Sequence record: PV340851.1
Reading direction: 5' to 3' (one strand)
Length of the DNA stretch: 64,000 nucleotides
Positions within the stretch are counted from its first letter, which is position 1, and each line of letters starts with the position of its first letter. The notes beneath the pieces are model-generated. The model worked only from the letters and a program-made list of their open reading frames with translations. It was not told the origin of the DNA and ran no database searches. Shown piece after piece: positions 1 through 64,000 of the stretch. Made by a program: the position numbers and the translations under genes.

Positions 1-587
1 CCGATATTGGGCAAGGCGTAAAGCCCAATATGTTTATTGTCGATATCGCTTTCCCAAGCGAGGTCGCTGGTGCTGCTGATGACGCTGATATGGTCAACTT
101 GCTTTGCAAGTCGGCGGCACTTCCTGCATCCAACTTGGGTGTAATCGAAGTTCCTTTCCGTGGTAGAACAGTTAAGATCGCTGGTGACCGCACGTTCGAT
201 ACATGGACCGCAACCTTTGTCAACGACAAAGAAATGAAGATCCGTGCATACTTCGAGCAGTGGTTGGAGCAAATTAACACCCACGAAACGAACAACGCTC
301 CTTTGTTCACACCAAGTCTGACTGATGGTTATGTACGTAACCTGAAGGTCAAGCAACTTGAGAAGAACTCTACCGAGTCTGGTTCTGTTCTGCGTCAGTA
401 CGAACTGTACTATGCGTTCCCAACGAACGTTTCGCAGATCGACCTTGCTTATGACAGCAACGATCAGATCGAAGAGTTCACTGTTGAGTTCCAGTATTCC
501 TACTGGAAGGTCAACACTGGCACCACCCAGAACGGAGCATCTGATGTCAAATCTGGCATCGGCGATTCGCGCCTAGTTGATAAGTGA
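1..587 (+). CDS. gp19: Tail tube protein, 5'-truncated by the window edge
   Basis: Frame is open from base 3 (DIGQGVKPNMF...). T4 gp19 motifs VPFRGRTVKIAGDRTFDTW and DQIEEFTVEFQYSYW; lies upstream of the portal gene. Confidence 0.95.
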   Translation, partial: DIGQGVKPNMFIVDIAFPSEVAGAADDADMVNLLCKSAALPASNLGVIEVPFRGRTVKIAGDRTFDTWTATFVNDKEMKIRAYFEQWLEQINTHETNNAPLFTPSLTDGYVRNLKVKQLEKNSTESGSVLRQYELYYAFPTNVSQIDLAYDSNDQIEEFTVEFQYSYWKVNTGTTQNGASDVKSGIGDSRLVDK

Positions 588-593
588 TAAATA
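587..593 (+). promoter_or_regulatory. T4-type late promoter (ATAAATA)
   Basis: Overlaps the g19 stop codon ahead of g20. The same (A/C/T)TAAATA motif recurs at many gene junctions: 2297, 3162, 4394, 5959, 6263, 6780, 21991, 22559, 29449, 32683, 33578, 40926, 54848. Confidence 0.75.
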
Positions 594-621
594 GATCTAG
601 GAATAGATCTGTTTACGACTG

Positions 622-2304
622 ATGAGTCAACTATTTGGTTTTATTATTAATAAGAAGGAGGGACAGCAAGGTCAGTCCCCTGTCCCTCCTAACAATGAGT
701 CTTCAGTGTCTACTGTTGCAGGTGGATACTTTGGCACCTATGTTGACCAATCAGGTGGTCAAAATTCAAGAAACGAATACGAACTCATTCGCAGATATCG
801 CGACATGTCACTCCACCCCGAGGTGGATTCGGCAATCGACGAAATCGTGAATGAGTTTGTTGTTAACGACAACGATGACAAACCAGTAGAAGTTGACCTA
901 GCAAATCTAGAGGTCGGCGCTGGTGTCAAGAATAAGATCCGCAAGGAATTTGATCATATCCTGCGAATGATGGATTTCAATGTGAATGCACATGAGATCA
1001 TTCGCAACTGGTATGTCGATGGCAGATGTCACTACCATAAAGTAATTGATCTGGAGTCTCCAAAGAAAGGTATCCTGGAACTGAGATACATTGATTCTCT
1101 AAAGATCAGAAAAGTTAGACAAAAATTAAAAGATACTAGTCCCGATAGAAAGGAAGCAGAGAAAGGATCTGCGCTTCAGTATGACTACGGCGACTTCATC
1201 GAGTTCTATATTTACAACCCCAAAGGTTTTGCTGGTAACCTACCTATGGTTACTGGTTCTATGGACTGGTCCAACTCGGAAGGTATTAAGATTGCTGCTG
1301 ATGCTATCGCACAATCTACTTCAGGTCTAATGGATCTGAACAAAAAGATGAACTTGAGTTTCCTACACAAGGCAATCAAGTCTCTCAATCAATTAAGAAT
1401 GATCGAAGACTCTCTGGTTATCTACAGATTGTCTCGCGCACCTGAGCGTCGCATCTTCTACATCGATGTTGGTAATCTGCCTAAGGTAAAAGCAGAACAA
1501 TACCTTCGTGATGTCATGGCACGTTATCGTAATAAGTTAGTTTACGATGGTCAGACTGGAGAAATTCGCGACGATAAAAAGCATATGAGTATGCTGGAAG
1601 ATTTCTGGTTGCCTCGTCGCGAGGGTGGACGTGGAACTGAGATCACAACTCTACCTGGCGGACAGAACCTTGGAGAACTAAAAGATGTTGAATACTTTAA
1701 AAAGAAACTTTACAACAGTCTCAATCTTCCTCCTTCTCGTCTTACTGACGATAATAAAGCTTTCAATCTTGGTAAATCTACTGAAATTCTACGTGATGAA
1801 CTGAAGTTCACTAAGTTCATTGGGCGTCTCCGCAAGAGATTCGCTCAACTGTTCCATGACATGTTGAAGACTCAACTGATTCTCAAGGGCATTATCACTC
1901 CCGAAGATTGGGATGATATGGAAGAGCATATTCAGTATGACTTCCTGTTCGACAATCATTTCAACGAACTGAAAGAGCAAGAGATGCAGATGCAACGCAT
2001 CACTCTTGCTACTCAGATGGATCCTTTTGTCGGCAAGTATTTCTCTACAGAATACATCCGCAAGAAGATCCTGATGCAGACCGAGCAGGAGTATAAAGAA
2101 ATTTCTAAGCAGATTGAATCTGATATCGAGTCAGGTCTTGCTATCGATCCAGTTCAGGTCAATATGCTCACCGACTTGGAGCAGCAGAACCAAGCGTTTG
2201 CTCCAGAATTGCAGTCTGCTGAAGCAGACGCCGCGGCCGATCGTGAAATTAAAAAACTAAAAGCGGCACCAAAACCAACCCAAAGCAACGGTTCTACTAA
2301 ATAA
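622..2304 (+). CDS. gp20: Portal vertex protein
   Basis: 560 aa; motifs YRLSRAPERRIFYIDVGNLP and EDFWLPRREGGRGTEITTLPGG. Confidence 0.98.
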   Translation: MSQLFGFIINKKEGQQGQSPVPPNNESSVSTVAGGYFGTYVDQSGGQNSRNEYELIRRYRDMSLHPEVDSAIDEIVNEFVVNDNDDKPVEVDLANLEVGAGVKNKIRKEFDHILRMMDFNVNAHEIIRNWYVDGRCHYHKVIDLESPKKGILELRYIDSLKIRKVRQKLKDTSPDRKEAEKGSALQYDYGDFIEFYIYNPKGFAGNLPMVTGSMDWSNSEGIKIAADAIAQSTSGLMDLNKKMNLSFLHKAIKSLNQLRMIEDSLVIYRLSRAPERRIFYIDVGNLPKVKAEQYLRDVMARYRNKLVYDGQTGEIRDDKKHMSMLEDFWLPRREGGRGTEITTLPGGQNLGELKDVEYFKKKLYNSLNLPPSRLTDDNKAFNLGKSTEILRDELKFTKFIGRLRKRFAQLFHDMLKTQLILKGIITPEDWDDMEEHIQYDFLFDNHFNELKEQEMQMQRITLATQMDPFVGKYFSTEYIRKKILMQTEQEYKEISKQIESDIESGLAIDPVQVNMLTDLEQQNQAFAPELQSAEADAAADREIKKLKAAPKPTQSNGSTK

Positions 2305-2328
2305 TCTTATAAGTTAAATATATATTAT

Positions 2329-2508
2329 ATGGATTCTGAAATTTTGAATATCATCGATATGATTGCGGACAAAAAACGTGCGGATGCCCTAGACAAAATC
2401 GACGATATCCTGTACGCCAAAGCGTCCACATCTCTTAGCGACTACAAAAAGTCAGTTGCTAATACTTTTTTTGATGAACCTACCGACGAAGCACCCTCAG
2501 AAGAATGA
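2329..2508 (+). CDS. Small acidic protein (59 aa) at the prohead-core gene position; not in the ORF track
   Basis: Manual translation MDSEILNIIDMIADKKRADALDKIDDILYAK...EE. ATGA overlap with g21; preceded by CTAAATA at 2297. Confidence 0.75.
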   Translation: MDSEILNIIDMIADKKRADALDKIDDILYAKASTSLSDYKKSVANTFFDEPTDEAPSEE

Positions 2509-3149
2509 AACTAATTACAGAAAACATCGAAGAGATTCAGGTCCTTGCGGAAGAAAAGGATGGCAAGAAGCACCTCTATATTGAGGGCGTCTTCTTGCAA
2601 TCTGAAATTAAAAACCGCAATGGCAGGATCTACCCCTACTCTGTTTTGGAGAAAGAGGTAGGTCGCTATAACGAAGAGTACGTATCCAAAGGACGCGCAC
2701 TTGGAGAACTGGGTCACCCCGATGGTCCTACTGTAAATCTTGACCGCGTGTCTCATAGAATTGTGTCCCTTAAGGCGGAAGGCACAAACTTCATGGGCAA
2801 GGCAAGAATCCTAGATACCCCAATGGGTGCTATCGCAAAAAATCTTCTAGAAGAAGGTGTCAAACTAGGCGTCTCTTCTAGAGGCATGGGAAGCATTGAC
2901 CGACAGGAAAGTGCTTCTTATGTAATGGATGACTTTATGTTGGCAACCGCCGCTGACATTGTTGCAGATCCTTCTGCACCTGACGCATTCGTTAATGGAA
3001 TAATGGAAGGTAAAGAATGGGTCTGGTCCAACGGTATCCTCAAAGAGAAAGAAATCGCTGAGATGAAGCATTCCATTGATACTGCATCCAGAGTCGATCT
3101 AGAAGAAGCAACACTCAAAGCATTTGAGCGTTTCATCTCTGGTCTCTAA
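2505..3149 (+). CDS. gp21: Prohead protease
   Basis: Motifs ALGELGHP, GVSSRGMGS and ADIVADPSAPDAFV. Confidence 0.97.
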   Translation: MKLITENIEEIQVLAEEKDGKKHLYIEGVFLQSEIKNRNGRIYPYSVLEKEVGRYNEEYVSKGRALGELGHPDGPTVNLDRVSHRIVSLKAEGTNFMGKARILDTPMGAIAKNLLEEGVKLGVSSRGMGSIDRQESASYVMDDFMLATAADIVADPSAPDAFVNGIMEGKEWVWSNGILKEKEIAEMKHSIDTASRVDLEEATLKAFERFISGL

Positions 3150-3204
3150 TTTACTAAATTAATAAATAAACATAGAATAATTAACGAACATCGAGGAAAC
3201 TCTA

Positions 3205-4389
3205 ATGTCAGATATGCTAAACGAAAAGTTTAAGGAGTTTGCTAGTGAGCACGCTGCGGTTCTCTCCGAGGCTGGACAAGATCCTATGCCTACTGTGACC
3301 GCAGCTGTGCTTCCTGGTGATGCTGCTGCAACTGGACAATCACAAACTGCTGTTAATGCTAAGGCAGCTGCTGGGGAAGGTGCATCGGGTCATGCCGCAC
3401 CTCTACAACCTGGCATTGCTATCGGTCAGAAAGCACCTGCTGAAGTTAACAGTGTAACAACCACACCTCATGAGCACGATGAGGATGGCGACGAGAACCC
3501 TGGCGCTAAGGCAGCTGCTCCTATTGGAGGCGGCATTTCTGGCGAACCCAATCGTGGCGCAAGCAACACCGACCTACCTAACGGCACCGCTCCTAAGTTT
3601 GGTGCTGAAATTGCATACGGTACTAAGGAAGGTGGTTCTGTAACATATCCTATCAAACCCAAGTTTGAAGAAGTTGATATGTCTGCAGACGTTGCTGCAC
3701 TGACAGAAGGCACCGAGTTGTCCGAAGACTTTGCTGAAAAAGCAAAGACAATTTTTGAGGCTGCTGTTCGTTCTAAACTCACCGAAGAGTGGGCGAAGCT
3801 CGAAGAGCAGTATGCCGCACAACTTGCTGAGCAAGTAGCAGCTTCTAAGAAAGAACTTGCTGAGGAAGTAAACGGCACCCTCAACTACGCAGTCACTAAG
3901 TGGCTTGAAGAAAATCAAGTTGCTATTGATCGCGGTATCAAGAATGAGATTACTGAAGACTTCATTGCAGGTCTGAAGAATCTGTTCACTGAGCATTATA
4001 TTGCTATCCCCGACGACAAAGTTGATGTCGTTGAGGGCATGACAGAAGATCTTTGTAAGATGGAGGAGCGTCTCGACGAACAGGTCAAGCGCAATATTGA
4101 ACTTCAAAATCGTCTTAATGAGACTGCTAAGACCGTAATTGTTTCTACAATTGCTGAAGGTCTTGCTGATACTCAGAAAGAAAAACTAGCATCCCTCGCA
4201 GAGGCTATCGAATTCACCACTGAGGAAGAGTTTACCAAGAAGGTTACGACCATCAAGGAATCCTACTTCACCAAAGAGTCGGTCACCAAAGCAGAAGTTG
4301 CAGACGAAACTCCAGTCGAAGGTAGCGCAGATGATATCTCACCAGCAATGGCACAGTATCTGAACGCTATGAATCGCTGGAATCAGTGA
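3205..4389 (+). CDS. gp22: Prohead core scaffold protein
   Basis: Acidic coiled-coil protein between g21 and g23, with a low-complexity N-terminal extension. Confidence 0.92.
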   Translation: MSDMLNEKFKEFASEHAAVLSEAGQDPMPTVTAAVLPGDAAATGQSQTAVNAKAAAGEGASGHAAPLQPGIAIGQKAPAEVNSVTTTPHEHDEDGDENPGAKAAAPIGGGISGEPNRGASNTDLPNGTAPKFGAEIAYGTKEGGSVTYPIKPKFEEVDMSADVAALTEGTELSEDFAEKAKTIFEAAVRSKLTEEWAKLEEQYAAQLAEQVAASKKELAEEVNGTLNYAVTKWLEENQVAIDRGIKNEITEDFIAGLKNLFTEHYIAIPDDKVDVVEGMTEDLCKMEERLDEQVKRNIELQNRLNETAKTVIVSTIAEGLADTQKEKLASLAEAIEFTTEEEFTKKVTTIKESYFTKESVTKAEVADETPVEGSADDISPAMAQYLNAMNRWNQ

Positions 4390-4438
4390 TTTAATAAATA
4401 ATTCTATCCACAATTCCTAACAAACAATCGGAGACAAA

Positions 4439-5845
4439 ATGTTTAACGCAGAACATCTCCAGGAAAAGTGGTCCCCTGTTCTAAACCATGGCGAAGCTCC
4501 CGAAATCGGTGATCGCTACAAAAGAGCAGTGACCTCTGTCCTCCTGGAAAACCAAGAACGCTTCCTACGCGAAGAGCGTGGAATGCTACAAGAAGTTGCA
4601 GTTAACAGCCTCGGCGCTGGTACTGTTTCTCCTGCTGGATCCGCTCTAGGTTCCGCTAACACCGCTGGTCTCGCTGGTTTCGACCCCGTTCTAATCAGCC
4701 TGGTTCGCCGTGCAATGCCTAACCTGATGGCATATGACATCTGTGGCGTTCAGCCTATGTCTGGTCCTACAGGTCTAATCTTCGCAATGCGTTCCCGCTA
4801 CGAGAACCAAGGCGGCGAAGAGGCACTGTTCAACGAGCCCGACACTGGATTCACTGGTGGTTACGACGCTAGCCAAGGTGACTACACCCCCCGTACTGGC
4901 GCTGGTGTTGGTGGCGATTCCGAAGGCAACAACCCTGCTCTACTTAACGATTCCTCCCCTGGCACCTACGAAGTAGGCTCCAAGATGGCTCGCGAAGATC
5001 TGGAGAAGATGGGTGAGTCTGGTCGTCTCTTCCGCGAGATGTCCTTCAGCATCGAGAAGACCTCTGTGACTGCACAGTCCAGAGCACTCAAAGCTGAGTA
5101 CACCTTGGAACTGGCACAAGACCTCAAGGCGATCCATGGTCTAGATGCTGAGCAAGAGCTCGCTAACATCCTGTCTAGCGAAGTCCTTGCTGAGATCAAC
5201 CGTGAAGTCGTCCGTCGCGTATACAGCGTCGCTAAGAAAGGTGCTCAGAACAACGTTGCTAACGCTGGCATCTTCGACCTAGACGTTGACAGCAATGGTC
5301 GTTGGTCCGTTGAGAAATTCAAGGGTCTTCTCTTCCAGATCGAGCGCGATGCAAACGCAATCGCACAAGAGACTCGTCGTGGCAAGGGTAACTTCCTCAT
5401 CTGCTCTGCAGACGTTGCAAGTGCTCTGGCAATGGCAGGTGTTCTTGACTACTCCTCTGGTCTCACTGGCGCTGGTGGTCCTTCCATCGGTCAGGTTGAT
5501 GACACTGGCAACCTCGCAGTTGGCACCATCAACGGTCGCATCAAGGTCTATGTTGATCCTTATGCTGCTAACCTCAGTGACAAGCACTACTACGTAATCG
5601 GTTACAAGGGCACCTCGCCTTATGACGCAGGTCTCTTCTACTGCCCCTACGTACCCCTCCAGATGGTCCGCTCCATCGATCCTAACACCTTCCAGCCTAA
5701 GATTGGCTTCAAGACACGTTACGGCATGGTCAGCAACCCATTCGTTACCACCAACGGTGCATACAACGGCACTCCTGACGGTGAGTCCCTCACCGCGAAT
5801 GCTAACATGTACTACCGTCGTGTTCAGGTCACCAACCTCATGTGA
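4439..5845 (+). CDS. gp23: Major capsid protein
   Basis: Motifs GVQPMSGPTGLIFAMR, ELAQDLKAIHGLDAE and PKIGFKTRYG. Confidence 0.99.
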   Translation: MFNAEHLQEKWSPVLNHGEAPEIGDRYKRAVTSVLLENQERFLREERGMLQEVAVNSLGAGTVSPAGSALGSANTAGLAGFDPVLISLVRRAMPNLMAYDICGVQPMSGPTGLIFAMRSRYENQGGEEALFNEPDTGFTGGYDASQGDYTPRTGAGVGGDSEGNNPALLNDSSPGTYEVGSKMAREDLEKMGESGRLFREMSFSIEKTSVTAQSRALKAEYTLELAQDLKAIHGLDAEQELANILSSEVLAEINREVVRRVYSVAKKGAQNNVANAGIFDLDVDSNGRWSVEKFKGLLFQIERDANAIAQETRRGKGNFLICSADVASALAMAGVLDYSSGLTGAGGPSIGQVDDTGNLAVGTINGRIKVYVDPYAANLSDKHYYVIGYKGTSPYDAGLFYCPYVPLQMVRSIDPNTFQPKIGFKTRYGMVSNPFVTTNGAYNGTPDGESLTANANMYYRRVQVTNLM

Positions 5846-5872
5846 TCTTGTTACACAACATGTGTTAACACT

Positions 5873-5898
5873 AGAGACCCGAAAGGGTCTCTTTTTTT
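5873..5898 (+). terminator. Rho-independent terminator after g23
   Basis: AGAGACCC-GAAA-GGGTCTCT followed by a T tract. Confidence 0.92.
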
Positions 5899-5933
5899 GT
5901 ACCTATGTAACACCAATGTAAAAAAGCAATAAA

Positions 5934-5949
5934 TGTATACTACGATACA
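5934..5949. promoter_or_regulatory. NtcA-like binding site TGTA-N8-TACA
   Basis: tGTAtactacgaTACa is an exact match to the cyanobacterial NtcA palindrome and lies in intergenic DNA. Confidence 0.6.
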
Positions 5950-5989
5950 TTAACTGCACTAAATAGTATCAGAATTATGAGGTGATATC

Positions 5990-6013
5990 ATGCTCCCTAA
6001 CTCCTCCCTATAG
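5990..6013 (+). CDS. Putative 7-aa leader peptide MLPNSSL
   Basis: Strong SD GAGGTGA at 5979-5985, ATG at 5990, TAG at 6011-6013. Confidence 0.4.
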   Translation: MLPNSSL

Positions 6014-6040
6014 TATGTTGATAACTTGCATGGAGGCGAA

Positions 6041-6214
6041 ATGCACAATCTGTTGTCTCGCTCACAACTAGATGAGTGGCGACACCTTGAAGACACACTC
6101 GATGAATTAAGTATAGAAACACAAGCAATTAATGATTACTACGAATGCTTAATTGAGTGCGATTCATTAGACCAATCACAGTGTAAACGTATTTGTAAGA
6201 GGCTGCTTATGTGA
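6041..6214 (+). CDS. Small Cys-rich hypothetical protein (57 aa)
   Basis: SD GGAGG at 6032-6036 points to ATG 6041 rather than the track's TTG 6026; C-terminus YECLIECD...CKRIC. Confidence 0.85.
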   Translation: MHNLLSRSQLDEWRHLEDTLDELSIETQAINDYYECLIECDSLDQSQCKRICKRLLM

Positions 6215-6238
6215 GAATAAAAACATAAATGCAACTCC

Positions 6239-6262
6239 AGGACCCGAAGGGGTCCTTTTTTA
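6239..6262 (+). terminator. Rho-independent terminator
   Basis: AGGACCC-GAAG-GGGTCCT followed by a T tract. Confidence 0.9.
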
Positions 6263-6289
6263 TTAAATAGTGCTAGTATAAATTATTGT

Positions 6290-6454
6290 ATGCCCCGAGC
6301 TATTATGCAGAAAACTGATCTCCTCGCAAGAGTATACAAGTTGAAAACATCTTTGTTCGACGGAGAGCATTCCGACAAGTCAGAAGAATGGCATGACGGT
6401 GCTCACGATTCACTAAACAAAATCCTAGAAATCCTACAAGAGTGGAGAGCATGA
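6290..6454 (+). CDS. Hypothetical protein (54 aa); not in the ORF track
   Basis: Manual translation MPRAIMQKTDLLARVYKLK...EWRA; follows TTAAATA at 6263; ATGA-coupled to the next ORF. Confidence 0.75.
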   Translation: MPRAIMQKTDLLARVYKLKTSLFDGEHSDKSEEWHDGAHDSLNKILEILQEWRA

Positions 6455-6579
6455 AAGATTTAGATTTCATTGATGATTTCTTTGCAGACAAAGACCAAGA
6501 AGTATTGAAGGAACGCATCATCAAAGCAAAGACTGATGTGCTCATGGAAGAACCCTGCCCCCTATATGAAGATGAATAA
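6451..6579 (+). CDS. Hypothetical protein (42 aa); not in the ORF track
   Basis: Manual translation MKDLDFIDDFFADKDQEVLKERIIK...; coupled to its neighbours. Confidence 0.65.
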   Translation: MKDLDFIDDFFADKDQEVLKERIIKAKTDVLMEEPCPLYEDE

Positions 6580-6787
6580 CGACTGGCGCTACAGTGATGA
6601 ACGAATGGATGTAAGATCTCAAGGATTGAACATTCTTCTCAAGAAATTTGGATCTGAACTTAGTTCAGATGGTTCTCCTAGATATTCAAATCAAAGCATC
6701 TACGAATGCATTCATGATTGGGTATCACAAGGCAACGTGAGAACGGATGGCATCGTCGCATACTACAAAGCATACTACGCTAAATAG
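6572..6787 (+). CDS. Hypothetical protein
   Basis: Track ORF 6536..6787; likely start is MNNDWRYSDERM, overlapping the previous stop. Confidence 0.75.
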   Translation: MNNDWRYSDERMDVRSQGLNILLKKFGSELSSDGSPRYSNQSIYECIHDWVSQGNVRTDGIVAYYKAYYAK

Positions 6788-6811
6788 TAGTGCTTGGGAA
6801 GTTGACACAAC

Positions 6812-7318
6812 ATGCCTGCTGACTGGTATAAAGAACAACCTACAAATAGAAACTATCTATCTCCTGTTGGATTTCAGTTCAAACTGGAACTCTTCGAGGG
6901 GGTAGATTTTTTCTGTCAGCAAGCAAATCTCCCTGAGATTAATATGCCTGTGACTGAGGTTCCTACTAGGTTCCGTGCTTTCCCTGTTACTCCTGGTGGT
7001 GGTGTCACCTACGGTGATCTGTCTCTACAGTTTATCGTAGATGAAGAACTACACAACTACAAATCTATTCACCAATGGATTAGAAAGAACGGAGGAGCAG
7101 AGGATCACTCACCAGATGAGATTGAGTTCTCATCAGGTCAACTGCATATTACTACATCTAATTTTAATATCAATCATATCATTGACTTTGAAAGACTGAT
7201 CCCTGTCAGTCTAACTGGCATTTCATTTGACGCAACATCGAATGATATCCAATACTTTACTGCACAGGTCGTCTTCAAGTATACTAACTTCAGTATTCGT
7301 GACAAGAACTTTAAATGA
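6812..7318 (+). CDS. gp3: Tail completion / tube terminator protein
   Basis: Motifs NYLSPVGF, FFCQQANLP and YGDLSLQFIVDE; syntenic with uvsY-uvsW. Confidence 0.88.
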   Translation: MPADWYKEQPTNRNYLSPVGFQFKLELFEGVDFFCQQANLPEINMPVTEVPTRFRAFPVTPGGGVTYGDLSLQFIVDEELHNYKSIHQWIRKNGGAEDHSPDEIEFSSGQLHITTSNFNINHIIDFERLIPVSLTGISFDATSNDIQYFTAQVVFKYTNFSIRDKNFK

Positions 7319-7788
7319 ATTTTGAAAAACTACATCATCGATTTGAAAAAATTAAACAGGAATGGGCAAGTGACAGTCATGTAGAACATGAATTTAAAAA
7401 CAAACAGTATACATCTGATCTGGGACAGATCTCAATGGAGATCCCTTTCCAACACAATAAATACTTAAACCATTACAGCGATCTCTCACAGATTAAAACG
7501 TCTCTGGAATTTGAGCATCGCAAACTTCTACGCGACAAGCGTGAGTATTATGGTGGTGAGGCAGATGCAAAGACATACGCCGAGAAACCTTTCGGCAGTC
7601 ACATCAAAACTGCAGACAAGATGAAAGTATACATCGAGTCTGACGAAGACCTTATTAACATAGAAGCGAAGATTAAGTTCATTGATCAAATCTTATTCTA
7701 CCTTGATAACGTGCTTAAGATGATTTCACAGAGAAACTATCATGTGAAGAACGCAATTGAATGGGAACGATTTATTAATGGTAACTAA
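7315..7788 (+). CDS. uvsY: Recombination mediator UvsY
   Basis: Motifs KREYYGG and NAIEWERFING; immediately upstream of uvsW. Confidence 0.88.
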   Translation: MNFEKLHHRFEKIKQEWASDSHVEHEFKNKQYTSDLGQISMEIPFQHNKYLNHYSDLSQIKTSLEFEHRKLLRDKREYYGGEADAKTYAEKPFGSHIKTADKMKVYIESDEDLINIEAKIKFIDQILFYLDNVLKMISQRNYHVKNAIEWERFINGN

Positions 7789-9251
7789 TGTCAGACATTG
7801 TAATCAAGAAGAAGAATGAGGTTTATGTCACCTTGGAGACTGAACCTCATGTACATCATGAGTTGTCCGACTACTTCTCATTTGAACTACCAGAAGCGAA
7901 ATTTCTAAAGAGGCAACCTAGGTTTAAGTATTGGGATGGAATGATCCATCTCTATTCCCCTGGCACAGGAGAACTCTACGGCGGTCTGCTTGAGCATCTA
8001 AAAGTATGGGCAGGAGAAAAGCGTTACAGCATCTCCTACCAAAAGAATGAATGGTATGGGGATGTATACGAACCAAACGACATGGTGTCCCCTGCAGGCG
8101 TTGCTGCCTACATGAAATCCATTTGTAAGTATAAACCCAGAGACTACCAGTACATGACGGTGTACAAGGCACTGAAGGACAACCGTGGTCTATTCCTGTC
8201 ACCTACTGGATCTGGTAAGTCTTTGATGATCTATAGCATTGTTAGATATTATGTTGCTACAGGTAAAAAAATTCTGCTAGTAGTACCTACCACATCGTTG
8301 GTAGAGCAGATGATAAAAGATTTTAAAGACTATGGATGGTCCGCCGACGAATACTGTCATACCATATATTCGGGCAAAGATAAGAATACTGATAAACCAG
8401 TTATCATCTCAACCTGGCAATCAATCTATAAATTTCCCAAGCGATACTTTGATGACATTGAGTGTGTTATCGGTGATGAAGCACATCTATTTAAGTCGAA
8501 AAGTCTGACAGGCATTATGACTAAGTTGCACAATGCCAAGTACCGATTCGGATTCACAGGTACGTTGGATGGCAGCAAGACTCATAAGTGGGTACTGGAA
8601 GGACTGTTTGGTCCATGTGAGAAAGTAACTAAGACAGATGACCTAATCAAGAAAGGATACCTTTCTAACTTTCGTATCAAGATCCTCATGTGTAAGCATG
8701 AGTATCAGTTCTTTGAGGACTACCATTCTGAAATGGAGTACCTTGTTACATGCAAGAAACGAAACAATTTAATCAAGAACCTAGTTGCAGATATTGATGG
8801 CAACACTCTGGTGTTGTTCAACTACGTAGAGAAACATGGGGAACCATTGTATGAGATGATAAATAAAAGTGTAGGAGGAGATCGAAAGGTGTTCTTCGTA
8901 CATGGATCAGTCGATGTTGACGATCGCGAAGAAGTACGCCGTATTGCAGAAAAAGAAAACAACGCTGTCATTATTGCATCTTACGGCACGTTCAGTACAG
9001 GTATCAACATTAAACGACTGCACAATATTATTTTTGCATCCCCAAGTAAGTCACGCATTCGCAATCTCCAGTCTATCGGACGTGTGCTCAGGAAAGGCGA
9101 AGGCAAAGACATCGCAACTCTTTACGATATTGCTGATGACATCTCTAACCAAACAAGATCGAACTATACACTAAGACATCTCTATGAGAGAGTTAAGATC
9201 TATCAGGAAGAGAATTTCAAATATGAAAAAATCAAAGTCAATCTGCGCTAA
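7788..9251 (+). CDS. uvsW: SF2 RNA-DNA/DNA helicase UvsW
   Basis: Walker A SPTGSGKS, DEAH box and QSIGRVLR. Confidence 0.97.
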   Translation: MSDIVIKKKNEVYVTLETEPHVHHELSDYFSFELPEAKFLKRQPRFKYWDGMIHLYSPGTGELYGGLLEHLKVWAGEKRYSISYQKNEWYGDVYEPNDMVSPAGVAAYMKSICKYKPRDYQYMTVYKALKDNRGLFLSPTGSGKSLMIYSIVRYYVATGKKILLVVPTTSLVEQMIKDFKDYGWSADEYCHTIYSGKDKNTDKPVIISTWQSIYKFPKRYFDDIECVIGDEAHLFKSKSLTGIMTKLHNAKYRFGFTGTLDGSKTHKWVLEGLFGPCEKVTKTDDLIKKGYLSNFRIKILMCKHEYQFFEDYHSEMEYLVTCKKRNNLIKNLVADIDGNTLVLFNYVEKHGEPLYEMINKSVGGDRKVFFVHGSVDVDDREEVRRIAEKENNAVIIASYGTFSTGINIKRLHNIIFASPSKSRIRNLQSIGRVLRKGEGKDIATLYDIADDISNQTRSNYTLRHLYERVKIYQEENFKYEKIKVNLR

Positions 9252-9652
9252 TGGAAGAAGAATTTTACTCAACTATAAAGTTGAAGTCAGGTGAGGAAAT
9301 TATCGCTAAGGTAAGTTACCTCACAGAAGAAGACTCTTTGCTAGTAGAAAAACCTCTATTGGTAGAGAGTCACACATCCAAGAAAAACGGACGCAAGGTC
9401 GAAGGATTCATTCTTAAGGAATGGATGAAAGCAACATACGAAGAACTGTTTGTTATACGTATGGAGCAAGTCATTACAATGTCCGAACTCGACGACCGCA
9501 TCAAAGAATTCTATATCGGTAATACTGAGTCAGGTGACTACCTGACCCATGATGATATCTCAGTGAAACCCAAGAAACTCAAAGATAATGGGTACGTAGG
9601 ATCAGTAGAGGAGATGAAAAAGTCTCTAGAGTCTTTATTCAAAAGAAGCTAA
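9251..9652 (+). CDS. Hypothetical protein, possibly Sm-like fold
   Basis: 133 aa, coupled to uvsW; N-terminal beta pattern IKLKSGEEIIAKV. Confidence 0.75.
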   Translation: MEEEFYSTIKLKSGEEIIAKVSYLTEEDSLLVEKPLLVESHTSKKNGRKVEGFILKEWMKATYEELFVIRMEQVITMSELDDRIKEFYIGNTESGDYLTHDDISVKPKKLKDNGYVGSVEEMKKSLESLFKRS

Positions 9653-9680
9653 TACAATTCTTTTGAACCCTTACAGAGTT

Positions 9681-9709
9681 ATTGTACTTAGTTTCTGAGG
9701 TTTTGTCAA
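9681..9709 (-). promoter_or_regulatory. Putative antisense sigma70 promoter (TTGACA-N17-TACAAT)
   Basis: On the minus strand, TTGACA at 9709-9704, a 17-nt spacer, then TACAAT at 9686-9681. Confidence 0.5.
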
Positions 9710-9712
9710 GCC

Positions 9713-9741
9713 TTGACAAACAGAGTCATATAGAGTATACT
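9713..9741 (+). promoter_or_regulatory. Sigma70-type promoter of g55 (TTGACA-N17-TATACT)
   Basis: Near-consensus hexamers with a 17-nt spacer, 23 nt before the g55 ATG. Confidence 0.85.
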
Positions 9742-9764
9742 CATACCAGGACAAACAAATCAAC

Positions 9765-10259
9765 ATGTCGAGAACTAAAAACAAAGAATACTATGTAAAC
9801 AACAAAGAGTTTCTCGCTGCGATTGTTGAATATCGTCAGAAAGTTCTTGCTGCCAAAGAAACTGGTGGAACAAAACCAAGAGTACCAAACTACATTGGTG
9901 AATGCTTTCTCAAGATTGCGACACACTTGTCGTACAAACCAAACTTCGTCAACTACATGTTCCGTGAGGACATGATCTGTGACGGCATTGAAAATTGCTT
10001 ACAGTACATTGATAACTTTGATCCTGAGAAGTCGTCCAATCCCTTTGCTTATTTCACTCAAATCATCTACTACGCCTTCTTGCGTCGTATTCAAAAAGAA
10101 AAGAAACAGCTCGAAATCAAGGGCAAGATTCTTGAAAGATCTGGCCACCAAGAAGTCATGTATACAGAAAAGTACGATGGTGACATGGCTGGCATGAATA
10201 TGTCTTACTCAGATATGGGTAGCATTAAAGAAAACATTGAAACCAGAATGAACCGATGA
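9765..10259 (+). CDS. gp55: Late-transcription sigma factor
   Basis: Motifs YVNNKEFL, NFVNYMFREDMICDGIENC and NPFAYFTQIIYYAFLRRI. Confidence 0.97.
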   Translation: MSRTKNKEYYVNNKEFLAAIVEYRQKVLAAKETGGTKPRVPNYIGECFLKIATHLSYKPNFVNYMFREDMICDGIENCLQYIDNFDPEKSSNPFAYFTQIIYYAFLRRIQKEKKQLEIKGKILERSGHQEVMYTEKYDGDMAGMNMSYSDMGSIKENIETRMNR

Positions 10260-10516
10260 AAGACGAACCAATTACAGTTGAAGACTACAAACTAGTCTCG
10301 GATGAATTCTTTCAGAAATATAATTTTGTAGCAGACCGTCTAGGTGTTACAAAAAAAGCAGAAGATATTCTGAAAGTCATGGAAGCATTAAGCGGTGCTG
10401 TCATGAAAGAACGAGTCAAAGAAAAAGTAGGACCTTTCGGATTTAATAAAAATGGACAAAGTGGAAACAAAGAAGGCGACCATTCTGACCAGTCTGGGAC
10501 CGAACCCAACGATTGA
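10256..10516 (+). CDS. Hypothetical protein
   Basis: ATGA-coupled to g55. Confidence 0.7.
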   Translation: MKDEPITVEDYKLVSDEFFQKYNFVADRLGVTKKAEDILKVMEALSGAVMKERVKEKVGPFGFNKNGQSGNKEGDHSDQSGTEPND

Positions 10517-10754
10517 GAAAGACATTCCAGAAGATCAAGTCTGGATTGATGATGCATTCTTTATTGTAAAGACTCGCTTTGGTCTTTATACTAGTGTCGT
10601 AAAAGAACCTATCTTTGGTGCTCACTTTATCACAGGTGCTACTGAAGATGGAGTCATAGATGTCACTCGCTGGCATCTCAAGTGCCTACAAGATGGCACT
10701 TTGGAAACTTATTCTAGAACTGTACATAGTGGCGTTGTAGGAGGTAAACTATGA
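10452..10754 (+). CDS. Hypothetical protein
   Basis: 100-aa ORF in the g55-g47 operon; overlaps the previous ORF by 65 nt. Confidence 0.7.
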   Translation: MDKVETKKATILTSLGPNPTIEKDIPEDQVWIDDAFFIVKTRFGLYTSVVKEPIFGAHFITGATEDGVIDVTRWHLKCLQDGTLETYSRTVHSGVVGGKL

Positions 10755-10978
10755 AACCGACTGAGAATTACGAACAACTGATTGAGCGTTTTACGAAACG
10801 AATTGCTCAACTGTCTGCTAGAGCAGACGAACTGTATGGTCCATATGCTGAGTATGTTCAGATCTGTAAAGATCTAGATCGCTTGGAAGGATCTATGCAA
10901 GTAGCAGAATACCTAGCACATGGAAAACTACCTGGCGATGGTAATCATGATGGTATGAAGGATCACAAACCACAATGA
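10751..10978 (+). CDS. Hypothetical coiled-coil protein
   Basis: ATGA-coupled on both sides. Confidence 0.7.
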   Translation: MKPTENYEQLIERFTKRIAQLSARADELYGPYAEYVQICKDLDRLEGSMQVAEYLAHGKLPGDGNHDGMKDHKPQ

Positions 10979-12024
10979 CTGTTGCTCTAATTACAGACCA
11001 GCATCTAGATGGTAGAAAGGGATCTTTAGCATTCTGGAATTACTTCCAGAAGTTCTATGATGAAGTATTCTTCCCAACACTAGAGAAGAAAGGAATCAAA
11101 GAGATCATCGACCTAGGTGATACCTTTGACAATCGCAAGTCGATTGATTACAACACATGGAACAGAGTCAAGTCACATTATTTTGACCGCCTAGCAGATA
11201 TGAACATCAAGGTTCATATGATCCTAGGTAATCACTGTGTGTACTATAAGAACACTAACAAGATCAACTCACCTGAACTGCTGCTGAACGAATATGAGAA
11301 TATTCAGATCTACTCTAGAGTTGATACTGTTCGTATCGACGGTACTCCGATTTGTTTCGTCCCTTGGATCAACAAAGAAAACCAAGAAGAAACTTTATCG
11401 CACCTTGAAAGTACAGATGCCGAGATCGTCATGGGACATCTCGAACTCACTGGGTTTGAAGTAACTCCTGGGATGAAGATGGATCATGGTATGGATCCTA
11501 AGATCTTTAAAAAGTTTAAGCAAGTATTCTCTGGTCACTTTCATCACAAGTCAACCAAGGGAAACATTACATACCTAGGTAACCCCTATCAGATGTTCTG
11601 GAATGATTATAAAGACACCAGAGGATTCCATCTATACGACGCTTCCACCAACAGATGTCGTATGGTCAAGAATCCATACGAGATCTTTGATAAGATCTTT
11701 TATAACGACACGATCGACGACTACGATAAGTTCAACGTCAATGAATATGCTGACAAGTATATTAAACTTGTAGTCGAAGAGAAGACTGACTATCATATGT
11801 TTGAGCGTCTAATCGATCGTTTGCAAGATGTAGGAGTACATGACCTCAAGGTTGTTGAGACACTGCTAGAAGACGATCTAACAGACGTTGATGAAAACTT
11901 AGAGATCAAGGACACTATGACTTTGCTCAGTGAGTACATAGACGAAGTAGAGATGTCCGTCAACAAATCAGATTTAAAGAACCTGATGAAATCTCTATAT
12001 ATTGAAAGCTGCGAAATTGCCTAA
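10975..12024 (+). CDS. gp47: Recombination endonuclease subunit (Mre11/SbcD-like)
   Basis: Metallophosphoesterase motifs TDQH, LGDTFD, GNH and SGHFHH. Confidence 0.96.
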   Translation: MTVALITDQHLDGRKGSLAFWNYFQKFYDEVFFPTLEKKGIKEIIDLGDTFDNRKSIDYNTWNRVKSHYFDRLADMNIKVHMILGNHCVYYKNTNKINSPELLLNEYENIQIYSRVDTVRIDGTPICFVPWINKENQEETLSHLESTDAEIVMGHLELTGFEVTPGMKMDHGMDPKIFKKFKQVFSGHFHHKSTKGNITYLGNPYQMFWNDYKDTRGFHLYDASTNRCRMVKNPYEIFDKIFYNDTIDDYDKFNVNEYADKYIKLVVEEKTDYHMFERLIDRLQDVGVHDLKVVETLLEDDLTDVDENLEIKDTMTLLSEYIDEVEMSVNKSDLKNLMKSLYIESCEIA

Positions 12025-12293
12025 TGTATATCCTTACTCTCCAGGCAGACAACACTGGGGTCTTCTCCCTAGTGAACGATTGCGGGGAGCAAGTGATACC
12101 AGTATTCGAGGAACAAGATGATGCTGAAAGATACTACTACATGTTAGAAGATCAATCAGAATCAGACGTTCCTCTCAACATTGTAGAGATAGACAGAGAT
12201 GTATTTCTTGACGCATGCAATGACAGAGAGCAAAAGTATGCTATAATTACCCCAGACGACCTGCTCATACCCCCAGATAATGTAGTTCTATGA
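12024..12293 (+). CDS. Hypothetical protein
   Basis: Acidic 89-aa ORF coupled between g47 and g46; motif VFEEQDDAERY. Confidence 0.75.
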   Translation: MYILTLQADNTGVFSLVNDCGEQVIPVFEEQDDAERYYYMLEDQSESDVPLNIVEIDRDVFLDACNDREQKYAIITPDDLLIPPDNVVL

Positions 12294-14020
12294 TCATCTT
12301 TAAAAAGATTCGTTGGAAGAACTTCCTCTCCACGGGGAACACTTTCACCGAAGTGGACATCACCACAAACAAGACTAACTTGATTGTAGGTGAGAACGGA
12401 GCAGGTAAGTCTACCATCCTGGATGCCCTAACATTTTCTTTGTTTGGGAAACCATTCCGTAAGATCAACAAACCGATGCTGGTGAACAGTATCAACGAAA
12501 AAGACTGCATGACTGAAATAGAATTCAGCATCGGTAAGAATGAATTCAAAGTCATTCGTGGTATCAAACCTAATAAGTTTGAGATCTATTGTAACGATCA
12601 ACTCTGGAATCAAGAGAGTACGGTAGTAGATCAACAGAAAAACCTTGAGCAAAACGTGCTCAAGATGAACTATAAATCATTTACACAAATTGTAGTGCTG
12701 GGTTCATCGACGTTCGTTCCGTTCATGCGTCTACCTGTTGCACAACGCCGTGAGATCATTGAGGATATTCTGGACATTCAGATCTTCTCTACGATGAACG
12801 TCCTGTTAAAGGACAAGATTCGTGAGAACAATGAAGAACTCAAAGAGTTTGATTATCAATTGGATCTAATCAAAGAGAAGATCGAACTCCAGAAAAATTA
12901 TCTGCTTGATCTTGATAAAAAGAACAAGGCAGACATTGTTAAGAAAGAAGAAAAGATTGCTTCTCTCTTGGAAGATGAGAACAAACATCATCTTTCAATT
13001 GAAAAGACGAATCTTGAAATAGAAAGTCTTAACACACAAATAGAAGAATACTCAACTTCTTCACATAAACTTAAGAAACTTAATACATTTCTTATTAAAC
13101 TAAGTTCTAAATTACAGACATGTCAAAAAGAACATGACTTCTTTGAAAAAAATCATGTGTGTCCTACATGCACACAAGATCTTTCTGAAGAATTTAGAAC
13201 TGACAAACTCTCATCTGGTAAGAGTAAACTAGATGAGATGACAATAGGATACAATGATCTCCTGTCTCATATCGGTGAGGAAGAGAAACGTTTTAATTTC
13301 TGGAACGATCTATCTACTAAGGTTACTGAATTAAACAACAGCAACTCTCAGGCAAACTTTGCAATCACACAGATTCGTAAAGCAATTCTTGACATCGAGA
13401 AGGAGATCAAAGACCTAGAGTCTGGTGGCGGGGACAAGAAAGAAGCATATACTAAACTGGAAACTCAAGTCGGTGATAAAAAAGAAATCGTCTCGCGTTT
13501 GACAGAATCCAAAAAAGATAAGGACACACTTAGTGTTGCTTCTCAACTTCTTAAAGACAATGGCATCAAGAGCAGAATCATTAAGAAGTATCTGCCCATT
13601 ATGAATAAACTGATCAATCAGTATCTTCAGGGCATGGACTTCTATGTGAACTTCACTCTCGATGAGAATTTTGAAGAAACTATCAAGTCCCGATTTAGAG
13701 ATCAGTTCTCCTATGCATCCTTCAGTGAAGGTGAGAAGGCACGAATTGATATCGCACTTCTTCTTACTTGGAGATCAGTTGCAAAACTGAAGAACAGTGT
13801 TGATACTAACCTATTGATTCTAGATGAGATCTTCGATGGGTCTCTAGACCAAACAGGATCATCTGACCTGGGATGGATCTTGAGAAACTTCGACGAGTCA
13901 AACAGAGTCTTCGTCATTTCCCACAAGGAGAGTATGAACGACAAGTACGAACGAACGCTTAACGTAGAGAAGGTCAAGAACTTCTCTGTGATCCGAGAGA
14001 CAGTTTCGGAACTGGACTAG
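12290..14020 (+). CDS. gp46: Recombination ATPase subunit (Rad50/SbcC-like)
   Basis: Walker A GENGAGKS, CPTC zinc hook, signature SFSEGE and LILDE. Confidence 0.97.
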   Translation: MIIFKKIRWKNFLSTGNTFTEVDITTNKTNLIVGENGAGKSTILDALTFSLFGKPFRKINKPMLVNSINEKDCMTEIEFSIGKNEFKVIRGIKPNKFEIYCNDQLWNQESTVVDQQKNLEQNVLKMNYKSFTQIVVLGSSTFVPFMRLPVAQRREIIEDILDIQIFSTMNVLLKDKIRENNEELKEFDYQLDLIKEKIELQKNYLLDLDKKNKADIVKKEEKIASLLEDENKHHLSIEKTNLEIESLNTQIEEYSTSSHKLKKLNTFLIKLSSKLQTCQKEHDFFEKNHVCPTCTQDLSEEFRTDKLSSGKSKLDEMTIGYNDLLSHIGEEEKRFNFWNDLSTKVTELNNSNSQANFAITQIRKAILDIEKEIKDLESGGGDKKEAYTKLETQVGDKKEIVSRLTESKKDKDTLSVASQLLKDNGIKSRIIKKYLPIMNKLINQYLQGMDFYVNFTLDENFEETIKSRFRDQFSYASFSEGEKARIDIALLLTWRSVAKLKNSVDTNLLILDEIFDGSLDQTGSSDLGWILRNFDESNRVFVISHKESMNDKYERTLNVEKVKNFSVIRETVSELD

Positions 14021-14067
14021 GGGACCTACGGGTCCCTTTTTTTGTGTATATAATAAGGGCATCAACG
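14001..14067 (+). promoter_or_regulatory. Regulatory cassette: CAGTT-N4-AACTG palindrome, terminator hairpin and TATAAT
   Basis: Palindrome at 14001-14014; GGGACC-TACG-GGTCCC plus T tract at 14021-14043; TATAAT at 14049-14054. A second copy is at 16668. Confidence 0.65.
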
Positions 14068-14077
14068 AACGAACGCC

Positions 14078-16153
14078 ATGTTTACACAGGAGATCAAAGG
14101 CAACCTTGCCAAGCTGCTTGCTACTGAGAACCTGTTGGTTGAGCATCGCAACTGCTCTACTGCATCGTTCGACGTTGATCGTCGTGTCTTGACCCTGCCC
14201 AAATGGGATAAAGCATCCTCTACTGTATATGACCTGCTTGTGGGACATGAGGTAGGACACGCTCTATACACACCAAAGTGGGACAACTTCGATTGTCCCC
14301 GTGACTATGTTAATGTGACCGAGGACGCTCGCATCGAAAAACTGATGAAGCGTCGTTACCCTGGTCTTCGCAAGTCATTCTTTGGTGGTTACTCAGAACT
14401 GCATGAACAAGACTTCTTCGGTATTGAAAATGAAGATCTTGATACATTCAAACTGATTGACCGTATCAACTTGTACTTTAAGATTGGTGTCACTGACACC
14501 ATCATTCCTTTCTCACCTGAGGAAAAACTGCTGGTCCAAGAGACCGAAGATGCAGAAACATTTGACGAAGCTGTTGCTGTCGCCGAAAAGATCTGGGAGT
14601 TTGCGAAAGCAGAACAAAAGAAACTTGAAGAACTGGCAAACGTTCCTCAGTCTGGCGGCGATGGTGGTTCTTCTCCATCTCAAACTAGCGATGAAGAAGA
14701 AAGCGAGCAGCAAGAAGGTGAGTCCATGACGTATGAAAAAAGTGATGACGGAGAGATTGACGATGAAGAAACCCCAGTCTCAGGCGGTGCTGGAGACATC
14801 AACACATCTGACACACAACAAAGTTTTGACAACTCTACCAAAGATCTCAACCGTCCAGACGGCAGTGGACGTACAACTTATGTCAACATTCCTGTCCCTG
14901 ATCCTGCCGACTTTATTGTTGACTGGACTGTCATTCATGATTGGATTAATTCTAACGTTGCTGATCATGCAGATTTTGAATGGGTAGACTCCCAGTACGC
15001 CGAATTCAAGAAGACTATTGTCAAGGAAGTCAACTACCTTGTCAAAGAATTTGAATGCAAGAAAGCAGCAGATGCATACTCTCGCTCTATGACTTCTCGC
15101 ACTGGTATGCTTGCAACTGATTGTCTTCACAAGTACAAGTTTAGTGATGATCTGTTCAAGAAAGTTACCATCCTACCTGAAGGTAAGAACCATGGTATGC
15201 TGTTCCTGGTGGACTGGTCTGGTTCTATGTCATACGAACTGCTTCCTACTATGAAGCAACTAATCATTCTTACTAACTTCTGTAAGAAAGTCGGCATTCC
15301 TTTTGAAGTCTATGCATTCACTAACGAGTGGATCATTGCTGAACGTGCAATTGCTAACGACAACACTGTCCAACCGCGTGAGGTAGCAACTGAAGGAGAG
15401 ATGATGGTGAGCAAGCAATACTTCCGTCTGATGAACATTCTTTCGTCTCGTTCATCTGGCAAGAAGTATGAGATGCAGTGCAAGAACATGTTCCGTGAGG
15501 TGTTTGGTATGCTGTACTATGTCAGTTATACCACCACCCCTGGTATGTCATTGTCTGGCACACCATTAAATGAGGCAATTGTTGCAATGTCATCTGTCAT
15601 TCCTCAATTCCAAAAGACTTCTGGTTGTCAGAAAGTTAACCTTTGCATCTTGACTGATGGTGATGCATGTATGTCTTCGTTCGGTCACAAGATCGAACAG
15701 TATGATGTAGAACGCATTGTCAGTCGTCGCATGGATAACTGGGGCATAGTTCTTCGTGATCCTAAGACTGGTATGATGTACAAGGATGGTCAGGATATCA
15801 CTAACATCTTGATCAGCAATCTCAAGGCACGTAATCCTGGTTGTAATGTGATCGGATTCCGTCTCCTCGCTTCCTCTGGACTGTCTACTTTCTACAATCG
15901 CTATTGTGAAGGTGGAGAATTTGAGCAAGTCCAGAAGCAATGGAAGAAGGAGAAGTCTGCTATCTTGCCTAAACCATCTACATTCGATGCACTCTATGTT
16001 ATCTCTGCTAAGACAATCAATGTCGAAGAAGCAGAGATGGATGTAGATGCAGGAGCAACTAAAACTCAGGTACGTTCTGCTTTCAAGAAGATGTTGAACA
16101 AGAAGAAGTCAAACAAGAAAATCTTGAACTCCTTCATTGCCCACGTTTCTTGA
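14078..16153 (+). CDS. Zincin-like (HExxH) and vWA domain protein, CobT-like partner of CobS
   Basis: N-terminal HEVGH, acidic linker, and MIDAS-type motifs DWSGS, TPL and LTDG. Confidence 0.8.
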   Translation: MFTQEIKGNLAKLLATENLLVEHRNCSTASFDVDRRVLTLPKWDKASSTVYDLLVGHEVGHALYTPKWDNFDCPRDYVNVTEDARIEKLMKRRYPGLRKSFFGGYSELHEQDFFGIENEDLDTFKLIDRINLYFKIGVTDTIIPFSPEEKLLVQETEDAETFDEAVAVAEKIWEFAKAEQKKLEELANVPQSGGDGGSSPSQTSDEEESEQQEGESMTYEKSDDGEIDDEETPVSGGAGDINTSDTQQSFDNSTKDLNRPDGSGRTTYVNIPVPDPADFIVDWTVIHDWINSNVADHADFEWVDSQYAEFKKTIVKEVNYLVKEFECKKAADAYSRSMTSRTGMLATDCLHKYKFSDDLFKKVTILPEGKNHGMLFLVDWSGSMSYELLPTMKQLIILTNFCKKVGIPFEVYAFTNEWIIAERAIANDNTVQPREVATEGEMMVSKQYFRLMNILSSRSSGKKYEMQCKNMFREVFGMLYYVSYTTTPGMSLSGTPLNEAIVAMSSVIPQFQKTSGCQKVNLCILTDGDACMSSFGHKIEQYDVERIVSRRMDNWGIVLRDPKTGMMYKDGQDITNILISNLKARNPGCNVIGFRLLASSGLSTFYNRYCEGGEFEQVQKQWKKEKSAILPKPSTFDALYVISAKTINVEEAEMDVDAGATKTQVRSAFKKMLNKKKSNKKILNSFIAHVS

Positions 16154-16178
16154 CAAACGGAACTATATACTCTATAAT
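16150..16178 (+). promoter_or_regulatory. Consensus sigma70 promoter TTGACA-N17-TATAAT
   Basis: Exact consensus upstream of ORF 16215. Confidence 0.88.
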
Positions 16179-16214
16179 TAACACATCCACATTAATCGCA
16201 TTTTAGTAAAAATC

Positions 16215-16676
16215 ATGGATCGAGTCAGCAACAAACTGCGAGAAACAAACAAAGACTTTTCAAATGTAAATCGAGATAAAACATACAGCTCGATTTTGAT
16301 GCTTGCTATGACCTCTCAGGCGAAGCGTAACCCTAAGTCGAAGAAACTTATGGGCATCAAGAAGGTCATCCGTTCCAAGTATCCTCAAATGACCACTCGC
16401 GAAGTGGAAAGAGTTCAGGATAATATTTCCGACTGGTTGTCCACCCACAAACATGAACCCATGTTTGATACTTTCCGAGAAAAGTTGCCTAACATCTTCC
16501 ATGGCACCCCCGATCCTGTGGACATGGGTATGGACCTGCCTTTCGATGTTGCACCTGCTAACCCCATCATCGAAGAACCTGCATACGAAGAAGATCAGAC
16601 CATCGTCTTCGTTCGCCAGTTGCGAGACATGGGTGTGAAGTCGTTCAAAGACGATCACGTCGAAGTCCAGTTCTAA
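16215..16676 (+). CDS. Hypothetical protein (153 aa) with its own promoter
   Basis: Lies between a consensus promoter and a terminator; basic N-terminus, acidic C-terminus. Confidence 0.75.
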   Translation: MDRVSNKLRETNKDFSNVNRDKTYSSILMLAMTSQAKRNPKSKKLMGIKKVIRSKYPQMTTREVERVQDNISDWLSTHKHEPMFDTFREKLPNIFHGTPDPVDMGMDLPFDVAPANPIIEEPAYEEDQTIVFVRQLRDMGVKSFKDDHVEVQF

Positions 16677-16736
16677 AACTGTCCCACTCACCTCCCCCAC
16701 GGGAGGTTTTTTTGTATATAATAAGTGCATCAACGA
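16668..16736 (+). promoter_or_regulatory. Second copy of the CAGTT-N4-AACTG / terminator / TATAAT cassette
   Basis: Palindrome at 16668-16681; ACCTCCC-CCAC-GGGAGGT plus T tract; TATAAT at 16717-16722, followed by AAGTGCATCAACGAA. Confidence 0.65.
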
Positions 16737-16746
16737 AACACAGACC

Positions 16747-17820
16747 ATGAAGTCCGAACTGACTACTGACCAAATCGCTTCCTATCTCCAAGAGACCTAC
16801 GGCAACGACATTACTGCTGGTCAAATTCGTTCTGCTGCTCAACACTTCGGCGTTTCATATCCTACTGCTGTCAAACGTATGGAGCAGTATAAGTCTGGTT
16901 ATGGTAAGTGGAGTCTGACTGTTCAGGAACGTCTTGAGCAAACCTATCAGGCACCTTCTGCTTCTCCTGCAATCAGTCTTGTTCCTGAAAAAAATAATAC
17001 CTTTGTCCCGTTTGGTAACTTCACTGATGTGAAGAAGATTATCAACTCTGGAATCTTCTACCCTGTGTTCATCACTGGTATGTCAGGCAATGGTAAGACT
17101 CTTTCTGTAGAGCAGGCATGTGCTGCCCTAAATAGAGAACTGATTCGTGTCAATATCACCATTGAAACTGACGAGGACGATCTTATTGGTGGGTTCCGTC
17201 TGGTTAACGGTGAAACTGTTTGGCATAATGGTCCAGTCATCGAAGCTCTGGAACGTGGAGCTGTACTTCTTCTAGACGAAGTTGATCTTGCATCTAATAA
17301 GATCCTTTGTTTGCAATCTGTCCTTGAAGGTAAGGGTCTGTTCCTGAAGAAGACTGGACGTTACGTACAACCTAAGGAGGGGTTTAATGTTATTGCAACT
17401 GCAAATACTAAAGGCAAAGGCAGTGATGACGGTCGCTTTATTGGAACCAATGTTCTCAATGAGGCATTCCTTGAACGCTTTGCCCTGACTTTCGAGCAAG
17501 AGTACCCCACAGTAAAAGTAGAAACCAAGATCCTTGAGCGTCTTTGTGAGAATGTTGGGGTGACAGATCTTGAATTCTGTGGTAAACTTGCAGACTGGGC
17601 AGATGTTATTCGTAAGACTTTCAATGACGGTGGCATCGATGAGGTTATTTCTACCCGTCGCTTGTCTCACATCATCAGTGCATATGCAATCTGGGGTGAT
17701 CGTCTGAAAGCAATTAAGGTCTGCACCAATCGCTTCGATGAAGAGACTAAGACTCTGTTCACCGATCTCTATGGAAAACTTGATGCCGATGTCAACACCG
17801 AGGAGAGCGAAGATGCTTGA
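16747..17820 (+). CDS. cobS: CobS-like MoxR-family AAA+ ATPase
   Basis: Walker A GMSGNGKT, Walker B LLLDE, ATANTKG and NEAFLERF. Confidence 0.9.
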   Translation: MKSELTTDQIASYLQETYGNDITAGQIRSAAQHFGVSYPTAVKRMEQYKSGYGKWSLTVQERLEQTYQAPSASPAISLVPEKNNTFVPFGNFTDVKKIINSGIFYPVFITGMSGNGKTLSVEQACAALNRELIRVNITIETDEDDLIGGFRLVNGETVWHNGPVIEALERGAVLLLDEVDLASNKILCLQSVLEGKGLFLKKTGRYVQPKEGFNVIATANTKGKGSDDGRFIGTNVLNEAFLERFALTFEQEYPTVKVETKILERLCENVGVTDLEFCGKLADWADVIRKTFNDGGIDEVISTRRLSHIISAYAIWGDRLKAIKVCTNRFDEETKTLFTDLYGKLDADVNTEESEDA

Positions 17821-17983
17821 GAAGAAAGAATTCCATGGATACATTGGTCAGGTTGCCATCCTTAAAGATGAGCGATCTGCCAAGATCCTTGGAGGTAAAG
17901 GTTTAAAACTTAAAATGCAATCGGTTGACGGTAACATTTTTGAGTGCTATCATGACAAGATAAAGTACATTTGGGATTCATGA
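17813..17983 (+). CDS. Hypothetical protein
   Basis: SD GAGGAG precedes MLEKKEFHG...; overlaps the cobS stop. Confidence 0.65.
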   Translation: MLEKKEFHGYIGQVAILKDERSAKILGGKGLKLKMQSVDGNIFECYHDKIKYIWDS

Positions 17984-17987
17984 CTTT

Positions 17988-18272
17988 ATGAACAAATATA
18001 ATGAAGAAGCTCTATTGAAAGAGCTGCGTGACTACATCACTGGAACATATGGACAACATTACTCTGCTGGTAACGACAGCATTCAAACGTTAGACCTGAT
18101 TGAAGCATGTGGTGATGCAGAGGCATTCTGTCGCTCCAACATCCTCAAGTATGCTTCTCGCTACGATAAGAAAGGAACTGCACGACGTGACATCATCAAG
18201 ATCCTTCACTATGCACTGCTGCTTCTCTACTTCAGCGACAAGACCTCCGTTACCGAACACTATCCTCAATGA
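17988..18272 (+). CDS. DUF3310 / T7 gp1.7-like protein (putative nucleotide kinase)
   Basis: Pattern HY...QTLDLIE...FCRSNILKYASR...K...D..K..HY. Confidence 0.6.
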   Translation: MNKYNEEALLKELRDYITGTYGQHYSAGNDSIQTLDLIEACGDAEAFCRSNILKYASRYDKKGTARRDIIKILHYALLLLYFSDKTSVTEHYPQ

Positions 18273-18934
18273 GCAAAGTTATTCTTTCCAATCAAACGCT
18301 TCAGGTTCTTAAGAACTATTCAACAATCAACAGTTCTATCCTCTTTCGAGAGGGCAGTGAACTGAAAACAATCAGTGTTGGGGAGAACGCTATTGCACAG
18401 TATACATGTGAAGAATCGTTCCCTCAAACCTTTGGTATCTATGACCTCAACCAGTTCCTTGCTGGACTTTCTCTTTTCGAGAATCCTACTCTTGAGTTCG
18501 ACAACAGTGACTACGTTTATATTCGTGGTCGTGGACGTGCTGCTAAGTATTACTTCTCCGATCCTGAGATCACGCTGAAGTCTGCACCACAGAAGAACAT
18601 CAACTTTCCTGGTGCTGACATTCAGTTCAACATCACATGGGAAGATCTTATGGGTCTGCAGAAAGCAGCATCTGTATACAGTCTGACTGATCTGGTATTC
18701 AGTTCAGTAGATGGAAAGATCACTCTCAAACTTCTGGATTCTGAAAACGATACCAGCAATGACTACGAGCAAGTAGTACAGGGTGAGACTACAGGTGACT
18801 ACAACCTGACACTAAAGGTTGATCACATCCGCTTGCTTCCAGGAGACTATACTGTTAAAGTCTCTAAGCATCTGGTCTCCGAATGGCAGCACCAGAACCT
18901 TGACCTGACCTATTACATCGCACTCGAACCTTGA
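18269..18934 (+). CDS. gp45: Sliding clamp
   Basis: Motifs LKNYSTINSSI and FGIYDLNQFL; upstream of g44. Confidence 0.95.
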   Translation: MSKVILSNQTLQVLKNYSTINSSILFREGSELKTISVGENAIAQYTCEESFPQTFGIYDLNQFLAGLSLFENPTLEFDNSDYVYIRGRGRAAKYYFSDPEITLKSAPQKNINFPGADIQFNITWEDLMGLQKAASVYSLTDLVFSSVDGKITLKLLDSENDTSNDYEQVVQGETTGDYNLTLKVDHIRLLPGDYTVKVSKHLVSEWQHQNLDLTYYIALEP

Positions 18935-19878
18935 ACGACAAAAAATTCCTTTGGGTTGAGCAGTACCGTCCACACACTGTTGACGACTGCATCCTTCCTT
19001 CTAATCTTAAAGATGTCTTCAAAGGTTTTGTAGAACAAGGTGAGATCCCTAACCTGCTGCTGACTGGCACAGCAGGAGTTGGTAAGACAACCGTTGCCAA
19101 AGCGTTGTGTGAGGATATTGGTGCCTCTTACATCGTCATCAACGGATCCGACGAGGGTCGCTTCCTTGACACTGTTCGCAACCGTGTCCGAACCTTTGCC
19201 ACTACCGTCTCATTGACTGCTAGCGCCGCCCACAAGGTCGTTATCATCGATGAGGCAGACAACACCACCCATGACGTTCAACTGTCCCTGAGAACCGCCG
19301 TAGAGGAGTTCCACACAAACTGTAGATTCATCTTTACGTGCAACTTCTCTAACAAGATTATTGATCCACTGCACTCCCGTTGTACTGTTGTTGACTTCCG
19401 AGTCAAGAACGATGTGAAGATGGAACTGCAAGGTAAGTTCTTTCAACGCCTCAAGCAGATCCTAGATGACAACGGAGTCAAGTATGAAGATAAGATCATC
19501 GCCAAACTTATCCAGAGATATTATCCTGATTGGCGTCGCCTTATCAATGAGTGTCAGCGTCATGCTGCAAGTGGAGATCTTGGCGCTCATGTTCTTGCTG
19601 ATGTATCTGATGTTAATCTGGACCAGTTGATTCGCTCCTTGAAGAACAAAGAGTTCACTACTGTTCGTAAGTGGGTTGTGGATAACATTGATAATGATCC
19701 TAACATTATCATGCGAAAGATCTATGACACGTTGTACGAAAGCATCAAACCTAAGCACATCCCTGAGGCAGTTTTGGTGATTGCCAAGTATCAATATCAG
19801 ATTGCGTTCGTTGCTGACCAAGAGGTAAACCTCCTGGCATGTCTGACCGAGATCATGATGTCATGTGAGTTTAAATAA
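18931..19878 (+). CDS. gp44: Clamp loader large subunit
   Basis: Motifs WVEQYRP, GTAGVGKT and IIDEAD. Confidence 0.97.
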   Translation: MNDKKFLWVEQYRPHTVDDCILPSNLKDVFKGFVEQGEIPNLLLTGTAGVGKTTVAKALCEDIGASYIVINGSDEGRFLDTVRNRVRTFATTVSLTASAAHKVVIIDEADNTTHDVQLSLRTAVEEFHTNCRFIFTCNFSNKIIDPLHSRCTVVDFRVKNDVKMELQGKFFQRLKQILDDNGVKYEDKIIAKLIQRYYPDWRRLINECQRHAASGDLGAHVLADVSDVNLDQLIRSLKNKEFTTVRKWVVDNIDNDPNIIMRKIYDTLYESIKPKHIPEAVLVIAKYQYQIAFVADQEVNLLACLTEIMMSCEFK

Positions 19879-19893
19879 TAATTAAAATTTGCC

Positions 19894-20097
19894 ATGAAAG
19901 TATCGCGTTCAGAAATGATTCATCATAAAATACAAGCAGCAATGAGAGAACACTGCTTTATGGATGACGATCTAATGTATCTGGGATTCAATGAAGACAA
20001 AGGAGAACATGAGTACAAAATCAACGGACAGCACATCGTCGTTGCTTCCCAACTCGAAGGTTTCGACCGAATCGACGAGGGTGAAGACGACACCTAA
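19894..20097 (+). CDS. Hypothetical protein
   Basis: 67-aa ORF within the operon. Confidence 0.6.
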   Translation: MKVSRSEMIHHKIQAAMREHCFMDDDLMYLGFNEDKGEHEYKINGQHIVVASQLEGFDRIDEGEDDT

Positions 20098-20272
20098 GAA
20101 CGTCCAAGAAGCAAACGAAGCATTGTTTCGTGCTACAATGAACCTTCCTGCTGCTGCACGTCACTGTGGAATGACAGAGCGTGAGATGAAGCACATTTTT
20201 TATGAATACCTGAAGTACAATGCCCCAGACTTTGAAATCCCTGAAGACACCCCTGCGCTATCCAGGGGGTAA
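20081..20272 (+). CDS. Hypothetical protein
   Basis: GTG start after GAGG; MKTTPKNVQEANEALFRATMNLPAAARHCGM, which could be HTH-like. Confidence 0.65.
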   Translation: MKTTPKNVQEANEALFRATMNLPAAARHCGMTEREMKHIFYEYLKYNAPDFEIPEDTPALSRG

Positions 20273-21065
20273 GAGTCGTGCCCTGAGTAAACTATTTCAG
20301 TACATCCCTGATCTCAAGGAATACACTGACTACCACGAACCTTTCCTTGGTGGTGGTTCAGTAGCATTGGAAATTGGTAAACGATATCCACACCTAAACA
20401 TCTGGGTCAATGATCTGTATGAGCCACTATATAACTTTTGGCGTGTGCTACAGGATCATGGGCATGATCTTAAGAATATTCTATTGCAACTTAAACAGCG
20501 ACATCCAGATCCAACTTCTGCCAAGGGTCTATTTCTGGATGCTAAGGACTACCTCGCCAAGGATGTTAAAGACACTGAGGACATTCATCGTGCTGTGTCT
20601 TTTTACGTTGTCAATAAGTGCAGTTTCTCAGGTCTCACAGAGTCATCATCATTCTCCAAGCAAGCAAGTGATAGCAACTTCTCTTTGAATGGCATTCAAA
20701 AGTTGACTGACTACCAGGCATTGATTGGTAACTGGAAAATTACTAACCATTCTTATGAACAACTCCTTAGCGATCACAAGCAGACCTTCATCTACCTTGA
20801 TCCCCCCTACGAGATCGGAAGTAATCTTTACGGTCGAAGGGGATCTATGCACAAAGGATTTGACCACGATGCCTTTGCTGGTGATTGTGATCGTTTTGTC
20901 AGTCCTCAACTTATATCTTACAATTCGTCGCAACTGATCCGAGATCGATTCCAGGGGTGGACAGCTGCTGAATTTGCACACACTTACACCATGCGCTCCG
21001 TGGGGAGTTATAATACAGATCAAGCGTCTCGCAAGGAACTGGTCCTGACTAACTATGAAGTGTGA
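20220..21065 (+). CDS. dam: DNA adenine methyltransferase (Dam family)
   Basis: Motifs LRYPGGKSR, EPFLGGGS and catalytic DPPY. Confidence 0.92.
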   Translation: MPQTLKSLKTPLRYPGGKSRALSKLFQYIPDLKEYTDYHEPFLGGGSVALEIGKRYPHLNIWVNDLYEPLYNFWRVLQDHGHDLKNILLQLKQRHPDPTSAKGLFLDAKDYLAKDVKDTEDIHRAVSFYVVNKCSFSGLTESSSFSKQASDSNFSLNGIQKLTDYQALIGNWKITNHSYEQLLSDHKQTFIYLDPPYEIGSNLYGRRGSMHKGFDHDAFAGDCDRFVSPQLISYNSSQLIRDRFQGWTAAEFAHTYTMRSVGSYNTDQASRKELVLTNYEV

Positions 21066-21195
21066 AGTAAGACTCTACGTTGCAGGTCGTATGTTCTCCG
21101 AGGAAGTGTACGCTCGCAACTATCAAGAAGCAAGGGAGGTTGCCCTTGCTCGCAACCCTAATGCTACTGTGATGGGCGTAACCGCCAAACTATGA
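21055..21195 (+). CDS. Hypothetical protein (46 aa); not in the ORF track
   Basis: Manual translation MKCEVRLYVAGRMFSEEVYARNYQEAREVALARNPNA...; ATGA-coupled to g62. Confidence 0.7.
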   Translation: MKCEVRLYVAGRMFSEEVYARNYQEAREVALARNPNATVMGVTAKL

Positions 21196-21575
21196 AACCA
21201 GAACTAAAAGATTACCTATACAGCATCAATCAATCTAAGCAATCAGTCATCGTAGATGCTGAGGCAGAGAAAGCATACCCACCTTTCATTGTCAATAAGT
21301 GCTTGTCTTCTTTCGTGGATAGCATCTTGTATGCTAATGAAATGAACAAGTGTACTCACTTAGATAAGAAGTTACAATATGACTTCTATATAAATAGTTT
21401 GAAGCCGAGGAAGAGATTCAGTCCTTGGTTGCGTAAAGATACAGTTGAGAATATTGATTTGGTGAAACGTTATTATGGATACAACCATAGTAAAGCAGTC
21501 GCCGCTCTTAGAATTCTTACTACGGCTGATCTTGAGCAGATCAAACGAATATTAGATAAAGGCGGTACACGATGA
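21192..21575 (+). CDS. gp62: Clamp loader small subunit
   Basis: Motifs YPPFIVNKCLS and QYDFYINSL..RKRFSPW. Confidence 0.93.
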   Translation: MKPELKDYLYSINQSKQSVIVDAEAEKAYPPFIVNKCLSSFVDSILYANEMNKCTHLDKKLQYDFYINSLKPRKRFSPWLRKDTVENIDLVKRYYGYNHSKAVAALRILTTADLEQIKRILDKGGTR

Positions 21576-21994
21576 CAACTGAAATTGTAATTGATTGGAA
21601 ACCATCTGACATGGTGGAAGTAGTTCTAAATGAACCAGATGATTTTCTAAAAGTGAGGGAGACGCTAACAAGAATTGGTGTAGCATCTCGTAAGGACCGT
21701 AAGTTGTATCAGTCCTGTCACATCTTGCATAAGCAAGGGAAGTATTATATTGTCCACTTCAAGGAACTGTTTGCCTTGGACGGTAAGAATACTAATCTCT
21801 CTGCTAATGATGTACAAAGACGTAATCGTATTGCACAACTTCTATCGGACTGGGGTCTGATTAGTGTATGTGATAAGTCATACATTCAAGATGTTGCTCC
21901 TTTGAATCAGATCAAAGTGCTATCGTACAAGGATAAGGGTGAGTGGATCCTAGAGTCGAAATATAACATTGGCAGAAAGAAACCTGAGGCATAA
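21572..21994 (+). CDS. regA: Translational repressor RegA
   Basis: Motifs DDFLKVRETLTRIG and LYQSCHILHKQGKYYIVHFKE. Confidence 0.97.
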   Translation: MTTEIVIDWKPSDMVEVVLNEPDDFLKVRETLTRIGVASRKDRKLYQSCHILHKQGKYYIVHFKELFALDGKNTNLSANDVQRRNRIAQLLSDWGLISVCDKSYIQDVAPLNQIKVLSYKDKGEWILESKYNIGRKKPEA

Positions 21995-21999
21995 ATAAC

Positions 22000-22078
22000 A
22001 GTGAGTCTTTCGTGCAGACTCTACGAATGTCGGAACACCCTACAAAGTGATGCGGTTTATACCACATCACTTTTTTTG
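22000..22078 (+). ncRNA. Putative small RNA with an H-type pseudoknot and terminator
   Basis: Late promoter at 21991; stem GAGTCT/AGACTC; loop TTCGT pairs with ACGAA at 22023-22027; terminator AAAGTGATG/CATCACTTT plus T tract. Confidence 0.55.
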
Positions 22079-22098
22079 TGTCTTGATTAAATAATAAT

Positions 22099-22157
22099 GG
22101 ATGCCTTCGGGGTCCATACAACCAATGTCTCGCTTAAATAAAGGAGCTATTCAAATG
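22099..22157 (+). promoter_or_regulatory. ROSE-like hsp20 leader (putative RNA thermometer)
   Basis: cUUCGg hairpin, then CTCGCTT-AAATA-AAGGAG pairing over the SD with a bulged G in UCGCU. Confidence 0.55.
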
Positions 22158-22562
22158 ACAAATACTTGGGATATCTATCTCCCCCACGCTGTAGGTCTGA
22201 GTGATATGTTTCACAGACTGGATTCGATGACCAGTCACAACACGAACTATCCTCCGTATAACCTAATCAAACATGACTCCAGTAATTACGAAATTCAAGT
22301 CGCTCTCGCAGGATTTAAAAGAGAGGAGATTGAAGTATCTACTGAATCAAACATTCTCAAAGTTGCCACGAAGACTGCAGGAACGGATCCTAAAGTTGAG
22401 TATCTGCACAAGGGAGTGTCGAAAAGATCATTTGCATTTACTAAGCAACTCAGTGACGATGTTAGAGTTGTGGACGTAGCATTTGAAGATGGTCTGTTGA
22501 TTATTAGTTTAGAAAAAATTATTCCAGACCACATGAAACGAACCACATACGAAGTCAAATAA
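22155..22562 (+). CDS. hsp20: Small heat shock protein (Hsp20)
   Basis: Motifs NYPPYNLI, YLHKGVSKRSF and FEDGLLII; AAGGAG SD supports the start at 22155. Confidence 0.95.
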   Translation: MTNTWDIYLPHAVGLSDMFHRLDSMTSHNTNYPPYNLIKHDSSNYEIQVALAGFKREEIEVSTESNILKVATKTAGTDPKVEYLHKGVSKRSFAFTKQLSDDVRVVDVAFEDGLLIISLEKIIPDHMKRTTYEVK

Positions 22563-22573
22563 ATATCTGGCAT

Positions 22574-22610
22574 AGGGGGCATTGCCCCCTTTCTCATTTT
22601 GTGTTATACT
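22574..22610 (+). terminator. Terminator hairpin overlapping a sigma70-like promoter
   Basis: AGGGGGC-ATT-GCCCCCT plus T-rich tail; TTGCCC(22582)-N17-TATACT(22605). Confidence 0.6.
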
Positions 22611-22630
22611 AGTAGAAACGTAGGAGATCT

Positions 22631-23107
22631 ATGTCCGAACAGATTATTGTGTTTAAGAATGGCGAGCGCGTCATCACTGAACTGAAGGAAGTGTTTGAAG
22701 GTGAGGGTGATGATCGTAAAGGCGTGTGCCTTATGATGAATCATCCTTACATTCTTGAACTGATTGAAGTTAATGATGGTGGTGCCCGTGACCTTCAAGT
22801 TAAGTTCAGCAAGTGGTGCCCATATTCCGTTGACTACCAGTTCCGTGTCCCCTATGACACCGTACTGGCACTAGGCGAACCCGACCAGGGACTCGCTGCA
22901 GCATACCGCCAGAAGGTAGAGGCAATGGAAGCAACAGCAACTGGTGACGTTCCTGAAGCGCCCCCAGCACCCACTGAGGTAGAAGACCTGGGGTGGACTG
23001 AGGGTGAGACCAACCCCAATATGGAGCAGCAGAAGGCAGACATTGATGCTGCTGTAAATGGTTTCTCTGGTAATGGAGCACCTGCTGACGCTAGTGTTGG
23101 AGCATGA
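22631..23107 (+). CDS. Hypothetical protein, possibly Sm-like fold with an acidic tail
   Basis: SD AGGAG; IIVFKNGERVITEL...HPYIL. Confidence 0.75.
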   Translation: MSEQIIVFKNGERVITELKEVFEGEGDDRKGVCLMMNHPYILELIEVNDGGARDLQVKFSKWCPYSVDYQFRVPYDTVLALGEPDQGLAAAYRQKVEAMEATATGDVPEAPPAPTEVEDLGWTEGETNPNMEQQKADIDAAVNGFSGNGAPADASVGA

Positions 23108-23358
23108 TTAAACTTTTGAAATTCGACGGGCATTGGCTCGTCGCTGAAGTTGAAGAAATTGAAGGTGCTGAGTTGGGTGACCCTGATTGTGTGCTAAAAT
23201 ATGCCTGCGAGGTGAACGAGGATGGGGCAGTGCCCTTTCCTCCCTACAGCGAAGACACCGAGTTGGTAGTGCGTTCAGAAAACATCATGATCATTTCTGA
23301 ACCATCTGCAATGTACTCGGCACTATACTATGACTTGAAAGACAAACGAGGCGAATGA
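23104..23358 (+). CDS. Hypothetical protein
   Basis: ATGA-coupled to g43. Confidence 0.75.
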   Translation: MIKLLKFDGHWLVAEVEEIEGAELGDPDCVLKYACEVNEDGAVPFPPYSEDTELVVRSENIMIISEPSAMYSALYYDLKDKRGE

Positions 23359-25847
23359 AGTTTTACACCAGCGTACAACAAGCAGGTAATTACATCCATG
23401 TTCGTGGATATCAAAACGGAGTACAGTTCAGTGATAGAGTTCCTTTCAACCCTACGCTGTATCTGCCCACACAACAACCTTCACGCTGGAAGACTCTAGA
23501 CGGAAAGAATGTTCGACCCGTACAGCAAGGCACGATTCGTGATGCAAAGAAATTTGTAGAAGATCACAAAGAGATTCCTGACTTTGAGATTTGTGGTCAG
23601 ACTCGATACCTGAATCAGTATATCTCCGAGGAGTATCCTGAAGATCAGATTGAGTTTGACTCTAGTCAGATTCGTGTCTTCACCCTTGACATCGAGACTG
23701 CTGCAGAGAATGGTTTCCCTGACATCGAGACTGCTGACCAGGAGATCCTGCTGATCTCACTGAAGGACAGTCACACAGGACGCATCCAGGTGTTCGGACG
23801 CTATGAGTTCGACAACACCCACAAGGATGTGGACTACATGCACTTCAGTACAGAAGTAGGAATGCTCAAGGCATTCTTGCACTACTGGGTATCCAACTTC
23901 CCTGATGTGATCACAGGTTGGAACGTGCAGTTGTTCGATATGACATACATCAGCAAACGCATTGAGCGTGTTGTTGGTGAACGTGAGGCAAAGATGATGT
24001 CTCCATGGAAATCAACTCTGTGTCGTGAGATTTATATCAAAGGTCGTAAGCAGATTGCCTATGACATCTCAGGTATTGCCACACTGGACTACCTTGAGTT
24101 GTATCGCAAGTTTACTTACACCAACCAAGAATCATACAAACTAGATCACATTGCTAGTGTTGAACTAGATACCAAGAAACTGGATCACAGTGAGTATGAC
24201 ACCTTCAAAGAGTTCTATACCAAGGACTGGCAGAAGTTCGTAGAGTACAACATCATTGACGTTCGTCTGGTTGACCAGCTGGATGACAAGATGAAACTAC
24301 TCGAACTGGCATTCACCATGGCATATGACGCCAAGGTGAACTACGAGGATGTATTTTCTCAAGTTCGTATGTGGGATAACTATATCTACATCGAACTACT
24401 CAAACGTAATATTGCAATTCCACCAAAGAAGGAGGCACGTAAAGATGCAAAATATGCTGGAGCGTATGTTAAAGAACCTAAGCCAGGTTTTTATGACTGG
24501 GTGGTCAGTTTTGACCTCAACTCCCTATACCCTCACCTCATTATGCAGTACAACCTCTCACCCGAGACTTTGTTACCGCACCGTCATGGTACAGCGACAG
24601 TCGATCGATTACTAGACAAAGAGATTGATACTAGTGATCTGTGTGGACAGACACTGGCAGCGAACGGAACCTTCTATGACACATCTAAGCAGGGTTTCCT
24701 GCCCATGATGATGCAGAAGATGTATGACAGTCGTGTCATCTTCAAGAAGAAGATGCTTGCTGCCAAGCAACAGTATGAGAAGACACCTACTATTGAACTA
24801 AAGAAAGAGATTGCCCGCTGTAATAACATTCAGATGGCAAAGAAGATCTCTCTCAACTCTGCTTATGGTGCTATCGGTAATGAACACTTCCGATACTTCC
24901 GACTAGAGATCGCTGAGGCAATCACATTATCTGGTCAACTCTCAATCCGTTGGATTGAGAATAAGATGAATGAATATTTGAACAAGATACTTAAATCTGA
25001 TGGAGTAGATTATGTTATTGCTAGTGATACTGATAGTATCTACCTTAACCTTGGTCCTCTTGTGGAGAAGATATACTCCAACAGAGAGAAAGATGATAAG
25101 AGCATTGTTGGGTTCCTTGACAAGGTGTGTCAGTTGGAACTTGAGAAGTATATTGAAAGTTCTTACGAGGAGCTCGCCATTTATATGAACGCATACCAGC
25201 AGAAGATGCAGATGAAGCGCGAGAACATCGCGAACCGTGGCATCTGGACTGCTAAGAAGCGTTACATCCTCAACGTATGGAACAGCGAGGGTGTTCAATA
25301 TGCCGAACCCAAGATGAAGATCATGGGTCTGGAGACTGCTCGCTCATCTACACCTGCTTACTATCGTGACAAACTGAAGAAAGCATTCAAGATTATCTTG
25401 ACACAAACCAATGAAGATCTGATAGAATTCATTGAGCATGTGAAACAGGACACACGTAAGCAAGACTATGCCGATATTGCATTCCCCCGTGGTTGTAATG
25501 GTCTAGACAAGTACAAGTGTGGTCATGACATCTACAAGAAAGGAACACCTATTCATGTTCGTGGTTCTTTGTTGTATAATTACCATGTGCGTCAACACAA
25601 GTTGACCTATAAGTATCCACTGATTCAGGAGGGTGAGAAGATCAAGTTCATCTATCTCAAGACCCCCAACCCCATGCAGGAGAACTGTATTTCTTTCTTC
25701 AGCGATATCCCGAAAGAGTTGCGAGTGGACAACTATATCGATTACCAGAAGCAATTTGAGAAGTCATTCCTTGACCCTCTCAAGAATGTGCTCGGTTGTA
25801 TCGAGTGGGATTACGAAAAGAAAGTTTCTCTATTATCATTTTTCTAA
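23355..25847 (+). CDS. gp43: Family B DNA polymerase
   Basis: Exonuclease motif DIET; polymerase motifs [18 protein letters not shown] and SDTDS; no intein apparent. Confidence 0.99.
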
Positions 25848-25849
25848 TT

Positions 25850-26875
25850 ATGAGTTTCCTAAATTCTGTTATTAAGGACAGCAAGAATGAGTACGCTAGT
25901 TTTGTTAGCGACGGGGTTGCTGCTGGCGACGTTGAATCTTTTGTTGATACTGGCAGTTATATCTTTAACGCCGTTGTTAGCGGTTCTATTTTTGGAGGTA
26001 TCCCTTCCAATAAGATTACTGCCCTGGCAGGAGAATCAGGCACGGGCAAGACTTTCTTTTGTCTTTCTGTCGTTAAGCATTTCCTTGACACTGATCCTGA
26101 TGCTGGAGTCATTTATTTTGAAACTGAGTCTGCCATTAGTAAGCAGATGATCGAAAGTCGTGGTATCGATTCTCAACGTATGGTTATCTTCCCTGTGGAT
26201 ACCATCGAAGAGTTCCGTACCCAGGCAGTTCGCATCTGTGACAAATTCTTGGAACAACCTAAAGATCAACGCAAACCACTGATGTTCGTGTTAGACTCTC
26301 TGGGTATGCTAGCGACCAACAAAGAGGTTCAGGACGCCACTGACGACAAGCAAGTTCGTGACATGACCAAGGCACAACTTATCAAGTCTTGTTTTAGAAT
26401 CCTGACACTCAAACTTGGCAAAGCTAATATACCTATGTTAGTTACCAATCACACTTATGATGTTGTCGGCGCGTATGTCCCTACAAAAGAGATGGGGGGA
26501 GGCAGTGGACTCAAGTATTCTGCTAGTACAATCGTTTATCTCGGAAAGAAAAAAGAAAAAGATGGAACGACTCTCATCGGAAACATTATCAAATGCGAGG
26601 CTAAGAAGTCTCGTCTGACCCGCGAAGGTTCCAAGGTAGAGACCAGATTATTTTTTGACCACCGTGGTCTAGACAAATACTATGGTCTGCTAGAATTGGG
26701 AGAGCGAGCAGGGATGTGGAAAAACGTTGCTGGTCGCTATGAAATCGATGGGAAGAAAGTCTATGCTAAAGCAATCCTCAAAGATCCAGATGCATACTTT
26801 ACTCAAGAAGTTCTAGAAGAACTAGACAAACAGGCACAGAAAGAATTTTTGTACGGAGCATCTGATGACGAGTGA
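25850..26875 (+). CDS. uvsX: RecA-like recombinase UvsX
   Basis: Motifs [15 protein letters not shown] and GGGSGLKY; start moved to ATG 25850. Confidence 0.96.
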
Positions 26876-28259
26876 GAAACTGGAGACCACTATACTGCGA
26901 AACTTACTTGCCAGCGAGGAGTTCTATCGCAAAGTGGTTCCATTTCTGAAACCTGATTATTTCGAGGAGATGTCAGACCGAGTAGTCTATGAAGAAATTC
27001 AAGACTTCTCGGGTAAGTATGACAAAGTGCCAACGTCAGAAATTATTATCTTACAACTGCAGCAAAGAAATGACCTCACCGAAGAAACTTATCAAGAAGC
27101 TGTTAAACAAATTAAGGCGTACACAGACGAATACGTTGACTGCGCCTGGCTCACAGATGCTACCGAACGTTGGTGTCAAGAACGAGCCATTTATAACGCC
27201 CTCCTCCTATCGATCAAAGTCGCAGATGGAGGCGATAAGACTCTCACACGCGATGCGATTCCAGGAATACTCCAAGAAGCCTTGGCAGTATCATTCGATG
27301 AATACATCGGGCATGATTATATCGAAAATGTAACAGAACGATATGATTTCTACCACAAAGATGAGGCGAAGATTCCTTTCGACCTTGAGAAGTTCAATGC
27401 CATCACCAAAGGAGGTCTCCCCAATAAGACACTTAATATTGCTCTCGCTGGTACTGGGGTGGGCAAGTCTCTTTTTATGTGTCACTCTGCCGCTGCGTGT
27501 CTTTCGCAAGGGAAGAACGTTTTGTACATCACATGTGAGATGGCTGAGGAAAAGATTGCAGAAAGAATTGACGCTAATCTCCTCAATGTCAACATACGGG
27601 ACATCGCTGCATTACCAGAGCAGATATTCACTTCGAGAATATCTGAGATTGGAAGAAAGACACAAGGTAAGATCGTTATTAAAGAATACCCTACAGCAAG
27701 CGCACATGTTGGGCATTTTAAATCGCTCCTCAACGAACTCTCGTTGAAAAGATCTTTTAAACCTGACATCATTTTCATTGACTACCTAAATATTTGTGCG
27801 TCGTCAAGATACAAAGGACACATCGTAAACAGTTACACATACGTGAAGGCAATCGCTGAGGAACTGCGTGGTCTTGCTTGTGAACATGATGTACCTATTG
27901 TCTCTGCCACACAGACTACCCGAAATGGATTCGGCAATAGTGATGTAGAGCTTACTGACACTTCTGAATCTTTCGGTCTGCCTGCTACTGCTGATCTTAT
28001 GTTTGCTCTAATCTCTACGGAGGAACTGGAGCAGTCTGGTCGCATCATGGTTAAGCAGTTGAAGAACAGATACAATGATCTAACTACGTATCGCCGCTTC
28101 ACTGTCGGTATTGACAGATCAAAAATGAAGTTGTATAATGTTGATGATGAACCAACAGATCTTTCTACCGTAACAGAGCAAGAAGATCCTTCCGATTCTT
28201 TCGAGGACATCTCCAAGCGCCAGTCACGACTGGACAAATTTAATTCCTTTATTATCTAA
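26865..28259 (+). CDS. gp41: Replicative DNA helicase
   Basis: Motifs [12 protein letters not shown] and [11 protein letters not shown]. Confidence 0.97.
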
Positions 28260-28261
28260 CA

Positions 28262-28669
28262 ATGTCTAAAGTAAATTTTGATCGTTATCAAGAATTTGTG
28301 TCTGAAGTTACTAGCGAAGCTAGTACAAATTTTGTTGATTTTGCTGACCGTATTGGTGATCTCGATCGACAAGGTGCCAATATTGAGAGACTTCTTACTA
28401 GTGGTGTTGGAATTAATGCTGAGGGCGGTGAGTTCCTTGAGATCATTAAAAAAATGGTCTTCCAAGGAAAACCGTGGAACGAAGATAATCGTGAGCATCT
28501 TATCATTGAGTTGGGTGATATCATGTGGTATGTTGCTCAAGCATGTATGGCACTTGAAGTATCTTTCGACGATGTAATCGAAACTAATGTCAACAAACTC
28601 AAGAAACGTTATCCAGGAGGAGAATTCGATGTCTTCAAATCCGAAAACCGTGCATCAGACGACCGATAA
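28262..28669 (+). CDS. mazG: MazG-like NTP pyrophosphohydrolase
   Basis: Motifs EGGEFLEIIKK, ELGDIMWY and KLKKRYP. Confidence 0.93.
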   Translation: MSKVNFDRYQEFVSEVTSEASTNFVDFADRIGDLDRQGANIERLLTSGVGINAEGGEFLEIIKKMVFQGKPWNEDNREHLIIELGDIMWYVAQACMALEVSFDDVIETNVNKLKKRYPGGEFDVFKSENRASDDR

Positions 28670-28670
28670 G

Positions 28671-28805
28671 ATGTATCACATCTATGACGACAACGGAGTC
28701 GTCATACATTCTTTGCAAGAGGAGGACTTCGACCTCCTCTATGATGCTACGAGGCATGAGTACGAAGAATGTATTATTGTCAAGAACGAAGAGGCATCTT
28801 ATTAG
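28671..28805 (+). CDS. Hypothetical protein (44 aa)
   Basis: MYHIYDD... fills the gap between mazG and the JmjC-like gene. Confidence 0.55.
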   Translation: MYHIYDDNGVVIHSLQEEDFDLLYDATRHEYEECIIVKNEEASY

Positions 28806-29456
28806 ATGACATTTGATTATGCTGGGTTGATCCGACGACCTGCTGAATACATTCCTGGTGCATTTGATCCAGGACTTGTGACCATAGAAGATATTGAAAA
28901 CTATCTAAATGATCACAAGTATGCTCATAAAGAACTGGAATGTATTCACCCTGACACAGGGTTAAAACTAAACTACGAGACGCACCATGGTCCATGGAGA
29001 GGCACCTATGACCCCGATGTCATAGAGAATCTATGGAACATCGGTGCGTCTTTTATTTTGCAGACACCTTATGTTAATTCTAAGGTCAAGCAAATGGTCA
29101 AAGCAATTGAAGAATCTAATCATGTCTCATGTGACGCACACATATACCATGGTAAGAAAAACAGTTCTTCTTTTAAACCACATTGCGATAATAGCATTAA
29201 TTTGGTGGTGCAATGCAAGGGACACTGCAGATGGAAGGTGTGGAGTATAATTAATAATAGTGTAGATACGTACCCAGACCTAAGGGAGAGACCAGCACTG
29301 GAGGTTGTCATGAACCCAGGTGATGCTATCATCGTACCTAAGGGACAGATCCATCATGCTCAACCCCTCACCGATAGAATCAGTGTTAGTTTCGCTTTCT
29401 CCCCAGGACCAAAGACAATCCAACGAAATATTAGTCTGGATTGGGACTCTAAATAG
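28806..29456 (+). CDS. JmjC/cupin-type 2OG-Fe(II) oxygenase
   Basis: HxD...H triad: FKPHCD, LVVQCKGHCRWKVW and PGDAIIVPKGQIHHA. Confidence 0.8.
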   Translation: MTFDYAGLIRRPAEYIPGAFDPGLVTIEDIENYLNDHKYAHKELECIHPDTGLKLNYETHHGPWRGTYDPDVIENLWNIGASFILQTPYVNSKVKQMVKAIEESNHVSCDAHIYHGKKNSSSFKPHCDNSINLVVQCKGHCRWKVWSIINNSVDTYPDLRERPALEVVMNPGDAIIVPKGQIHHAQPLTDRISVSFAFSPGPKTIQRNISLDWDSK

Positions 29457-29478
29457 TTGTGTAGACTAGGGTCTTAGC

Positions 29479-30714
29479 ATGAAAGCAGGAGACTTTGCCA
29501 GAAACGGAGGCAAATACCTAGACCGAATCGATACTTTCTTCGATAAAGCACTAGGTAGAAATGGAAAGGAGAATAGATTCCTCACTGACGTTGGCGTCGT
29601 AGAGGTTTCAGGTTTCCAAGTGACTCAGAAGCAGGGAAAGAAGTATAAGAAGTCTAAGTTTATAGACCTGCATGGCATGAAAAGAACTGCTGAGTCAGAA
29701 GCAAAGCAACTGTTCCAATCAATCTGTCTAGCAGGTTTTCGTGGACAGAATAATATAGAATTTACATGTAATTTTCCTGCTGGACCAGATACACCAAGAG
29801 CAATCAGCAGTAGAGACTTTGAATTAGAACTAGCAGACTTTGAAAAGACTGGTGAGTTTGGTGGTCAGGTCAAGGGTGGCAAGAAAGTCAACATGGGTAA
29901 TCAATATGAAGACGATCTTACTGAATCATTGATCGCATACTGCTCTGGTGAACCAGTCAAGAAGTACAAAGATCATGTAGATCAGATTATTGGTGCTCTC
30001 ACGGCAGCATATGGTGAGGGACCAACCAAAGCAATAGGAGAGGGTGGTTTTAACAAAGCACGACCTCTTAAGAAGAGAGGAAGCAACATTATTATCTCTG
30101 CGGGTGGTGCAGATACCCTAAACATCGGGTCTACACTCACAGATATCACACTAGAAATTGCTGGCAAACCTGTATATCTCTCCGTAAAGTTTGGCAGCAC
30201 ACTCTCATTCTTTAACTGTGGCGTCAAAGGTGGTGGCACTGGTAAACTATCTTTGTTCCCTGAGCAGAAATTGAAGTCAGGTGAGATTCCTGCAGACGGT
30301 CAACTATACCTTGACATGTTTGGTATCAACCATCAGAAATTCCTGGATGTTTGGGAAAATTATGGTAAAACTGGTGGTCCTACGGTCCCTGGTCACATTG
30401 CAGAGACTACTTTGAGTTCTAAAGGTAAGAGAGCACTGGAAGATTTGATCAAAAGTGGTGTGGGGTATGGGTATTGGATGTGTCATTACACTGGATCTGC
30501 CCTACATTTCTATGAGATCGATAGAAAGTATATGGAAGACGCTGCTACTCTCCTAAGTAATAAGGTAGAAGTAAACTATGGTGGTGTTTCTGGTACAGGT
30601 AAGCGTATTGATATGATTTTTGAGACGAAGACCTACGAATTCAAATTCAACATCAGAAACAAGCAAGGTGGGGTCTATCCTACCCACAGTAACGGAGACT
30701 ATTATAAAAAGTAA
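29479..30714 (+). CDS. Hypothetical protein, putative PD-(D/E)xK-fold nuclease
   Basis: GNQYE...TLTDITL...YLSVK matches an E...D...SxK active-site variant; follows late promoter 29449. Confidence 0.5.
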   Translation: MKAGDFARNGGKYLDRIDTFFDKALGRNGKENRFLTDVGVVEVSGFQVTQKQGKKYKKSKFIDLHGMKRTAESEAKQLFQSICLAGFRGQNNIEFTCNFPAGPDTPRAISSRDFELELADFEKTGEFGGQVKGGKKVNMGNQYEDDLTESLIAYCSGEPVKKYKDHVDQIIGALTAAYGEGPTKAIGEGGFNKARPLKKRGSNIIISAGGADTLNIGSTLTDITLEIAGKPVYLSVKFGSTLSFFNCGVKGGGTGKLSLFPEQKLKSGEIPADGQLYLDMFGINHQKFLDVWENYGKTGGPTVPGHIAETTLSSKGKRALEDLIKSGVGYGYWMCHYTGSALHFYEIDRKYMEDAATLLSNKVEVNYGGVSGTGKRIDMIFETKTYEFKFNIRNKQGGVYPTHSNGDYYKK

Positions 30715-31916
30715 TGGCAAACGTAACTCAACTCAAGCACTTAGAACACCTAGAAGATGAGATGCTCAACTATGGAGTTGAGGGATGTGTGGCGTCAGTC
30801 AATTTCCTAAAGGAATTGATGAAGATGTTAGGCAAAAAATCTGACGCCAGTGGATTTTTGCAGACAAAATGGGACGGAGCACCATCAGTTATCTGTGGAA
30901 CGTCACCTACAACAGGCATGTTCTTTGTTGGAACTAAGTCAGTCTTTAATAAGACTGAACCTAAGACATGTTTTACTGAAGAGCAGATTGATGTCTGGTA
31001 TCAGGGTGACTTGGCAACTAAACTGAAGTATGCTCTAAGATATTTTCAAGAACTAGACTTTGATGGTGTCATCCAGGGTGATCTTCTGTTCACTGATGAC
31101 ACTCTCGACACTAAAACAGTGGACGGCGAACAGTATTATATGTTCCAACCCAACACTATTACCTATGCTGCCCCTGTAAACAGTCCCTTGGGTAAGCAAC
31201 TCAAGGCAGCAAAGATAGGTGTGGTGTTCCATACCCACTACACAGGTGATGTACTAGCAGATATGCAAGCAAGAGCTGGTGCAAAGGGTGTCAAGGGTAA
31301 TCAGCATGTTGCTGTCATCCAAAACGACACTCCCATCAATAAAGTAACACTTTCTGTTACAGAGATCTCAGAATTAAATCGACACATCGCTAAAATAGAA
31401 AGGATGTGTAAAGTATGTGGGGACTTCTTGGATGATCTTGTGTCAAACTTTGGTACTACTGGCGATGCTAAATTTCATATCTCTACTTATCTTAAACCAT
31501 TTTTCAACTCAGAGATTAGAGACAGGCGCAATGTTGGAAACATTGATGAGACTATATACGCTCTGGTAAACTTCTACGATGCCAAGATGCAGAAGGAGTT
31601 GGCGAAGATCAAGACACCTGCTAACAGGGTGAAGAAGTGCAATCTGGTCTATAAGAGTGAGAACTACCTGATCGATAACGTGTACAAGTTCAAGGCGATG
31701 CTTGCATTGTACAAAGAATTCCAGATTATCAAACAAAAGATCATAGATAAATTGGACCACCTTGAACAATTCAAGACGTTTGTCCAGACTGAGAACGGAT
31801 ACAAGGTGACTACACCTGAGGGATACGTTCTCCACCAGGACGGCAGCATGATCAAACTGGTCAATAGACTAGAGTTTGCCTACAACAACTTCACCCTACA
31901 GAAACAATGGCGCTAA
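30714..31916 (+). CDS. Conserved protein with ATP-dependent ligase / nucleotidyltransferase motifs
   Basis: TKWDG (motif I), IQGDLLF (III), VVFHT (IIIa), PEGYVL (IV) and IKLVNR (V). Confidence 0.65.
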   Translation: MANVTQLKHLEHLEDEMLNYGVEGCVASVNFLKELMKMLGKKSDASGFLQTKWDGAPSVICGTSPTTGMFFVGTKSVFNKTEPKTCFTEEQIDVWYQGDLATKLKYALRYFQELDFDGVIQGDLLFTDDTLDTKTVDGEQYYMFQPNTITYAAPVNSPLGKQLKAAKIGVVFHTHYTGDVLADMQARAGAKGVKGNQHVAVIQNDTPINKVTLSVTEISELNRHIAKIERMCKVCGDFLDDLVSNFGTTGDAKFHISTYLKPFFNSEIRDRRNVGNIDETIYALVNFYDAKMQKELAKIKTPANRVKKCNLVYKSENYLIDNVYKFKAMLALYKEFQIIKQKIIDKLDHLEQFKTFVQTENGYKVTTPEGYVLHQDGSMIKLVNRLEFAYNNFTLQKQWR

Positions 31917-32470
31917 ACTGTATCAAATGCTATTTTACCTTCGGTAGGTTTCAACCACCCACCACAGGTCACAAAGAGAACTTCGATGGGGTGAAACGCA
32001 TCGCGGGTGGGCATGACTATAGGATCTATATTTCTCAGACATTCGATGAGAAGGGCAAGAATCCTTTGCCACCTGACAGGAAACTGTTTTATATGGAGAA
32101 GATGTTCCCAGAACACAAGGGCAAGATCTTTTCTGGACCTAAAGATCCTGTAGCTATCATGCAAGATCTTATGATGGCAGGGTATAATGAGGTTATATTC
32201 TTGGTAGGATCTGATAGAGTAAACGCTATGCAGTTCCTTCATAAATACAACGGAAAGGATTTTTCCTTTCGCAAGATTGAAATACGATCTTCAGGTAGCA
32301 GAGATGCTGACGGTGATACGTTTGCTATTTCAGGTACAAAGATGAGACGTGCAGCATTTGCTAACGATTTCAAACTCTTCCGCCAGGGTATACCCAGGGC
32401 ATTGAATGATAAAGACTGTAAGATGATGATGGATGAGATTAGAAAAAACCTGCCAGCAAACTTTAAATGA
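31907..32470 (+). CDS. HxGH-superfamily nucleotidylyltransferase (cytidylyltransferase-like)
   Basis: FTFGRFQPPTTGH, VGSDRV and ISGTKMR. Confidence 0.85.
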   Translation: MALNCIKCYFTFGRFQPPTTGHKENFDGVKRIAGGHDYRIYISQTFDEKGKNPLPPDRKLFYMEKMFPEHKGKIFSGPKDPVAIMQDLMMAGYNEVIFLVGSDRVNAMQFLHKYNGKDFSFRKIEIRSSGSRDADGDTFAISGTKMRRAAFANDFKLFRQGIPRALNDKDCKMMMDEIRKNLPANFK

Positions 32471-32745
32471 AAAATTTTAAAGAACTAAAGAACAAAGCGT
32501 TCCAAGAAGGTTTTAGACATAAGAAAACATTCTGTGAGGGTGACGTTGTTATGTCTGCTGTCACAGGTGAGAAGGGTAGAATACACAGAGCAGGTGTCAA
32601 CTATGCAATCTGTGTAACAGAGTCTGGAACCATGTTTCGCGCATGGGTAAAAGATCTGCGCGAGGTTGCAACAATTGAAACCATAAATAAAGAAAGGAAA
32701 AGCAGTATCTTTACAAATAATGGAAAGGCAAAAACCAATCAATAG
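32467..32745 (+). CDS. Small beta-barrel (SH3/KOW-like) hypothetical protein
   Basis: EGDVVM...GEKGRIHRAGVNYAIC...MFRAW; ATGA-coupled to the nucleotidyltransferase. Confidence 0.65.
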   Translation: MKNFKELKNKAFQEGFRHKKTFCEGDVVMSAVTGEKGRIHRAGVNYAICVTESGTMFRAWVKDLREVATIETINKERKSSIFTNNGKAKTNQ

Positions 32746-33490
32746 CGTTCAGCATAACGATGAGTTTTCCAAGGCACTCATCGAGTCCTATGGTCGCTGG
32801 ATGGGCGGCGCAGGGTTTGGGTGGCACCTTAATGAAGAAGGAATTCCTGCCGAGCAGAAGCAAGGTGAGGAACAACCTACCCGTGAAGGTGGTGCTGACG
32901 CTTCAACATCGATTCCCGATCTTTCTGGTAAGGAGGAGAAGAGTGATGAAGGACCTAAAGATATCAAAGCAAATGCAGGTGCTCCTGATCCTGCTACCGA
33001 TCTTCGCGTCGGTGCAGGTGTCAAACAGTCTCACGGAGCAGAAATTAAAGACACCACGAAGGTGGTTGCAAGGGAGGCAAAAGGTGATTGCTGCTCTTAC
33101 TGCGGAGGGGAAGGGTGCTCCCGCTGTCAGAAGGAAGATAAGGAAGTAAAGAAAGAGACTGTTGAGTTTGAACTTAACGGTGAGACATACATCTTTGAAG
33201 CAGAAAAGAAGAAAGGACTTGACGGCAAGGCATGCTGGAAAGGTTATAAGCAGATGGGCACCAAGAAGAAGGGTGGCAAGACTGTTGACAACTGTGTCAA
33301 GGCAGGTTACGAACCCGAAGGTCAAGTGCTTGGTGAAAAGAAACTTGATCCCGTAGGTAAGGAAGACAAGGACATCGATAACGACGGTGACCACGATAAG
33401 TCTGACAAGTATCTACTTGCTCGCCGTAAGAAAGTTACCAAACTGATCGGCAAGAAAAAGAAGATGAAGGAAGAAGCTGAAAAAAAGTAA
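32720..33490 (+). CDS. Charged low-complexity late protein, possibly extended by a -1 frameshift to 33585
   Basis: Late promoter at 32683; contains CWKGYK and DIDNDGDHD motifs; ends GAA AAA AAG TAA. Confidence 0.8.
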   Translation: MERQKPINSVQHNDEFSKALIESYGRWMGGAGFGWHLNEEGIPAEQKQGEEQPTREGGADASTSIPDLSGKEEKSDEGPKDIKANAGAPDPATDLRVGAGVKQSHGAEIKDTTKVVAREAKGDCCSYCGGEGCSRCQKEDKEVKKETVEFELNGETYIFEAEKKKGLDGKACWKGYKQMGTKKKGGKTVDNCVKAGYEPEGQVLGEKKLDPVGKEDKDIDNDGDHDKSDKYLLARRKKVTKLIGKKKKMKEEAEKK

Positions 33491-33607
33491 AGAAGCCAGT
33501 GGTTGAGATCATGCCTGAGATTGACGACGGCGAACAAGATCGTAAACCAATGAAACCTGGCAAACTGAAGAACAAGAATAAATAATCTTGCACCTTGCTA
33601 TAAGATC

Positions 33608-33820
33608 ATGCTTGCATTCCTACTACCACTCGCATCGAAGATTGTCGATGCTGCTATTGCTAAGATTCCCGACGATGAGGATCTGGGTGAGAAACTGATT
33701 GAAATCTGCCTACACATTTTGCGTAAGGCAGTATCACTGACCAAAACAGATATTGACGACCAACTACTTGCGGTAGTTGAGAAAGCAATTGCCACCCGAG
33801 AAGAAGCACCAGCTGAGTGA
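33608..33820 (+). CDS. Hypothetical protein
   Basis: 70 aa, after late promoter 33578. Confidence 0.75.
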   Translation: MLAFLLPLASKIVDAAIAKIPDDEDLGEKLIEICLHILRKAVSLTKTDIDDQLLAVVEKAIATREEAPAE

Positions 33821-33829
33821 ACATAAATG

Positions 33830-33860
33830 GGGACCTTAACGGTCCCTTTTTTTATAAATA
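33830..33860 (+). terminator. Terminator followed by a consensus T4 late promoter TATAAATA
   Basis: GGGACC-TTAAC-GGTCCC plus T tract; TATAAATA at 33853-33860. Confidence 0.88.
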
Positions 33861-33891
33861 CATAATAGCAAAAGTAATCTTTGGAGATCCA

Positions 33892-34467
33892 ATGTCCCTA
33901 TACGGAAGAACGGACAGCAATGCTAACAAGACCAAAGCTGGTCGTGGAGTGTCTGCATCGTCCCAAGCAAAACAAATTCTATTCATTGACGACACAGAAG
34001 CAGCACTCGCGGAAAACAAAGCACGCGGTCTGAATGCTCCTGGTTGGTGGTCCTACTACACCTATACCGATACGGAAGGTCACACTCGTCATAAGGCAGA
34101 GATGCTGGTAACCATTGCTGGTCCTGATCTCAATGCTAACGAGACCCAGGCAGACGACGCTGCAGCAGCAGATGTTTCTGTTATCATTACCATCAATACT
34201 CAACCTGCTACTCAGGCAGTTGCTGTTGGTGATCCACTATCCTTGAGCGTTGCTGCTATTTCCACACCTCCTGGTGATGCTTCCACGCTTCAGTATCAGT
34301 GGCAGAAGAAGTCTGGCAGACGCTGGACAAACATCGGTGCTAATCAACCCACCTATGATGTTGATCCTTATGCTGCTGAGAATGCTGGTGACTACAGAGT
34401 CAAGCTCACCACCACTACTGGTGCTTCTGAAGTAATTTCCGACACCGCTACTGTAACTACTGCCTGA
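33892..34467 (+). CDS. Virion structural protein with a C-terminal Ig-like domain
   Basis: GGAG SD before MSLYGRTDS; Ig pattern LQYQWQK...AGDYRVKL. Confidence 0.8.
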   Translation: MSLYGRTDSNANKTKAGRGVSASSQAKQILFIDDTEAALAENKARGLNAPGWWSYYTYTDTEGHTRHKAEMLVTIAGPDLNANETQADDAAAADVSVIITINTQPATQAVAVGDPLSLSVAAISTPPGDASTLQYQWQKKSGRRWTNIGANQPTYDVDPYAAENAGDYRVKLTTTTGASEVISDTATVTTA

Positions 34468-34474
34468 TGAATAA

Positions 34475-34831
34475 ATGATCTTCGATGAATTGACACCAGA
34501 AAACTGGATGTTCTTTGCTATTAAACATTATGACAATCCAAATTCTGTCACATATAGTGACTTTGAAGAAGATCTAAATAGAATCAGATATATCAAAAGA
34601 TTACTTAAAAGATTCGAGACATCAGGTGAACTCAAAACTCACCTGATTCTCAATCATATAATAGTAATGTATAATGTATTTGGTGATGCCGCAACACCTT
34701 TGTTGTTTTACAAAACCGAAGCAACCCATTGGTCTTATCTTAAAGCGTTTATGCTTTTCTTAGATAGACTACCTGATAGTTTAAACAAGGATGTAAGTCA
34801 AGAATGTCTAAAGCAGTTGAATCTAATCTAA
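34475..34831 (+). CDS. Conserved T4-like hypothetical protein
   Basis: FAIKHYDNP, DFEEDL.RIRYIKRL and LILNHIIV. Confidence 0.8.
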   Translation: MIFDELTPENWMFFAIKHYDNPNSVTYSDFEEDLNRIRYIKRLLKRFETSGELKTHLILNHIIVMYNVFGDAATPLLFYKTEATHWSYLKAFMLFLDRLPDSLNKDVSQECLKQLNLI

Positions 34832-34836
34832 ATGAA

Positions 34837-35511
34837 ATGATGGCGGGAGACGGATCAGGTCTCGCGCTACCTCCTGCTTTTGTCTTTGTTAATACAAAGG
34901 CAGGTCGTAAGACTAAGAAGAAATCTGATAAGGTTGATGGTCGTACAAGCGGTGCTAAACAGATGCTCTCTCGTATCAATAAAAGAAGTAAAATGAAAGA
35001 AGAATTAGAAACACAACTTTCTGAAGCTGCTCCCTCAGAAACTGAGAGAGCACAGAAACAGATTCAGCAACAAAAGAAACTGAATCGTTCTAAGGATCTG
35101 CAAAAGAAGCGCGAAGAAGCGAAGAAAAAAATGCAGTCCAAGACAAAAGAAATGGACACACTTATGAAGGCACGTCTTTCTGACTTTAAAAAGAAAGCAA
35201 GTGACCAGACTAAGAAACTTAAGAAAGAAGAAACTGAATTGACTACCGACATGATTAAAGAAAATTCTGACGCACTTGAAGTTGCACTCGATGTTGCAAC
35301 TCAGGAACTCGATCCTCGTGGTGAAACTAACTTCGCGAAGATCACATTTAATGATGGTTCTCAGCAGAACCTAGATAACTTCTCGGCGAAGAGAATTGCT
35401 GCTGCCTATGCACAATTGGATGAACCCAAGCAACTGCAGTATCGTTACATGCTGAACAAGGACGCTTCTACATTCCAATCCGCCCTAGACTTCGCAATTA
35501 AAAACGTTTAG
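34837..35511 (+). CDS. Hypothetical basic coiled-coil protein
   Basis: Track ORF 34804..35511; likely start MMAGDGSG. Confidence 0.75.
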   Translation: MMAGDGSGLALPPAFVFVNTKAGRKTKKKSDKVDGRTSGAKQMLSRINKRSKMKEELETQLSEAAPSETERAQKQIQQQKKLNRSKDLQKKREEAKKKMQSKTKEMDTLMKARLSDFKKKASDQTKKLKKEETELTTDMIKENSDALEVALDVATQELDPRGETNFAKITFNDGSQQNLDNFSAKRIAAAYAQLDEPKQLQYRYMLNKDASTFQSALDFAIKNV

Positions 35512-35521
35512 CAATACTAAG

Positions 35522-35956
35522 ATGGCATTCGGTCTAGGTAGATTAGCGGTCCTTGAATCAAAGCTCGACATTTATGAAGACCTATCACAACAAATGCTCG
35601 ACAAGCTTGAAAAAGCAGTAGGGACTATCTCAGAAAATAGCAACAGAGTTGCTATCATTTTGGAGCGTCATGAAAACAGACTGGATGAAAGCGAGAGGGC
35701 AGATAAATTGATTATCGGTATGTTGGAAGAGATGAAAGAGAGGCACGAAAAGGATAATGAAACTATCCACAACAGAGTGTCTACTCTTCAAAAGAAAGTA
35801 GATACTAATGCTAAGTTTGTGATCGGTGCTGGTGCTGTTCTTGCTACTATTGTGACAGTGTTACAAGTGGTCCCACCTCTGGTCAAGATGTTGACACCCA
35901 CTGCTAATGGTGCTATCATGGGCACAGCGACACCATTACTCAGTGAGTTATCTTGA
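35522..35956 (+). CDS. Coiled-coil protein with a C-terminal transmembrane helix
   Basis: Hydrophobic FVIGAGAVLATIVTVLQVV; adjacent to primase. Confidence 0.75.
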   Translation: MAFGLGRLAVLESKLDIYEDLSQQMLDKLEKAVGTISENSNRVAIILERHENRLDESERADKLIIGMLEEMKERHEKDNETIHNRVSTLQKKVDTNAKFVIGAGAVLATIVTVLQVVPPLVKMLTPTANGAIMGTATPLLSELS

Positions 35957-36932
35957 TACTAAGTATATTAATCTAGTATCACCACAACTGAATAAGTTTA
36001 CGCGAAAGAACGACAGAACGTATAACTTTCGTTGTCCATATTGTGGTGACTCTAAGAAGCATACTAATAAAGCTCGTGGATACTTTTTCAAAGTTAAGAA
36101 TGACTTTGTATATAAGTGTCACAATTGTGGTGTTGGGCGTACATTTACTAATTTTCTGAAGGATCAGTGTCCTCATCTCCATGATCAGTATGTCATGGAA
36201 AGATATAAAGAAGGACTGACAGGTAAGGGATCTCAGACAGCAAATCCCAAGTTTAATTTCAAACAACCTGTCTTTAAAACATCAAAAGTAATAGATCTTA
36301 CAGTTGTCTCGGAACTAAATAAAGAACATCCTGCAAGGCAATACTTACAGAACCGAAAAATTGAAGATCTAGACTCATTTTACTACTGTCCTAAATTTAA
36401 GGACTGGACTAACAAGCAAAAGAAAACGTTTGATACCTTAAGGCAGGATAGTCCTAGAATTATTATCCCATTGCGGGACAAAGATGGAACCATGTTTGGT
36501 TTCCAAGGGAGATCTCTTGCTCCAAAAGCAAAGATCAGATACATCACAATCATGCTTGACGAATCTAAACCCAAGGTGTATGGGTTAGATCGTATTGACC
36601 AATCGCAACCTGTATATGTCACCGAAGGACCCTTCGACAGTCATTTCATTAGAAATGCTATTGCTATGTGTGGTAGCGATGTTAACCTCAGCACTCTGGA
36701 TTGTGAGTTTGTATACACCTACGACAACGAACCAAGAAACCGAGAGATCATTGCTAAGATTGAGAAATCAATTAAGGCAGGATCTAAGGTAGTAATATTT
36801 CCCAAGAGCATCAAAGAAAAGGACCTGAATGATATGGTTCTTGCTGGACACAATGTACAAAATCTGGTAGAATCAAACACTTACCAGGGACTCGAAGCAA
36901 CCCTTAAACTGAACGAATGGAAAAAAGTATGA
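35943..36932 (+). CDS. gp61: DNA primase
   Basis: Zinc finger CPYCGDS...CHNC; TOPRIM motifs VTEGPFD and YDNEPRN; GTG start. Confidence 0.96.
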   Translation: MSYLDTKYINLVSPQLNKFTRKNDRTYNFRCPYCGDSKKHTNKARGYFFKVKNDFVYKCHNCGVGRTFTNFLKDQCPHLHDQYVMERYKEGLTGKGSQTANPKFNFKQPVFKTSKVIDLTVVSELNKEHPARQYLQNRKIEDLDSFYYCPKFKDWTNKQKKTFDTLRQDSPRIIIPLRDKDGTMFGFQGRSLAPKAKIRYITIMLDESKPKVYGLDRIDQSQPVYVTEGPFDSHFIRNAIAMCGSDVNLSTLDCEFVYTYDNEPRNREIIAKIEKSIKAGSKVVIFPKSIKEKDLNDMVLAGHNVQNLVESNTYQGLEATLKLNEWKKV

Positions 36933-39241
36933 GCAATGGTATCAAGGTCGTAAAGCGTGATGGTTCTATTGAACCGCTCAACTTGGATAAACTGCATAAG
37001 ATGGTAGATGAGGCATGCGAGGGTCTCTCAGGGGTCTCTGCAAGTCAGGTAGAGATGAACTCTGGCATCCAGTTTCATGACGGCATCACCACCGATCAGA
37101 TCCAGGAGATCTTAATCCGTTCTGCTAGTGATTTGATCAGTTTGGATTCTCCTAACTATCAGTTTGTTGCTGCTCGTCTGCTTCTGTTTAGTCTTCGTAA
37201 GTCTGTCTTCAATAAGGCAGTGTGGATCGATGGTATGCCTACTGCATACGATGTTGCACTGTATAACACAACTGTAAATAAAGTCTACGATGAAGATATC
37301 CTAGATAAGTATAGCGAAGAAGACTGGGTTAAGATTAATACTTGGATCGATCATGGTCGTGACTTCTTGTTTACATACGCAGGTCTGCGTCAAGTCGTAG
37401 ATAAGTATCTCGTACAAGATCGCAGCACTGGTGAAGTCTTTGAGACTCCACAGTACATGTATCTGTTCATCGCGATGACTCTCTTCGCAGACTACCCTCT
37501 CGCTACGAGACTCGATTATGTCCGAAGATACTACAACGCAATCAGCAAGCACAAAATCAACATTCCCACACCTATCATGGGAGGGGTGCGAACTCCACTT
37601 CGACAATTTGCTAGCTGTGTGCTTGTTGATATCGATGACACCCTCGATAGTATCTTTACTAGCGATATGGCTATTGGCAAATACGTTGCACAACGTGCGG
37701 GAATCGGTATCAACGCAGGCAGAATCCGTGGGGTCAACAGTAAGATCCGAGGCGGAGAGGTTCAACACACAGGTGTGGTCCCCTTCCTCAAAAAGTTTGA
37801 GTCAACTGTCAGATGTTGCACTCAAAACGGGATCCGAGGTGGGTCAGCGACTGTCCACTTTCCTATCTGGCATCAAGAAATAGAGGACATTCTTGTACTC
37901 AAGAACAACAAAGGAACCGAGGATAACCGTGTCAGAAAACTTGACTACAGCATCCAAATCAGTAAGATCTTCTACGAAAGATTCATCCAAAATGGAGACA
38001 TCACCTTATTCTCACCTCACGATGTCCCAGGTTTGTACGATGCTTTTGGCACTGACGACTTTGATGATCTCTATCAACGTTATGAATCTGATGGAAGCAT
38101 TCCAAAGAAGACTATCGGTGCTCAAGAACTATTTCTCAACCTCCTAAAGGAGAGAGCAGAGACTGGTCGCCTTTATATCATGAATATCGACCACTGCAAC
38201 TCACATTCATCCTTCAAGGACAAGGTGAACATGAGCAATCTGTGTCAGGAAATCACCCTTCCTACAGATCCACTGCAGCATATTGATGGTCAAGGAGAAA
38301 TTGCTCTCTGTATCTTGTCTGCTATCAACGTCGGTAAGATTAATAAATTAGAGGACATGGAAGATCTATGTGATCTTGCTGTTCGTGGTCTGGAAGAACT
38401 GATTGACTATCAGAACTACCCTGTTAAGGCAGCAGAGATCAGTACAAAGTCACGACGTTCCCTTGGTATTGGTTATATTGGTCTAGCACACTACCTAGCA
38501 AAACAAGGAGAACACTATGACGATCCAACCGCATGGAAACTTGTCCATGACCTCACTGAATCTTTCCAGTTCTATCTGCTCAAAGCAAGCAACGCCGTTG
38601 CGAAGGAAAAAGGGAAGTGTGGATATTTCCATCGCACCAAGTATGCAGACGGTCTGCTCCCAATCGACACTTACAAGCGTGAGGTCGATGAAATCTGTGG
38701 AGGAGAACTGAATCATGATTGGGAATCTCTTAGAACATCTATCAATGAGTTTGGATTGCGACACAGCACACTGTCCGCACAGATGCCATCGGAGAGTAGC
38801 TCCATTGTGTCAAACGAAACCAACGGAATCGAACCACCTAGAGACTACTTGTCCATTAAAAAATCAAAGAAAGGACCTCTTAAGCAGATTGTTCCACAAT
38901 ACAACACCCTGAAGAACAACTACACATTGCTTTGGGAAATGAAAGACAACACTGGTTACATCAATACTGTAGCAGTGATGCAAAAGTTCTTTGATCAAGC
39001 AATTTCAGGCAACTGGAGTTACAACCCAGAGAACTATCCTAACAACGAAGTCCCTGTCTCTGTTATGGCACAAGATCTTCTAAACACATACAAGTTTGGA
39101 TGGAAGACAAGTTACTATCAGAATACATATGATAGTAAGAAGGATGACTTAGAAGATACAAAAGAAGAATCAAATATCGATCAATTACTTTCACAAATCC
39201 AAGAAGCGGAGGAAGAAGCCTGTGACAGCTGCACAATTTAG
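36929..39241 (+). CDS. nrdA: Ribonucleotide reductase class Ia alpha subunit
   Basis: ATP cone VVKRDG, SNLCQEI and C-terminal CDSC. Confidence 0.98.
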   Translation: MSNGIKVVKRDGSIEPLNLDKLHKMVDEACEGLSGVSASQVEMNSGIQFHDGITTDQIQEILIRSASDLISLDSPNYQFVAARLLLFSLRKSVFNKAVWIDGMPTAYDVALYNTTVNKVYDEDILDKYSEEDWVKINTWIDHGRDFLFTYAGLRQVVDKYLVQDRSTGEVFETPQYMYLFIAMTLFADYPLATRLDYVRRYYNAISKHKINIPTPIMGGVRTPLRQFASCVLVDIDDTLDSIFTSDMAIGKYVAQRAGIGINAGRIRGVNSKIRGGEVQHTGVVPFLKKFESTVRCCTQNGIRGGSATVHFPIWHQEIEDILVLKNNKGTEDNRVRKLDYSIQISKIFYERFIQNGDITLFSPHDVPGLYDAFGTDDFDDLYQRYESDGSIPKKTIGAQELFLNLLKERAETGRLYIMNIDHCNSHSSFKDKVNMSNLCQEITLPTDPLQHIDGQGEIALCILSAINVGKINKLEDMEDLCDLAVRGLEELIDYQNYPVKAAEISTKSRRSLGIGYIGLAHYLAKQGEHYDDPTAWKLVHDLTESFQFYLLKASNAVAKEKGKCGYFHRTKYADGLLPIDTYKREVDEICGGELNHDWESLRTSINEFGLRHSTLSAQMPSESSSIVSNETNGIEPPRDYLSIKKSKKGPLKQIVPQYNTLKNNYTLLWEMKDNTGYINTVAVMQKFFDQAISGNWSYNPENYPNNEVPVSVMAQDLLNTYKFGWKTSYYQNTYDSKKDDLEDTKEESNIDQLLSQIQEAEEEACDSCTI

Positions 39242-40403
39242 AGTGGGACCAGAGAAGAAAAGCATCGAAGGTATGACAGTTTTTAATAAGAATACCGTAG
39301 ATACTACCAAGCAAACTATGTTCTTTGGACAACCACTTGGTGTCCAACGTTATGATAACTTCAAGTATCCTGTGTTTGATAAACTTACACAGACACAACT
39401 AGGATATTTTTGGAGACCTGAGGAAGTTTCACTACAAAAAGATCGTGCAGATTATCAGCAACTTCGCCCAGAACAAAAGCATATTTTTACATCCAACCTC
39501 AAGTATCAAATTATGCTTGACTCCGTACAAGGGCGTGGTCCTGGGATGGCTTTTATGCCATACTGCTCACTACCTGAACTTGAGTCTGCAATGAGTATCT
39601 GGCAGACCATGGAGATGGTCCATAGCAGATCGTATACACACATCATTAAGAACGTCTATCCTGACCCCTCTGTGGTCTTCGATGAGATCATTACTGATGA
39701 ACGTATCTTAGAACGTGCTGCGACCGTTACAGAGGCATATGATGACTTCCTACAGGCAGCTCATCTGTATGATACAGGTAACATGTGGAAGGGTGATTGG
39801 AAAGATTCACCTACTGCTCAGTGGGAACTAAAAGAACTGAAGCGTAAACTATATCGTGCTGTTGCCAACGTCTATATACTAGAGGGCATTCGTTTTTACG
39901 TATCATTTGCATGCTCCTTTGCGTTTGGTGAAAATAAACTGATGGAAGGCAATGCTAAGATCATCTCTCTCATCGCTAGAGATGAATCACAGCACATGAC
40001 CATCACTCAGAACATTCTTAACAAGTGGAAAGCAGGTGACGATCCCGAAATGGTTGAGATTGTAAAGGAAGAAGAGCAGAACGTCTACAAGATGTTTGAG
40101 AAGTGTGTTGAGGAAGAAGTTATCTGGGCAGATTATCTGTTCAAAGACGGTAGCATGATCGGACTCAACGCTAAACTACTGCAGAAGTATGTTGAATGGA
40201 CAGCAAACAAACGCATGAAGTCTATTGGTATGAAACCAACCTTCGATGCTCCTCTTAACAACAATCCACTACCATGGACGCAACATTGGTTGTCTTCTAG
40301 AGGATTGCAGGTGGCACCCCAAGAGACGGAAGTCGAATCATATGTTATTGGGGGCATTAAACAAGATGTTGAGGAAAATACTTTCGCAGGTTTTCAACTA
40401 TGA
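39222..40403 (+). CDS. nrdB: Ribonucleotide reductase class Ia beta subunit
   Basis: FWRPEEV, EMVHSRSY, EGIRFY, RDESQH and VAPQETE. Confidence 0.98.
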   Translation: MTAAQFRVGPEKKSIEGMTVFNKNTVDTTKQTMFFGQPLGVQRYDNFKYPVFDKLTQTQLGYFWRPEEVSLQKDRADYQQLRPEQKHIFTSNLKYQIMLDSVQGRGPGMAFMPYCSLPELESAMSIWQTMEMVHSRSYTHIIKNVYPDPSVVFDEIITDERILERAATVTEAYDDFLQAAHLYDTGNMWKGDWKDSPTAQWELKELKRKLYRAVANVYILEGIRFYVSFACSFAFGENKLMEGNAKIISLIARDESQHMTITQNILNKWKAGDDPEMVEIVKEEEQNVYKMFEKCVEEEVIWADYLFKDGSMIGLNAKLLQKYVEWTANKRMKSIGMKPTFDAPLNNNPLPWTQHWLSSRGLQVAPQETEVESYVIGGIKQDVEENTFAGFQL

Positions 40404-40582
40404 CAAAAGAACTCCCAGAGTGGAAGCGCAGAGCACTGGCAGATCCGAATCTGCCAGACAGTCATTGGACGATCTTGAGGTTGGGTCCGACGAGTCTAGC
40501 AGAAGCGTTCATTCTGGGGGCGATGAAGATCAAGTACACACTTTCCCAGACCCATGGGACGGGGACTGGAACGACGCGGTAA
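40400..40582 (+). CDS. Hypothetical protein
   Basis: ATGA-coupled to nrdB. Confidence 0.6.
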   Translation: MTKELPEWKRRALADPNLPDSHWTILRLGPTSLAEAFILGAMKIKYTLSQTHGTGTGTTR

Positions 40583-40600
40583 TTAATTGGGCATACTGGC

Positions 40601-40933
40601 ATGAAAACACAAAGCGCCAAGGCAAAGGGGAGAAACCTCCAGAAGTGGGTGAGGCAGAAACTGATTGAGATGCTCGATGTTCATCCTGAGGACATCGAGT
40701 CTAGGTCTATGGGTGCTGGTGGTGAAGATCTCATCATGGCACGGGCAGCAAGACAGAAGTTTCCACACTCAATTGAATGTAAGAACGTAGAAAGGTTGAA
40801 CGTTTGGGATGCCTATGAGCAAGCTTGCGAGAATTCTGGTGACTATGAACCTATTGTAGTCATGAAAAAGAATAGGAAGAAACCACTGGTTGTTGTGGAT
40901 GCAGAATATTTTATCAACCTTTTTAATAAATAA
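40601..40933 (+). CDS. Hjc-like PD-(D/E)xK nuclease (putative Holliday junction resolvase)
   Basis: KAKGR...SMGAGGEDL...IECKN. Confidence 0.65.
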   Translation: MKTQSAKAKGRNLQKWVRQKLIEMLDVHPEDIESRSMGAGGEDLIMARAARQKFPHSIECKNVERLNVWDAYEQACENSGDYEPIVVMKKNRKKPLVVVDAEYFINLFNK

Positions 40934-40954
40934 AGATGCATTGCTTTTTTTACT

Positions 40955-41230
40955 ATGGAGTCAAATCCAAAGAAGAAAGAGGATGCCAAGCAGAACAAAT
41001 TTGAGTGGGCTGATGAAGGGGTGTCTACCCTGGTGCGTGTTATTATTTTAGGATGGTCAGCAGCAATTCTGACCCTTAATTATGTAACTGTTCCTGGCAT
41101 TCCTCAAAAAAATATCGATCCAACTTTTATCGCCTCCGTTTTTACTGGCACTTTAGCTACGTTCGGGGTTGTTCCTGCTAAGAAGAAGGAAGAAAAGTCT
41201 GAAGAAAAGAAAGATGAAAAAATTTCTTAG
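40955..41230 (+). CDS. Small protein with two transmembrane helices
   Basis: Two hydrophobic segments flanked by Lys/Glu-rich tails. Confidence 0.75.
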   Translation: MESNPKKKEDAKQNKFEWADEGVSTLVRVIILGWSAAILTLNYVTVPGIPQKNIDPTFIASVFTGTLATFGVVPAKKKEEKSEEKKDEKIS

Positions 41231-41546
41231 CGCCATCGTTTTACTAGCAACAATCTTTTTCGCTGCCCCTGTATGGGCAGTGGATGTTCAAATGGGTTCC
41301 AATGGAAACCTAGTATTCGACCCAGCAGAGGTTACTATTTCTGCTGGTGAGTCTGTCCATTTTGTCAATAACATGCTTCCCCCACACAATGTTGTGGTAG
41401 AGGATCACCCTGAACTTACCCACGAAGCACTAGCAATGCTCCCTGGTGAAGAATTCGACGTTACCTTCCCTGAGGCAGGTGACTATACATACTGGTGTGC
41501 TCCTCATAAGGGTGCGGGTATGATTGGCACTGTCCACGTCGAATAA
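41214..41546 (+). CDS. petE: Plastocyanin
   Basis: Signal peptide; copper ligands PHNVV...YWCAPHKGAGM. Confidence 0.96.
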   Translation: MKKFLSAIVLLATIFFAAPVWAVDVQMGSNGNLVFDPAEVTISAGESVHFVNNMLPPHNVVVEDHPELTHEALAMLPGEEFDVTFPEAGDYTYWCAPHKGAGMIGTVHVE

Positions 41547-41552
41547 AGTATC

Positions 41553-41834
41553 ATGCAAAAACTAATTAATGTAGTTGCACTGCTCTCTGGTCTGACCTCA
41601 TTGGGTCTGATTGGGGGTGGTGCTTATTTGTATCTAAACAAGGATGTCTTGATTGAAGATGCAAGGGCAAAGGTAACTAAAGCAGTAACTGAAGCAGCAG
41701 TTGAAGCTGTATCTGGTGCTCTACCTGGCATGTTGGATTCAGCAATGCCTGAGTTGCCTGATGTAACTGGTCCTGCTGTACCAACATCAAAAGGTAGTAA
41801 TGTAACTGGTCCTGCTCTACCCACAATGCCATGA
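41553..41834 (+). CDS. Membrane-anchored hypothetical protein
   Basis: N-terminal TM helix; duplicated VTGPA(V/L)PT motif. Confidence 0.75.
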   Translation: MQKLINVVALLSGLTSLGLIGGGAYLYLNKDVLIEDARAKVTKAVTEAAVEAVSGALPGMLDSAMPELPDVTGPAVPTSKGSNVTGPALPTMP

Positions 41835-42406
41835 ATAATCTCAAGATCGCTGCCATTTCGGTTGGTGGTGTAGTTGCTTTTGCACATATTGGTTTGCTTG
41901 GATATGTATTCCACAGACCAAAGCAACCTGAAATTCCTCAGGTCCCTACTATCAACATTCCAAACGGAACGCCTTATTCTTCATATAAAATTGAAGCAAA
42001 TAAGGAAGGTTATAGTATTGAATACAAAGCAAACGATCCTGCCATCTTGGAATCACATAAATCTCTAAACCTGGACAAGGAGAAGAGAGGATTGTTTGGT
42101 GGCGGTCGTGAGAAACGTACTGAAACTAGGTATGATCAATACACTATGGAAGGCACCCGTAATATGGGAGGTGCGACTACAGATGAGGGAAAGTCTGCAA
42201 AAGACATAGAGTGCATCGTGGCGGACGCTGGAGCACGGTCACAAGGTGCAATGGCAGGTAGTGCTATTGCTGCTGGAGTTGCTGTTCCTGCCGTTGCTAG
42301 CATCCCCTACGTGGGTTGGTTAGCAGGTGGTTGGGCATTGCTACTAGGACAGAAAGCAGGTTCTGAATTGGGTTCACAAGTTGGAACAGTATTTAATGAT
42401 TGCTAA
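41831..42406 (+). CDS. Membrane protein with glycine-zipper-like C-terminal helices
   Basis: GAMAGSAIAAG...GGWALLLGQKAGSELG. Confidence 0.75.
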   Translation: MNNLKIAAISVGGVVAFAHIGLLGYVFHRPKQPEIPQVPTINIPNGTPYSSYKIEANKEGYSIEYKANDPAILESHKSLNLDKEKRGLFGGGREKRTETRYDQYTMEGTRNMGGATTDEGKSAKDIECIVADAGARSQGAMAGSAIAAGVAVPAVASIPYVGWLAGGWALLLGQKAGSELGSQVGTVFNDC

Positions 42407-43212
42407 TGGAAATACCTGATATTAGAATTAGAAACAGTGAAATTAATATCGAAGATATTAGAATCCCTAGTATCCCAGACTACCTTACAACTACACCTCC
42501 AATAACAAATTACGTCATACCTCCTGTTGTTCAGGAGGTAGGCGTTCCTATTGTAAATGTTCCTGGTTGTGTGGAAGCACATCCATCGAACGAAGGTAAA
42601 AGTAATAACCTGAATGAGGATGACCCTAAGGGCACCCTCACATTTTGTGATGCAGGTGTGCCAGCTTTTAGTCCGCTGGATTATAACAAAGAGAAGCTGC
42701 AATTTACTAAAGAAGCACCTGTACCACCAGTAAAATCACCAGAAGCACCAGAGACACCTGAGGTAAAACCACCTACAACATCAGAACCACCTGTCAAGTC
42801 AGCTGTTGTTGATTGTCCCACTAGAGAACAAGAATTAAAAAACCCCATAGGAAAAATCCTACAGGGTAATGAAAAAATTATAGGTTATGAGTTAGTTGGA
42901 AAGGAATGTTTGATGGTAACAGAACAACTTAGCGTTCCTGATCAGATTATTGGTAACATTCCTAACGCTGGCAAGGTTACAACTACTGCTGGGATTGCTG
43001 TAATTGCGACGACTTCTGCACTGCTTGCAAAACCTTTTGCTGATCTTTTGTTAAAAGTGGTGAAGCCGACTGTGCAGAAGGTGATGAAGAAGATTGCGAC
43101 CCTGAGGGGGAAAACGGTTCCACAGTTAAGCGTAAAGGAGCGCCGAGATCTGCAGCGCGAGAGGACTGAAGCGATTCGTCAGTTGCGCTCGACCTTGAAA
43201 CCGAAGGGATAG
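42400..43212 (+). CDS. Pro-rich hypothetical protein with a hydrophobic segment near the C-terminus
   Basis: 270-aa ORF coupled to the previous gene; Cys residues in PGCVEAH, FCDAG and DCP...ECL. Confidence 0.75.
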   Translation: MLMEIPDIRIRNSEINIEDIRIPSIPDYLTTTPPITNYVIPPVVQEVGVPIVNVPGCVEAHPSNEGKSNNLNEDDPKGTLTFCDAGVPAFSPLDYNKEKLQFTKEAPVPPVKSPEAPETPEVKPPTTSEPPVKSAVVDCPTREQELKNPIGKILQGNEKIIGYELVGKECLMVTEQLSVPDQIIGNIPNAGKVTTTAGIAVIATTSALLAKPFADLLLKVVKPTVQKVMKKIATLRGKTVPQLSVKERRDLQRERTEAIRQLRSTLKPKG

Positions 43213-43990
43213 CATGGACGTGTGGATGATCGTGTCCTGGTGGGTTGTTTACTATCACATCTGCACATATTTTGTACATAGGACTCTTGGGATGGAAACG
43301 AATTCCACGCAACATCAAATCGCCACAGTTTTTGAGTCTCGCAATCTCAAAATCTAATCGCTTGTTAGCAGTTAACTGTTGTTGTAGTGCGATCTGTGTT
43401 GCTGCTGCTTCTTTACACTGATCTTGTAACTTTTGATCTATTGGTCTAGACCATGTAGCAGAGAAACCTACTGACAAATTATAATTATCTTTTTGTCCAG
43501 TACGTGTTGGAACATTGTAGAGAATCGAGCCAGGATTATCAGGTGCTCCGTCCTCATCGAGATCTCTCATGTCATATACAGGAGAGTCATAGTAATCTTG
43601 GTATGGTTTTGATGCTGATGCACTACCTGTTACATAGGGAGTGATGTTTAGCGTCGGTCCTTGACACTGAATTCCTCCTCCATATGTGTTGGTGATATAT
43701 GGACCTTGTAAAACCTGGATAGCTTGGTTGGTAACCGAGCCAGAGCTATTTGCTACTGGAGCTGCAGTAGCAGAAACACCACCAACAGTTTCTGCATTGA
43801 CAGGTGAGCAAGTTAGAGTGGTAATTACTGCGAGAAGATACTTGTAGTGTCCGTTACGCTTGTCACCTCGGTTGTTCTTTGAATAATTGTATGATTTTGA
43901 AGCCCAGGTCCAGAATAAGTCTCGGTAAACTGAAATGCTGCGCCTGGATTTGTCTGAACGAATGATGGTTTGCTGGTCACACCTGTCCAT
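42983..43990 (-). CDS. Secreted hypothetical protein, start codon uncertain
   Basis: Signal-like KYLLAVITTLTCSPVNA|ETVGG near 43845-43795; the only in-frame ATG is at 43990. Confidence 0.75.
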   Translation of the reverse strand: MDRCDQQTIIRSDKSRRSISVYRDLFWTWASKSYNYSKNNRGDKRNGHYKYLLAVITTLTCSPVNAETVGGVSATAAPVANSSGSVTNQAIQVLQGPYITNTYGGGIQCQGPTLNITPYVTGSASASKPYQDYYDSPVYDMRDLDEDGAPDNPGSILYNVPTRTGQKDNYNLSVGFSATWSRPIDQKLQDQCKEAAATQIALQQQLTANKRLDFEIARLKNCGDLMLRGIRFHPKSPMYKICADVIVNNPPGHDHPHVHAIPSVSRSSATDESLQSSRAADLGAPLRLTVEPFSPSGSQSSSSPSAQSASPLLTKDQQKVLQAVQKSSQLQQSQQ

Positions 43991-44241
43991 GTCGAATTCA
44001 CTCCGTTAATAGTTACATTATTTGTTCCTGTCCCTGGTGATAAGTTACCAGAAGCAGTTACTCCACTTCCTGTAGCAGAATATTGGTAACCTGTACTATA
44101 ATCCATTGAATTAATAGTTTCGGTTATCTTTTGTGTAGTCTCTGTGTGGCTCGTCATGGAGCCTTGTGTAAAGTTAGGCACCACGGGGACCGCCATAGCA
44201 GGCGATCCCATAATAAATGCCAACAGAAGTAATCTTTTCAT
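43825..44241 (-). CDS. Secreted Thr/Ser-rich protein
   Basis: Signal peptide MKRLLLLAFIMGSPAMA|VPVVPNF. Confidence 0.8.
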   Translation of the reverse strand: MKRLLLLAFIMGSPAMAVPVVPNFTQGSMTSHTETTQKITETINSMDYSTGYQYSATGSGVTASGNLSPGTGTNNVTINGVNSTWTGVTSKPSFVQTNPGAAFQFTETYSGPGLQNHTIIQRTTEVTSVTDTTSIFSQ

Positions 44242-44249
44242 GATTAACC

Positions 44250-44750
44250 TCAGTCGATAACGGTGATCTCCGAAACGAATTGTCCGATACCACTTGTACC
44301 CGCACCACCAGCAGTCACGGTTAGTACACCTGCACTGGTTACAGTACCAGCTAGTGAACCAGCAGTTCCTGCTGTATAACTTGTAGTGTTGGAGAAGTTA
44401 GGTACAGCACCTACAGTTGGAGCAGCAGTTGGAACTGCATCACCTTGAGTATATGATTGACTAAAGGAGAATGCTGCACCTGCAGTGTCTTGGGTCGCTT
44501 CAATAGTTCCTGGTGCATAGATACCAGAAGTAATAGTACCAGCAGAAACTGTGCCTGCAGTTGACCCGTCCGTAGTATCAATATTTGAACCTGAAATACT
44601 GAACGAGGAACCAATTCTGGTTGCTTGGGTTCTAGCAGCATCAACAGTGAGTTGAACACTAGAGGCATGTTTGGATACAATTCCGCCTGCATTAGCAGCA
44701 GTAGCGGTCATCAGTAACATAGCAAATGGTAGTAGTTTTTTCATAACCAT
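44250..44750 (-). CDS. Secreted Gly/Ala/Thr/Ser-rich protein
   Basis: Signal peptide MKKLLPFAMLLMTATAANA|GGIV; minus-strand ATAAATA at 44777-44783. Confidence 0.8.
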   Translation of the reverse strand: MVMKKLLPFAMLLMTATAANAGGIVSKHASSVQLTVDAARTQATRIGSSFSISGSNIDTTDGSTAGTVSAGTITSGIYAPGTIEATQDTAGAAFSFSQSYTQGDAVPTAAPTVGAVPNFSNTTSYTAGTAGSLAGTVTSAGVLTVTAGGAGTSGIGQFVSEITVID

Positions 44751-44775
44751 TCGGAATTTAATTGGGTCCGTGTAA

Positions 44776-44997
44776 TTATTTATCCTTGTTAAAGCTTTCT
44801 CCCTCGAAAGTATACTCAGTCAGCATAGCAAACAGTCTAGTTTTTAGTATATGTAAGTATTCTTGCTCTTCTACTGGTCTTCTGGGACTACCTGGCCATG
44901 TTTCGATAGCGTAACATATGTGACTATAAAGAACCCTAACTTCGTCGATGCCCATGTGCATCTCTATTCCCCATTCTTCTTCAAACGAGGGTTCCAT
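44776..44997 (-). CDS. Hypothetical protein
   Basis: Likely start MEPSFEEEWG, after a GGAG SD. Confidence 0.6.
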   Translation of the reverse strand: MEPSFEEEWGIEMHMGIDEVRVLYSHICYAIETWPGSPRRPVEEQEYLHILKTRLFAMLTEYTFEGESFNKDK

Positions 44998-45439
44998 GCT
45001 GTCTCCTGATCTCCCTAAGTTCTTCAAAGTTCTTTTGTTTAGTTCCTCCATCATATGCCCATGCATATCCTTCTTCAATCATCATTTCATTCAATGAAAC
45101 TTCTGCATCTCCAATATATAACCAACCAAGAAGGCGACCGTACTTACCCATACCGCCAACCAACTCAGTTCTAACAGAAAGTTCGTCGTCTCCATTGATT
45201 GCTCCTTCCAACTTATCTTTCATCCAGTTGGTTGCATGAATACCTAACTCTTTTTCTTCAAGATCTCTAGTGCGTTTCTCTGGGGTGTCCACACCAGCAA
45301 TTCTAACTCTTTCTTTCTTATAAAGATCGAATCCCAAATCAATAGTTACGTCAATGGTATCACCATCAAGGACTCTGTTGATCTCCACTACTCGAAAGTT
45401 GTAGCAGCTCTTCCTGCTCGGTGGGGTCATGGCTCCCAT
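44981..45439 (-). CDS. Staphylococcal nuclease-like (SNase/thermonuclease) protein
   Basis: VLDGDTIDV, RIAGVDTPE and KYGRLLG. Confidence 0.88.
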   Translation of the reverse strand: MGAMTPPSRKSCYNFRVVEINRVLDGDTIDVTIDLGFDLYKKERVRIAGVDTPEKRTRDLEEKELGIHATNWMKDKLEGAINGDDELSVRTELVGGMGKYGRLLGWLYIGDAEVSLNEMMIEEGYAWAYDGGTKQKNFEELREIRRQHGTLV

Positions 45440-45578
45440 GATCTTGTGCCTCTCTAGTATCAACTATTAGTATATATCTGATCACCCAACAGACTCCTGC
45501 AAGGAGGATGAGGATGCTAATGATCACACTCCACACAGGGTCATTTACATTATCCAGTGGTCTCAGTAATAAATTCAT
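45366..45578 (-). CDS. Small membrane protein
   Basis: TM helix PVWSVIISILILLAGVCWVI. Confidence 0.55.
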   Translation of the reverse strand: MNLLLRPLDNVNDPVWSVIISILILLAGVCWVIRYILIVDTREAQDHGSHDPTEQEELLQLSSSGDQQSP

Positions 45579-45579
45579 T

Positions 45580-45783
45580 TTATAATGTTATCTGGAGCCA
45601 TGGTAATAGTGGTGGAATAACACCAATTAATCGGAGAAGACCTTCAGCAAATAAAGCAAGAACCATCCAACCAACACACATAGAAATAATCCCTGCATTG
45701 CGGTTGTGGCGTCTGATTGCATCGTCTATCATCTCCTGTACTTCTTGTTTTGTAATTAGATGTTCAGGTTTAATTTCATTCAT
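45580..45783 (-). CDS. Small membrane protein
   Basis: HNRNAGIISMCVGWMVLALFAEGL. Confidence 0.7.
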   Translation of the reverse strand: MNEIKPEHLITKQEVQEMIDDAIRRHNRNAGIISMCVGWMVLALFAEGLLRLIGVIPPLLPWLQITL

Positions 45784-45926
45784 GGGTTCTTAGGATCAAT
45801 ACCTAAACTTTTAAGATACTCTGTCCACCAGTCTGGATCTCTATTTTGTTTCCAATTAGGAACTGGCAATCCATGAAGCGAATAGTATTCATTAATCGCT
45901 TCATCTATAATCTGTGCGATCTCCAT
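45780..45926 (-). CDS. Hypothetical protein
   Basis: MEIAQIIDEAINEYY... preceded by GAGGAG. Confidence 0.6.
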   Translation of the reverse strand: MEIAQIIDEAINEYYSLHGLPVPNWKQNRDPDWWTEYLKSLGIDPKNP

Positions 45927-46110
45927 ACTCCTCTTCCTCTGCATCAACGTCCTCATATGGATTCTCCAAGAAGGGTCCTCGTTTTCGTAGAGGTTCTTTT
46001 CTGACATAATCCTGTTCTGCATTAACTGCTTCGATCCAAACAGCAAGTTTCATCACAATAAAAATGATGATGAGAGGTGTGAAACAACCGACTAGTATAA
46101 CTGGATTCAT
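45901..46110 (-). CDS. Small membrane protein
   Basis: N-terminal TM helix and acidic tail. Confidence 0.65.
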   Translation of the reverse strand: MNPVILVGCFTPLIIIFIVMKLAVWIEAVNAEQDYVRKEPLRKRGPFLENPYEDVDAEEEEYGDRTDYR

Positions 46111-46256
46111 TTGTGACTTCTATCGAAAGGTTCCCAATGCTCCCATCCATATTTATGGACAAGATGCATTCCTATGATAGGAACGAACACAAGAAAGAAT
46201 CCCATGACACCAAGACACCAGGAGGTTTGCATTGTATGTCTAATGAATAAGATCAT
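46107..46256 (-). CDS. Small membrane protein (49 aa); not in the ORF track
   Basis: Manual translation MILFIRHTMQTSWCLGVMGFFLVFVPIIGMHLVHKYGWEHWEPF... Confidence 0.65.
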   Translation of the reverse strand: MILFIRHTMQTSWCLGVMGFFLVFVPIIGMHLVHKYGWEHWEPFDRSHK

Positions 46257-46336
46257 TATCTCTTAGGTAATGGCCATGTAATGTGTAACGTGTAGCATAG
46301 TAAGGTTATAAAACCAAAAACAAATAAAGCACTCAT
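46256..46336 (-). CDS. Hydrophobic micro-protein (26 aa)
   Basis: MSALFVFGFITLLCYTLHITWPLPKR; coupled to the zwf stop. Confidence 0.45.
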   Translation of the reverse strand: MSALFVFGFITLLCYTLHITWPLPKR

Positions 46337-47682
46337 GCTGGGTAATCCCAATCAGTAATTAGATCTACTTTGTGCCATGGTCCCCAACTACCTAGGTATA
46401 GGTAGGGAGCAGTACGTATAGGACATGCCTCACCTACGCATAGCAGATCGGTGACAATACGCCAAGACTCTAGAACTTCTTCTGCATGTACAAAGTGTGA
46501 TTGATCACCATTTATAGCATCGTACAGAAGTTTTTCATAACCATCAATTGCTCTGTCTTGTGGGTAGTCATATGTTAATGTAGCAAGTTCAACACCATCT
46601 GTCAGTCCTGGTGTCTTCATATCCATACGAATATCAAGATGAGGATTTGGTTGTAGACGCATAACGATACGATCACCAGTCTCTCCCTCATACAATGCAA
46701 GAGGGGGAGTCTTTAGTTTGATCACTACTTCTACACAACCATGAGGCATCTTCTTTCCTGTCAAGAAGTGGAAAGGTACACCTTGCCAACGCCAGTTATC
46801 AATATAGATATCACCTGCAACGAATGTAGGAGTAGATGAGTTAGGATCAACTCCTTCTTCCTGGCGGTAGTCTTCATACTGTCCACAGATTAACTTGCTA
46901 CCTAGTCTGGTAGCAGCAAGAACCTTAGTCTTCTCACGTCGAATCTCTGTAGCATTCATCTTGCAAGGAGGTTCCATTGCAATTAGTGCTAGAACCTGTA
47001 GCATATGGTTCTGTAGCATGTCACGTACAGCACCAGCAGTCTCATAGTATTGTGAGCGACCTTCGCAACCGATAGTTTCAGTTGCAAAGATCTGAACCTC
47101 ATCTATGTACTGACGATTCCAAAGTGGTTCCAGCAGAATATTACTAAACCTAGTAGTAAGTATGTTATTAACAGTATCTTTGCCAAGATAATGGTCAATG
47201 CGATATACTTGCTTCTCGCGTAGATGTCGCTCCACCACAGACTGTAGATTATCAGCAGATTGATAATCGTACCCAAAGGGTTTCTCAATAACCACGCGGG
47301 AGTGGTCGGGGTCATCGAGTCTACCTGTCTCTTTAAGATTGATAATTGCGTTAGCATACCTCTCGGGAGGAACAGATAAGAAGTAAGTAGTATCGTCAAG
47401 GTAATCAGGAAGGTGACCGAGAGTATCAACATTGTCTAAGTCTGCCGAAACGTAGTCTAGATGATTTAAAAATTCTTCTGGATATTCACCAAGAGATTCT
47501 TTCCATTGTGCTGCTGTAGGTGCTCTTCTAGCACATCCTGTAATCAAAAAGTTTTCTGGGAGAAGTTTTTTCTCCCAGAGTTTATGTAGTGCAGGGATTA
47601 GTTTCTTTTTGCATAGGTCTCCCGTTGCTCCGAAGATAACAATGCCTTTACTAGTGTGCGGTTCCGTTTCCATCGTAGTCAT
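46333..47682 (-). CDS. zwf: Glucose-6-phosphate dehydrogenase
   Basis: IFGATGDL, RIDHYLGK and DMLQNH; start moved from the track's 47769. Confidence 0.97.
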   Translation of the reverse strand: MTTMETEPHTSKGIVIFGATGDLCKKKLIPALHKLWEKKLLPENFLITGCARRAPTAAQWKESLGEYPEEFLNHLDYVSADLDNVDTLGHLPDYLDDTTYFLSVPPERYANAIINLKETGRLDDPDHSRVVIEKPFGYDYQSADNLQSVVERHLREKQVYRIDHYLGKDTVNNILTTRFSNILLEPLWNRQYIDEVQIFATETIGCEGRSQYYETAGAVRDMLQNHMLQVLALIAMEPPCKMNATEIRREKTKVLAATRLGSKLICGQYEDYRQEEGVDPNSSTPTFVAGDIYIDNWRWQGVPFHFLTGKKMPHGCVEVVIKLKTPPLALYEGETGDRIVMRLQPNPHLDIRMDMKTPGLTDGVELATLTYDYPQDRAIDGYEKLLYDAINGDQSHFVHAEEVLESWRIVTDLLCVGEACPIRTAPYLYLGSWGPWHKVDLITDWDYPA

Positions 47683-47782
47683 CTGATTCGTAGTAATTGT
47701 TTTCACCTTTATATCTTCCAAATGCGATGGTGGCACATACAAAAGGTAGTGCTGCCCAAAGTAAGACATCAGCGAACGTCAT
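47651..47782 (-). CDS. Small membrane peptide (43 aa) between gnd and zwf; not in the ORF track
   Basis: Manual translation MTFADVLLWAALPFVCATIAFGRYKGENNYYESDDYDGNGTAH. Confidence 0.6.
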   Translation of the reverse strand: MTFADVLLWAALPFVCATIAFGRYKGENNYYESDDYDGNGTAH

Positions 47783-48803
47783 GACCACCAAACATAGCTC
47801 TCATTCCATTCAAAACCTTGGCTGTGAAAGCACCAAGACGGCGCGACTCAAAACGTGCCCACAACGCACTGCTGATGACAGGAGCGGGTACGCCAAGATC
47901 CACAGCAGCGTGAACAGTCCAACGACCCTCACCACTGTCTGATACGCCCCCATCGAACTTGCTAAGCTCTCGATCGCTGCGTAGTACATCAGCGGTAAGA
48001 TCAAGTAACCAACTGCCAACCACGCTACCGCGACGCCAACACTCAGCAACCTCAGCAACGTCAATATCATACTGATAGTCCCTTGGATTATCCATAGGAG
48101 CGACCTCAGCATCGCCCTCCTTAACGTACTTCGACCCAGCATTTGCTTCATGCAGGATATTAAATCCTTCTGCATATGCTTGCATGATTCCATATTCGAT
48201 TCCATTATGAACCATCTTTACAAAGTGACCTGCCCCAGCTGGTCCACAGTGTAACCAACCACGTTCAGCAGGTGACTCCCAGCTTCTCTCATCGGTTCTA
48301 GGGGCGGCATCGATTCCTGGTGCGAGCGCATTAAATATACGCGAACAAGCGGAGACTGCAGTATCTCCGCCCCCAACCATAAGACAGTATCCACGATCCA
48401 AGCCGTAGACACCACCGCTAGTACCACAGTCAATATATTGGATACCCAATTTTGCAAGACGTTCTGCTCTTTGCCTACTGTCTTTAAAATTGCTATTGCC
48501 ATGATCAATAATAATATCTCCTTCACTACAATATCGTAGTAAGTCATTGATAGTGTCCTCCACTAGTTCAGCTGGGATAACTAATTGAAAAATAGCAGGA
48601 ACTCTACCTGCAGAACCGCCATTGTGTAGCACTTCTGCTAGTTGCTCTAGACCATAAGCAATGCCATAGACATATCCTTTTTCATATGCTTCTTCTGCCT
48701 TCTTGAGGTTACGTCTGTAACCCCATGTCTCGATCCCTGCTGCCATCATACGGCGAGACATGCCCTCACCCATACGACCGAGACCTATAATACCAACCTT
48801 CAT
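47769..48803 (-). CDS. gnd: 6-phosphogluconate dehydrogenase
   Basis: GIIGLGRMG, GHFVKMVHNGIEYG and DSGEGRW; start moved to MKVGIIG. Confidence 0.97.
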   Translation of the reverse strand: MKVGIIGLGRMGEGMSRRMMAAGIETWGYRRNLKKAEEAYEKGYVYGIAYGLEQLAEVLHNGGSAGRVPAIFQLVIPAELVEDTINDLLRYCSEGDIIIDHGNSNFKDSRQRAERLAKLGIQYIDCGTSGGVYGLDRGYCLMVGGGDTAVSACSRIFNALAPGIDAAPRTDERSWESPAERGWLHCGPAGAGHFVKMVHNGIEYGIMQAYAEGFNILHEANAGSKYVKEGDAEVAPMDNPRDYQYDIDVAEVAECWRRGSVVGSWLLDLTADVLRSDRELSKFDGGVSDSGEGRWTVHAAVDLGVPAPVISSALWARFESRRLGAFTAKVLNGMRAMFGGHDVR

Positions 48804-48804
48804 C

Positions 48805-48945
48805 TTAGGTTCGGTCGGATTCGTTTCTAAATCTGTCTGCAAGTCTTCCATAGTGTCTGAATTGTTTATCTCCTGCAATAAAGCAGCGTTGTCTTTTTTC
48901 AAGTGCTTCTACGATCATCTCGTATTCTCTAGATGTTAATTCCAT
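48805..48945 (-). CDS. Hypothetical protein
   Basis: MELTSREYEMIVEALEKRQR... Confidence 0.55.
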   Translation of the reverse strand: MELTSREYEMIVEALEKRQRCFIAGDKQFRHYGRLADRFRNESDRT

Positions 48946-49034
48946 ATTACTGTGCTGATGGATAAGCGTTGTGTAAACTCCACACAACTAAACTAGTTAT
49001 AACACTAAAAATAGTGAAAGTTGAGAACACTAAA

Positions 49035-49202
49035 TTAATGCTTTTCATTAGATTCAACTTCTAGATTTTGATCTCGGTAGAGATTTAATTTAGATTGCAG
49101 TTCATCATAAATGTCCCACAAATATTCTGATCCTGTTTTATCTTTGTAGCATTCCACTGCTCGGATGCAGCGAAGAATATCGTCTTCGTTTAGGTGGTAC
49201 AT
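49035..49202 (-). CDS. Hypothetical protein (55 aa); not in the ORF track
   Basis: Manual translation MYHLNEDDILRCIRAVECYKDKTGSEYLWDIYDEL...; minus-strand CTAAATA at 49224-49230. Confidence 0.65.
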   Translation of the reverse strand: MYHLNEDDILRCIRAVECYKDKTGSEYLWDIYDELQSKLNLYRDQNLEVESNEKH

Positions 49203-49243
49203 TCGTTCGGCCGTGGTCCAAAATATTTAGTGTCACACTCCAC

Positions 49244-49272
49244 TTGACACCTCTCCAATGTGGTGATATACT
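49244..49272 (+). promoter_or_regulatory. Sigma70 promoter TTGACA-N17-TATACT
   Basis: Near-consensus; upstream of ORF 49302. Confidence 0.85.
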
Positions 49273-49301
49273 AGTATAGTACAGTCATTTGAGAAATCTT
49301 A

Positions 49302-49793
49302 ATGATCGTTGCAGAATTGCCCCCCATCCCTATTGAGCAGGTGGTTTGCAAGGACTGTAATTACAACGAAAAGTTTACATTGTCCTTCCTCCAGAAGCGT
49401 GGAATCACCAACCAGTATGCTCTTGCTACTGTGATGGGTAACATCAAACAGGAGTCACGATTCCATACCAATATCTGTGAAGGTGGTGCTCGCGTACCAT
49501 ATCATCAATGCTATAGTGGTGGGTATGGTCTTATTCAATGGACTAGCATCAACCGCTATCGTGGTCTTGGTGCTTTCTGTGCTAAATATGGTCTGGATCC
49601 CAGCGGTATCGATGGTCAACTGCGTTACATGGTTAACGAATCTCAGTGGACTAAATATGAATTGGTACTGAAGGGCAAAGGATTTTCTATCGAGCACTTC
49701 ATGAACCATGCCTATCCTTGGTTGGGTTGGGGTATCCATGGGAATCGTACAATGTATTCCTATGAGTATCTTGACAAGTTTACTTTCTCCTAG
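49302..49793 (+). CDS. Lysozyme-like protein (phage tail lysozyme-type fold)
   Basis: MGNIKQES (catalytic Glu) and GYGLIQWT. Confidence 0.7.
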   Translation: MIVAELPPIPIEQVVCKDCNYNEKFTLSFLQKRGITNQYALATVMGNIKQESRFHTNICEGGARVPYHQCYSGGYGLIQWTSINRYRGLGAFCAKYGLDPSGIDGQLRYMVNESQWTKYELVLKGKGFSIEHFMNHAYPWLGWGIHGNRTMYSYEYLDKFTFS

Positions 49794-49799
49794 TATAAT
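49771..49799 (+). promoter_or_regulatory. Consensus sigma70 promoter for the tRNA operon
   Basis: TTGACA-N17-TATAAT, with the -35 inside the preceding gene. Confidence 0.85.
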
Positions 49800-49831
49800 T
49801 ACAGGGTCGAGAGGCAGTCCGCCTCTCACAT

Positions 49832-49905
<74 letters not shown>

Positions 49906-49909
49906 CCTC

Positions 49910-49981
49910 GCTTGCTTAGCTCAGCGGTAGAGCATCTCGTTTACACCGAGGCGGTCGGCGGTTCGATCCCGTCAGCAAGCA
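49910..49981 (+). tRNA. tRNA-Val (anticodon TAC)
   Basis: Acceptor stem GCTTGCT/AGCAAGC; anticodon loop TTTACAC; T loop GTTCGAT; CCA not encoded. Confidence 0.96.
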
Positions 49982-49997
49982 TTGTCTACTACATACT

Positions 49998-50174
49998 ATG
50001 GACAAGAAAAAAATTAAAGAAGAACTGCAAGAAATTAAATTAGAGTTGGCATACATTAGAGGTATGCTAACTAATTTAGAACGTGAGGTGAGTCCTAAAC
50101 CACCTCGCGTTGAGTACGAGCATCCATGGTATGCGTATAAACGTGACCTTGTAAATAGTGTTTCCGAGGACTAG
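49998..50174 (+). CDS. Hypothetical coiled-coil protein (58 aa); not in the ORF track
   Basis: Manual translation MDKKKIKEELQEIKLELAYIRGML... Confidence 0.6.
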   Translation: MDKKKIKEELQEIKLELAYIRGMLTNLEREVSPKPPRVEYEHPWYAYKRDLVNSVSED

Positions 50175-50203
50175 ACCTCGATTGAAAGTTATTATCAAAA
50201 CTA

Positions 50204-50851
50204 ATGAAAATTTTTCTCGATACAGCTGACTATGATGCCATTGCCGAGCGTTATGCTACTGGTTTGGTTGATGGCATCACTACAAATCCTACACTAGTTC
50301 GTAAGTCTGGTGTGGACTACCTAGAGTTCATCCAGACACTGGCAAATAACTTTGCCTTTGAAAGTATCTCTGCTGAAGTCAATGGCGACACAGCAGATGA
50401 GATGCTTCGTGATGCTGCAAAGTATATCGAAGTAGGTTCTAACGTCACGATCAAACTTCCCCTCACTAAGGAGGGTCTGATCGCCTGTAAGGAACTGACT
50501 GATGATGGAGTGGAGACTAACGTCACCCTCTGCTTCAGCGCCGCACAAGCAGTCATGGCAGCGAAAGCAGGTGCCACATACATCTCACCTTTTGTGGGAC
50601 GTATGAATGACAACTCCTTCAGTGGTGTTGAACTGGTTCGTGCTATCACTGGTTTGTATTGTGCTCAGGGTGCCAAGACTAAGGTTCTTGCTGCATCCCT
50701 GCGTGATGTCCACCACGTCTCCCGTTGCCTGATGTATGGTGCCAATGTTGTAACATTGCCCCCAACAGTCTTCGATAAGATGTATAATCACGTACTGACA
50801 GACTCAGGTCTGGCAATTTTTGCAAAAGATTTTAAAGAGATCAATGGTTGA
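50204..50851 (+). CDS. talC: Transaldolase (TalC/MipB type)
   Basis: IFLDTAD, GITTNPTL, VTIKLP and YISPFVGR. Confidence 0.97.
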   Translation: MKIFLDTADYDAIAERYATGLVDGITTNPTLVRKSGVDYLEFIQTLANNFAFESISAEVNGDTADEMLRDAAKYIEVGSNVTIKLPLTKEGLIACKELTDDGVETNVTLCFSAAQAVMAAKAGATYISPFVGRMNDNSFSGVELVRAITGLYCAQGAKTKVLAASLRDVHHVSRCLMYGANVVTLPPTVFDKMYNHVLTDSGLAIFAKDFKEING

Positions 50852-51056
50852 ATTGAGTATTGTAGAATTCGAGAAAGACTTTGATGCATACATGGATCGC
50901 ATTGAAGCAGGTGAATCATTCATCATTCGCCAACCAGATGGTCGTGGCGTAGTTGCCTGTCCTGCTGGTGAGATTGAAGAAATCTGTGATAAACTTGGTG
51001 TGGAAGATGTTGATGAACTAGTTGACATTCATTCAAATCATGATGAAGCTTGTTAA
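50844..51056 (+). CDS. Phd/YefM antitoxin-like small protein
   Basis: LSIVEFEKDFDAYMDRIEAGESFIIRQPDGRGVV fits the Phd N-terminal pattern. Confidence 0.5.
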   Translation: MVELSIVEFEKDFDAYMDRIEAGESFIIRQPDGRGVVACPAGEIEEICDKLGVEDVDELVDIHSNHDEAC

Positions 51057-51378
51057 GTTATTAGCAAAGATACCAGAAAGACATTACTTTCCTATCTTTA
51101 TTATTCTCTCGCTGTATTTTGTTGTTCCTTACAGTGAGTTTGTAGTAACACTGACGGCACCTCTCTACTTTGTTTTTGAGATGCCTATCCGTAGTGCAAT
51201 TGGGAAACTGTCACTCCCTCCCTTGCTTACCTATGCAGGAAGCACTATATTCTTTCTGGTCATGATCGATGACACACTGTTCTACGTTGCATTGATCGTC
51301 CTAGCATTCTGGTGCTCAAGGCAGTTGCCAAAGTACAGAGAGAGTGCTACAATTGATAAGTCAGCAAGCGACCCATGA
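51040..51378 (+). CDS. Multi-pass membrane protein
   Basis: Three to four hydrophobic segments. Confidence 0.7.
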   Translation: MMKLVKLLAKIPERHYFPIFIILSLYFVVPYSEFVVTLTAPLYFVFEMPIRSAIGKLSLPPLLTYAGSTIFFLVMIDDTLFYVALIVLAFWCSRQLPKYRESATIDKSASDP

Positions 51379-51653
51379 ACGATCTAGACCCCAAGTCTGT
51401 TGCATCAACAAAGACTACTGTAATCCACGAACGATATCCATATCGTTATGTACAAAAGGGTTACATCAAACTCAATGGTAAACCTGACCTGCGTCTCCAG
51501 AAAGCAGATGAGTATACTAAAAAGTATACTGACATCTATCTCTTTGACAACGCTGATCAATGCTTCCTTGCCATTGAAGACTTCGAGTATGCCAAGTGGT
51601 TAGACCCCGAAGGTGTTCCTTGCTATATTAAAGATACTGTTTCCAACAACTGA
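51375..51653 (+). CDS. Hypothetical protein
   Basis: ERYPYRYVQKG...EDFEYAKWLDP. Confidence 0.75.
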   Translation: MNDLDPKSVASTKTTVIHERYPYRYVQKGYIKLNGKPDLRLQKADEYTKKYTDIYLFDNADQCFLAIEDFEYAKWLDPEGVPCYIKDTVSNN

Positions 51654-51660
51654 GGTTATT

Positions 51661-51942
51661 ATGTGCAACTCAAGTTCCGATCTAGATTTCATGCGCGACG
51701 TACTTGTTCGTGCCTTTGAAGAACGTCGCGATAATCTTATCAGCGACCTGTTCAATCTCTATGAAGAAGTGCGAGAAAGTGTTGGTGAAGAAGAGACTTC
51801 TAGTGCTGAGTTCCTGACTGAGAACCTGGGCAACATCACTATCCAGACACAGCAAGGCGCAGAACCTATTACATTTGGTGCAGCTGCGCCTGTAGAAACG
51901 ACCAACTTCTCCTTGGGAGAAGACGTAATTAGTTTTAGTTAA
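51661..51942 (+). CDS. Hypothetical acidic protein
   Basis: GAGG SD before ATG 51661. Confidence 0.7.
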   Translation: MCNSSSDLDFMRDVLVRAFEERRDNLISDLFNLYEEVRESVGEEETSSAEFLTENLGNITIQTQQGAEPITFGAAAPVETTNFSLGEDVISFS

Positions 51943-53396
51943 TGAAGATAGTAATTGTTGGTGGTGGTACGATAGGGTGGTTAGCAACGCTATACCTCTC
52001 AAAGGGACACAACGTTGTCAATATATCCACAGATGAGATTCCTATCATCGGTGTGGGTGAAGGTACTACTGGAAAGTTCCTTGACATTTTTAAGGGCACC
52101 AATGTTACTGAGTTGATGATTGCATTTGATGCCTTACCAAAATTAGGTATCAAGTTCAATGGGTGGAGCAGTCATAAAGATACTTTCTTTTCTCCATTAG
52201 ATGGTACTGATACTGCACACTACTACTTAGATTATTCAACATATGCCCAAACATTTGTTGATCATGGTATAGGTACAATCAGTGACTTGTCCATTCTTGC
52301 TCATGCTGGTGCTAGTAATTACTATGCTACCGAGAATGTATTGAATCTAGACTATGCATCGCATGGTCTGCATATTGATGCATACAAAACTGCTGCAGCA
52401 TTGAAGGACCAGTGCATTGAAGATAATGTTCTACACTATGACAATAAAGTAGTCAAAGTAAATCGAAAGCAAGGAAAAGTTTCTTCACTTAAACTTGACG
52501 ATGGTAGATCTGTCCGAGCAGATTTGTACATTGATTGTTCTGGATTCTCTAGAGTCCTGAATAATGATATGGGATGGGTAGACTACACTGAATATCTACC
52601 TGTCAATCGTGCTTTGATTTATGATGGCGGTGATGGCAAACGTGCTCCATATACTATTGCTACTGCAAAGAAGTATGGATGGACATGGGAAATTCCTACC
52701 AGAAATAAAATTGGTAGAGGATATGTATACTGTGATAAGTATGCATCTGAGGATGACATTCTAGAAGAACTAGGAGACGTAGAAAAACTCAGATCAATTG
52801 AGTTTGAATCAGGACGAATCGAACAATTCATCAAGGGCAATGTTATAAGTATTGGTTTGTCCTCTGGTTTCCTAGAACCTCTGCAAGCAACTAGCATTCA
52901 CTGTGCTATAATGCAGATGGAATTGTTGCACTACTCATTCCCAGATGAGGATTTTATTGATAATGAATTATCTGCTGCACGATACAATGAATTGTGTGGT
53001 AGATTGTATGATGACATGAGAGACTTTGTTGCCTTGCATTATACAGGTGGCAAAACAGATAGTGAGTTCTGGAAATCTATGAAGACTCCAGAGCGTACTC
53101 TCAACCTCATTAGACTTGCCAACACTAGACTGCTCAGATCATTTGATTTTGAACATACATCTGGTACTGTAAAGCAGGAGTCATGGAATCCCATACTCCA
53201 AGGATTGGGACACCTTAACAAGTGTTCCATCCCTACAGTATTTGATGCAGATGGTGCTAATATGCAATGGTGGATCACCAAAAATGAGGATCGCATTGCC
53301 CAAGTTCAGTCTGAAGTCTTAGAAAAAAACTACTTGACAACAGACAAACTTAATGATATACTGAAGTCTGTCTCAAACAGTCCCGAAAAGACTTAA
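51942..53396 (+). CDS. Tryptophan halogenase-like flavoprotein
   Basis: VGGGTIGW, IGVGEGT, YIDCSGF, WTWEIP and SGFLEPLQAT. Confidence 0.9.
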   Translation: MKIVIVGGGTIGWLATLYLSKGHNVVNISTDEIPIIGVGEGTTGKFLDIFKGTNVTELMIAFDALPKLGIKFNGWSSHKDTFFSPLDGTDTAHYYLDYSTYAQTFVDHGIGTISDLSILAHAGASNYYATENVLNLDYASHGLHIDAYKTAAALKDQCIEDNVLHYDNKVVKVNRKQGKVSSLKLDDGRSVRADLYIDCSGFSRVLNNDMGWVDYTEYLPVNRALIYDGGDGKRAPYTIATAKKYGWTWEIPTRNKIGRGYVYCDKYASEDDILEELGDVEKLRSIEFESGRIEQFIKGNVISIGLSSGFLEPLQATSIHCAIMQMELLHYSFPDEDFIDNELSAARYNELCGRLYDDMRDFVALHYTGGKTDSEFWKSMKTPERTLNLIRLANTRLLRSFDFEHTSGTVKQESWNPILQGLGHLNKCSIPTVFDADGANMQWWITKNEDRIAQVQSEVLEKNYLTTDKLNDILKSVSNSPEKT

Positions 53397-53399
53397 AAC

Positions 53400-53581
53400 T
53401 TGCTCTGGTCGGGATGGTCTCTTGACCCCCTAGGTTTCTTTGTTCCTAAAACAAAGTGGTGCGGATGGGATACCTCCCGCCAGGTTTCTTATTTCCTGTC
53501 AAAGAATAAGTGGTGGATCCAATTGACCCCTTCCGTGTGGTTGGTTCTTGTTTACAACTAAAACAAACAAGTGGCGAGCAT
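53400..53581 (+). ncRNA. Structured RNA with three hairpin-pseudoknot modules, possibly the manA RNA motif
   Basis: Closing stem TGCTC/GAGCA; three modules each ending AAGTGG with covarying pairs. The family name is from memory only. Confidence 0.7.
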
Positions 53582-53708
53582 AAACACACACAACTGTCAC
53601 AAGGCTGTTTACTTTTGTGACATTTCTGTGCTATATAATGTCCACGTAGACTAGTCGAGTCTACTAAATCTGCGGGTAACCATTCCGCAAGTAACTAAAG
53701 GTATAAAA

Positions 53709-54080
53709 ATGATCAAATCTGTATTCGCAGCAACCGCTGCTCTCTCCATGTCCGCTGGCGCTGCGTTCGCAGGTCCCTACGTTAACGTAGAAGCGAACTC
53801 TGGTTGGACTGGCTCGAATTATTCGGGTACAACGACAGACGCTCACGTAGGCTACGAAGGTGCTCTGGGTGATTCTGGTTCCTGGTACGTCCAGGGCGGC
53901 GCTAGTTTCGTCTCCCCTGATGGCGGCGAGACCGACACCGTTCCTTCTGGTAAGGCAGGTCTGGGTCTGGGTCTTACCGAGCGCCTGGGTGCTTATGGTG
54001 AAGTCTCCTTCATTGGTTCTGGCGATGCTGACATCGACCGTGGTTATGGAACTAAGGTAGGTCTGAAGTATAACTTCTGA
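53709..54080 (+). CDS. Small outer-membrane beta-barrel protein (host-like)
   Basis: Signal peptide ...AGAAFA|GPYV, amphipathic strands and a C-terminal KYNF signature. Confidence 0.8.
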   Translation: MIKSVFAATAALSMSAGAAFAGPYVNVEANSGWTGSNYSGTTTDAHVGYEGALGDSGSWYVQGGASFVSPDGGETDTVPSGKAGLGLGLTERLGAYGEVSFIGSGDADIDRGYGTKVGLKYNF

Positions 54081-54103
54081 TTTCTATAAGCAAATCTAAA
54101 CAC

Positions 54104-54140
54104 AGAGGGGCTTGACGCCCCTCTTTTTTTGCTATATAAT
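54104..54140 (+). terminator. Terminator hairpin carrying the -35 of the hli promoter
   Basis: AGAGGGGC-TTGAC-GCCCCTCT plus T tract; TTGACG(54112)-N17-TATAAT(54135). Confidence 0.75.
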
Positions 54141-54157
54141 ATGTAAAGATTCGTAAC
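54140..54157 (-). promoter_or_regulatory. HLR1 (RpaB-binding)-like direct repeat
   Basis: Minus strand GTTACGAA-TC-TTTACATA; one mismatch to (G/T)TTACA(T/A)(T/A)-N2-(G/T)TTACA(T/A)(T/A). Confidence 0.55.
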
Positions 54158-54167
54158 AAACAAACAA

Positions 54168-54371
54168 ATGACAGTCACCACGAATGAGTTCGGACAACAA
54201 AACATCTTTGCTAAAGAACCACCAATGGTTGTAGAATCCTACAACAATAAAGGTTTGGATTCGCCCCAACAATACATTGAAAAGTACAATGGTCGTTGGG
54301 CAATGATGGGTATCATTTCTGGTGCTCTGTCCTATGTTATCACTGGCAAATTATTCTTTGGCATTTTTTGA
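54168..54371 (+). CDS. hli: High-light-inducible protein
   Basis: EKYNGRWAMMG chlorophyll-binding motif. Confidence 0.92.
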   Translation: MTVTTNEFGQQNIFAKEPPMVVESYNNKGLDSPQQYIEKYNGRWAMMGIISGALSYVITGKLFFGIF

Positions 54372-54608
54372 ATGAAGTTTACACAAGAAGATTTTTGGGA
54401 AACCATGCAAACACTTGGATGGAATCCAATGGATGACATTCACATTGAGATTGGTGGTACTTCTGTCTATGGTATTGATGGGGACGGTTCTAAATGGGCA
54501 CCCCTTAAGGGAACTGTTAAATATAACAAGGATGCGTTCATTGTTATCAAGAACAAGTCTCGCTCTCCCGTAGTACCTAGCAATGGCAAACCCGAATCAA
54601 CTGTTTGA
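54372..54608 (+). CDS. Hypothetical protein
   Basis: IEIGGTSVYGIDG...KWAP; within the hli cluster. Confidence 0.75.
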   Translation: MKFTQEDFWETMQTLGWNPMDDIHIEIGGTSVYGIDGDGSKWAPLKGTVKYNKDAFIVIKNKSRSPVVPSNGKPESTV

Positions 54609-54732
54609 AGACATGCAGAAACTGGATGACATGTACGAAGAACTTCTTTGGCATCCAGATGATGAACTGCAGTTCACTCACGATGGTGAACGAATAATCA
54701 TTTACAACAAAACACTGGAGAAAAAACAATGA
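54583..54732 (+). CDS. Hypothetical protein (49 aa); not in the ORF track
   Basis: Manual translation MANPNQLFEDMQKLDDMYEELLWHPDDEL...; ATGA-coupled to the second hli. Confidence 0.7.
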   Translation: MANPNQLFEDMQKLDDMYEELLWHPDDELQFTHDGERIIIYNKTLEKKQ

Positions 54733-54848
54733 AATTTGGATTCACAGAAGAGGCAGAAATCCTCAACGCACGTCTAGCAATGATTGGATTCGTTGCAGGT
54801 GTAGGTGCATACCTCACCACTGGTCAACTTATCCCTGGCGTCTGGTAA
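54729..54848 (+). CDS. hli: High-light-inducible protein (39 aa); not in the ORF track
   Basis: MKFGFTEEAEILNARLAMIGFVAGVGAYLTTGQLIPGVW. Confidence 0.93.
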   Translation: MKFGFTEEAEILNARLAMIGFVAGVGAYLTTGQLIPGVW

Positions 54849-54874
54849 TAAATAAAGTATATCGTCGTCGCACT

Positions 54875-54913
54875 AAAAGACCCCCCTGGCAAAAACCAGA
54901 AGGGGTCTTTTTT
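54875..54913. terminator. Bidirectional terminator between convergent blocks
   Basis: AAAAGACCCC...GGGGTCTTTT with A and T flanks. Confidence 0.8.
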
Positions 54914-54923
54914 ATGTCTTGAA

Positions 54924-57900
54924 TTATGCCTGTGCTTCCGTCCAGGAAATACGGAAGTCAACCGCTCTCCTGTTTGAACCACGACCACCACCGATGTTCG
55001 TTACTTTAACCGCTAGAACTTCAGGACCATCAGGGAAGACACCTGTTGGATTGGGTGCTGTAGTTGCAGCGAGTTGATCGCCACCACCACCAAGGATAGA
55101 GTTGGAAATTTCTTTCACTCGTCCTAGGTCATAGTCAGCAACACCAGAGTCAGCGTAGAAACCGTAGATAACTTCACCACCAACCAGTTCGTTCGTAACA
55201 GTTGCTGCACCCTGTGTTAGGTCTGCATACTGTGCTAGTGATGTACCACCAACGTTGATCCAGTTGACAGAGTTAGTAATGTTTGGATTCAATACTAGTT
55301 CTACAAAGAAAGGACCGTTCGCCGACACCTCTGCAGTTCTAAGAACCAACTGCATTCTATTGATCAGTTCTCTAGTACCGAATGCACCAGGGATACCGTT
55401 ATCAACAGAAGGTGATGTACGAATAGCAAGCAACGCTTTCGTGTCGCCAGAGTTAATCTCACGACCAGTTCTGGTTCCGACCGTGTATACATATGCTCGG
55501 TCATCGTCGTATAGACCTTCCATGATGACCGATGAACCCCAGTGACTAATCTGTGGAACAGATGTAGAACCTACTAGTTCAACACTAATTGGTTGTGTTG
55601 CACTGTAAGTAAATGTCTGTGCTGCTGCAGATCCAAGAGGTGAGAAGATAACACCAGTTGGGTTAGCAGAGAACACTGCTTTGCTCAACTGAATGGTTGT
55701 TCCACTAATGCTGTGGACAATAGTATCAGAAGGAATGCCATCGCCAATTACATACTGACCTTTCTGGATACCAGAAGCATTACTTACTGTGCCCTGAGAC
55801 GCACCAGAAGCGATTGTGAGGGTGACACTGGTAGCACCTGCCTGTTCTCTAGTCACGCCCGTGAAGACGCCTGAGGAGGCACGGGACAGTGGAGATAGTG
55901 CAGAACCTGTCTGACTGGTCAAGGTCTTTGCAACAGCAGAAGGACCACTCTGTTCGGAGATTGTGAAACCACCTGTGGTTGTACTTACAACGTAGTATAC
56001 TTTGTTAGCAGCAACGTTAGCAAAGGGAGTGTCAAATGTGACAGTCTGAATGCCACCACCTGCTAGACCAGCAGTGCTAGAAACTTGAATCAGGTTGTTA
56101 CCAGAAGTTGTAGCAATAACGTCTTGAGCAAAGACTGTCTTACCTGTATAGTTTACATATTCTTGTGTGCCTGTTGTTGCACCTGTTGTCTGTCTGATTC
56201 TTAGAGTGCCAGAGTCAGGGAAGTGAGAAGGTGCTTGAGCAACATAAAGACTGCTGTCACCACTACCAATAGTCTTAGTCGATGTGGTATTAGGTGGCAG
56301 TGTATTAACTTCATAACGAGCAGGCAGGTTACCTGATCTCATGTATGCTTCAGTGTTAGCATTGTTGTTAGGAATCTTGTGAGCGTAGATGATGTTACCA
56401 TCTTCTGCACGGAAACCCCAGCGGATGAAACCAGCACCATACCAGGAGTAGTCCATATAGAACATCTGCATTCTGGTTGGGTCAATCGTGTAACCAGTTT
56501 TACCAGTTCCATCACAACGGTCCAAGTTCCAGTCTGCCTGATTCCATTCTGTTTCTACAGTCTTGGTGACTGGTACGTTACCTGCGGATGGTCCACGATA
56601 ATCAGGGAAGATAACCATTTGAGTATCAGAGATGATACCATCAACACGGTAAGAAGAACCACGGATGACAACATAGTCACCAGGCTTCAGTTGCTTGGAG
56701 AACTTAGTGCCCTGTAGGTTAGGACCAGTGTAACTAGAAACTAGGGTGTTGCCGTTGGTTACTGTGACCTTACCAGACAACTGATAGGTAGAAGTTCTAC
56801 GAACAACACTGAGGTTGCCACTAGCATAACGGAAGAACAGACCATTTTGTTGGTCCATCATACCGATCTCTAGTTTAGTACCATAACCACCGACAGGAGT
56901 TACAGTGTACTCACCTGTCGCTTCAGTTTCAGTTGGAGCAACAGGTACTGTATACTCAAAAGTATATGGATCAACAACGTTGGTTACCTCATACTGTCCG
57001 TTGTATGTGTTATCACCAACACCACGGACATCAATAACTGCACTTCTAGTTACGTTGTGAGCAACAGCAGATACAACAGTTACAGTTGTACCAGATGCAG
57101 TGATGCTATCTAAGTTTTCGATAGCAGGTTCTAGGATAGAACCAGTTGAGAATGATACGCCTTTACCAGACTGATAACGGAAGTAACGTTTGGTCTGTCT
57201 GATTGCCTGTTGGTTTTTAGAGTGTGAGTTAGTAGAGAACTTAACACCACCATCAAATGCTCTGTGTACAGAAGAACCTTGTGGTCTTGGGTATAGTTTG
57301 ATAGTACCAGATGCAACACCACCACTAGGAGCAGCAGTTGGGAAGTAGAAGAATGTGTTTGGATCCTGTACTCTAGCAACAACCCAAGATCCATTAACGT
57401 TAGAACCATTAGATCCAGCAACTGCGATTTCATTACCAACTTCTAGACCGTGTGCTTGTGATGTAGTTACTTGAACAGAACCAGACATACTACCACTACC
57501 AGATGCTAGTGTAATTGTGCCACCAATAGAAGAATTCGTGTAGTGAATGCCCTGATATACAGCAGTTCTAGCAGAGTCATAGATGTTAGTTTGACCTGCA
57601 GTCCACTCGTATGTACCAGTATACTTGAATGATGTGGAGTCTGCACTATCAACAATGAAGACACCGTTAGCACCAGGGAAGGTAGTATCTTGTACGTAGA
57701 TAGCACTACCTGCTGCTGGTGGACTTGCTGCAGAAACTTCAAACTCTCTCAGGTTATTACTGTTAGCACCAGCTTGAATTTCTGTAATGGCAATTACATC
57801 CTCAGACTTATATGCAAATGGGTTGTTGTTGATCATCGTCAACGATTCCCACTTCGTACCCTGAGTACCATACTCAAAGTCAGTATCAATCTGTGACTGA

Positions 57901-58241
57901 GGGTTAGACACCCTCATCTTGTTTACGGAGTCATGATATGCTTCGGCAGGTTCAATTCTTTCCTCAAAGTCATCCACAATAATCTGCAACTTGTCTGTGT
58001 CAGACATCGTTGTAGTGTCATACGCTAGGGTTACCCTAGTCGTAGTAACGTTTCGGATATCAGTAGCGATGGTGTATGCTGTCGCAGTTAGTTCTGGATC
58101 CGAGAAGTTGTAGATAACTTTGTTATCAGTAACGTTGGTAATTAGAATCAACTGCTCTCTTTGAACACCACCAGGAATCACTACCTGTCTTTCCGAAGCA
58201 TCAAACAGATAATAATTACTTAGGATAGTTTTTCTTGCCAT
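54924..58241 (-). CDS. Large virion structural protein (1105 aa)
   Basis: Thr/Ser/Gly-rich beta protein with repeated HGL/HNV-type modules; minus-strand ATAAATA at 58274-58280. Confidence 0.8.
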   Translation of the reverse strand: MARKTILSNYYLFDASERQVVIPGGVQREQLILITNVTDNKVIYNFSDPELTATAYTIATDIRNVTTTRVTLAYDTTTMSDTDKLQIIVDDFEERIEPAEAYHDSVNKMRVSNPQSQIDTDFEYGTQGTKWESLTMINNNPFAYKSEDVIAITEIQAGANSNNLREFEVSAASPPAAGSAIYVQDTTFPGANGVFIVDSADSTSFKYTGTYEWTAGQTNIYDSARTAVYQGIHYTNSSIGGTITLASGSGSMSGSVQVTTSQAHGLEVGNEIAVAGSNGSNVNGSWVVARVQDPNTFFYFPTAAPSGGVASGTIKLYPRPQGSSVHRAFDGGVKFSTNSHSKNQQAIRQTKRYFRYQSGKGVSFSTGSILEPAIENLDSITASGTTVTVVSAVAHNVTRSAVIDVRGVGDNTYNGQYEVTNVVDPYTFEYTVPVAPTETEATGEYTVTPVGGYGTKLEIGMMDQQNGLFFRYASGNLSVVRRTSTYQLSGKVTVTNGNTLVSSYTGPNLQGTKFSKQLKPGDYVVIRGSSYRVDGIISDTQMVIFPDYRGPSAGNVPVTKTVETEWNQADWNLDRCDGTGKTGYTIDPTRMQMFYMDYSWYGAGFIRWGFRAEDGNIIYAHKIPNNNANTEAYMRSGNLPARYEVNTLPPNTTSTKTIGSGDSSLYVAQAPSHFPDSGTLRIRQTTGATTGTQEYVNYTGKTVFAQDVIATTSGNNLIQVSSTAGLAGGGIQTVTFDTPFANVAANKVYYVVSTTTGGFTISEQSGPSAVAKTLTSQTGSALSPLSRASSGVFTGVTREQAGATSVTLTIASGASQGTVSNASGIQKGQYVIGDGIPSDTIVHSISGTTIQLSKAVFSANPTGVIFSPLGSAAAQTFTYSATQPISVELVGSTSVPQISHWGSSVIMEGLYDDDRAYVYTVGTRTGREINSGDTKALLAIRTSPSVDNGIPGAFGTRELINRMQLVLRTAEVSANGPFFVELVLNPNITNSVNWINVGGTSLAQYADLTQGAATVTNELVGGEVIYGFYADSGVADYDLGRVKEISNSILGGGGDQLAATTAPNPTGVFPDGPEVLAVKVTNIGGGRGSNRRAVDFRISWTEAQA

Positions 58242-58279
58242 TACAGACTGCCGTAGATATTCTTTGCTTTATCTATTTA

Positions 58280-61200
58280 TCAGACACCGTACTTGCCACG
58301 GGTAGCATTGAAGTTCTGGGATACTTCTGCTGCTGTTAGAACTTTACTATACATTTGAACTTCACCACACTCCATAGGTTTGTATTGTGCTAAAGCACTA
58401 TCAAGTCTACCACCAATTACCATGGGGTATCTTGTATTGCCATCCAAAGATCCAACTGTTCCAGTGTTAGTTGCTGTTCCAGCATTAGCACCATTTCTGT
58501 ATGGTGTTAGAGTTTGTGTTGAAACATCCCAAGTGAAAGCATCACAAGTCCACTCATCAACTGTTGGGAAAGTGTATTGGAAAGCAACATTATTATTGCT
58601 GGAATCTCTAACAGCAGCAGACCAATTGTTAGTTCCTCCTTGACCTAATACCCATCCACTGAAAGGAGAAGAAGCTGCTCTCTCAAACAAACCACCTCTA
58701 CCACCAGTGCCAGTAATCTTATACCAAAAGACAACACTAAAGTCTGCTGATCCAGGTGCCATTACACTACTTGATTGGATGTAATCATTTGTTCCATCAA
58801 ACTCAAAATACCCAGCAGGATTGAATGTAGCTCCGTTGATTGTGCCAGGGAAAGAATTACTTGAGAGGTTCTTTACTGTGGTTGGTGCTCCAACTGAGGT
58901 AGCATATGTTGGAACATAATTTCCAGCAGTAGATGCTTTTTCAATTTGTGGTCCCCAAATATAGAGTGCCTTATCTAATTCTCTAACAATAACTGGATAA
59001 GCATTAGCTTGATTTTGAGGTGTGAAAGTCCAAGTAAATCTTTGCCACTTATCAGTAGCAGTAAAATCAGATGGGTTTTGTGTTGGAGAAAATAAATTCA
59101 TAGCGAAAGTAGTTGTCTCTCCATCTGCTGCTCTAACCCACACAGACATAGTATGAGTTTCTGTTCCCATGGCACCAATACCATCATAGATGTATTGTGT
59201 TAATGTAGTAGTTGGTTGCCATTTAGTAGCAGTATAATCTCCAACTGGCGAAAGAACATCAGTTGTATTAGTCGTTACACCATTCGGACCCTGTAAATTC
59301 CAATTGGAACTACCATAATTTGTGCTGTTATCATATAAGTTATGTGCTCGATTATAAGTCGCTCTGTTTCCAAAGTCATAGTTCAGAAGCAAGTTGCTAT
59401 CAGTTACAATACCAGGACCAATCCTAGGTGCTGTGTCAGGTGCTTCGTTGATATACTTAGACTTGGTGGCGTTGTAGTTTTGGAATACTTGTTCTGCTCT
59501 TAGAGCTTTTGGATAGATACGAACTTCACCAACTTGACCATCAAAATATCTACTAGCTAGAACGAACCCTCTGCCAAGTATAAGGTTTCTGATTTCTCCA
59601 TACCAAGTATTACCAGCGGTTCCATTTTGACCACCTGTTCCTACAAATTCTCCGTTGATATAAGCAGATCCATCTGATCCCAAAGGACCAGCGATAGAAA
59701 GAACAGCGTGATTCCATACGCCTGTGGTGATTTCCGCACCTGGCGATGGAAAGTTTCTATTGTTATCATCTAATGGAGCACCCCAATACCACGAGCAATT
59801 ACCACTAGCATTAATTTCAAGTCGTGGTCCTATGTTTCCTGATTGTGTGGTGCCAGTAGCATTATTTACATGGTAGTTACAGTCAATAGGATTCTGCCAG
59901 TTGCTGAGAGTATCTGATTTAAACCAGATCTCTACAGTCATTTCACTAAAGTCTCCTGGAATCTCACCGATCTGTAAGATTTCTGATTGATCAAAGTTAT
60001 AAGCACCACTAACTATGTCAGGAGCATGTTCAGTTCCAGCAGCATTTTCTGGAGTGTTGTTTGCGTTGTTAGTATAGTATCGTAATGGATTAGGACCATC
60101 TACAAGTTGAGCTCCCCAGAGATACCATAGGTCTCCTGTCTCATTATTCTCGTTGTATCCACCGATAGCACCACTTCCTGTATTGTTAGCAGTGAACGTC
60201 CACACTACTCTATGCCATTCAGTATCTGTTGGTTTGTAAACAGTGCTGGAAGAAACATTTTCTAAAATATTTCCATCACGATCAGCAAAACTAATAGTGC
60301 TATTGCTAGCTCCAGCATATAATACTTGGAAATTCCACTGAGCGTTTGTAGTAATTGCTTTCATCCACCAAGAGTAGGTGTATGTTTGTCCTGCTACAAA
60401 AACTCCAGCTGGAACACCATACTCAAGTCTTCTGCCACTAGTAGCACTGATATTATATTTCTCTGCTCGGACGCCGACACCAAGAGGATTGGCAATATCA
60501 TTAGCAGTAATATTTACATTAGTAGATTGTCTAGTCCATGTATTATTTGGTGTTGGTGAAGTATTAGTTGAGGCAGGTGACAGCGATTCCGAAAGACCGA
60601 TATAGTTTTTCTGTGGTGGAACTCCATACTCATCAGTAGTATATTCTCTAGTTTCAAAATCAGCAGGTCTAATAGCAGGACTGCCACTGTATTGAATGAC
60701 ACCAGCGTCTTTGATATTAACTTTCTTCTTAGTTACTTGTGTAGCATAGTCATCAAAGATAATATGATTAGCAGAGAAGGGAGTCTTTCTTAGATCACTG
60801 CTATCAAATCGTACAGAACCATCATCTAGTCTGCCGATTTTGTCTGTGATATTTAAGATTTCATATCCCTGATTGATGCCAGTGCCATCAGGATATTGGA
60901 ATGCACCTAGACCATTACCAGATGTACTTACTTTACCAAAGACATATCCTTCGGGTGTGTTAGTGATAGAGATTCTATCTTCATCAACAAATGCTAGGTA
61001 GTAGAATGATGAATCAGCATCTAGTACAGGATTATCAACGAAAGAAGATGAGTCACTGATCAATGATCTTCTCCATAGCAAGGTTCCATTCTTGGAATAC
61101 TTACTTAGAGCTGCACCATCCTCAGTTGTGTTGGACCAGTAACCTAGGACAATGACTTGCTCTGTTTGATTGTCTGCAAAGACACGACGATGACTCATGT

Positions 61201-62146
61201 GTGTGCCAGCACCATTGTTTGATTCTCTTTGCCAGATTAGATTACCTTCCGCACTATATTTTCCAATCCATCCAGTCCTATCACTACCTCTAAAGAAACC
61301 AAAGGTAGATTGAATATGACCTACAACATATATTTGATCTTTATCATCAATGTGTATACCATCAAGTCTTGTTTGATGATCGAAGGATGATGTTTCTATG
61401 TCTGCTTGTAGAGATTTGTCCCATAGAAATTCACCGCTAGTGGTAAACTTGATCATGTAACCTTTGGTTTGATCAAGGTCTACGATATCACCAACAGCAA
61501 CTAGTTGTCCTCTACTATTACAAGCAATGCCAAACAATTGTATTTTGTTTGAACTTCCACCAACAGTAGAAACTTTCTTACCCCATAGAGGGTTGCCATT
61601 TAGATCATACTTTTCTACAACTGCTTCGCCAGTAAGTCCACTATATCCACATGCATAGTATCCAGTGCTGTCAGATGTAACACTACGATAGTTTATACCA
61701 CCTTGGTTACTAGTAGACTGCCATTGGACAACGCCTGTTGAATAACTATACTTGCCAATCCATGGTGTTGTTCCATTAACGTTACCACATACAATTAGAT
61801 CACCATTAGAATCAACGTGAAGGTTTTCTAGAAATGCAAAATTAATGGCAGCATTATTGTCAGTAGAAACAATTCTTGTCTCGTAGTCTAGAGTTGTTGT
61901 TGTGGTTTCTTGATTGTAGTCTCTTTTATCAAAGAAACCATAACTAACCAAGTTTAAGTTTCTACCAGACCCAGCAATGACATACTTTTCATCAGATTCA
62001 ATGTATCTAATTTGTTCTACATCAATGTAACCATCACCTGTACCATTATCTTTATCAATATACTTGAAGAAGTTCTGGGCAACCTGCTGCCCCGAGGAAC
62101 CTAAAAGAAATAGGTTCCTTGCTGCGCTGTTATATGAAACTGGCAT
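58280..62146 (-). CDS. Tail-associated adhesin: beta-propeller with LamG/ConA-like and carbohydrate-binding modules
   Basis: Repeated (K/V)(Y/F)...G...W propeller blades; two LamG-type ends (QNYNATK, QNFNATR). Confidence 0.75.
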   Translation of the reverse strand: MPVSYNSAARNLFLLGSSGQQVAQNFFKYIDKDNGTGDGYIDVEQIRYIESDEKYVIAGSGRNLNLVSYGFFDKRDYNQETTTTTLDYETRIVSTDNNAAINFAFLENLHVDSNGDLIVCGNVNGTTPWIGKYSYSTGVVQWQSTSNQGGINYRSVTSDSTGYYACGYSGLTGEAVVEKYDLNGNPLWGKKVSTVGGSSNKIQLFGIACNSRGQLVAVGDIVDLDQTKGYMIKFTTSGEFLWDKSLQADIETSSFDHQTRLDGIHIDDKDQIYVVGHIQSTFGFFRGSDRTGWIGKYSAEGNLIWQRESNNGAGTHMSHRRVFADNQTEQVIVLGYWSNTTEDGAALSKYSKNGTLLWRRSLISDSSSFVDNPVLDADSSFYYLAFVDEDRISITNTPEGYVFGKVSTSGNGLGAFQYPDGTGINQGYEILNITDKIGRLDDGSVRFDSSDLRKTPFSANHIIFDDYATQVTKKKVNIKDAGVIQYSGSPAIRPADFETREYTTDEYGVPPQKNYIGLSESLSPASTNTSPTPNNTWTRQSTNVNITANDIANPLGVGVRAEKYNISATSGRRLEYGVPAGVFVAGQTYTYSWWMKAITTNAQWNFQVLYAGASNSTISFADRDGNILENVSSSTVYKPTDTEWHRVVWTFTANNTGSGAIGGYNENNETGDLWYLWGAQLVDGPNPLRYYTNNANNTPENAAGTEHAPDIVSGAYNFDQSEILQIGEIPGDFSEMTVEIWFKSDTLSNWQNPIDCNYHVNNATGTTQSGNIGPRLEINASGNCSWYWGAPLDDNNRNFPSPGAEITTGVWNHAVLSIAGPLGSDGSAYINGEFVGTGGQNGTAGNTWYGEIRNLILGRGFVLASRYFDGQVGEVRIYPKALRAEQVFQNYNATKSKYINEAPDTAPRIGPGIVTDSNLLLNYDFGNRATYNRAHNLYDNSTNYGSSNWNLQGPNGVTTNTTDVLSPVGDYTATKWQPTTTLTQYIYDGIGAMGTETHTMSVWVRAADGETTTFAMNLFSPTQNPSDFTATDKWQRFTWTFTPQNQANAYPVIVRELDKALYIWGPQIEKASTAGNYVPTYATSVGAPTTVKNLSSNSFPGTINGATFNPAGYFEFDGTNDYIQSSSVMAPGSADFSVVFWYKITGTGGRGGLFERAASSPFSGWVLGQGGTNNWSAAVRDSSNNNVAFQYTFPTVDEWTCDAFTWDVSTQTLTPYRNGANAGTATNTGTVGSLDGNTRYPMVIGGRLDSALAQYKPMECGEVQMYSKVLTAAEVSQNFNATRGKYGV

Positions 62147-62158
62147 TAGTTGTTATCC

Positions 62159-64000
62159 TCAGCTGAAGTCTGTGTTGCCTTGTCCGAATACTTTGGTTAC
62201 ACCAGAGTTATCCTTAACGATGATAAAGGTTAAGATGTCAGTGTTAGATGTAGCAGTTGGTGGTGAACCACCAGACCATTGTACGCCAGTGCTGATGTCT
62301 ACTCCATCAACACTACAATCATCACCATATGTAGCAGCAGTATTACCTGCAAGAATCAGAGACAGTGTAATCGATTCGCCGTTGCTCAAACTTACACTAG
62401 TGAACGCCCACTTATTAATAGCAGTAGAAGCAGGTGTACCCAGAATGGTGTTAGCACCAGCAGTATTAATAGTTAGTGTATTAGATGAAGGAGTGAGGGA
62501 AGTATTGTAACTAAAGAATACTTTTTCTTTGACTCTACCACCTAGTCTGATGGCACCATCAACATCCAATCCAGTTAGTGTACCAACAGATGTCAGCGAA
62601 GAGTTGACAACTGATGTACCTAGGTCTGTGCTGCTGATTAGTAGTTGGTTAGCAATAGAGATCTGCTTACCTGCTTGCAGTTCCAAACTCTCGGAGAAAG
62701 TCCAGTATTTGATGGATCTAGTTCCATCATAAATCATGCTCTTATCAGTGGTTCCCTTCAGGATCAAACCACCACCAGTTGCTGCCAGGTCAGAAGGACC
62801 ATTAGCAACAATGGATGCAGTACCGTTACCAGTTACAGTGTTAGAAAGGACTGCTTGGTTGCCACTAATAGAAACGATAGTACAATTGGTTCCTAGTTCA
62901 ATACCATCAGTGATGGAAGTTACTTCCATGCCAGGAATCAGACCAGCAGTAGGTGTGATGTTTGTGATGGTTGTAGAACCAGTTGTGGTTGTTGCTGTGA
63001 CAGTTACAGTAGAGACAGCAGCAAGTTCGACTGCTTTGTCATCGACCGATATGACGTTGGAGTTAATAGTTGTGGTCGTACCGTTGACTACCAACGATCC
63101 GTTCAGGATAGTATCACCGTCAACAGTAAGATCATTTGGTACAGTAACATTGAAGCTGCTATTACCTCTAATCCATGCCTCAGTAGAAGAACCAATTACC
63201 AACTGGTTGTTACCAGTCAGGTTAGGTGGTGCATAGGTAGCGTTGGTTGCGTTCTCATCAGGAGAAGCACCGATCAGGACGTTACCAGAACCAAGGCAGT
63301 TGAAACCTGCATAGTGACCGATACAAACGTTGTCATTACCTACAGTATTATTTTGCAATGAGTTCATACCCAATGCACAGTTACGTAGTCCATCCTCATT
63401 GAGAGTCATGGAACCAGCACCGATCGCAACGTTCTTCTCACCATCACTGTTGATCTTCAGTGCCTGGTAACCAAATGCAGTGTTGTTGTCTGAGTCGTTA
63501 ACAAATAGTGCTTCATAACCAAACGCAGTACAGTTACCACCAGCATTGTTTGCTTGTAGTGCCTTGTTACCCATCGCAGTGTTAGTTGCAACAGAACCAC
63601 CACCACGACCGACAATCATCGGTACAGTGTCACCGCCACGGATAGAGATGTCAGAATTTTCGGAGTTAAGAATACCGTTGATAGTAATAGTATCAGCAAC
63701 AGAAGTACCAACGGTCAGATCTTTTTCTACAACCAAATCACCATTGATTGTGGTAGTACCACTGGAGTTACCCATATTCAGGGTAGTAGCAGCAGTACCA
63801 AAGTTCAGGTTTGTTACACCACTTACCAAGCAATCAAATGCTGTGGACGTGGTGACAATACTGGTCAGGAAGATAGGAGACTGTTGGAATACTACACTAC
63901 CAGTACCAGTTGTGTCTGTGATAAGACCACGCAACTGAGTAGAGGTTGTAGATGAGAATGATGCCAGAGTGTCAGACTTATATGCAACCTCACCACCCAG
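62159..64000 (-). CDS. Tail fibre protein, 5'-truncated by the window edge
   Basis: Frame is open to base 64000; N(T/V)A.G..AL beta-roll repeats and DILTF near the C-terminus. Confidence 0.8.
   Translation of the reverse strand: MGGEVAYKSDTLASFSSTTSTQLRGLITDTTGTGSVVFQQSPIFLTSIVTTSTAFDCLVSGVTNLNFGTAATTLNMGNSSGTTTINGDLVVEKDLTVGTSVADTITINGILNSENSDISIRGGDTVPMIVGRGGGSVATNTAMGNKALQANNAGGNCTAFGYEALFVNDSDNNTAFGYQALKINSDGEKNVAIGAGSMTLNEDGLRNCALGMNSLQNNTVGNDNVCIGHYAGFNCLGSGNVLIGASPDENATNATYAPPNLTGNNQLVIGSSTEAWIRGNSSFNVTVPNDLTVDGDTILNGSLVVNGTTTTINSNVISVDDKAVELAAVSTVTVTATTTTGSTTITNITPTAGLIPGMEVTSITDGIELGTNCTIVSISGNQAVLSNTVTGNGTASIVANGPSDLAATGGGLILKGTTDKSMIYDGTRSIKYWTFSESLELQAGKQISIANQLLISSTDLGTSVVNSSLTSVGTLTGLDVDGAIRLGGRVKEKVFFSYNTSLTPSSNTLTINTAGANTILGTPASTAINKWAFTSVSLSNGESITLSLILAGNTAATYGDDCSVDGVDISTGVQWSGGSPPTATSNTDILTFIIVKDNSGVTKVFGQGNTDFS

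Follow-up and report, generated by a model that had tools for sequence, protein, structure and literature searches.

The hsp20 gene of a T4-like cyanomyovirus is preceded by a leader in which a ROSE-type hairpin masks the Shine-Dalgarno (SD) sequence, and temperature gating is the most likely function of this leader. We favour, as the probable reading, a short thermometer of the ROSE type that was inherited with an ibpA-like gene, now stands behind a phage promoter, and lets heat raise the translation of Hsp20. The leader belongs to the known ROSE class, of which it is a new, viral and very widespread member present in hundreds of related marine phages. ROSE-like thermometers are defined by an imperfect pairing between U(U/C)GCU and the SD, with a bulged G (PMC11342760). 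The first-pass annotation, made from the sequence of this stretch of DNA, had placed the leader in that class, and in silico we find the U(U/C)GCU-SD pairing, the bulged G, a stable 5' hairpin and an IbpA-family small heat-shock protein (sHSP) gene. Leaders of this class contain two to four hairpins, of which the 3'-proximal one bears the SD, and here the SD lies in the second of two.

Genomic context and transcription signals

The window, a stretch of 64,000 nucleotides from record PV340851.1, comes from a T4-like cyanomyovirus and is 100% identical to the Synechococcus phages Sf-CH3 and Sf-FP1 (isolated on WH8102). Around the leader, the gene order is regA, an intrinsic terminator, the leader, hsp20, two DUF6561 genes and the DNA polymerase gene. 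The regA gene (21572-21994; Pfam Translat_reg, 4.4e-45) is followed on the plus strand by the terminator at 22044-22077, with a stem of 9+3 bp and then a run of U (-15.1 kcal/mol, z -4.70, none of 200 shuffles as good). T-runs are kept at this position 3' of regA in relatives. This terminator shields hsp20 from transcription coming from upstream. A smaller hairpin, near 22003-22021, precedes it in the region downstream of regA (21991-22080).

From the terminator to hsp20, the leader region is composed of TTAAATA, a first hairpin (hairpin I), an A/C-rich spacer and a second hairpin (hairpin II), with 56 nt counted from 22099. The TTAAATA reported at 22087 by the first-pass annotation is indeed present (22087-22093, plus strand), and is a promoter-like variant of NTAAATA, the late-type motif of cyanophages (PMC2984593). 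Its spacing to hairpin I is fixed in relatives, at 5 nt and rarely 4-6, and the hexamer TAAATA is there preceded by T, A, C or G. In some lineages it is replaced by TATAAATA and in others by TATAAT, at 7 nt. Late promoters of T4 start transcription around 6 nt after the last A of TATAAATA. Since the motif ends at 22093, the start predicted from this spacing is G22099 (plus strand), which is the first base of hairpin I. For the TATAAT variants, +1 falls within 1 nt of the base equivalent to G22099.

In terms of distance, the hsp20 motif lies 61 nt from the ATG, approximately twice the value for other genes in the window, where NTAAATA is found 22-39 nt 5' of many ORFs. In phage P-HM2, hsp20 is a middle-class gene and the adjoining upstream regA is late (PMC5082946 supplement), which fits a separate promoter for hsp20. 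RNA-library contigs of relatives span the gene and several begin at 22086-22098, contig ends not being transcription starts.

As for the remainder of the window, intergenic NTAAATA motifs 22-39 nt 5' of ORF starts are located at 587, 3162, 4394, 6780, 29449, 32683, 33854 and 40926 on the plus strand, and at 58280 and 46156 on the minus strand. These positions are a map of likely late promoters for the Sf-CH3/Sf-FP1 phage. On the 3' side of hsp20, an ATAAATA overlaps the stop codon (region 22559-22610), a G+C-rich terminator hairpin is found at 22574-22590 (z -2.56), and a sigma-70-like promoter match at 22582-22610 stands ahead of the next gene at 22631. Between hsp20 and the DNA polymerase gene stand the two adjoining DUF6561 paralogues (22631-23358), of 158 and 84 aa, the first of which carries an Sm-like annotation.

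The hsp20 gene and its start codon

The gene itself (22155-22562, plus strand) encodes a 135-aa IbpA-family (class A) sHSP, with a Pfam HSP20 match at 1.5e-12. The top NCBIfam matches of the protein are IbpA (3.8e-24) and IbpB (2.6e-22), both under the equivalog cut-offs, and its identity to E. coli IbpA is 34% (E 7e-27). Among T4-like cyanophages, hsp20 is a core gene (PMC3037559). In a search of 185,579 species genomes, the closest cellular homologues of the phage protein are proteobacterial IbpAs, with cyanobacteria absent among the best 80 cellular matches. Alphaproteobacterial homologues that carry ROSE are among these closest relatives, at 44-46% identity. Cyanophage sHSPs have been described as proteobacterial in type, not of the host type (PMC3827213).

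The GenBank start of Hsp20 in Sf-CH3 is at 22125, within the leader, which adds 10 codons. The in-frame ATGs at 22101 and 22125 were considered as possible coding starts and rejected, as neither is conserved in relatives. By contrast, relatives retain the ATG at 22155, together with an AAGGAG eight bases 5' of it and the N-terminal residues MTNTW. We therefore take 22155 as the true start and 22099-22154 as a non-coding leader. In P-HM2 (locus L167, 269-340), the annotated start of hsp20 also falls before the expected ATG: the leader model and the SD both point to one that lies 72 nt further downstream.

Folding of the leader

Hairpin I (22099-22115, plus strand) is a 5' stem-loop with a bulged G, GGAU-G-CC / UUCG / GG-GUCC, that folds at -6.4 kcal/mol; it is the cUUCGg hairpin already recognised in the first-pass annotation. 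We also considered it as a terminator and rejected this, there being no U tract after it. The spacer (22116-22128, plus strand) is single-stranded, A/C-rich and ACAAAC-like, and it is conserved in relatives and in one bacterial ibpA-like leader (L086).

Hairpin II (22129-22146, plus strand), CUC-G-CUU / AAAUA / AAG-GAG, is the candidate thermosensor. It consists of CUCGCUU (22129-22135), with the anti-SD UCGCU at 22130-22134, a loop (22136-22140), and the SD AAGGAG (22141-22146). UCGCU pairs with the AGGA (22142-22145) of the SD, leaving G22132 unpaired in the minimum free energy (MFE) structure. The first-pass annotation had drawn this hairpin with its bulged G, and the unconstrained fold of 22122-22154 returns it, with an outer extension of four pairs and a total of -3.7 kcal/mol. 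The extension (plus strand), in which AAUG at 22124-22127 pairs with UAUU at 22148-22151 across a U/C mismatch, is not conserved in relatives.

As first drawn, hairpin II has a free energy of -4.45 kcal/mol at 15 C, -3.25 at 25 C and -1.8 at 37 C. Deletion of the bulged G22132 in silico brings it to -5.6 kcal/mol at 37 C, the stem being 3.8 kcal/mol more stable. Isolated hairpin II ranges from -2.4 to -5.8 kcal/mol at 37 C across phages, with -3.3 to -3.7 in the window, and this range brackets the validated E. coli hairpins of ibpA (-4.6) and ibpB (-5.1 kcal/mol).

The fold of the single sequence is not above shuffles, with z -0.74 for the whole leader, -0.69 for hairpin II and -1.58 for hairpin I, so that one sequence could not decide the structure and comparison does. 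When 21 coding bases are added, a competing register (GCUU with GAGC) wins in the window sequence. In a ranking of SD occlusion among window genes, hsp20 is third of 14 usable starts, a position too weak to count. Nearest-neighbour modelling, which took in the joint probability of an unpaired SD and in-silico mutants, gives a near-flat SD accessibility between 15 and 45 C and, for isolated hairpins, a T50 of approximately 60-80 C, far above physiology; it is equally flat and over-stable for the validated E. coli thermometers, and so we regard it as uninformative and did not use it as evidence.

Conservation and covariation in phages

The comparison used 80 Hsp20-encoding loci from IMG/VR (52-96% identity), of which we inspected the 90 bases 5' of the start codon. 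All 80 leaders follow one plan, with a promoter-like hexamer, hairpin I, an A/C-rich spacer and an SD-bearing hairpin II. Conservation upstream of cyanophage hsp20 genes had been named in the first-pass annotation as a check on the proposal, and the plan is found in 137 distinct leaders. The anti-SD is U(C/U)GCU in 130 of these (UCGCU in 122, UUGCU in 8) and ACGCU in 5. The unconstrained MFE of the last 40 nt is ((((.(((....))))))) in nearly all of about 50 distinct relatives, with the SD paired and the bulge on the G of CGC.

A covariance model built from 15 phage leaders, named R1, has one match in the window (22099-22157, E 5.6e-11), and this is the sole match in the 200-kb genome (GenBank record). 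A weak R1 score at 51572-51618 on the minus strand (13.6 bits, E 0.27) is probably due to chance. With the same model, the element was found in phages Syn9, P-SSM4, P-HM2 and S-PM2. Pelagiphage HTVC008M has no significant R1 match (6.9 bits, E 0.74); by eye, its leader follows the same plan, in which TATAAATA is separated by 5 nt from a hairpin whose core is AUGCC..GGGU, and CUUUGCUUU..AAAAGGAGG comes after it.

Exact copies of hairpin I have at least 120 matches in IMG/VR. Among the matches listed, 106 contigs could be evaluated, and an Hsp20 ORF follows under a strict pattern in 94 of them, the other 12 being variants of the same leader. Hairpin I is identical at 17/17 positions and the anti-SD at 6-7/7, where four-fold synonymous sites are 33-57% identical.

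As for covariation, MAFFT misaligned the SD arm and pair counts were taken from a model-fitted alignment of 56 leaders, which leans towards structure; in it, 97.3% of cells pair against 92.4% after shuffling, and none of 500 shuffles reaches the observed values. This bias is offset by the unconstrained folds, which are independent and give the same hairpin. Controls in which the partners were slid fall to 37-69% pairing. Both stems covary, with 8 pairs showing changes on both sides. In hairpin II, the outer stem switches from UCUC/GAGA to ACUC/GAGU and to AGAC/GUCU, and the loop-adjacent U-A becomes A-U. In hairpin I, A-U changes to U-A, U-G to C-G or U-A, G-C to A-U (Syn9) and C-G to U-A (S-PM2), and the loop swaps UUCG for GAAA in some relatives.

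Some variations of the plan were observed. Two IMG/VR contigs (L222 686-760; L279) have an insertion of approximately 30 nt between hairpins I and II, possibly a third hairpin. One lineage (L206, L226, L232, L260, L270, L292) has GUCGCUU..AAGGAC with the AUG directly 3' of the stem, which leaves an unusually short distance from SD to start and brings the start codon up against the hairpin.

Relationship to bacterial ibpA and ibpB leaders

The leaders of the closest cellular homologues match Rfam ROSE (alphaproteobacteria, 62-72 bits) or ROSE_2 (Enterobacterales), above or near threshold. When Rfam was run on the phage leader alone, ROSE_3 (RF02523) was the best of 4227 families, over its full length and with E 0.047, at a score of 17.9 bits that is under the gathering score of 43. 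A scan of 2.5 kb around the leader gave no ROSE match. When ROSE_3 was run over the complete genomes of Syn9 and P-SSM4, its best match in each was the hsp20 leader. The conserved hairpin I core of ROSE_3, GGAUGCC..GGGUCC, is identical to the phage core; the family was presumably built from Pseudomonas-type leaders. For E. coli ibpA, the leader scores 100 bits with ROSE_2 and 20.8 bits with ROSE_3, and the genuine ibpA leaders of Yersinia, Serratia and Pectobacterium reach 26.9-30.5 bits against a ROSE_2 threshold of 65. With genuine leaders also falling below threshold, the gathering score is to be read as an operational cut-off.

In the reverse direction, R1 matches the E. coli ibpA thermometer hairpin (E 6e-4) and aligns over its full length with the E. 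coli ibpB leader. Over 80 bacterial loci there are 56 R1 matches at E <= 1, all but three on the sense strand. They are mostly located just 5' of ibpA or ibpB, many cover the full model, and many come from Enterobacterales and marine gammaproteobacteria. The matched bacterial leaders adopt this two-hairpin fold as well, and their hairpin I also has the bulged G, for example in Buttiauxella (GCUU-G-CC..GG-GAGC) and in an Alteromonadaceae MAG (GGAC-G-CUC..GAG-GUCC). In a low-GC Pseudomonadota MAG, a sigma-32-like promoter is followed by a small hairpin, the spacer CACAAACA and then UCUUGCUU..AAGGAGA. Judged from these sequences, the phage leader shares its lineage with the ROSE-like thermometers on the ibpA and ibpB genes of proteobacteria.

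Comparison with known systems

The nearest characterised counterparts are the ibpA leaders of Pseudomonas, where two-hairpin ROSE thermometers of 61-62 nt suffice (Krajewski et al. 2013, PMC3669281). In these, heat melts hairpin II but leaves hairpin I closed, the latter having a presumed role in folding or mRNA stability, and deletion of the bulged G abolishes induction (PMC3669281). The phage leader resembles them in having two hairpins in approximately 56-62 nt, with a stable and G+C-rich hairpin I, a free AUG, a hairpin II in which U(U/C)GCU and the SD pair around a bulged G, and an IbpA-family sHSP gene downstream. It differs in being a viral element with a phage NTAAATA (or TATAAT) promoter in place of sigma-32. 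Its hairpin II is shorter and richer in A-U, without the flanking G-C clamps of Pseudomonas, and the phage infects a marine cyanobacterium whose living range is 15-30 C.

The leaders of E. coli ibpA (ROSE_2, RF01832) and ibpB are thermometers according to the passages of PMC8155344 that cite Waldminghaus 2009 and Gaubig 2011. The ibpA leader ends in a hairpin, CUCGCUG-AUUU-CAGGAG (then CUAUU), that is nearly the same as hairpin II of the phage. Unlike the phage leader, on which ROSE_2 has no match, the ibpA leader has three hairpins and a different 5' part. The plan of the ibpB leader is that of the phage: the E. coli ibpA-ibpB intergenic leader (L084 6899-6952, minus strand) has a UUCG-loop hairpin and then CUCGCUU..AAGGAG. 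No Rfam family matches this intergenic leader at E <= 1.

Classical ROSE elements (RF00435), found at alphaproteobacterial sHSP genes, share the anti-SD motif and the bulged G; they have four hairpins in approximately 94-100 nt against two in 56 nt in the phage, with no Rfam match to the latter. The cyanobacterial hsp17-type thermometers (PMC4152365, PMC4477652) are comparable as translational thermosensing of an sHSP gene and belong to the host phylum, whereas both the protein and the leader of the phage are proteobacterial in kind (PMC3827213).

Proposed mechanism and alternative explanations

Under the reading we favour, a phage promoter of the NTAAATA type would start the hsp20 mRNA at or adjoining G22099 and so produce the 56-nt leader with two hairpins. 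By analogy, hairpin I, as a stable 5'-terminal stem-loop, would help folding and protect the mRNA. In hairpin II, the anti-SD UCGCU would lie on AGGA across the bulged G, forming a weak helix that may hide the ribosome binding site at low temperature. Warming would open hairpin II and allow more translation of Hsp20, with a melting range and an effect on translation that we infer. Most probably the leader came with the ibpA-like gene, the bacterial sigma-32 promoter being swapped for a phage promoter. Against this reading, marine hosts experience little variation in temperature, so that a heat switch may be of small importance, and cyanobacteria depend less on SD pairing.

Self-repression by the protein is the alternative that survives best, and we consider it unlikely as the main role of the leader. 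Here the leader would be mainly an operator on which free Hsp20 oligomers block translation, clients would titrate Hsp20 away, and temperature would act indirectly. Precedent exists in E. coli, where IbpA binds the ibpA 5' UTR and represses its translation, for which R93 and Y34 are needed (PMC10474464). R91 and Y32 of the phage Hsp20 align with these residues and recur in every phage sequence examined; IbpB, for its part, has Q there. The arginine is, against this, widespread in alpha- and gammaproteobacterial IbpAs, so that its presence in the phage protein is weak evidence. A further point in favour is that the sequence of hairpin I is conserved far beyond what pairing needs, with a core common to ROSE_3, as expected of a site bound by protein. 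The clients envisaged are aggregates or assembling capsid proteins. Self-repression is compatible with a thermometer, to which it would be a plausible added layer. We tentatively suggest a dual sensor, which is a possibility well short of the favoured reading, in which hairpin II reads temperature and the invariant hairpin I, common to Pseudomonas-type ibpA leaders, is a docking site for Hsp20 in self-repression. Such a leader would be the first viral thermometer of the ROSE class, and ocean-wide in marine T4-like phages (Synechococcus, Prochlorococcus and probably a SAR11 phage).

Rather improbable is that the structure was inherited and now acts as a constant translational damper (hairpin II) with an mRNA-stabilising 5' stem-loop (hairpin I), giving no meaningful response at 15-30 C. 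The near-flat prediction of SD accessibility would suit such a damper, except that the same modelling shows no melting for validated thermometers either. Hairpin I lies exactly at the predicted 5' end, like stabilising 5' stem-loops (PMC3669281), and hsp20 is a core, constitutively used gene of the middle class (PMC3037559; PMC5082946 supplement). What argues for the thermometer instead is that the bulged G and a weak, imperfect stem are kept across the 137 leaders, as a plain damper could use any pairing.

A late promoter within the hairpin II loop, which the first-pass annotation had itself raised as an alternative, now appears very unlikely. In T4 genes e and soc, a late promoter within an inhibitory hairpin frees the ribosome site. 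The phage leader also has a late-promoter-like heptamer within the hairpin that masks the SD, the TTAAATA at 22134-22140 (plus strand), so upstream transcripts could carry the inhibitory hairpin and the loop could start a shorter, translatable late mRNA. This heptamer is the same as the upstream promoter-like site, and NTAAATA is the late motif of the phage. It is nevertheless probably not a promoter, given that TAAATA is in the loop of just 25 of the 137 distinct leaders and that transcription beginning approximately 6 nt downstream (near 22146) would give an mRNA with a 9-nt leader and no SD, which sets it apart from genes e and soc. Furthermore, TTAAATA is not enriched in the window, with 10 found against 9.4 expected.

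Lastly, we give next to no chance to a role at the DNA level, in which the conserved sequence would be a Pho box bound by the host PhoB, as was proposed for the S-PM2d equivalent, where ATTCAAACTCGCTTAAATA upstream of hsp20 is given as a putative Pho box (PMC10976474): the S-PM2d fragment showed no PhoB binding by EMSA and the gene no low-phosphate response by RNA-seq (PMC10976474), the CTTAAATA half-site is missing from most leaders, and the covariation points to RNA pairing.

Significance

A full-text literature search found no paper linking cyanophages or hsp20 of cyanophages with an RNA thermometer or ROSE, and the leader is undiscussed in the cyanophage sHSP literature examined (including PMC3827213). 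In terms of annotation, the analysis corrects the leader-internal starts of Sf-CH3 and probably P-HM2, as well as the published "Pho box" of S-PM2d. It also reveals that the Rfam ROSE thresholds miss a large and homogeneous viral clade.

The phage seems to have taken the gene along with its RNA switch. If this is true, it would be a clean case of a gene moved with its cis-regulatory RNA while the promoter was swapped, and the range of ROSE thermometers would grow beyond alpha- and gammaproteobacteria to include viruses, as well as translation in cyanobacteria and SAR11. If gated by heat or stress, the hsp20 leader would offer a testable handle on when the phage needs its chaperone. Should the dual sensor hold, the phage would tune its supply of chaperone to both heat and the load of unfolded protein in infection. 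Finally, there is relevance to ocean warming, which could alter phage infections.

What the first reader, a model, noticed from the sequence alone, without database searches (positions are those of the whole stretch)
33467..33585. Candidate programmed -1 frameshift (A_AAA_AAG) extending a late protein
Seen: ORF 32720 ends GAA AAA AAG TAA, placing A_AAA_AAG (33481-33487) directly before the stop. The -1 frame continues for 32 codons (VKKPVVEIMPEIDDGEQDRKPMKPGKLKNKNK) to TAA at 33585, filling the otherwise empty gap. That stop overlaps a late promoter (33578), as the stops of g19, g20, regA and hsp20 do. An SD-like AAGGA lies 9 nt upstream. Established: A_AAA_AAG with an upstream SD drives -1 shifting in dnaX and IS elements. 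Inference: two isoforms made in a fixed ratio. Alternatives are a homopolymer sequencing error or a separate 24-aa ORF starting at 33511.
Basis: partly seen in the sequence, partly recalled or inferred. Interest (0 to 1): 0.7.

Follow-up and report, generated by a model that had tools for sequence, protein, structure and literature searches.

The report
Conserved cyanophage -1 ribosomal frameshift site
A marine cyanophage gene ends in a classic slippery sequence that is kept unchanged in many related phages, so some ribosomes probably slip back one base and add a short tail, giving a second protein form that genome annotations have missed.

Summary
The window is Synechococcus phage Sf-CH3. ORF 32720-33490 ends GAA AAA AAG TAA, with A_AAA_AAG (33481-33487) in phase, and the -1 frame stays open for 32 codons to TAA 33583-33585.

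Comparative evidence supports a programmed -1 ribosomal frameshift:
- The heptamer plus an adjacent 0-frame stop is identical in 84 distinct junctions. Six are named isolates, and upstream proteins go down to 38% identity.
- In 47 distinct upstream ORFs, 1 of 514 internal Lys-Lys pairs uses this coding, against 47 of 47 terminal pairs.
- The distance from heptamer to the conserved ATG is always 24, 27 or 30 nt. The codons before the ATG (V-E-V) vary only at third positions. Thirteen junctions have no start codon there.
- Syntenic orthologues in other phages encode the same junction as one continuous ORF.
- Most relatives carry GGAG 11 nt upstream and a hairpin 6-7 nt downstream, with compensatory changes.
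- Contigs from four sequencing runs confirm A7.

In this genome the accessory signals are weaker and the extension is a shortened, domain-less version. I found no published report. It is a new member of a known kind (dnaX/IS3-type). No protein evidence is available.

The parts
32683..32689 (+). ATAAATA late-promoter-like motif about 30 nt upstream of the gene's ATG (function not shown)
   Evidence: 17 matches in the window against 9.8 expected, 14 of them on the + strand. Pattern match only.
32720..33490 (+). 0-frame ORF (SfCH3_160, 256 aa, phrog_4359, function unknown) ending ...AEKK-stop
   Evidence: 3333 homologues at E<=1e-5, and the best 120 all end in KK.
33467..33471 (+). SD-like AAGGA, a degenerate form of the AAGGAGG of close relatives, 9 nt before the heptamer
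   Evidence: Among the 84 junctions, GGAGG or GAGG ends 7 nt upstream in 22, and (A)GGAG ends 11 nt upstream in 55.
33481..33487 (+). Slippery heptamer A_AAA_AAG in X_XXY_YYZ phase
   Evidence: Identical in 84 distinct junctions. Used at 47/47 terminal KK pairs against 1/514 internal KK pairs.
33488..33490 (+). 0-frame stop TAA immediately 3' of the heptamer
   Evidence: TAA in 41, TGA in 41, and one codon later in 2 of the 84 junctions.
33487..33585 (+). -1 frame extension of 32 codons (VKKPVVEIMPEIDDGEQDRKPMKPGKLKNKNK) plus TAA. The trans-frame product would be 288 aa.
   Evidence: It is an in-frame 44-codon deletion derivative of the 76-codon Sf-CH11-type extension.
33495..33531 (+). Predicted hairpin starting 7 nt after the heptamer (-13.7 to -14.6 kcal/mol). 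The conserved ATG lies inside it.
   Evidence: z about -1.7 to -1.8. It can form in 90% of cells across 21 lineage-A sequences but shows no covariation. The equivalent hairpin in lineage B has compensatory changes.
33511..33513 (+). Invariant ATG, the Met of the conserved (V/I)E(V/I)MP motif. It is a possible secondary start of a 24-aa ORF.
   Evidence: The motif is internal in continuous ORFs of other phages.
33578..33584 (+). ATAAATA late-promoter-like motif overlapping the -1 frame stop, upstream of the 70-aa ORF at 33608
   Evidence: The same motif is present at the end of the Sf-CH11 and Syn1 extensions. Function not shown.

Best explanation
This is a programmed -1 ribosomal frameshift of the bacterial dnaX/IS3 type.

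Proposed mechanism (inferred):
- Ribosomes translating ORF 32720-33490 reach GAA AAA AAG with the TAA stop next.
- Most terminate and give the 256-aa protein.
- In a fraction, the lysine tRNAs on AAA-AAG re-pair one base back on A-AAA-AA.
- Decoding then continues in the -1 frame (GTA AAG AAG CCA ...).
- This adds 32 residues, giving a 288-aa isoform that ends at TAA 33583-33585.
- The adjacent stop codon, a hairpin 7 nt downstream (33495-33531) and a weak upstream SD-like element would slow the ribosome on the slippery site.

The added segment carries the conserved (V/I)E(V/I)MPE(I/L)DDG motif. In relatives it is followed by a DUF6321-like or DUF3008 module. In this genome only a short lysine-rich tail follows.

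Shown: the sequence features and their conservation. Inferred: the slip itself, its efficiency and the role of each stimulator.
For: 1. Heptamer and stop. 59 of 80 IMG/VR loci found through protein homology alone carry the in-phase heptamer, as do Sf-CH3, Sf-CH11, S-H9-2, Syn1, S-PM2 and S-RIM32. The 0-frame stop is adjacent, or one codon later in 2 junctions. Upstream proteins go down to 38% identity. Adding a pattern scan gives 84 distinct junctions.

2. Codon choice. In 47 distinct upstream ORFs, 1 of 514 internal KK dipeptides is an in-phase A_AAA_AAG, against 47 of 47 terminal ones.

3. The spacer behaves as coding sequence. The distance from heptamer to ATG is 24, 27 or 30 nt only (67/11/6 junctions). 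The three codons before the ATG have entropies [0.27, 0, 1.15], [0, 0, 1.0] and [0, 0, 1.22] by codon position. 13 of 84 junctions have no ATG, GTG or TTG in that stretch.

4. In-frame orthologues. P0253 (L193-L196) sits in the same gene neighbourhood and reads ...GKKPEIEIMPEIDD... as one ORF. Its DNA (GAAGGTAAGAAGCCAG) aligns with the window's AAAAGTAAAGAAGCCAG. About 30 further distinct in-frame versions exist.

5. Stimulators. (A)GGAG ends 11 nt upstream in 55 of 84 junctions. In lineage B a hairpin starts 6 nt after the heptamer. It has 90.7% of cells paired against 31-60% for slid controls, and 4 pairs with compensatory changes, at least two of them at synonymous sites. Hairpins start 6-7 nt downstream in the other lineages too.

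6. The ATG is inside the hairpin, which does not favour free initiation there.

7. A7 is confirmed by contigs from 4 runs with no gaps.

8. A_AAA_AAG is among the most shift-prone -1 sites in E. coli and is the natural dnaX site (PMC5009743).
Against: - There is no protein, ribosome-profiling or reporter evidence.
- In this genome the accessory signals are weak. The SD-like element is degenerate (AAGGAAG). The hairpin z-score is only about -1.8, and lineage A shows no covariation.
- No single RNA structure is shared by all lineages.
- The extension here has lost the domain that relatives carry, so its function could be decaying.
- Half of the junctions have GTGA, which would allow a coupled restart.
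- A clade exists in which the same module is a separate gene with its own start.
- The host's lysine tRNA set was not examined.
Confidence: 0.8

Rival explanations
1. These are two separate genes. The downstream piece is made only by its own initiation, at ATG 33511 or GTG 33499, perhaps coupled to termination at TAA 33488-33490. Under this view the A-run is only the coding of a lysine-rich C-terminus.
For: - Relatives are annotated this way: Sf-CH11_157, S-H9-2 gp085, Syn1_164 and S-PM2p146.
- The ATG is invariant.
- 41 of 84 junctions read GTGA, a start/stop overlap.
- In one clade the module really is a separate ORF with an ATGA overlap.
Against: - The codons upstream of the ATG are conserved in codon fashion, and 13 of 84 junctions have no start codon there. 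The window's first -1 codon is GTA.
- Spacer lengths change only by multiples of 3.
- The heptamer is fixed at 47/47 terminal KK pairs against 1/514 internal ones.
- (V/I)E(V/I)MP is an internal motif in continuous orthologues, so the Met is conserved as a residue, not as a start.
- The ATG is buried in the hairpin.

This reading may still hold as an additional route.
Confidence: 0.1
2. The fusion is made by transcriptional slippage. RNA polymerase adds an extra A in the A7 run, so a fraction of mRNAs encode the fused protein in one frame.
For: The A7 run is invariant. An A8 transcript would give an extended product that differs by only one extra lysine at the junction. Transcriptional realignment at A-runs is an established route (PMC5009743, title and abstract).
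Against: - From general knowledge, efficient bacterial slippage usually needs runs of about 9 or more. Here the run is exactly 7.
- The G that follows, the codon phase and the adjacent stop are all invariant.
- An SD-like element and a hairpin sit at the distances typical of ribosomal frameshifting.

This could not be tested, because the sequencing runs were available only as contigs.
Confidence: 0.07
3. This is an artefact or a decaying gene: a homopolymer sequencing error or a recent frameshift mutation in what should be one continuous ORF.
For: Continuous orthologues exist. In this genome the extension is shortened.
Against: The same A7G-plus-stop is present in 84 distinct junctions from independent isolates and metagenomes. 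Contigs from four runs show no indel. None of the best 120 homologous proteins is fused.
Confidence: 0.01

Closest known systems
Escherichia coli dnaX -1 frameshift (tau/gamma)
   Same: The slippery heptamer A_AAA_AAG is the same. Both have an upstream SD-like element; in most relatives GGAG ends 11 nt upstream, against 10 nt in dnaX (from memory). Both have a downstream hairpin a few nt after the site and make two products from one gene. The site's identity as the dnaX site is from PMC5009743.
   Different: In dnaX the shifted frame stops almost at once, so frameshifting makes the shorter product. Here it bypasses an adjacent stop and makes the longer one. The gene family, organism and protein function are unrelated. 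In this window the SD-like element is degenerate and closer (7-9 nt).
IS3-family (IS911, IS150, IS3) orfA-orfB transposase frameshift
   Same: A_AAA_AAG is used near the end of the upstream ORF, and a -1 shift fuses it to a downstream overlapping ORF. Upstream SD and downstream structures act as stimulators, and a nearby 0-frame stop is present (general knowledge; clusters and stimulators are discussed in PMC4066793).
   Different: This is not a mobile element and there is no transposase. The downstream ORF is short (27-95 codons) and overlaps the upstream ORF by only a few codons.
Bacillus subtilis cdd -1 frameshift (CGA AAG, short C-terminal extension)
   Same: The shift occurs just before the stop codon, has an upstream SD-like stimulator and adds a short C-terminal tail (from memory; not checked here).
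   Different: The slippery motif differs, and here there are conserved domains in the extension of relatives. The cdd extension has no known conserved module.
Phage tail assembly chaperone frameshift (lambda G/GT type)
   Same: It is a conserved phage -1 frameshift that yields a short and a C-terminally extended form in a set ratio (general knowledge).
   Different: The position and family differ. This gene lies between a cytidylyltransferase-like gene and a Hoc-like head protein gene, not before a tape-measure gene. The motif also differs from lambda's G_GGA_AAG.

Membership tests
Bacterial-type programmed -1 ribosomal frameshift cassette | X_XXY_YYZ slippery heptamer in phase with the upstream ORF | tested here: met
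   A_AAA_AAG at 33481-33487 is in phase. It is identical in 84 distinct junctions and is avoided at 513 of 514 internal KK sites.
Bacterial-type programmed -1 ribosomal frameshift cassette | -1 frame open across the site and under protein-coding selection from the site onward | tested here: met
   Variation is at third positions before the first ATG. Spacer lengths are 24, 27 or 30 nt. 13 of 84 junctions have no start codon. Continuous orthologues exist.
Bacterial-type programmed -1 ribosomal frameshift cassette | Upstream SD-like stimulator about 10-14 nt before the site | tested here: inconclusive
   GGAG ends 11 nt upstream in 55 of 84 relatives. The window's lineage has GGAGG at 7 nt, and the window itself has only AAGGA at 9 nt.
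Bacterial-type programmed -1 ribosomal frameshift cassette | Downstream RNA structure starting about 5-9 nt after the site | tested here: inconclusive
   In lineage B the feature is met: 90.7% of cells paired, 4 pairs with compensatory changes, z-scores down to -4.9. In the window's lineage the hairpin 33495-33531 can form (90% of cells) but shows no covariation and has z about -1.8. There is no alignment-wide consensus.
Bacterial-type programmed -1 ribosomal frameshift cassette | Trans-frame protein demonstrated | not testable with these tools
   No proteomic or ribosome-profiling data could be reached. No paper mentions the S-PM2 homologues.
Bacterial-type programmed -1 ribosomal frameshift cassette | Host decodes AAA and AAG with a single tRNA-Lys(UUU), the basis of A_AAA_AAG shiftiness in E. 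coli | not tested
   The window encodes only tRNA-Arg(tct) and tRNA-Val(tac). The host tRNA set was not examined.
Translationally coupled overlapping genes (stop/start overlap) | A start codon overlapping or directly next to the upstream stop | tested here: not met
   The window reads AAG TAA, which gives GTA in the -1 frame, not a start codon. The nearest starts are GTG 33499 and ATG 33511. 41 of 84 relatives do have GTGA.
Transcriptional slippage site | Long homopolymer (typically 9 or more A/T in bacteria) | tested here: not met
   The run is exactly A7 in all 84 junctions. The length threshold is from general knowledge.
Phage tail assembly chaperone frameshift (G/GT) | Located directly upstream of the tape-measure gene, with chaperone-family proteins | tested here: not met
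   The neighbours are a cytidylyltransferase-like gene, small ORFs and a Hoc-like Ig head protein.

The most novel reading that the evidence does not exclude
The frameshift could be a dosage device for a capsid-internal or ejected protein. It would attach interchangeable small basic C-terminal modules (DUF6321-like, DUF3008, or a bare lysine-rich tail) to a set fraction of molecules.

The same module is delivered in three interchangeable ways across cyanophages: in-frame fusion, frameshift, or a separate gene with a T4-like capsid-targeting leader. The shift rate could also depend on the host's translational state during infection.
Probability: 0.12. Interest if true: 0.8.

Novelty: new member of a known kind. 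Interest (0 to 1): 0.6.

Why it matters
- **Annotation.** T4-like cyanophages are among the most abundant viruses in the sea. This gene and its small downstream ORF are annotated as two hypothetical genes, or as a gene plus a gap, in every isolate genome I inspected. A conserved frameshift would add a hidden protein isoform to hundreds of genomes (314 phage records match this region) and correct their annotation.

- **A test case for recoding.** It would be a clear recoding case in a T4-like phage translated by cyanobacterial ribosomes. That gives a direct way to ask whether SD-like and hairpin stimulators act in picocyanobacteria.

- **An evolutionary series.** In-frame, frameshifted and separate-gene versions of one syntenic locus coexist. 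This is a natural series for studying how frameshift sites arise and are kept.

Tried and rejected
- **RNAalifold over all lineages.** No consensus structure was found. The structures are lineage-specific, so I tested them per lineage.
- **Pfam on the 256-aa protein and the extension.** Nothing was found. The 'DUF6321' label of Sf-CH11_157 was not reproduced by this Pfam copy. Only the S-PM2 extension scored above threshold, as DUF3008.
- **ESM Atlas.** This returned only unnamed viral clusters and gave no function.
- **In-frame fusions among the best 120 homologues.** None were found. Fusions appeared only through the exhaustive search with a downstream piece.
- **Reads.** Runs were available only as Logan contigs. 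This settles A7 in the DNA but says nothing about rare A8 transcripts or expression. The RNA runs held under 0.1 of the sampled words.
- **Literature.** I found no report of this frameshift. The recoding review (first 300,000 characters held) and the PRFect paper mention no cyanophage.
- **The other in-phase heptamer in the window (14042, minus strand).** Rejected, because its ORF is spurious.
- **The (V/I)E(V/I)MP motif as a T4 gp21-type cleavage site.** The recalled L/I-x-E pattern does not fit consistently, so I dropped the idea.

Full report
**What the window is**

The region is 100% identical to Synechococcus phage Sf-CH3 (PV340851.1). This is a T4-like cyanophage isolated on Synechococcus WH8102 from the sponge Petrosia ficiformis. 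In the record, ORF 32720-33490 is SfCH3_160, a hypothetical protein. The stretch 33491-33607 carries no annotation.

**Check of the observation**

- The ORF ends GCT GAA AAA AAG TAA.
- A_AAA_AAG (33481-33487) is in X_XXY_YYZ phase.
- The -1 frame from 33487 gives 32 codons (VKKPVVEIMPEIDDGEQDRKPMKPGKLKNKNK), then TAA at 33583-33585.
- AAGGA lies 9 nt upstream.
- The ATG is at 33511.
- ATAAATA at 33578-33584 overlaps the -1 stop.

The heptamer is rare in this window. There are 8 copies on the + strand and 10 on the - strand in 64 kb. Only two are in phase in ORFs of 80 aa or more, and the other ORF is spurious. Contigs from four public runs cross the A7 run without any indel.

**Conservation of the site**

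I retrieved 80 IMG/VR loci using only the upstream protein as query.
- 59 loci have the in-phase heptamer at the end of the homologous ORF.
- 14 loci belong to a clade with a different arrangement.
- 7 loci run off the contig.

The isolates Sf-CH11, S-H9-2, Syn1, S-PM2 and S-RIM32 carry the heptamer too. A pattern scan added more loci, giving 84 distinct junction sequences.
- All 84 have AAAAAAG.
- 41 are followed by TAA and 41 by TGA. In two, one codon (CAA) comes first.
- This holds in lineages whose upstream protein is only 38-45% identical to the window's and whose flanking DNA is quite different.
- The best 120 protein homologues all end in KK, and none is fused.

Codon choice is the sharpest result. 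In 47 distinct upstream ORFs, 514 internal Lys-Lys pairs include a single in-phase A_AAA_AAG. All 47 terminal Lys-Lys pairs use it.

**Is the stretch between the stop and the ATG translated?**

Three results say it is.
- The -1 frame reads V-(K/S/T)-x-(A/P)-x-V-E-V before the invariant ATG. The last three codons vary essentially only at third positions: GTT/GTC/GTA, GAG/GAA, GTG/GTA/GTT.
- The distance from the heptamer to the ATG is 24, 27 or 30 nt in all 84 junctions. Indels therefore come in whole codons.
- Thirteen junctions have no ATG, GTG or TTG in this stretch. S-RIM32 is one of them.

In the window the first -1 codon is GTA. These codons can only be reached from the upstream ORF.

**In-frame orthologues**

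I ran an exhaustive search with a relative's -1 ORF product. It showed that (V/I)E(V/I)MP is an internal motif in continuous ORFs.

P0253 (298 aa) shares three features with the window protein:
- the N-terminal motif;
- the ACWKGYK motif;
- an EF-hand-like ...LLRARK segment (the last aligned by eye).

P0253 then continues in frame...EGKKPEIEIMPEIDDSDP....

P0253 lies in the same gene order as the window gene:
- a DUF6267 protein;
- a cytidylyltransferase-like protein;
- a ~94-aa ORF;
- this gene;
- a small ORF;
- a ~200-aa ORF;
- DUF7207.

Its junction DNA, GAA GGT AAG AAG CCA GAG ATC GAA ATT ATG CCA, is visibly homologous to the window's GAA AAA AAG TAA AGA AGC CAG... read in the -1 frame. 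About 30 further distinct loci have this continuous form.

**A third architecture**

In the 14 loci without the cassette, the upstream homologue ends ...GMKGKK-stop. An ATGA overlap starts a separate ORF, MKPFKDFREECGC...KKKSGNVEVMPTINDG..., which carries the DUF6321-like module. The same module is therefore supplied in three ways: fused in frame, behind the heptamer, or as a separate gene.

**Stimulatory elements**

*Upstream.* (A)GGAG ends 11 nt before the heptamer in 55 of 84 junctions. The preceding codon changes (AAG, CAG, AGG, GGG, GCG) while GGAG is kept. The window's lineage has GGAGG or GAGG 7 nt upstream in 22 junctions. The window itself has the weaker AAGGAAG.

*Downstream.* Most sequences fold into a hairpin that begins 6-7 nt after the heptamer. 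The mean z-score against shuffles is -2.3.

- **Lineage B** (33 distinct sequences). 90.7% of cells pair, against 31-60% for slid registers. Four pairs show compensatory changes. At least two of these are at synonymous sites: GCA/GGT to GCT/GGA, and GTG/ATC to GTA/ATT. One caveat is that the structure was derived from these same sequences.
- **Lineage A** (the window's). The hairpin 33495-33531 can form in 90% of cells, but there is too little variation to show covariation. Its energy is unremarkable (z about -1.8).

No single structure fits all lineages. The conserved ATG lies inside the hairpin in lineages A and B, and in its 3' arm in lineage C.

**The extension**

Across junctions the -1 ORF is 27-95 codons. 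It comes in three forms:
- a short lysine-rich tail;
- a tail plus a DUF6321-like module (...APPGKKYERMVKHIKK...AYATAWKHKNKNK);
- a tail plus DUF3008, as in S-PM2 (E 6.7e-6).

The window's 32-codon version keeps the start and the end of the Sf-CH11-type 76-codon version. It lacks 44 codons in between, which is an in-frame deletion. The DUF6321-like module also occurs inside or at the end of many other, mostly longer proteins. The function of the 256-aa protein remains unknown.

**Interpretation**

The best explanation is a programmed -1 ribosomal frameshift of the dnaX/IS3 kind. It gives a 256-aa product and a 288-aa product.

- Independent or coupled initiation of the small ORF may occur as well. 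It cannot explain the fixed heptamer, the codon-type conservation before any start codon, or the continuous orthologues.
- Transcriptional slippage at A7 would give nearly the same protein and cannot be excluded here. The short run, the fixed G and phase, and the flanking elements fit the ribosomal route better.
- Sequencing error is excluded.

**Novelty**

I found no report in the searchable literature. All inspected GenBank records annotate two genes or leave a gap. The mechanism is canonical, so this is a new member of a known kind.

**Limits**

There is no protein, ribosome-profiling or reporter data. The host tRNA-Lys set was not checked. The 'late' timing rests only on ATAAATA motifs at 32683 and 33578. 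In this genome the accessory signals and the extension are reduced.

Noticed in passing
window 32467-32745 (+); also L065:3088-3558, P0122, P0130, L208: The 92-aa ORF just upstream of, and overlapping, the frameshift gene starts MKNFKELKNK. In the clade without the cassette, the separate VEVMP/DUF6321 ORF starts MKSFKQLREEC, MKSFRQFCEEC or MKTYRQFCEEC. T4 internal proteins IPIII and IPII start MKTYQEFIAE and IPI starts MKTFKEFTST. [quoted passage not shown] This gene block may therefore encode capsid-internal proteins. The ORF at 32467 is the only one in the window with such a start.
   Followed up: partly
window 32467-32745: This 92-aa ORF is annotated 'ribonucleotide reductase alpha subunit' in Sf-CH3 and many relatives (phrog_4808 label). 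It is far too small for that enzyme and has no Pfam match. The label looks like a propagated mis-annotation.
   Followed up: partly
window 33829-33860: A strong intrinsic-terminator-like hairpin (GGGGACC..GGTCCC plus a T-run, 33829-33853) is followed at once by TATAAATA (33853-33860), the T4 late-promoter consensus. This is one of only two copies in the window. It lies upstream of the Hoc-like Ig head protein gene.
   Followed up: partly
window, whole: ATAAATA occurs 17 times against 9.8 expected, with 14 copies on the + strand. Copies include 32683 (about 30 nt before the frameshift gene's ATG) and 33578 (before the 70-aa ORF). This fits a cyanophage late-promoter motif, but function was not tested.
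   Followed up: no
window 33324-33435: The segment encoding KEDKDIDNDGDHDKSDKYLLARRKK (an EF-hand- or dockerin-like loop) attracts extra contigs with 4-8 mismatches that continue into unrelated sequence. It also matches the middle of several other phage protein families (phrog_38880, phrog_764, phrog_3326). It appears to be a short module shared by paralogous genes.
   Followed up: no
window 30714-33490: There is a chain of overlapping ORFs: 30714-31916 (400 aa; its syntenic counterpart in L193 carries DUF6267), 31907-32470 (cytidylyltransferase-like), 32467-32745 and 32720-33490. PHROG profiles of 678-764 aa cover two or more of these pieces. This suggests fusion and fission of the block in other phages.
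   Followed up: no
window 49832-49981: Two adjacent phage tRNA genes, tRNA-Arg(tct) and tRNA-Val(tac). There is no tRNA-Lys in the window.
   Followed up: no
window 14042 (minus strand, ORF 14260-13898): This is the only other in-phase A_AAA_AAG in an ORF of 80 aa or more. The ORF lies antisense to two long + strand genes and is almost certainly not a gene.
   Followed up: yes

Follow-up and report, generated by a model that had tools for sequence, protein, structure and literature searches.

The stretch of DNA analysed here (the window) comprises 64,000 nt of sequence record PV340851.1. Over the query, its identity to Synechococcus phages Sf-CH3 and Sf-FP1 is 100%; both are T4-like cyanomyoviruses that infect WH8102. 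On the plus strand of the window, an array of small structured RNA units begins within the end of a tryptophan halogenase gene and is followed by a Phage_OMP / DUF680 beta-barrel gene (Table 1), after which come hli (high-light-inducible) genes; the other neighbours are annotated as hypothetical in GenBank. Two tRNA genes lie 3.4 kb upstream on the same strand (49832-49905 and 49910-49981, Arg and Val in GenBank), followed by a transaldolase gene, a gene for a Phd-like antitoxin and small ORFs, and then by the halogenase gene and the array. Because a near-consensus extended -10 promoter lies within the halogenase 3′ end, the array in this phage may also be transcribed alone.

The region downstream of the array holds further structured elements. 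In the Phage_OMP leader, we found two hairpins at 53646-53664 (GTAGAC/GTCTAC, loop TAGTCGA) and 53671-53689 (TGCGG/CCGCA, loop GTAACCATT). The loops are the same in phage Sf-CH11, in which the stems read GCCAC/GTGGC and TGCAG/CTGCA, and these compensatory changes suggest a separate conserved leader structure. An intrinsic terminator follows the OMP-like gene at 54104-54140 (AGAGGGGC...GCCCCTCT and a T-run). A sigma-70-like promoter (TTGACG-17-TATAAT) begins in its loop, giving a boundary that resembles PeSL, the composite terminator-promoter motifs of T4-like phages (PMC2839356, PMC4122927).

Table 1. Features of the wcaG locus in the window (positions within the 64,000-nt stretch)
Feature	Start	End	Strand	Details and evidence
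Tryptophan halogenase gene, upstream	51942	53396	+	Pfam PF04820, E 8e-86; GenBank annotation
Sigma-70-like site TTGACA-17-TATACT with TG	53334	53362	+	11/12 matches; within halogenase 3′ end, 16 nt before the conserved element
Whole conserved wcaG array	53378	53581	+	Four units and terminal UGGCGAGC; homology with 23 distinct IMG/VR contigs, about 200 phage records
Unit 0, type B	53379	53408	+	Hairpin AGUC 53379-82/GACU 53390-93, A-rich tail, UGG 53406-08; aligned in 24/24 arrays
Unit 1 linker hairpin	53416	53427	+	GGUC, loop UCUU, GACC; inner pairs covary (GC 17/UA 4; UA 15/CG 4)
RF01761 (wcaG RNA) match	53430	53524	+	E 2.5e-15; model positions 1-98 all aligned
Module 1, H-type pseudoknot	53431	53459	+	S1 UAGG 53431-34/CCUA 53445-48; linker UUU; S2 53438-44/53450-56; UGG 53457-59
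Linker hairpin P2 (Rfam model)	53466	53479	+	UGGGA, loop UACC, UCCCG; Rfam alignment
Module 2, H-type pseudoknot	53481	53513	+	S1 CAGG 53481-84/CCUG 53495-98; linker UUU; S2 53488-94/53504-10; UGG 53511-13
Unit 3 linker	53514	53539	+	GGAUCC...CCCCUUCCGUGUG; CCCCUUCCGUGUGG invariant in 24 arrays
Module 3, H-type pseudoknot	53540	53574	+	S1 GUUG 53540-43/CAAC 53555-58; linker GUU; S2 53547-53/53565-71; UGG 53572-74
Terminal UGGCGAGC	53572	53579	+	Conserved 3′ end of the arrays; Rfam model positions 84-91
AT-rich hairpin, then TTTCTGTGCT, then TATATAAT	53595	53622	+	Weak terminator-like site; conserved after tRNA-Gly in Sf-CH11
Phage_OMP / DUF680 beta-barrel gene, downstream	53709	54080	+	Pfam PF24653, E 1e-51; annotation

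An unannotated wcaG RNA gene

A first-pass annotation, made from the sequence alone, had described an RNA of three tandem pseudoknots at 53400-53581 and had suggested that it might be the manA motif, naming wcaG among other families worth scanning for. An Rfam scan of all 64 kb at gathering scores returned three matches: two tRNAs and wcaG RNA, the latter at 88.6 bits (the gathering score of RF01761 is 42 bits). The manA family (RF01745) had no match at its gathering score in the 64 kb, nor at E<=10 between 53300 and 53720, an interval in which this permissive scan yielded only noise besides wcaG. Together, the match to the full wcaG model and the missing manA match identify the element as wcaG RNA (Weinberg et al. 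2010, PMC2864571), and the manA suggestion falls away.

The published wcaG RNA comes from T4-like cyanophages and marine metagenomes, where it precedes exopolysaccharide or high-light genes; its motif was called cis-regulatory and rated 'switch: y' (PMC2864571). Its hallmarks are present here. Hairpins P1, P2 and P3 occur in order (53438-56, 53466-79 and 53488-510 in the Rfam alignment), and their stems covary in relatives. The UGGYG motif, remarked on in 2010 as conserved and present twice (PMC2864571), occurs in four copies, at 53406, 53457, 53511 and 53572. The setting, a Synechococcus myovirus (Sf-CH3) with Phage_OMP and then hli genes downstream, also agrees with the published description. 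The window thus contains a wcaG RNA gene that had gone unannotated. The 2010 work had already established the family, its occurrence in cyanophages and one pseudoknot; in the full-text literature searched, we found no experiments on wcaG and no reported ligand, the mentions besides the 2010 paper being at the level of annotation.

Repeat units and their covariation

The conserved array is longer than the element first described. Every string quoted in the first-pass annotation lies where it was placed, including TGCTC (53401-53405) and GAGCA (53576-53580), and its 3′ end stands; its 5′ start does not, as homology begins at 53378 and a fourth unit had been missed. This unit 0 has a hairpin of 4 bp with a 7-nt loop, and the halogenase stop codon (TAA, 53394-96) falls within it. 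In all, 230 phage records match this stretch of the window. The other three units contain the pseudoknot modules, which share one plan: a 5′ strand, a 3-nt U-rich linker, a hairpin of 6-7 bp and then UGG. The S2 hairpins pair CTTTGTT (53438-44) with AACAAAG (53450-56) in module 1 and CTTGTTT (53547-53) with AAACAAG (53565-71) in module 3, which lies outside the Rfam match; S2 of module 2 includes CTTATT (53488-93) with AATAAG (53505-10). Each hairpin loop starts with the complement of its own 5′ strand and ends A-rich, which is the topology of an H-type pseudoknot.

To assess these helices, we compared units of the same type among about 230 IMG/VR contigs fetched with two exact patterns. The scanner selected units by their hairpin stems and not by their pseudoknot pairs. 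Pairs were counted in per-module alignments, because a MAFFT alignment of the whole array mis-registers modules 1 and 3. In 57 distinct sequences of the module-2 type, all 4 bp of the pseudoknot are paired in 100% of cells, and the inner pairs vary (UA 39/CG 12/AU 6 and GC 42/AU 8/UA 7). The pairing columns are those of the wcaG pseudoknot labelled SS_cons_1 in the 2010 Stockholm alignment, in which the 4 nt before UUUC pair with the P3 loop. For the module-1 type (51 sequences), a 3-bp helix is supported, with pairs AU 24/GC 12/GU 9 and GC 19/AU 13, and the fourth S1 pair is mostly unpaired; this P1 pseudoknot is absent from the Rfam and 2010 model annotation. The module-3 type (29 distinct sequences) is 94% paired, one pair occurring as UA 16/AU 4/CG 2 with 7 U-U mismatches.

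When loops were permuted among units of the same type, the observed pairing was reached in 0, 0 and 1 of 1000 shuffles for the three types. A covariance model of a single module recovers precisely these three modules (type A) in the 64 kb, with no other site above 12 bits; all three were in its seed. The tandem array of three modules is not a product of chance. Relatives thus bear out, with compensatory changes in all three modules, the tandem pseudoknots that had been proposed from internal covariation; the proposal rediscovered one published pseudoknot and correctly extended it to two further modules.

Other pairings fared less well. The helix proposed to close the element, TGCTC with GAGCA, is not upheld: 5′ GCUC occurs with 3′ GAGC in 3 arrays and with GUGC in 4, and GCCC occurs with either. 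Since these 5′ and 3′ variants combine freely in the 24 aligned arrays, the middle pair of such a helix is usually broken. Long-range pairs predicted by RNAalifold lack compensatory changes in relatives and are uninformative because they are invariant. Folding energy likewise gave no argument for structure: for 53397-53585, the minimum free energy is ordinary (z = -0.76; 47/200 shuffles fold as well). We also rejected a 53-aa ORF at 53400-53561 as coding, since relatives show indels of 1, 2 and 4 nt there, together with compensatory substitutions of paired bases.

Unit 0 represents a second unit type (type B). Across 99 distinct type-B units, the fourth stem pair occurs as AU 77/CG 11/UA 5. 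A pairing of the loop with the tail is possible in unit 0 (GA 53385-86 with UC 53404-05), and in type B generally a GA loop goes with UC in 7/7 and a GG loop with CC in 73 and AC in 19, a co-occurrence that spans only 2 bp and probably reflects one lineage. The nucleotides that remain unpaired around the helices are highly conserved, and the single-stranded UGGYG, GUUUC and GCGGAUGG are strictly so among relatives.

Each unit ends in UGGYG, so that arrays can be described by their anchors. Counting UGGYG anchors 25-75 nt apart, we found arrays of 2 (27 arrays), 3 (48), 4 (41), 5 (4) and 6 (1) units, numbers that are descriptive only, the loci coming from a sample biased by the two sequence patterns used. 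At three loci (L185, L188, L208), a type-B unit replaces module 1, making types A and B interchangeable at one position.

The units do not form near-identical repeats: for the array, Tandem Repeats Finder returned 0 rows, and the units share only segments of 10-22 nt at 77-100% identity. This bears on the resemblance to type III antitoxins raised in the first-pass annotation; in a system of that kind, the repeats would be cut into unit pseudoknots that neutralise an endoribonuclease encoded downstream. The topology does agree, and the order of tandem pseudoknot units, terminator and gene is shared; near-identical direct repeats are what such a system would show, yet here the units have diverged, and the gene downstream is Phage_OMP in the window and, elsewhere in the sample, encodes OMP-like proteins or sugar-nucleotide enzymes or is a tRNA gene, never a ToxN/AbiQ-type protein. 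At other arrays, the main families encoded downstream are enzymes or structural proteins. We therefore consider an antitoxin of this kind very improbable.

The arrays belong to phages. At least 120 viral contigs contain the central pattern. Searching 185,579 species genomes with it gave 4 true arrays and no more, each on a low-GC contig of a MAG assigned to an implausible taxon; cyanobacterial genomes had none. The four contigs (L232, L235, L238 and L243) are binned as Acidimicrobiaceae, Neomarinimicrobiota, Chitinophagaceae and Euryarchaeota, and are most likely mis-binned cyanophage contigs. Apart from these four probable mis-binnings, all the wcaG arrays that we found lie in phage DNA.

Position of the arrays and candidate roles

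The array always lies directly 3′ of a same-strand ORF or tRNA, and the stop codon often falls inside the first unit. Seven upstream genes that appeared to be on the opposite strand, and would have placed arrays at convergent or divergent junctions, proved to be artefacts of the ORF heuristic; a clustering of upstream ORFs read from stop to stop gave spurious frames and was discarded. The upstream genes are mutually unrelated, and the array remains constant although its neighbours on either side change. A promoter of its own was rejected as a general feature of the array: the window has a good site, but in the 200 nt that precede the arrays a sigma-70-like promoter is seldom seen, with 4 hits for 105 arrays. 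In two related phages, ORFs have been annotated at the array or at its expected site. The 'hypothetical protein' SRSM4_042 runs across the S-RSM4 array (L246 1537-1650), and Syn1_206 (L245 1577-1666) lies just after the Syn1 halogenase gene, where an array would be expected; both are probably spurious.

Among 120 distinct arrays, the last unit is followed on its 3′ side by an intrinsic terminator in 91 cases, by a tRNA gene in 13 and by neither in 16. Terminators begin a median of 21 nt after the final UGGCG (range 16-61, first locus set), and they show the composite design of PeSL elements, with a TTGaca-like box in the loop in 59/88 and a -10-like box after the terminator in 72/88. For arrays of the window type, a tRNA is next in 8/18. 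Phages Sf-CH11, S-RSM4 and S-PM2 share the order array, G+C-rich hairpin lacking a U-tract, and tRNA-Gly 4-7 nt further on. In the window, 53582-53630 (compared with L244 1700-1860) lacks this hairpin and tRNA-Gly, and the sequence picks up at an AT-rich hairpin, the one found behind tRNA-Gly in Sf-CH11; the window phage has lost the G+C-rich hairpin and the tRNA. A more elaborate cluster is found in S-CREM1 (L248 1536-2434), where six tRNA genes (tRNA-Met, Leu, Asn, Gly) are interspersed among wcaG, manA and abiF RNAs. There, only 0-1 nt separate manA from tRNA-Leu and from tRNA-Asn, a spacing that looks as though tRNA processing cuts it out.

One property is shared by nearly all contexts, namely that the array stands at the end of an RNA; that end usually lies immediately beyond a terminal hairpin. 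We tentatively propose, as plausible rather than probable, that the wcaG array forms a stable 3′-terminal domain of a transcript and, acting in trans, binds one partner in several copies. Alongside the observed family, fold, modularity, phage restriction and 3′-terminal or tRNA-cluster position, this adds stability, action in trans and a partner, which we infer. The element itself is a chain of small units, four in this phage, each ending in single-stranded UGGYG. Three of them are compact H-type pseudoknots, where a 3-nt U-rich linker connects a G+C-rich helix of 3-4 bp to a hairpin of 6-7 bp, with an A-rich strand crossing the short helix. Under this proposal, the array would form the last portion of the upstream transcript. 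Its 3′ end would be defined by the terminator hairpin, or by an RNase P cut at the next tRNA in relatives, and the array would then serve in trans as a stable multivalent platform. A host or phage RNA-binding protein is one candidate partner. Another would be tRNA CCA ends, as UGGYG is complementary to a CCA end plus a purine discriminator; we treat this complementarity as a lead only.

Several observations favour this trans-acting reading: the range of 2-6 units, the interchange of types A and B, the 3′ position, the rarity of an own promoter, the variability of both neighbours and, with the pattern used, the absence of a cyanobacterial copy. The same context, transcript 3′ end or tRNA cluster together with 2-6 units and no covarying pairing with the terminator, fits the putative multivalent decoy that had been suggested from the window. 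Where a tRNA gene comes next with no U-tract hairpin in between, there is no terminator for the array to control, nor an adjacent mRNA leader on which it could act.

The 3′ position would also suit a passive element, a nuclease-resistant stack of pseudoknots that shields the upstream message from 3′-to-5′ decay or directs its maturation with no specific partner. Arrays always stand at the 3′ end of an ORF or tRNA unit, before the terminal hairpin, and their compact pseudoknots may even be triple-helical, as their U-rich and A-rich linkers suggest. Such protection is normally afforded by a terminator hairpin alone, however; the upstream genes have nothing in common, and the strict conservation of the single-stranded motifs points to specific recognition. 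We regard a purely passive role as unlikely.

The downstream side argues against the trans-acting reading. In 110/118 arrays the next long ORF has the same orientation, and in no case is it clearly opposite; among 124 downstream genes 51 encode epimerases/dehydratases, 15 cytidylyltransferases and 3 mannose-6-P isomerases, with about 56% being sugar-nucleotide or envelope genes. This regulon-like pattern is what led Weinberg et al. to the cis-regulatory label (PMC2864571). The short distance from array to terminator would also suit a local effect on termination. The window-type arrays are followed by a mixed set (OMP-like, tail fibre-like, S-layer, oxygenases, CpeT).

A close rival is read-through in cis, in which the nascent array, alone or bound by a factor, acts on the polymerase or on the hairpin about 21 nt downstream, such that transcription of the upstream unit continues into envelope, sugar or high-light genes, as in HK022 put and EAR/epsC. 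The frequent nearby terminator, the co-directional downstream gene and the enrichment of polysaccharide and envelope genes downstream regardless of the upstream gene all agree with antitermination of this kind. An antiterminator that covaries with the array is absent: the terminator 5′ arm pairs with its own array at -8.58 kcal/mol and with other arrays at -8.57 kcal/mol, so that native pairs are no more complementary than permuted ones. This permutation test is blind to pairing between two invariant segments. The lack of a native excess is among the points that favour action in trans, and it is equally a prediction of a mechanism that acts on the polymerase. The epsC RNA, a riboswitch candidate in 2010 like wcaG, later turned out to be an antiterminator of this kind. 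Against read-through, most terminators carry a promoter of their own, making the downstream gene independent of array-containing transcripts. In addition, 13/120 arrays precede a tRNA gene with no U-tract hairpin between, put and EAR lack the variable copy number of the array (2-6 units), and Rfam detected no similarity to either. On balance, we consider read-through possible but somewhat unlikely.

The published suggestion, a metabolite riboswitch whose tandem aptamers control the adjacent intrinsic terminator, accounts for some of these data. Unpaired nucleotides around the helices are highly conserved, a terminator lies downstream, there are precedents for small pseudoknotted aptamers and for tandem ones (the glycine and glutamine riboswitches, for example), and the 2010 rating itself favours a switch (PMC2864571). 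An expression platform would be expected to overlap or covary with the array, yet the terminator does neither, separated as it is by a spacer of 16-61 nt. Moreover, 2-6 units share a single terminator, a promoter lies inside it, some arrays precede tRNA genes, the genes downstream of window-type arrays are heterogeneous, and no ligand has been reported in the literature searched. A metabolite riboswitch thus seems to us quite improbable.

Beyond the published description, this work adds the repeat-unit logic, the P1 and third-module pseudoknots, a second unit type and the true bounds of the array in this phage, as well as its absence from cyanobacterial genomes with the pattern used and its 3′-terminal and tRNA-cluster context. 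These descriptive points weaken the reading of wcaG as a 5′-UTR riboswitch. The fuller claim, that wcaG RNAs are instead phage-only, stable 3′-end or tRNA-cluster RNAs of 2-6 interchangeable H-type pseudoknot units that display UGGYG and form a multivalent trap in trans, is possible but doubtful in its entirety. The wcaG RNA has been an orphan 'riboswitch candidate' since 2010 and is common in marine cyanomyoviruses, which reprogram the main photosynthetic bacteria of the ocean. A variable chain of pseudoknots, its position at 3′ ends or beside tRNAs and the lack of a cyanobacterial copy with the pattern used would direct attention to a binding partner or an effect on polymerase rather than to a metabolite. 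For the window, the practical outcome is an annotation of the wcaG RNA; small ORFs called across the array in related genomes are probably spurious.

Comparison with known systems

Type III antitoxins (ToxI) resemble the array in having tandem pseudoknot units followed by a terminator. They differ in that the toxin encoded next to them cuts their units, which are near-identical, whereas wcaG units are diverged and have no toxin gene beside them. The manA RNA (RF01745) is, like wcaG, an orphan RNA of marine cyanophages and lies near it in the S-CREM1 tRNA cluster, but the S-CREM1 manA sequence lacks any feature of a wcaG unit.

Among antiterminators, EAR/epsC of Bacillales contains a pseudoknot and precedes polysaccharide genes, acting as a processive antiterminator RNA of Bacillus polysaccharide operons, and put is an RNA of phage HK022 that acts on the host polymerase. 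Both are, like the array, structured RNAs upstream of terminators. They are single-copy folds rather than arrays of 2-6 units, and we found no sequence or model similarity between them and wcaG.

The tRNA cluster of phage T4 contains species 1 and 2, stable structured RNAs that are not tRNAs and that are co-transcribed and processed with the phage tRNAs. We liken them to wcaG in setting only and claim no homology. The sponge RNAs CsrB and RsmZ present a variable number of short conserved single-stranded motifs on repeated small structures. The wcaG array likewise varies in motif number; it differs in motif and fold, and CsrB and RsmZ have promoters of their own. We know of no matching protein for such a sponge in picocyanobacteria or their phages.

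The hairpin that follows most arrays is comparable to PeSL, with its -35-like box in the loop and -10-like box after the U-tract. PeSL is a cassette boundary beside the array and not the array itself.

The nearest relative remains the wcaG model of 2010, of which the element is a member by its P1-P3 hairpins, P3 pseudoknot, repeated UGGYG, T4-like cyanophage home and downstream high-light genes. That paper shows epsC beside wcaG as another riboswitch candidate (PMC2864571). The model spans 95 of about 204 conserved nt, leaving out the 5′ unit, the third pseudoknot module, the P1 pseudoknot and the repeat-unit logic. The 2010 text is silent on the extra units, although the flanks of the published alignment contain them (PMC2864571).
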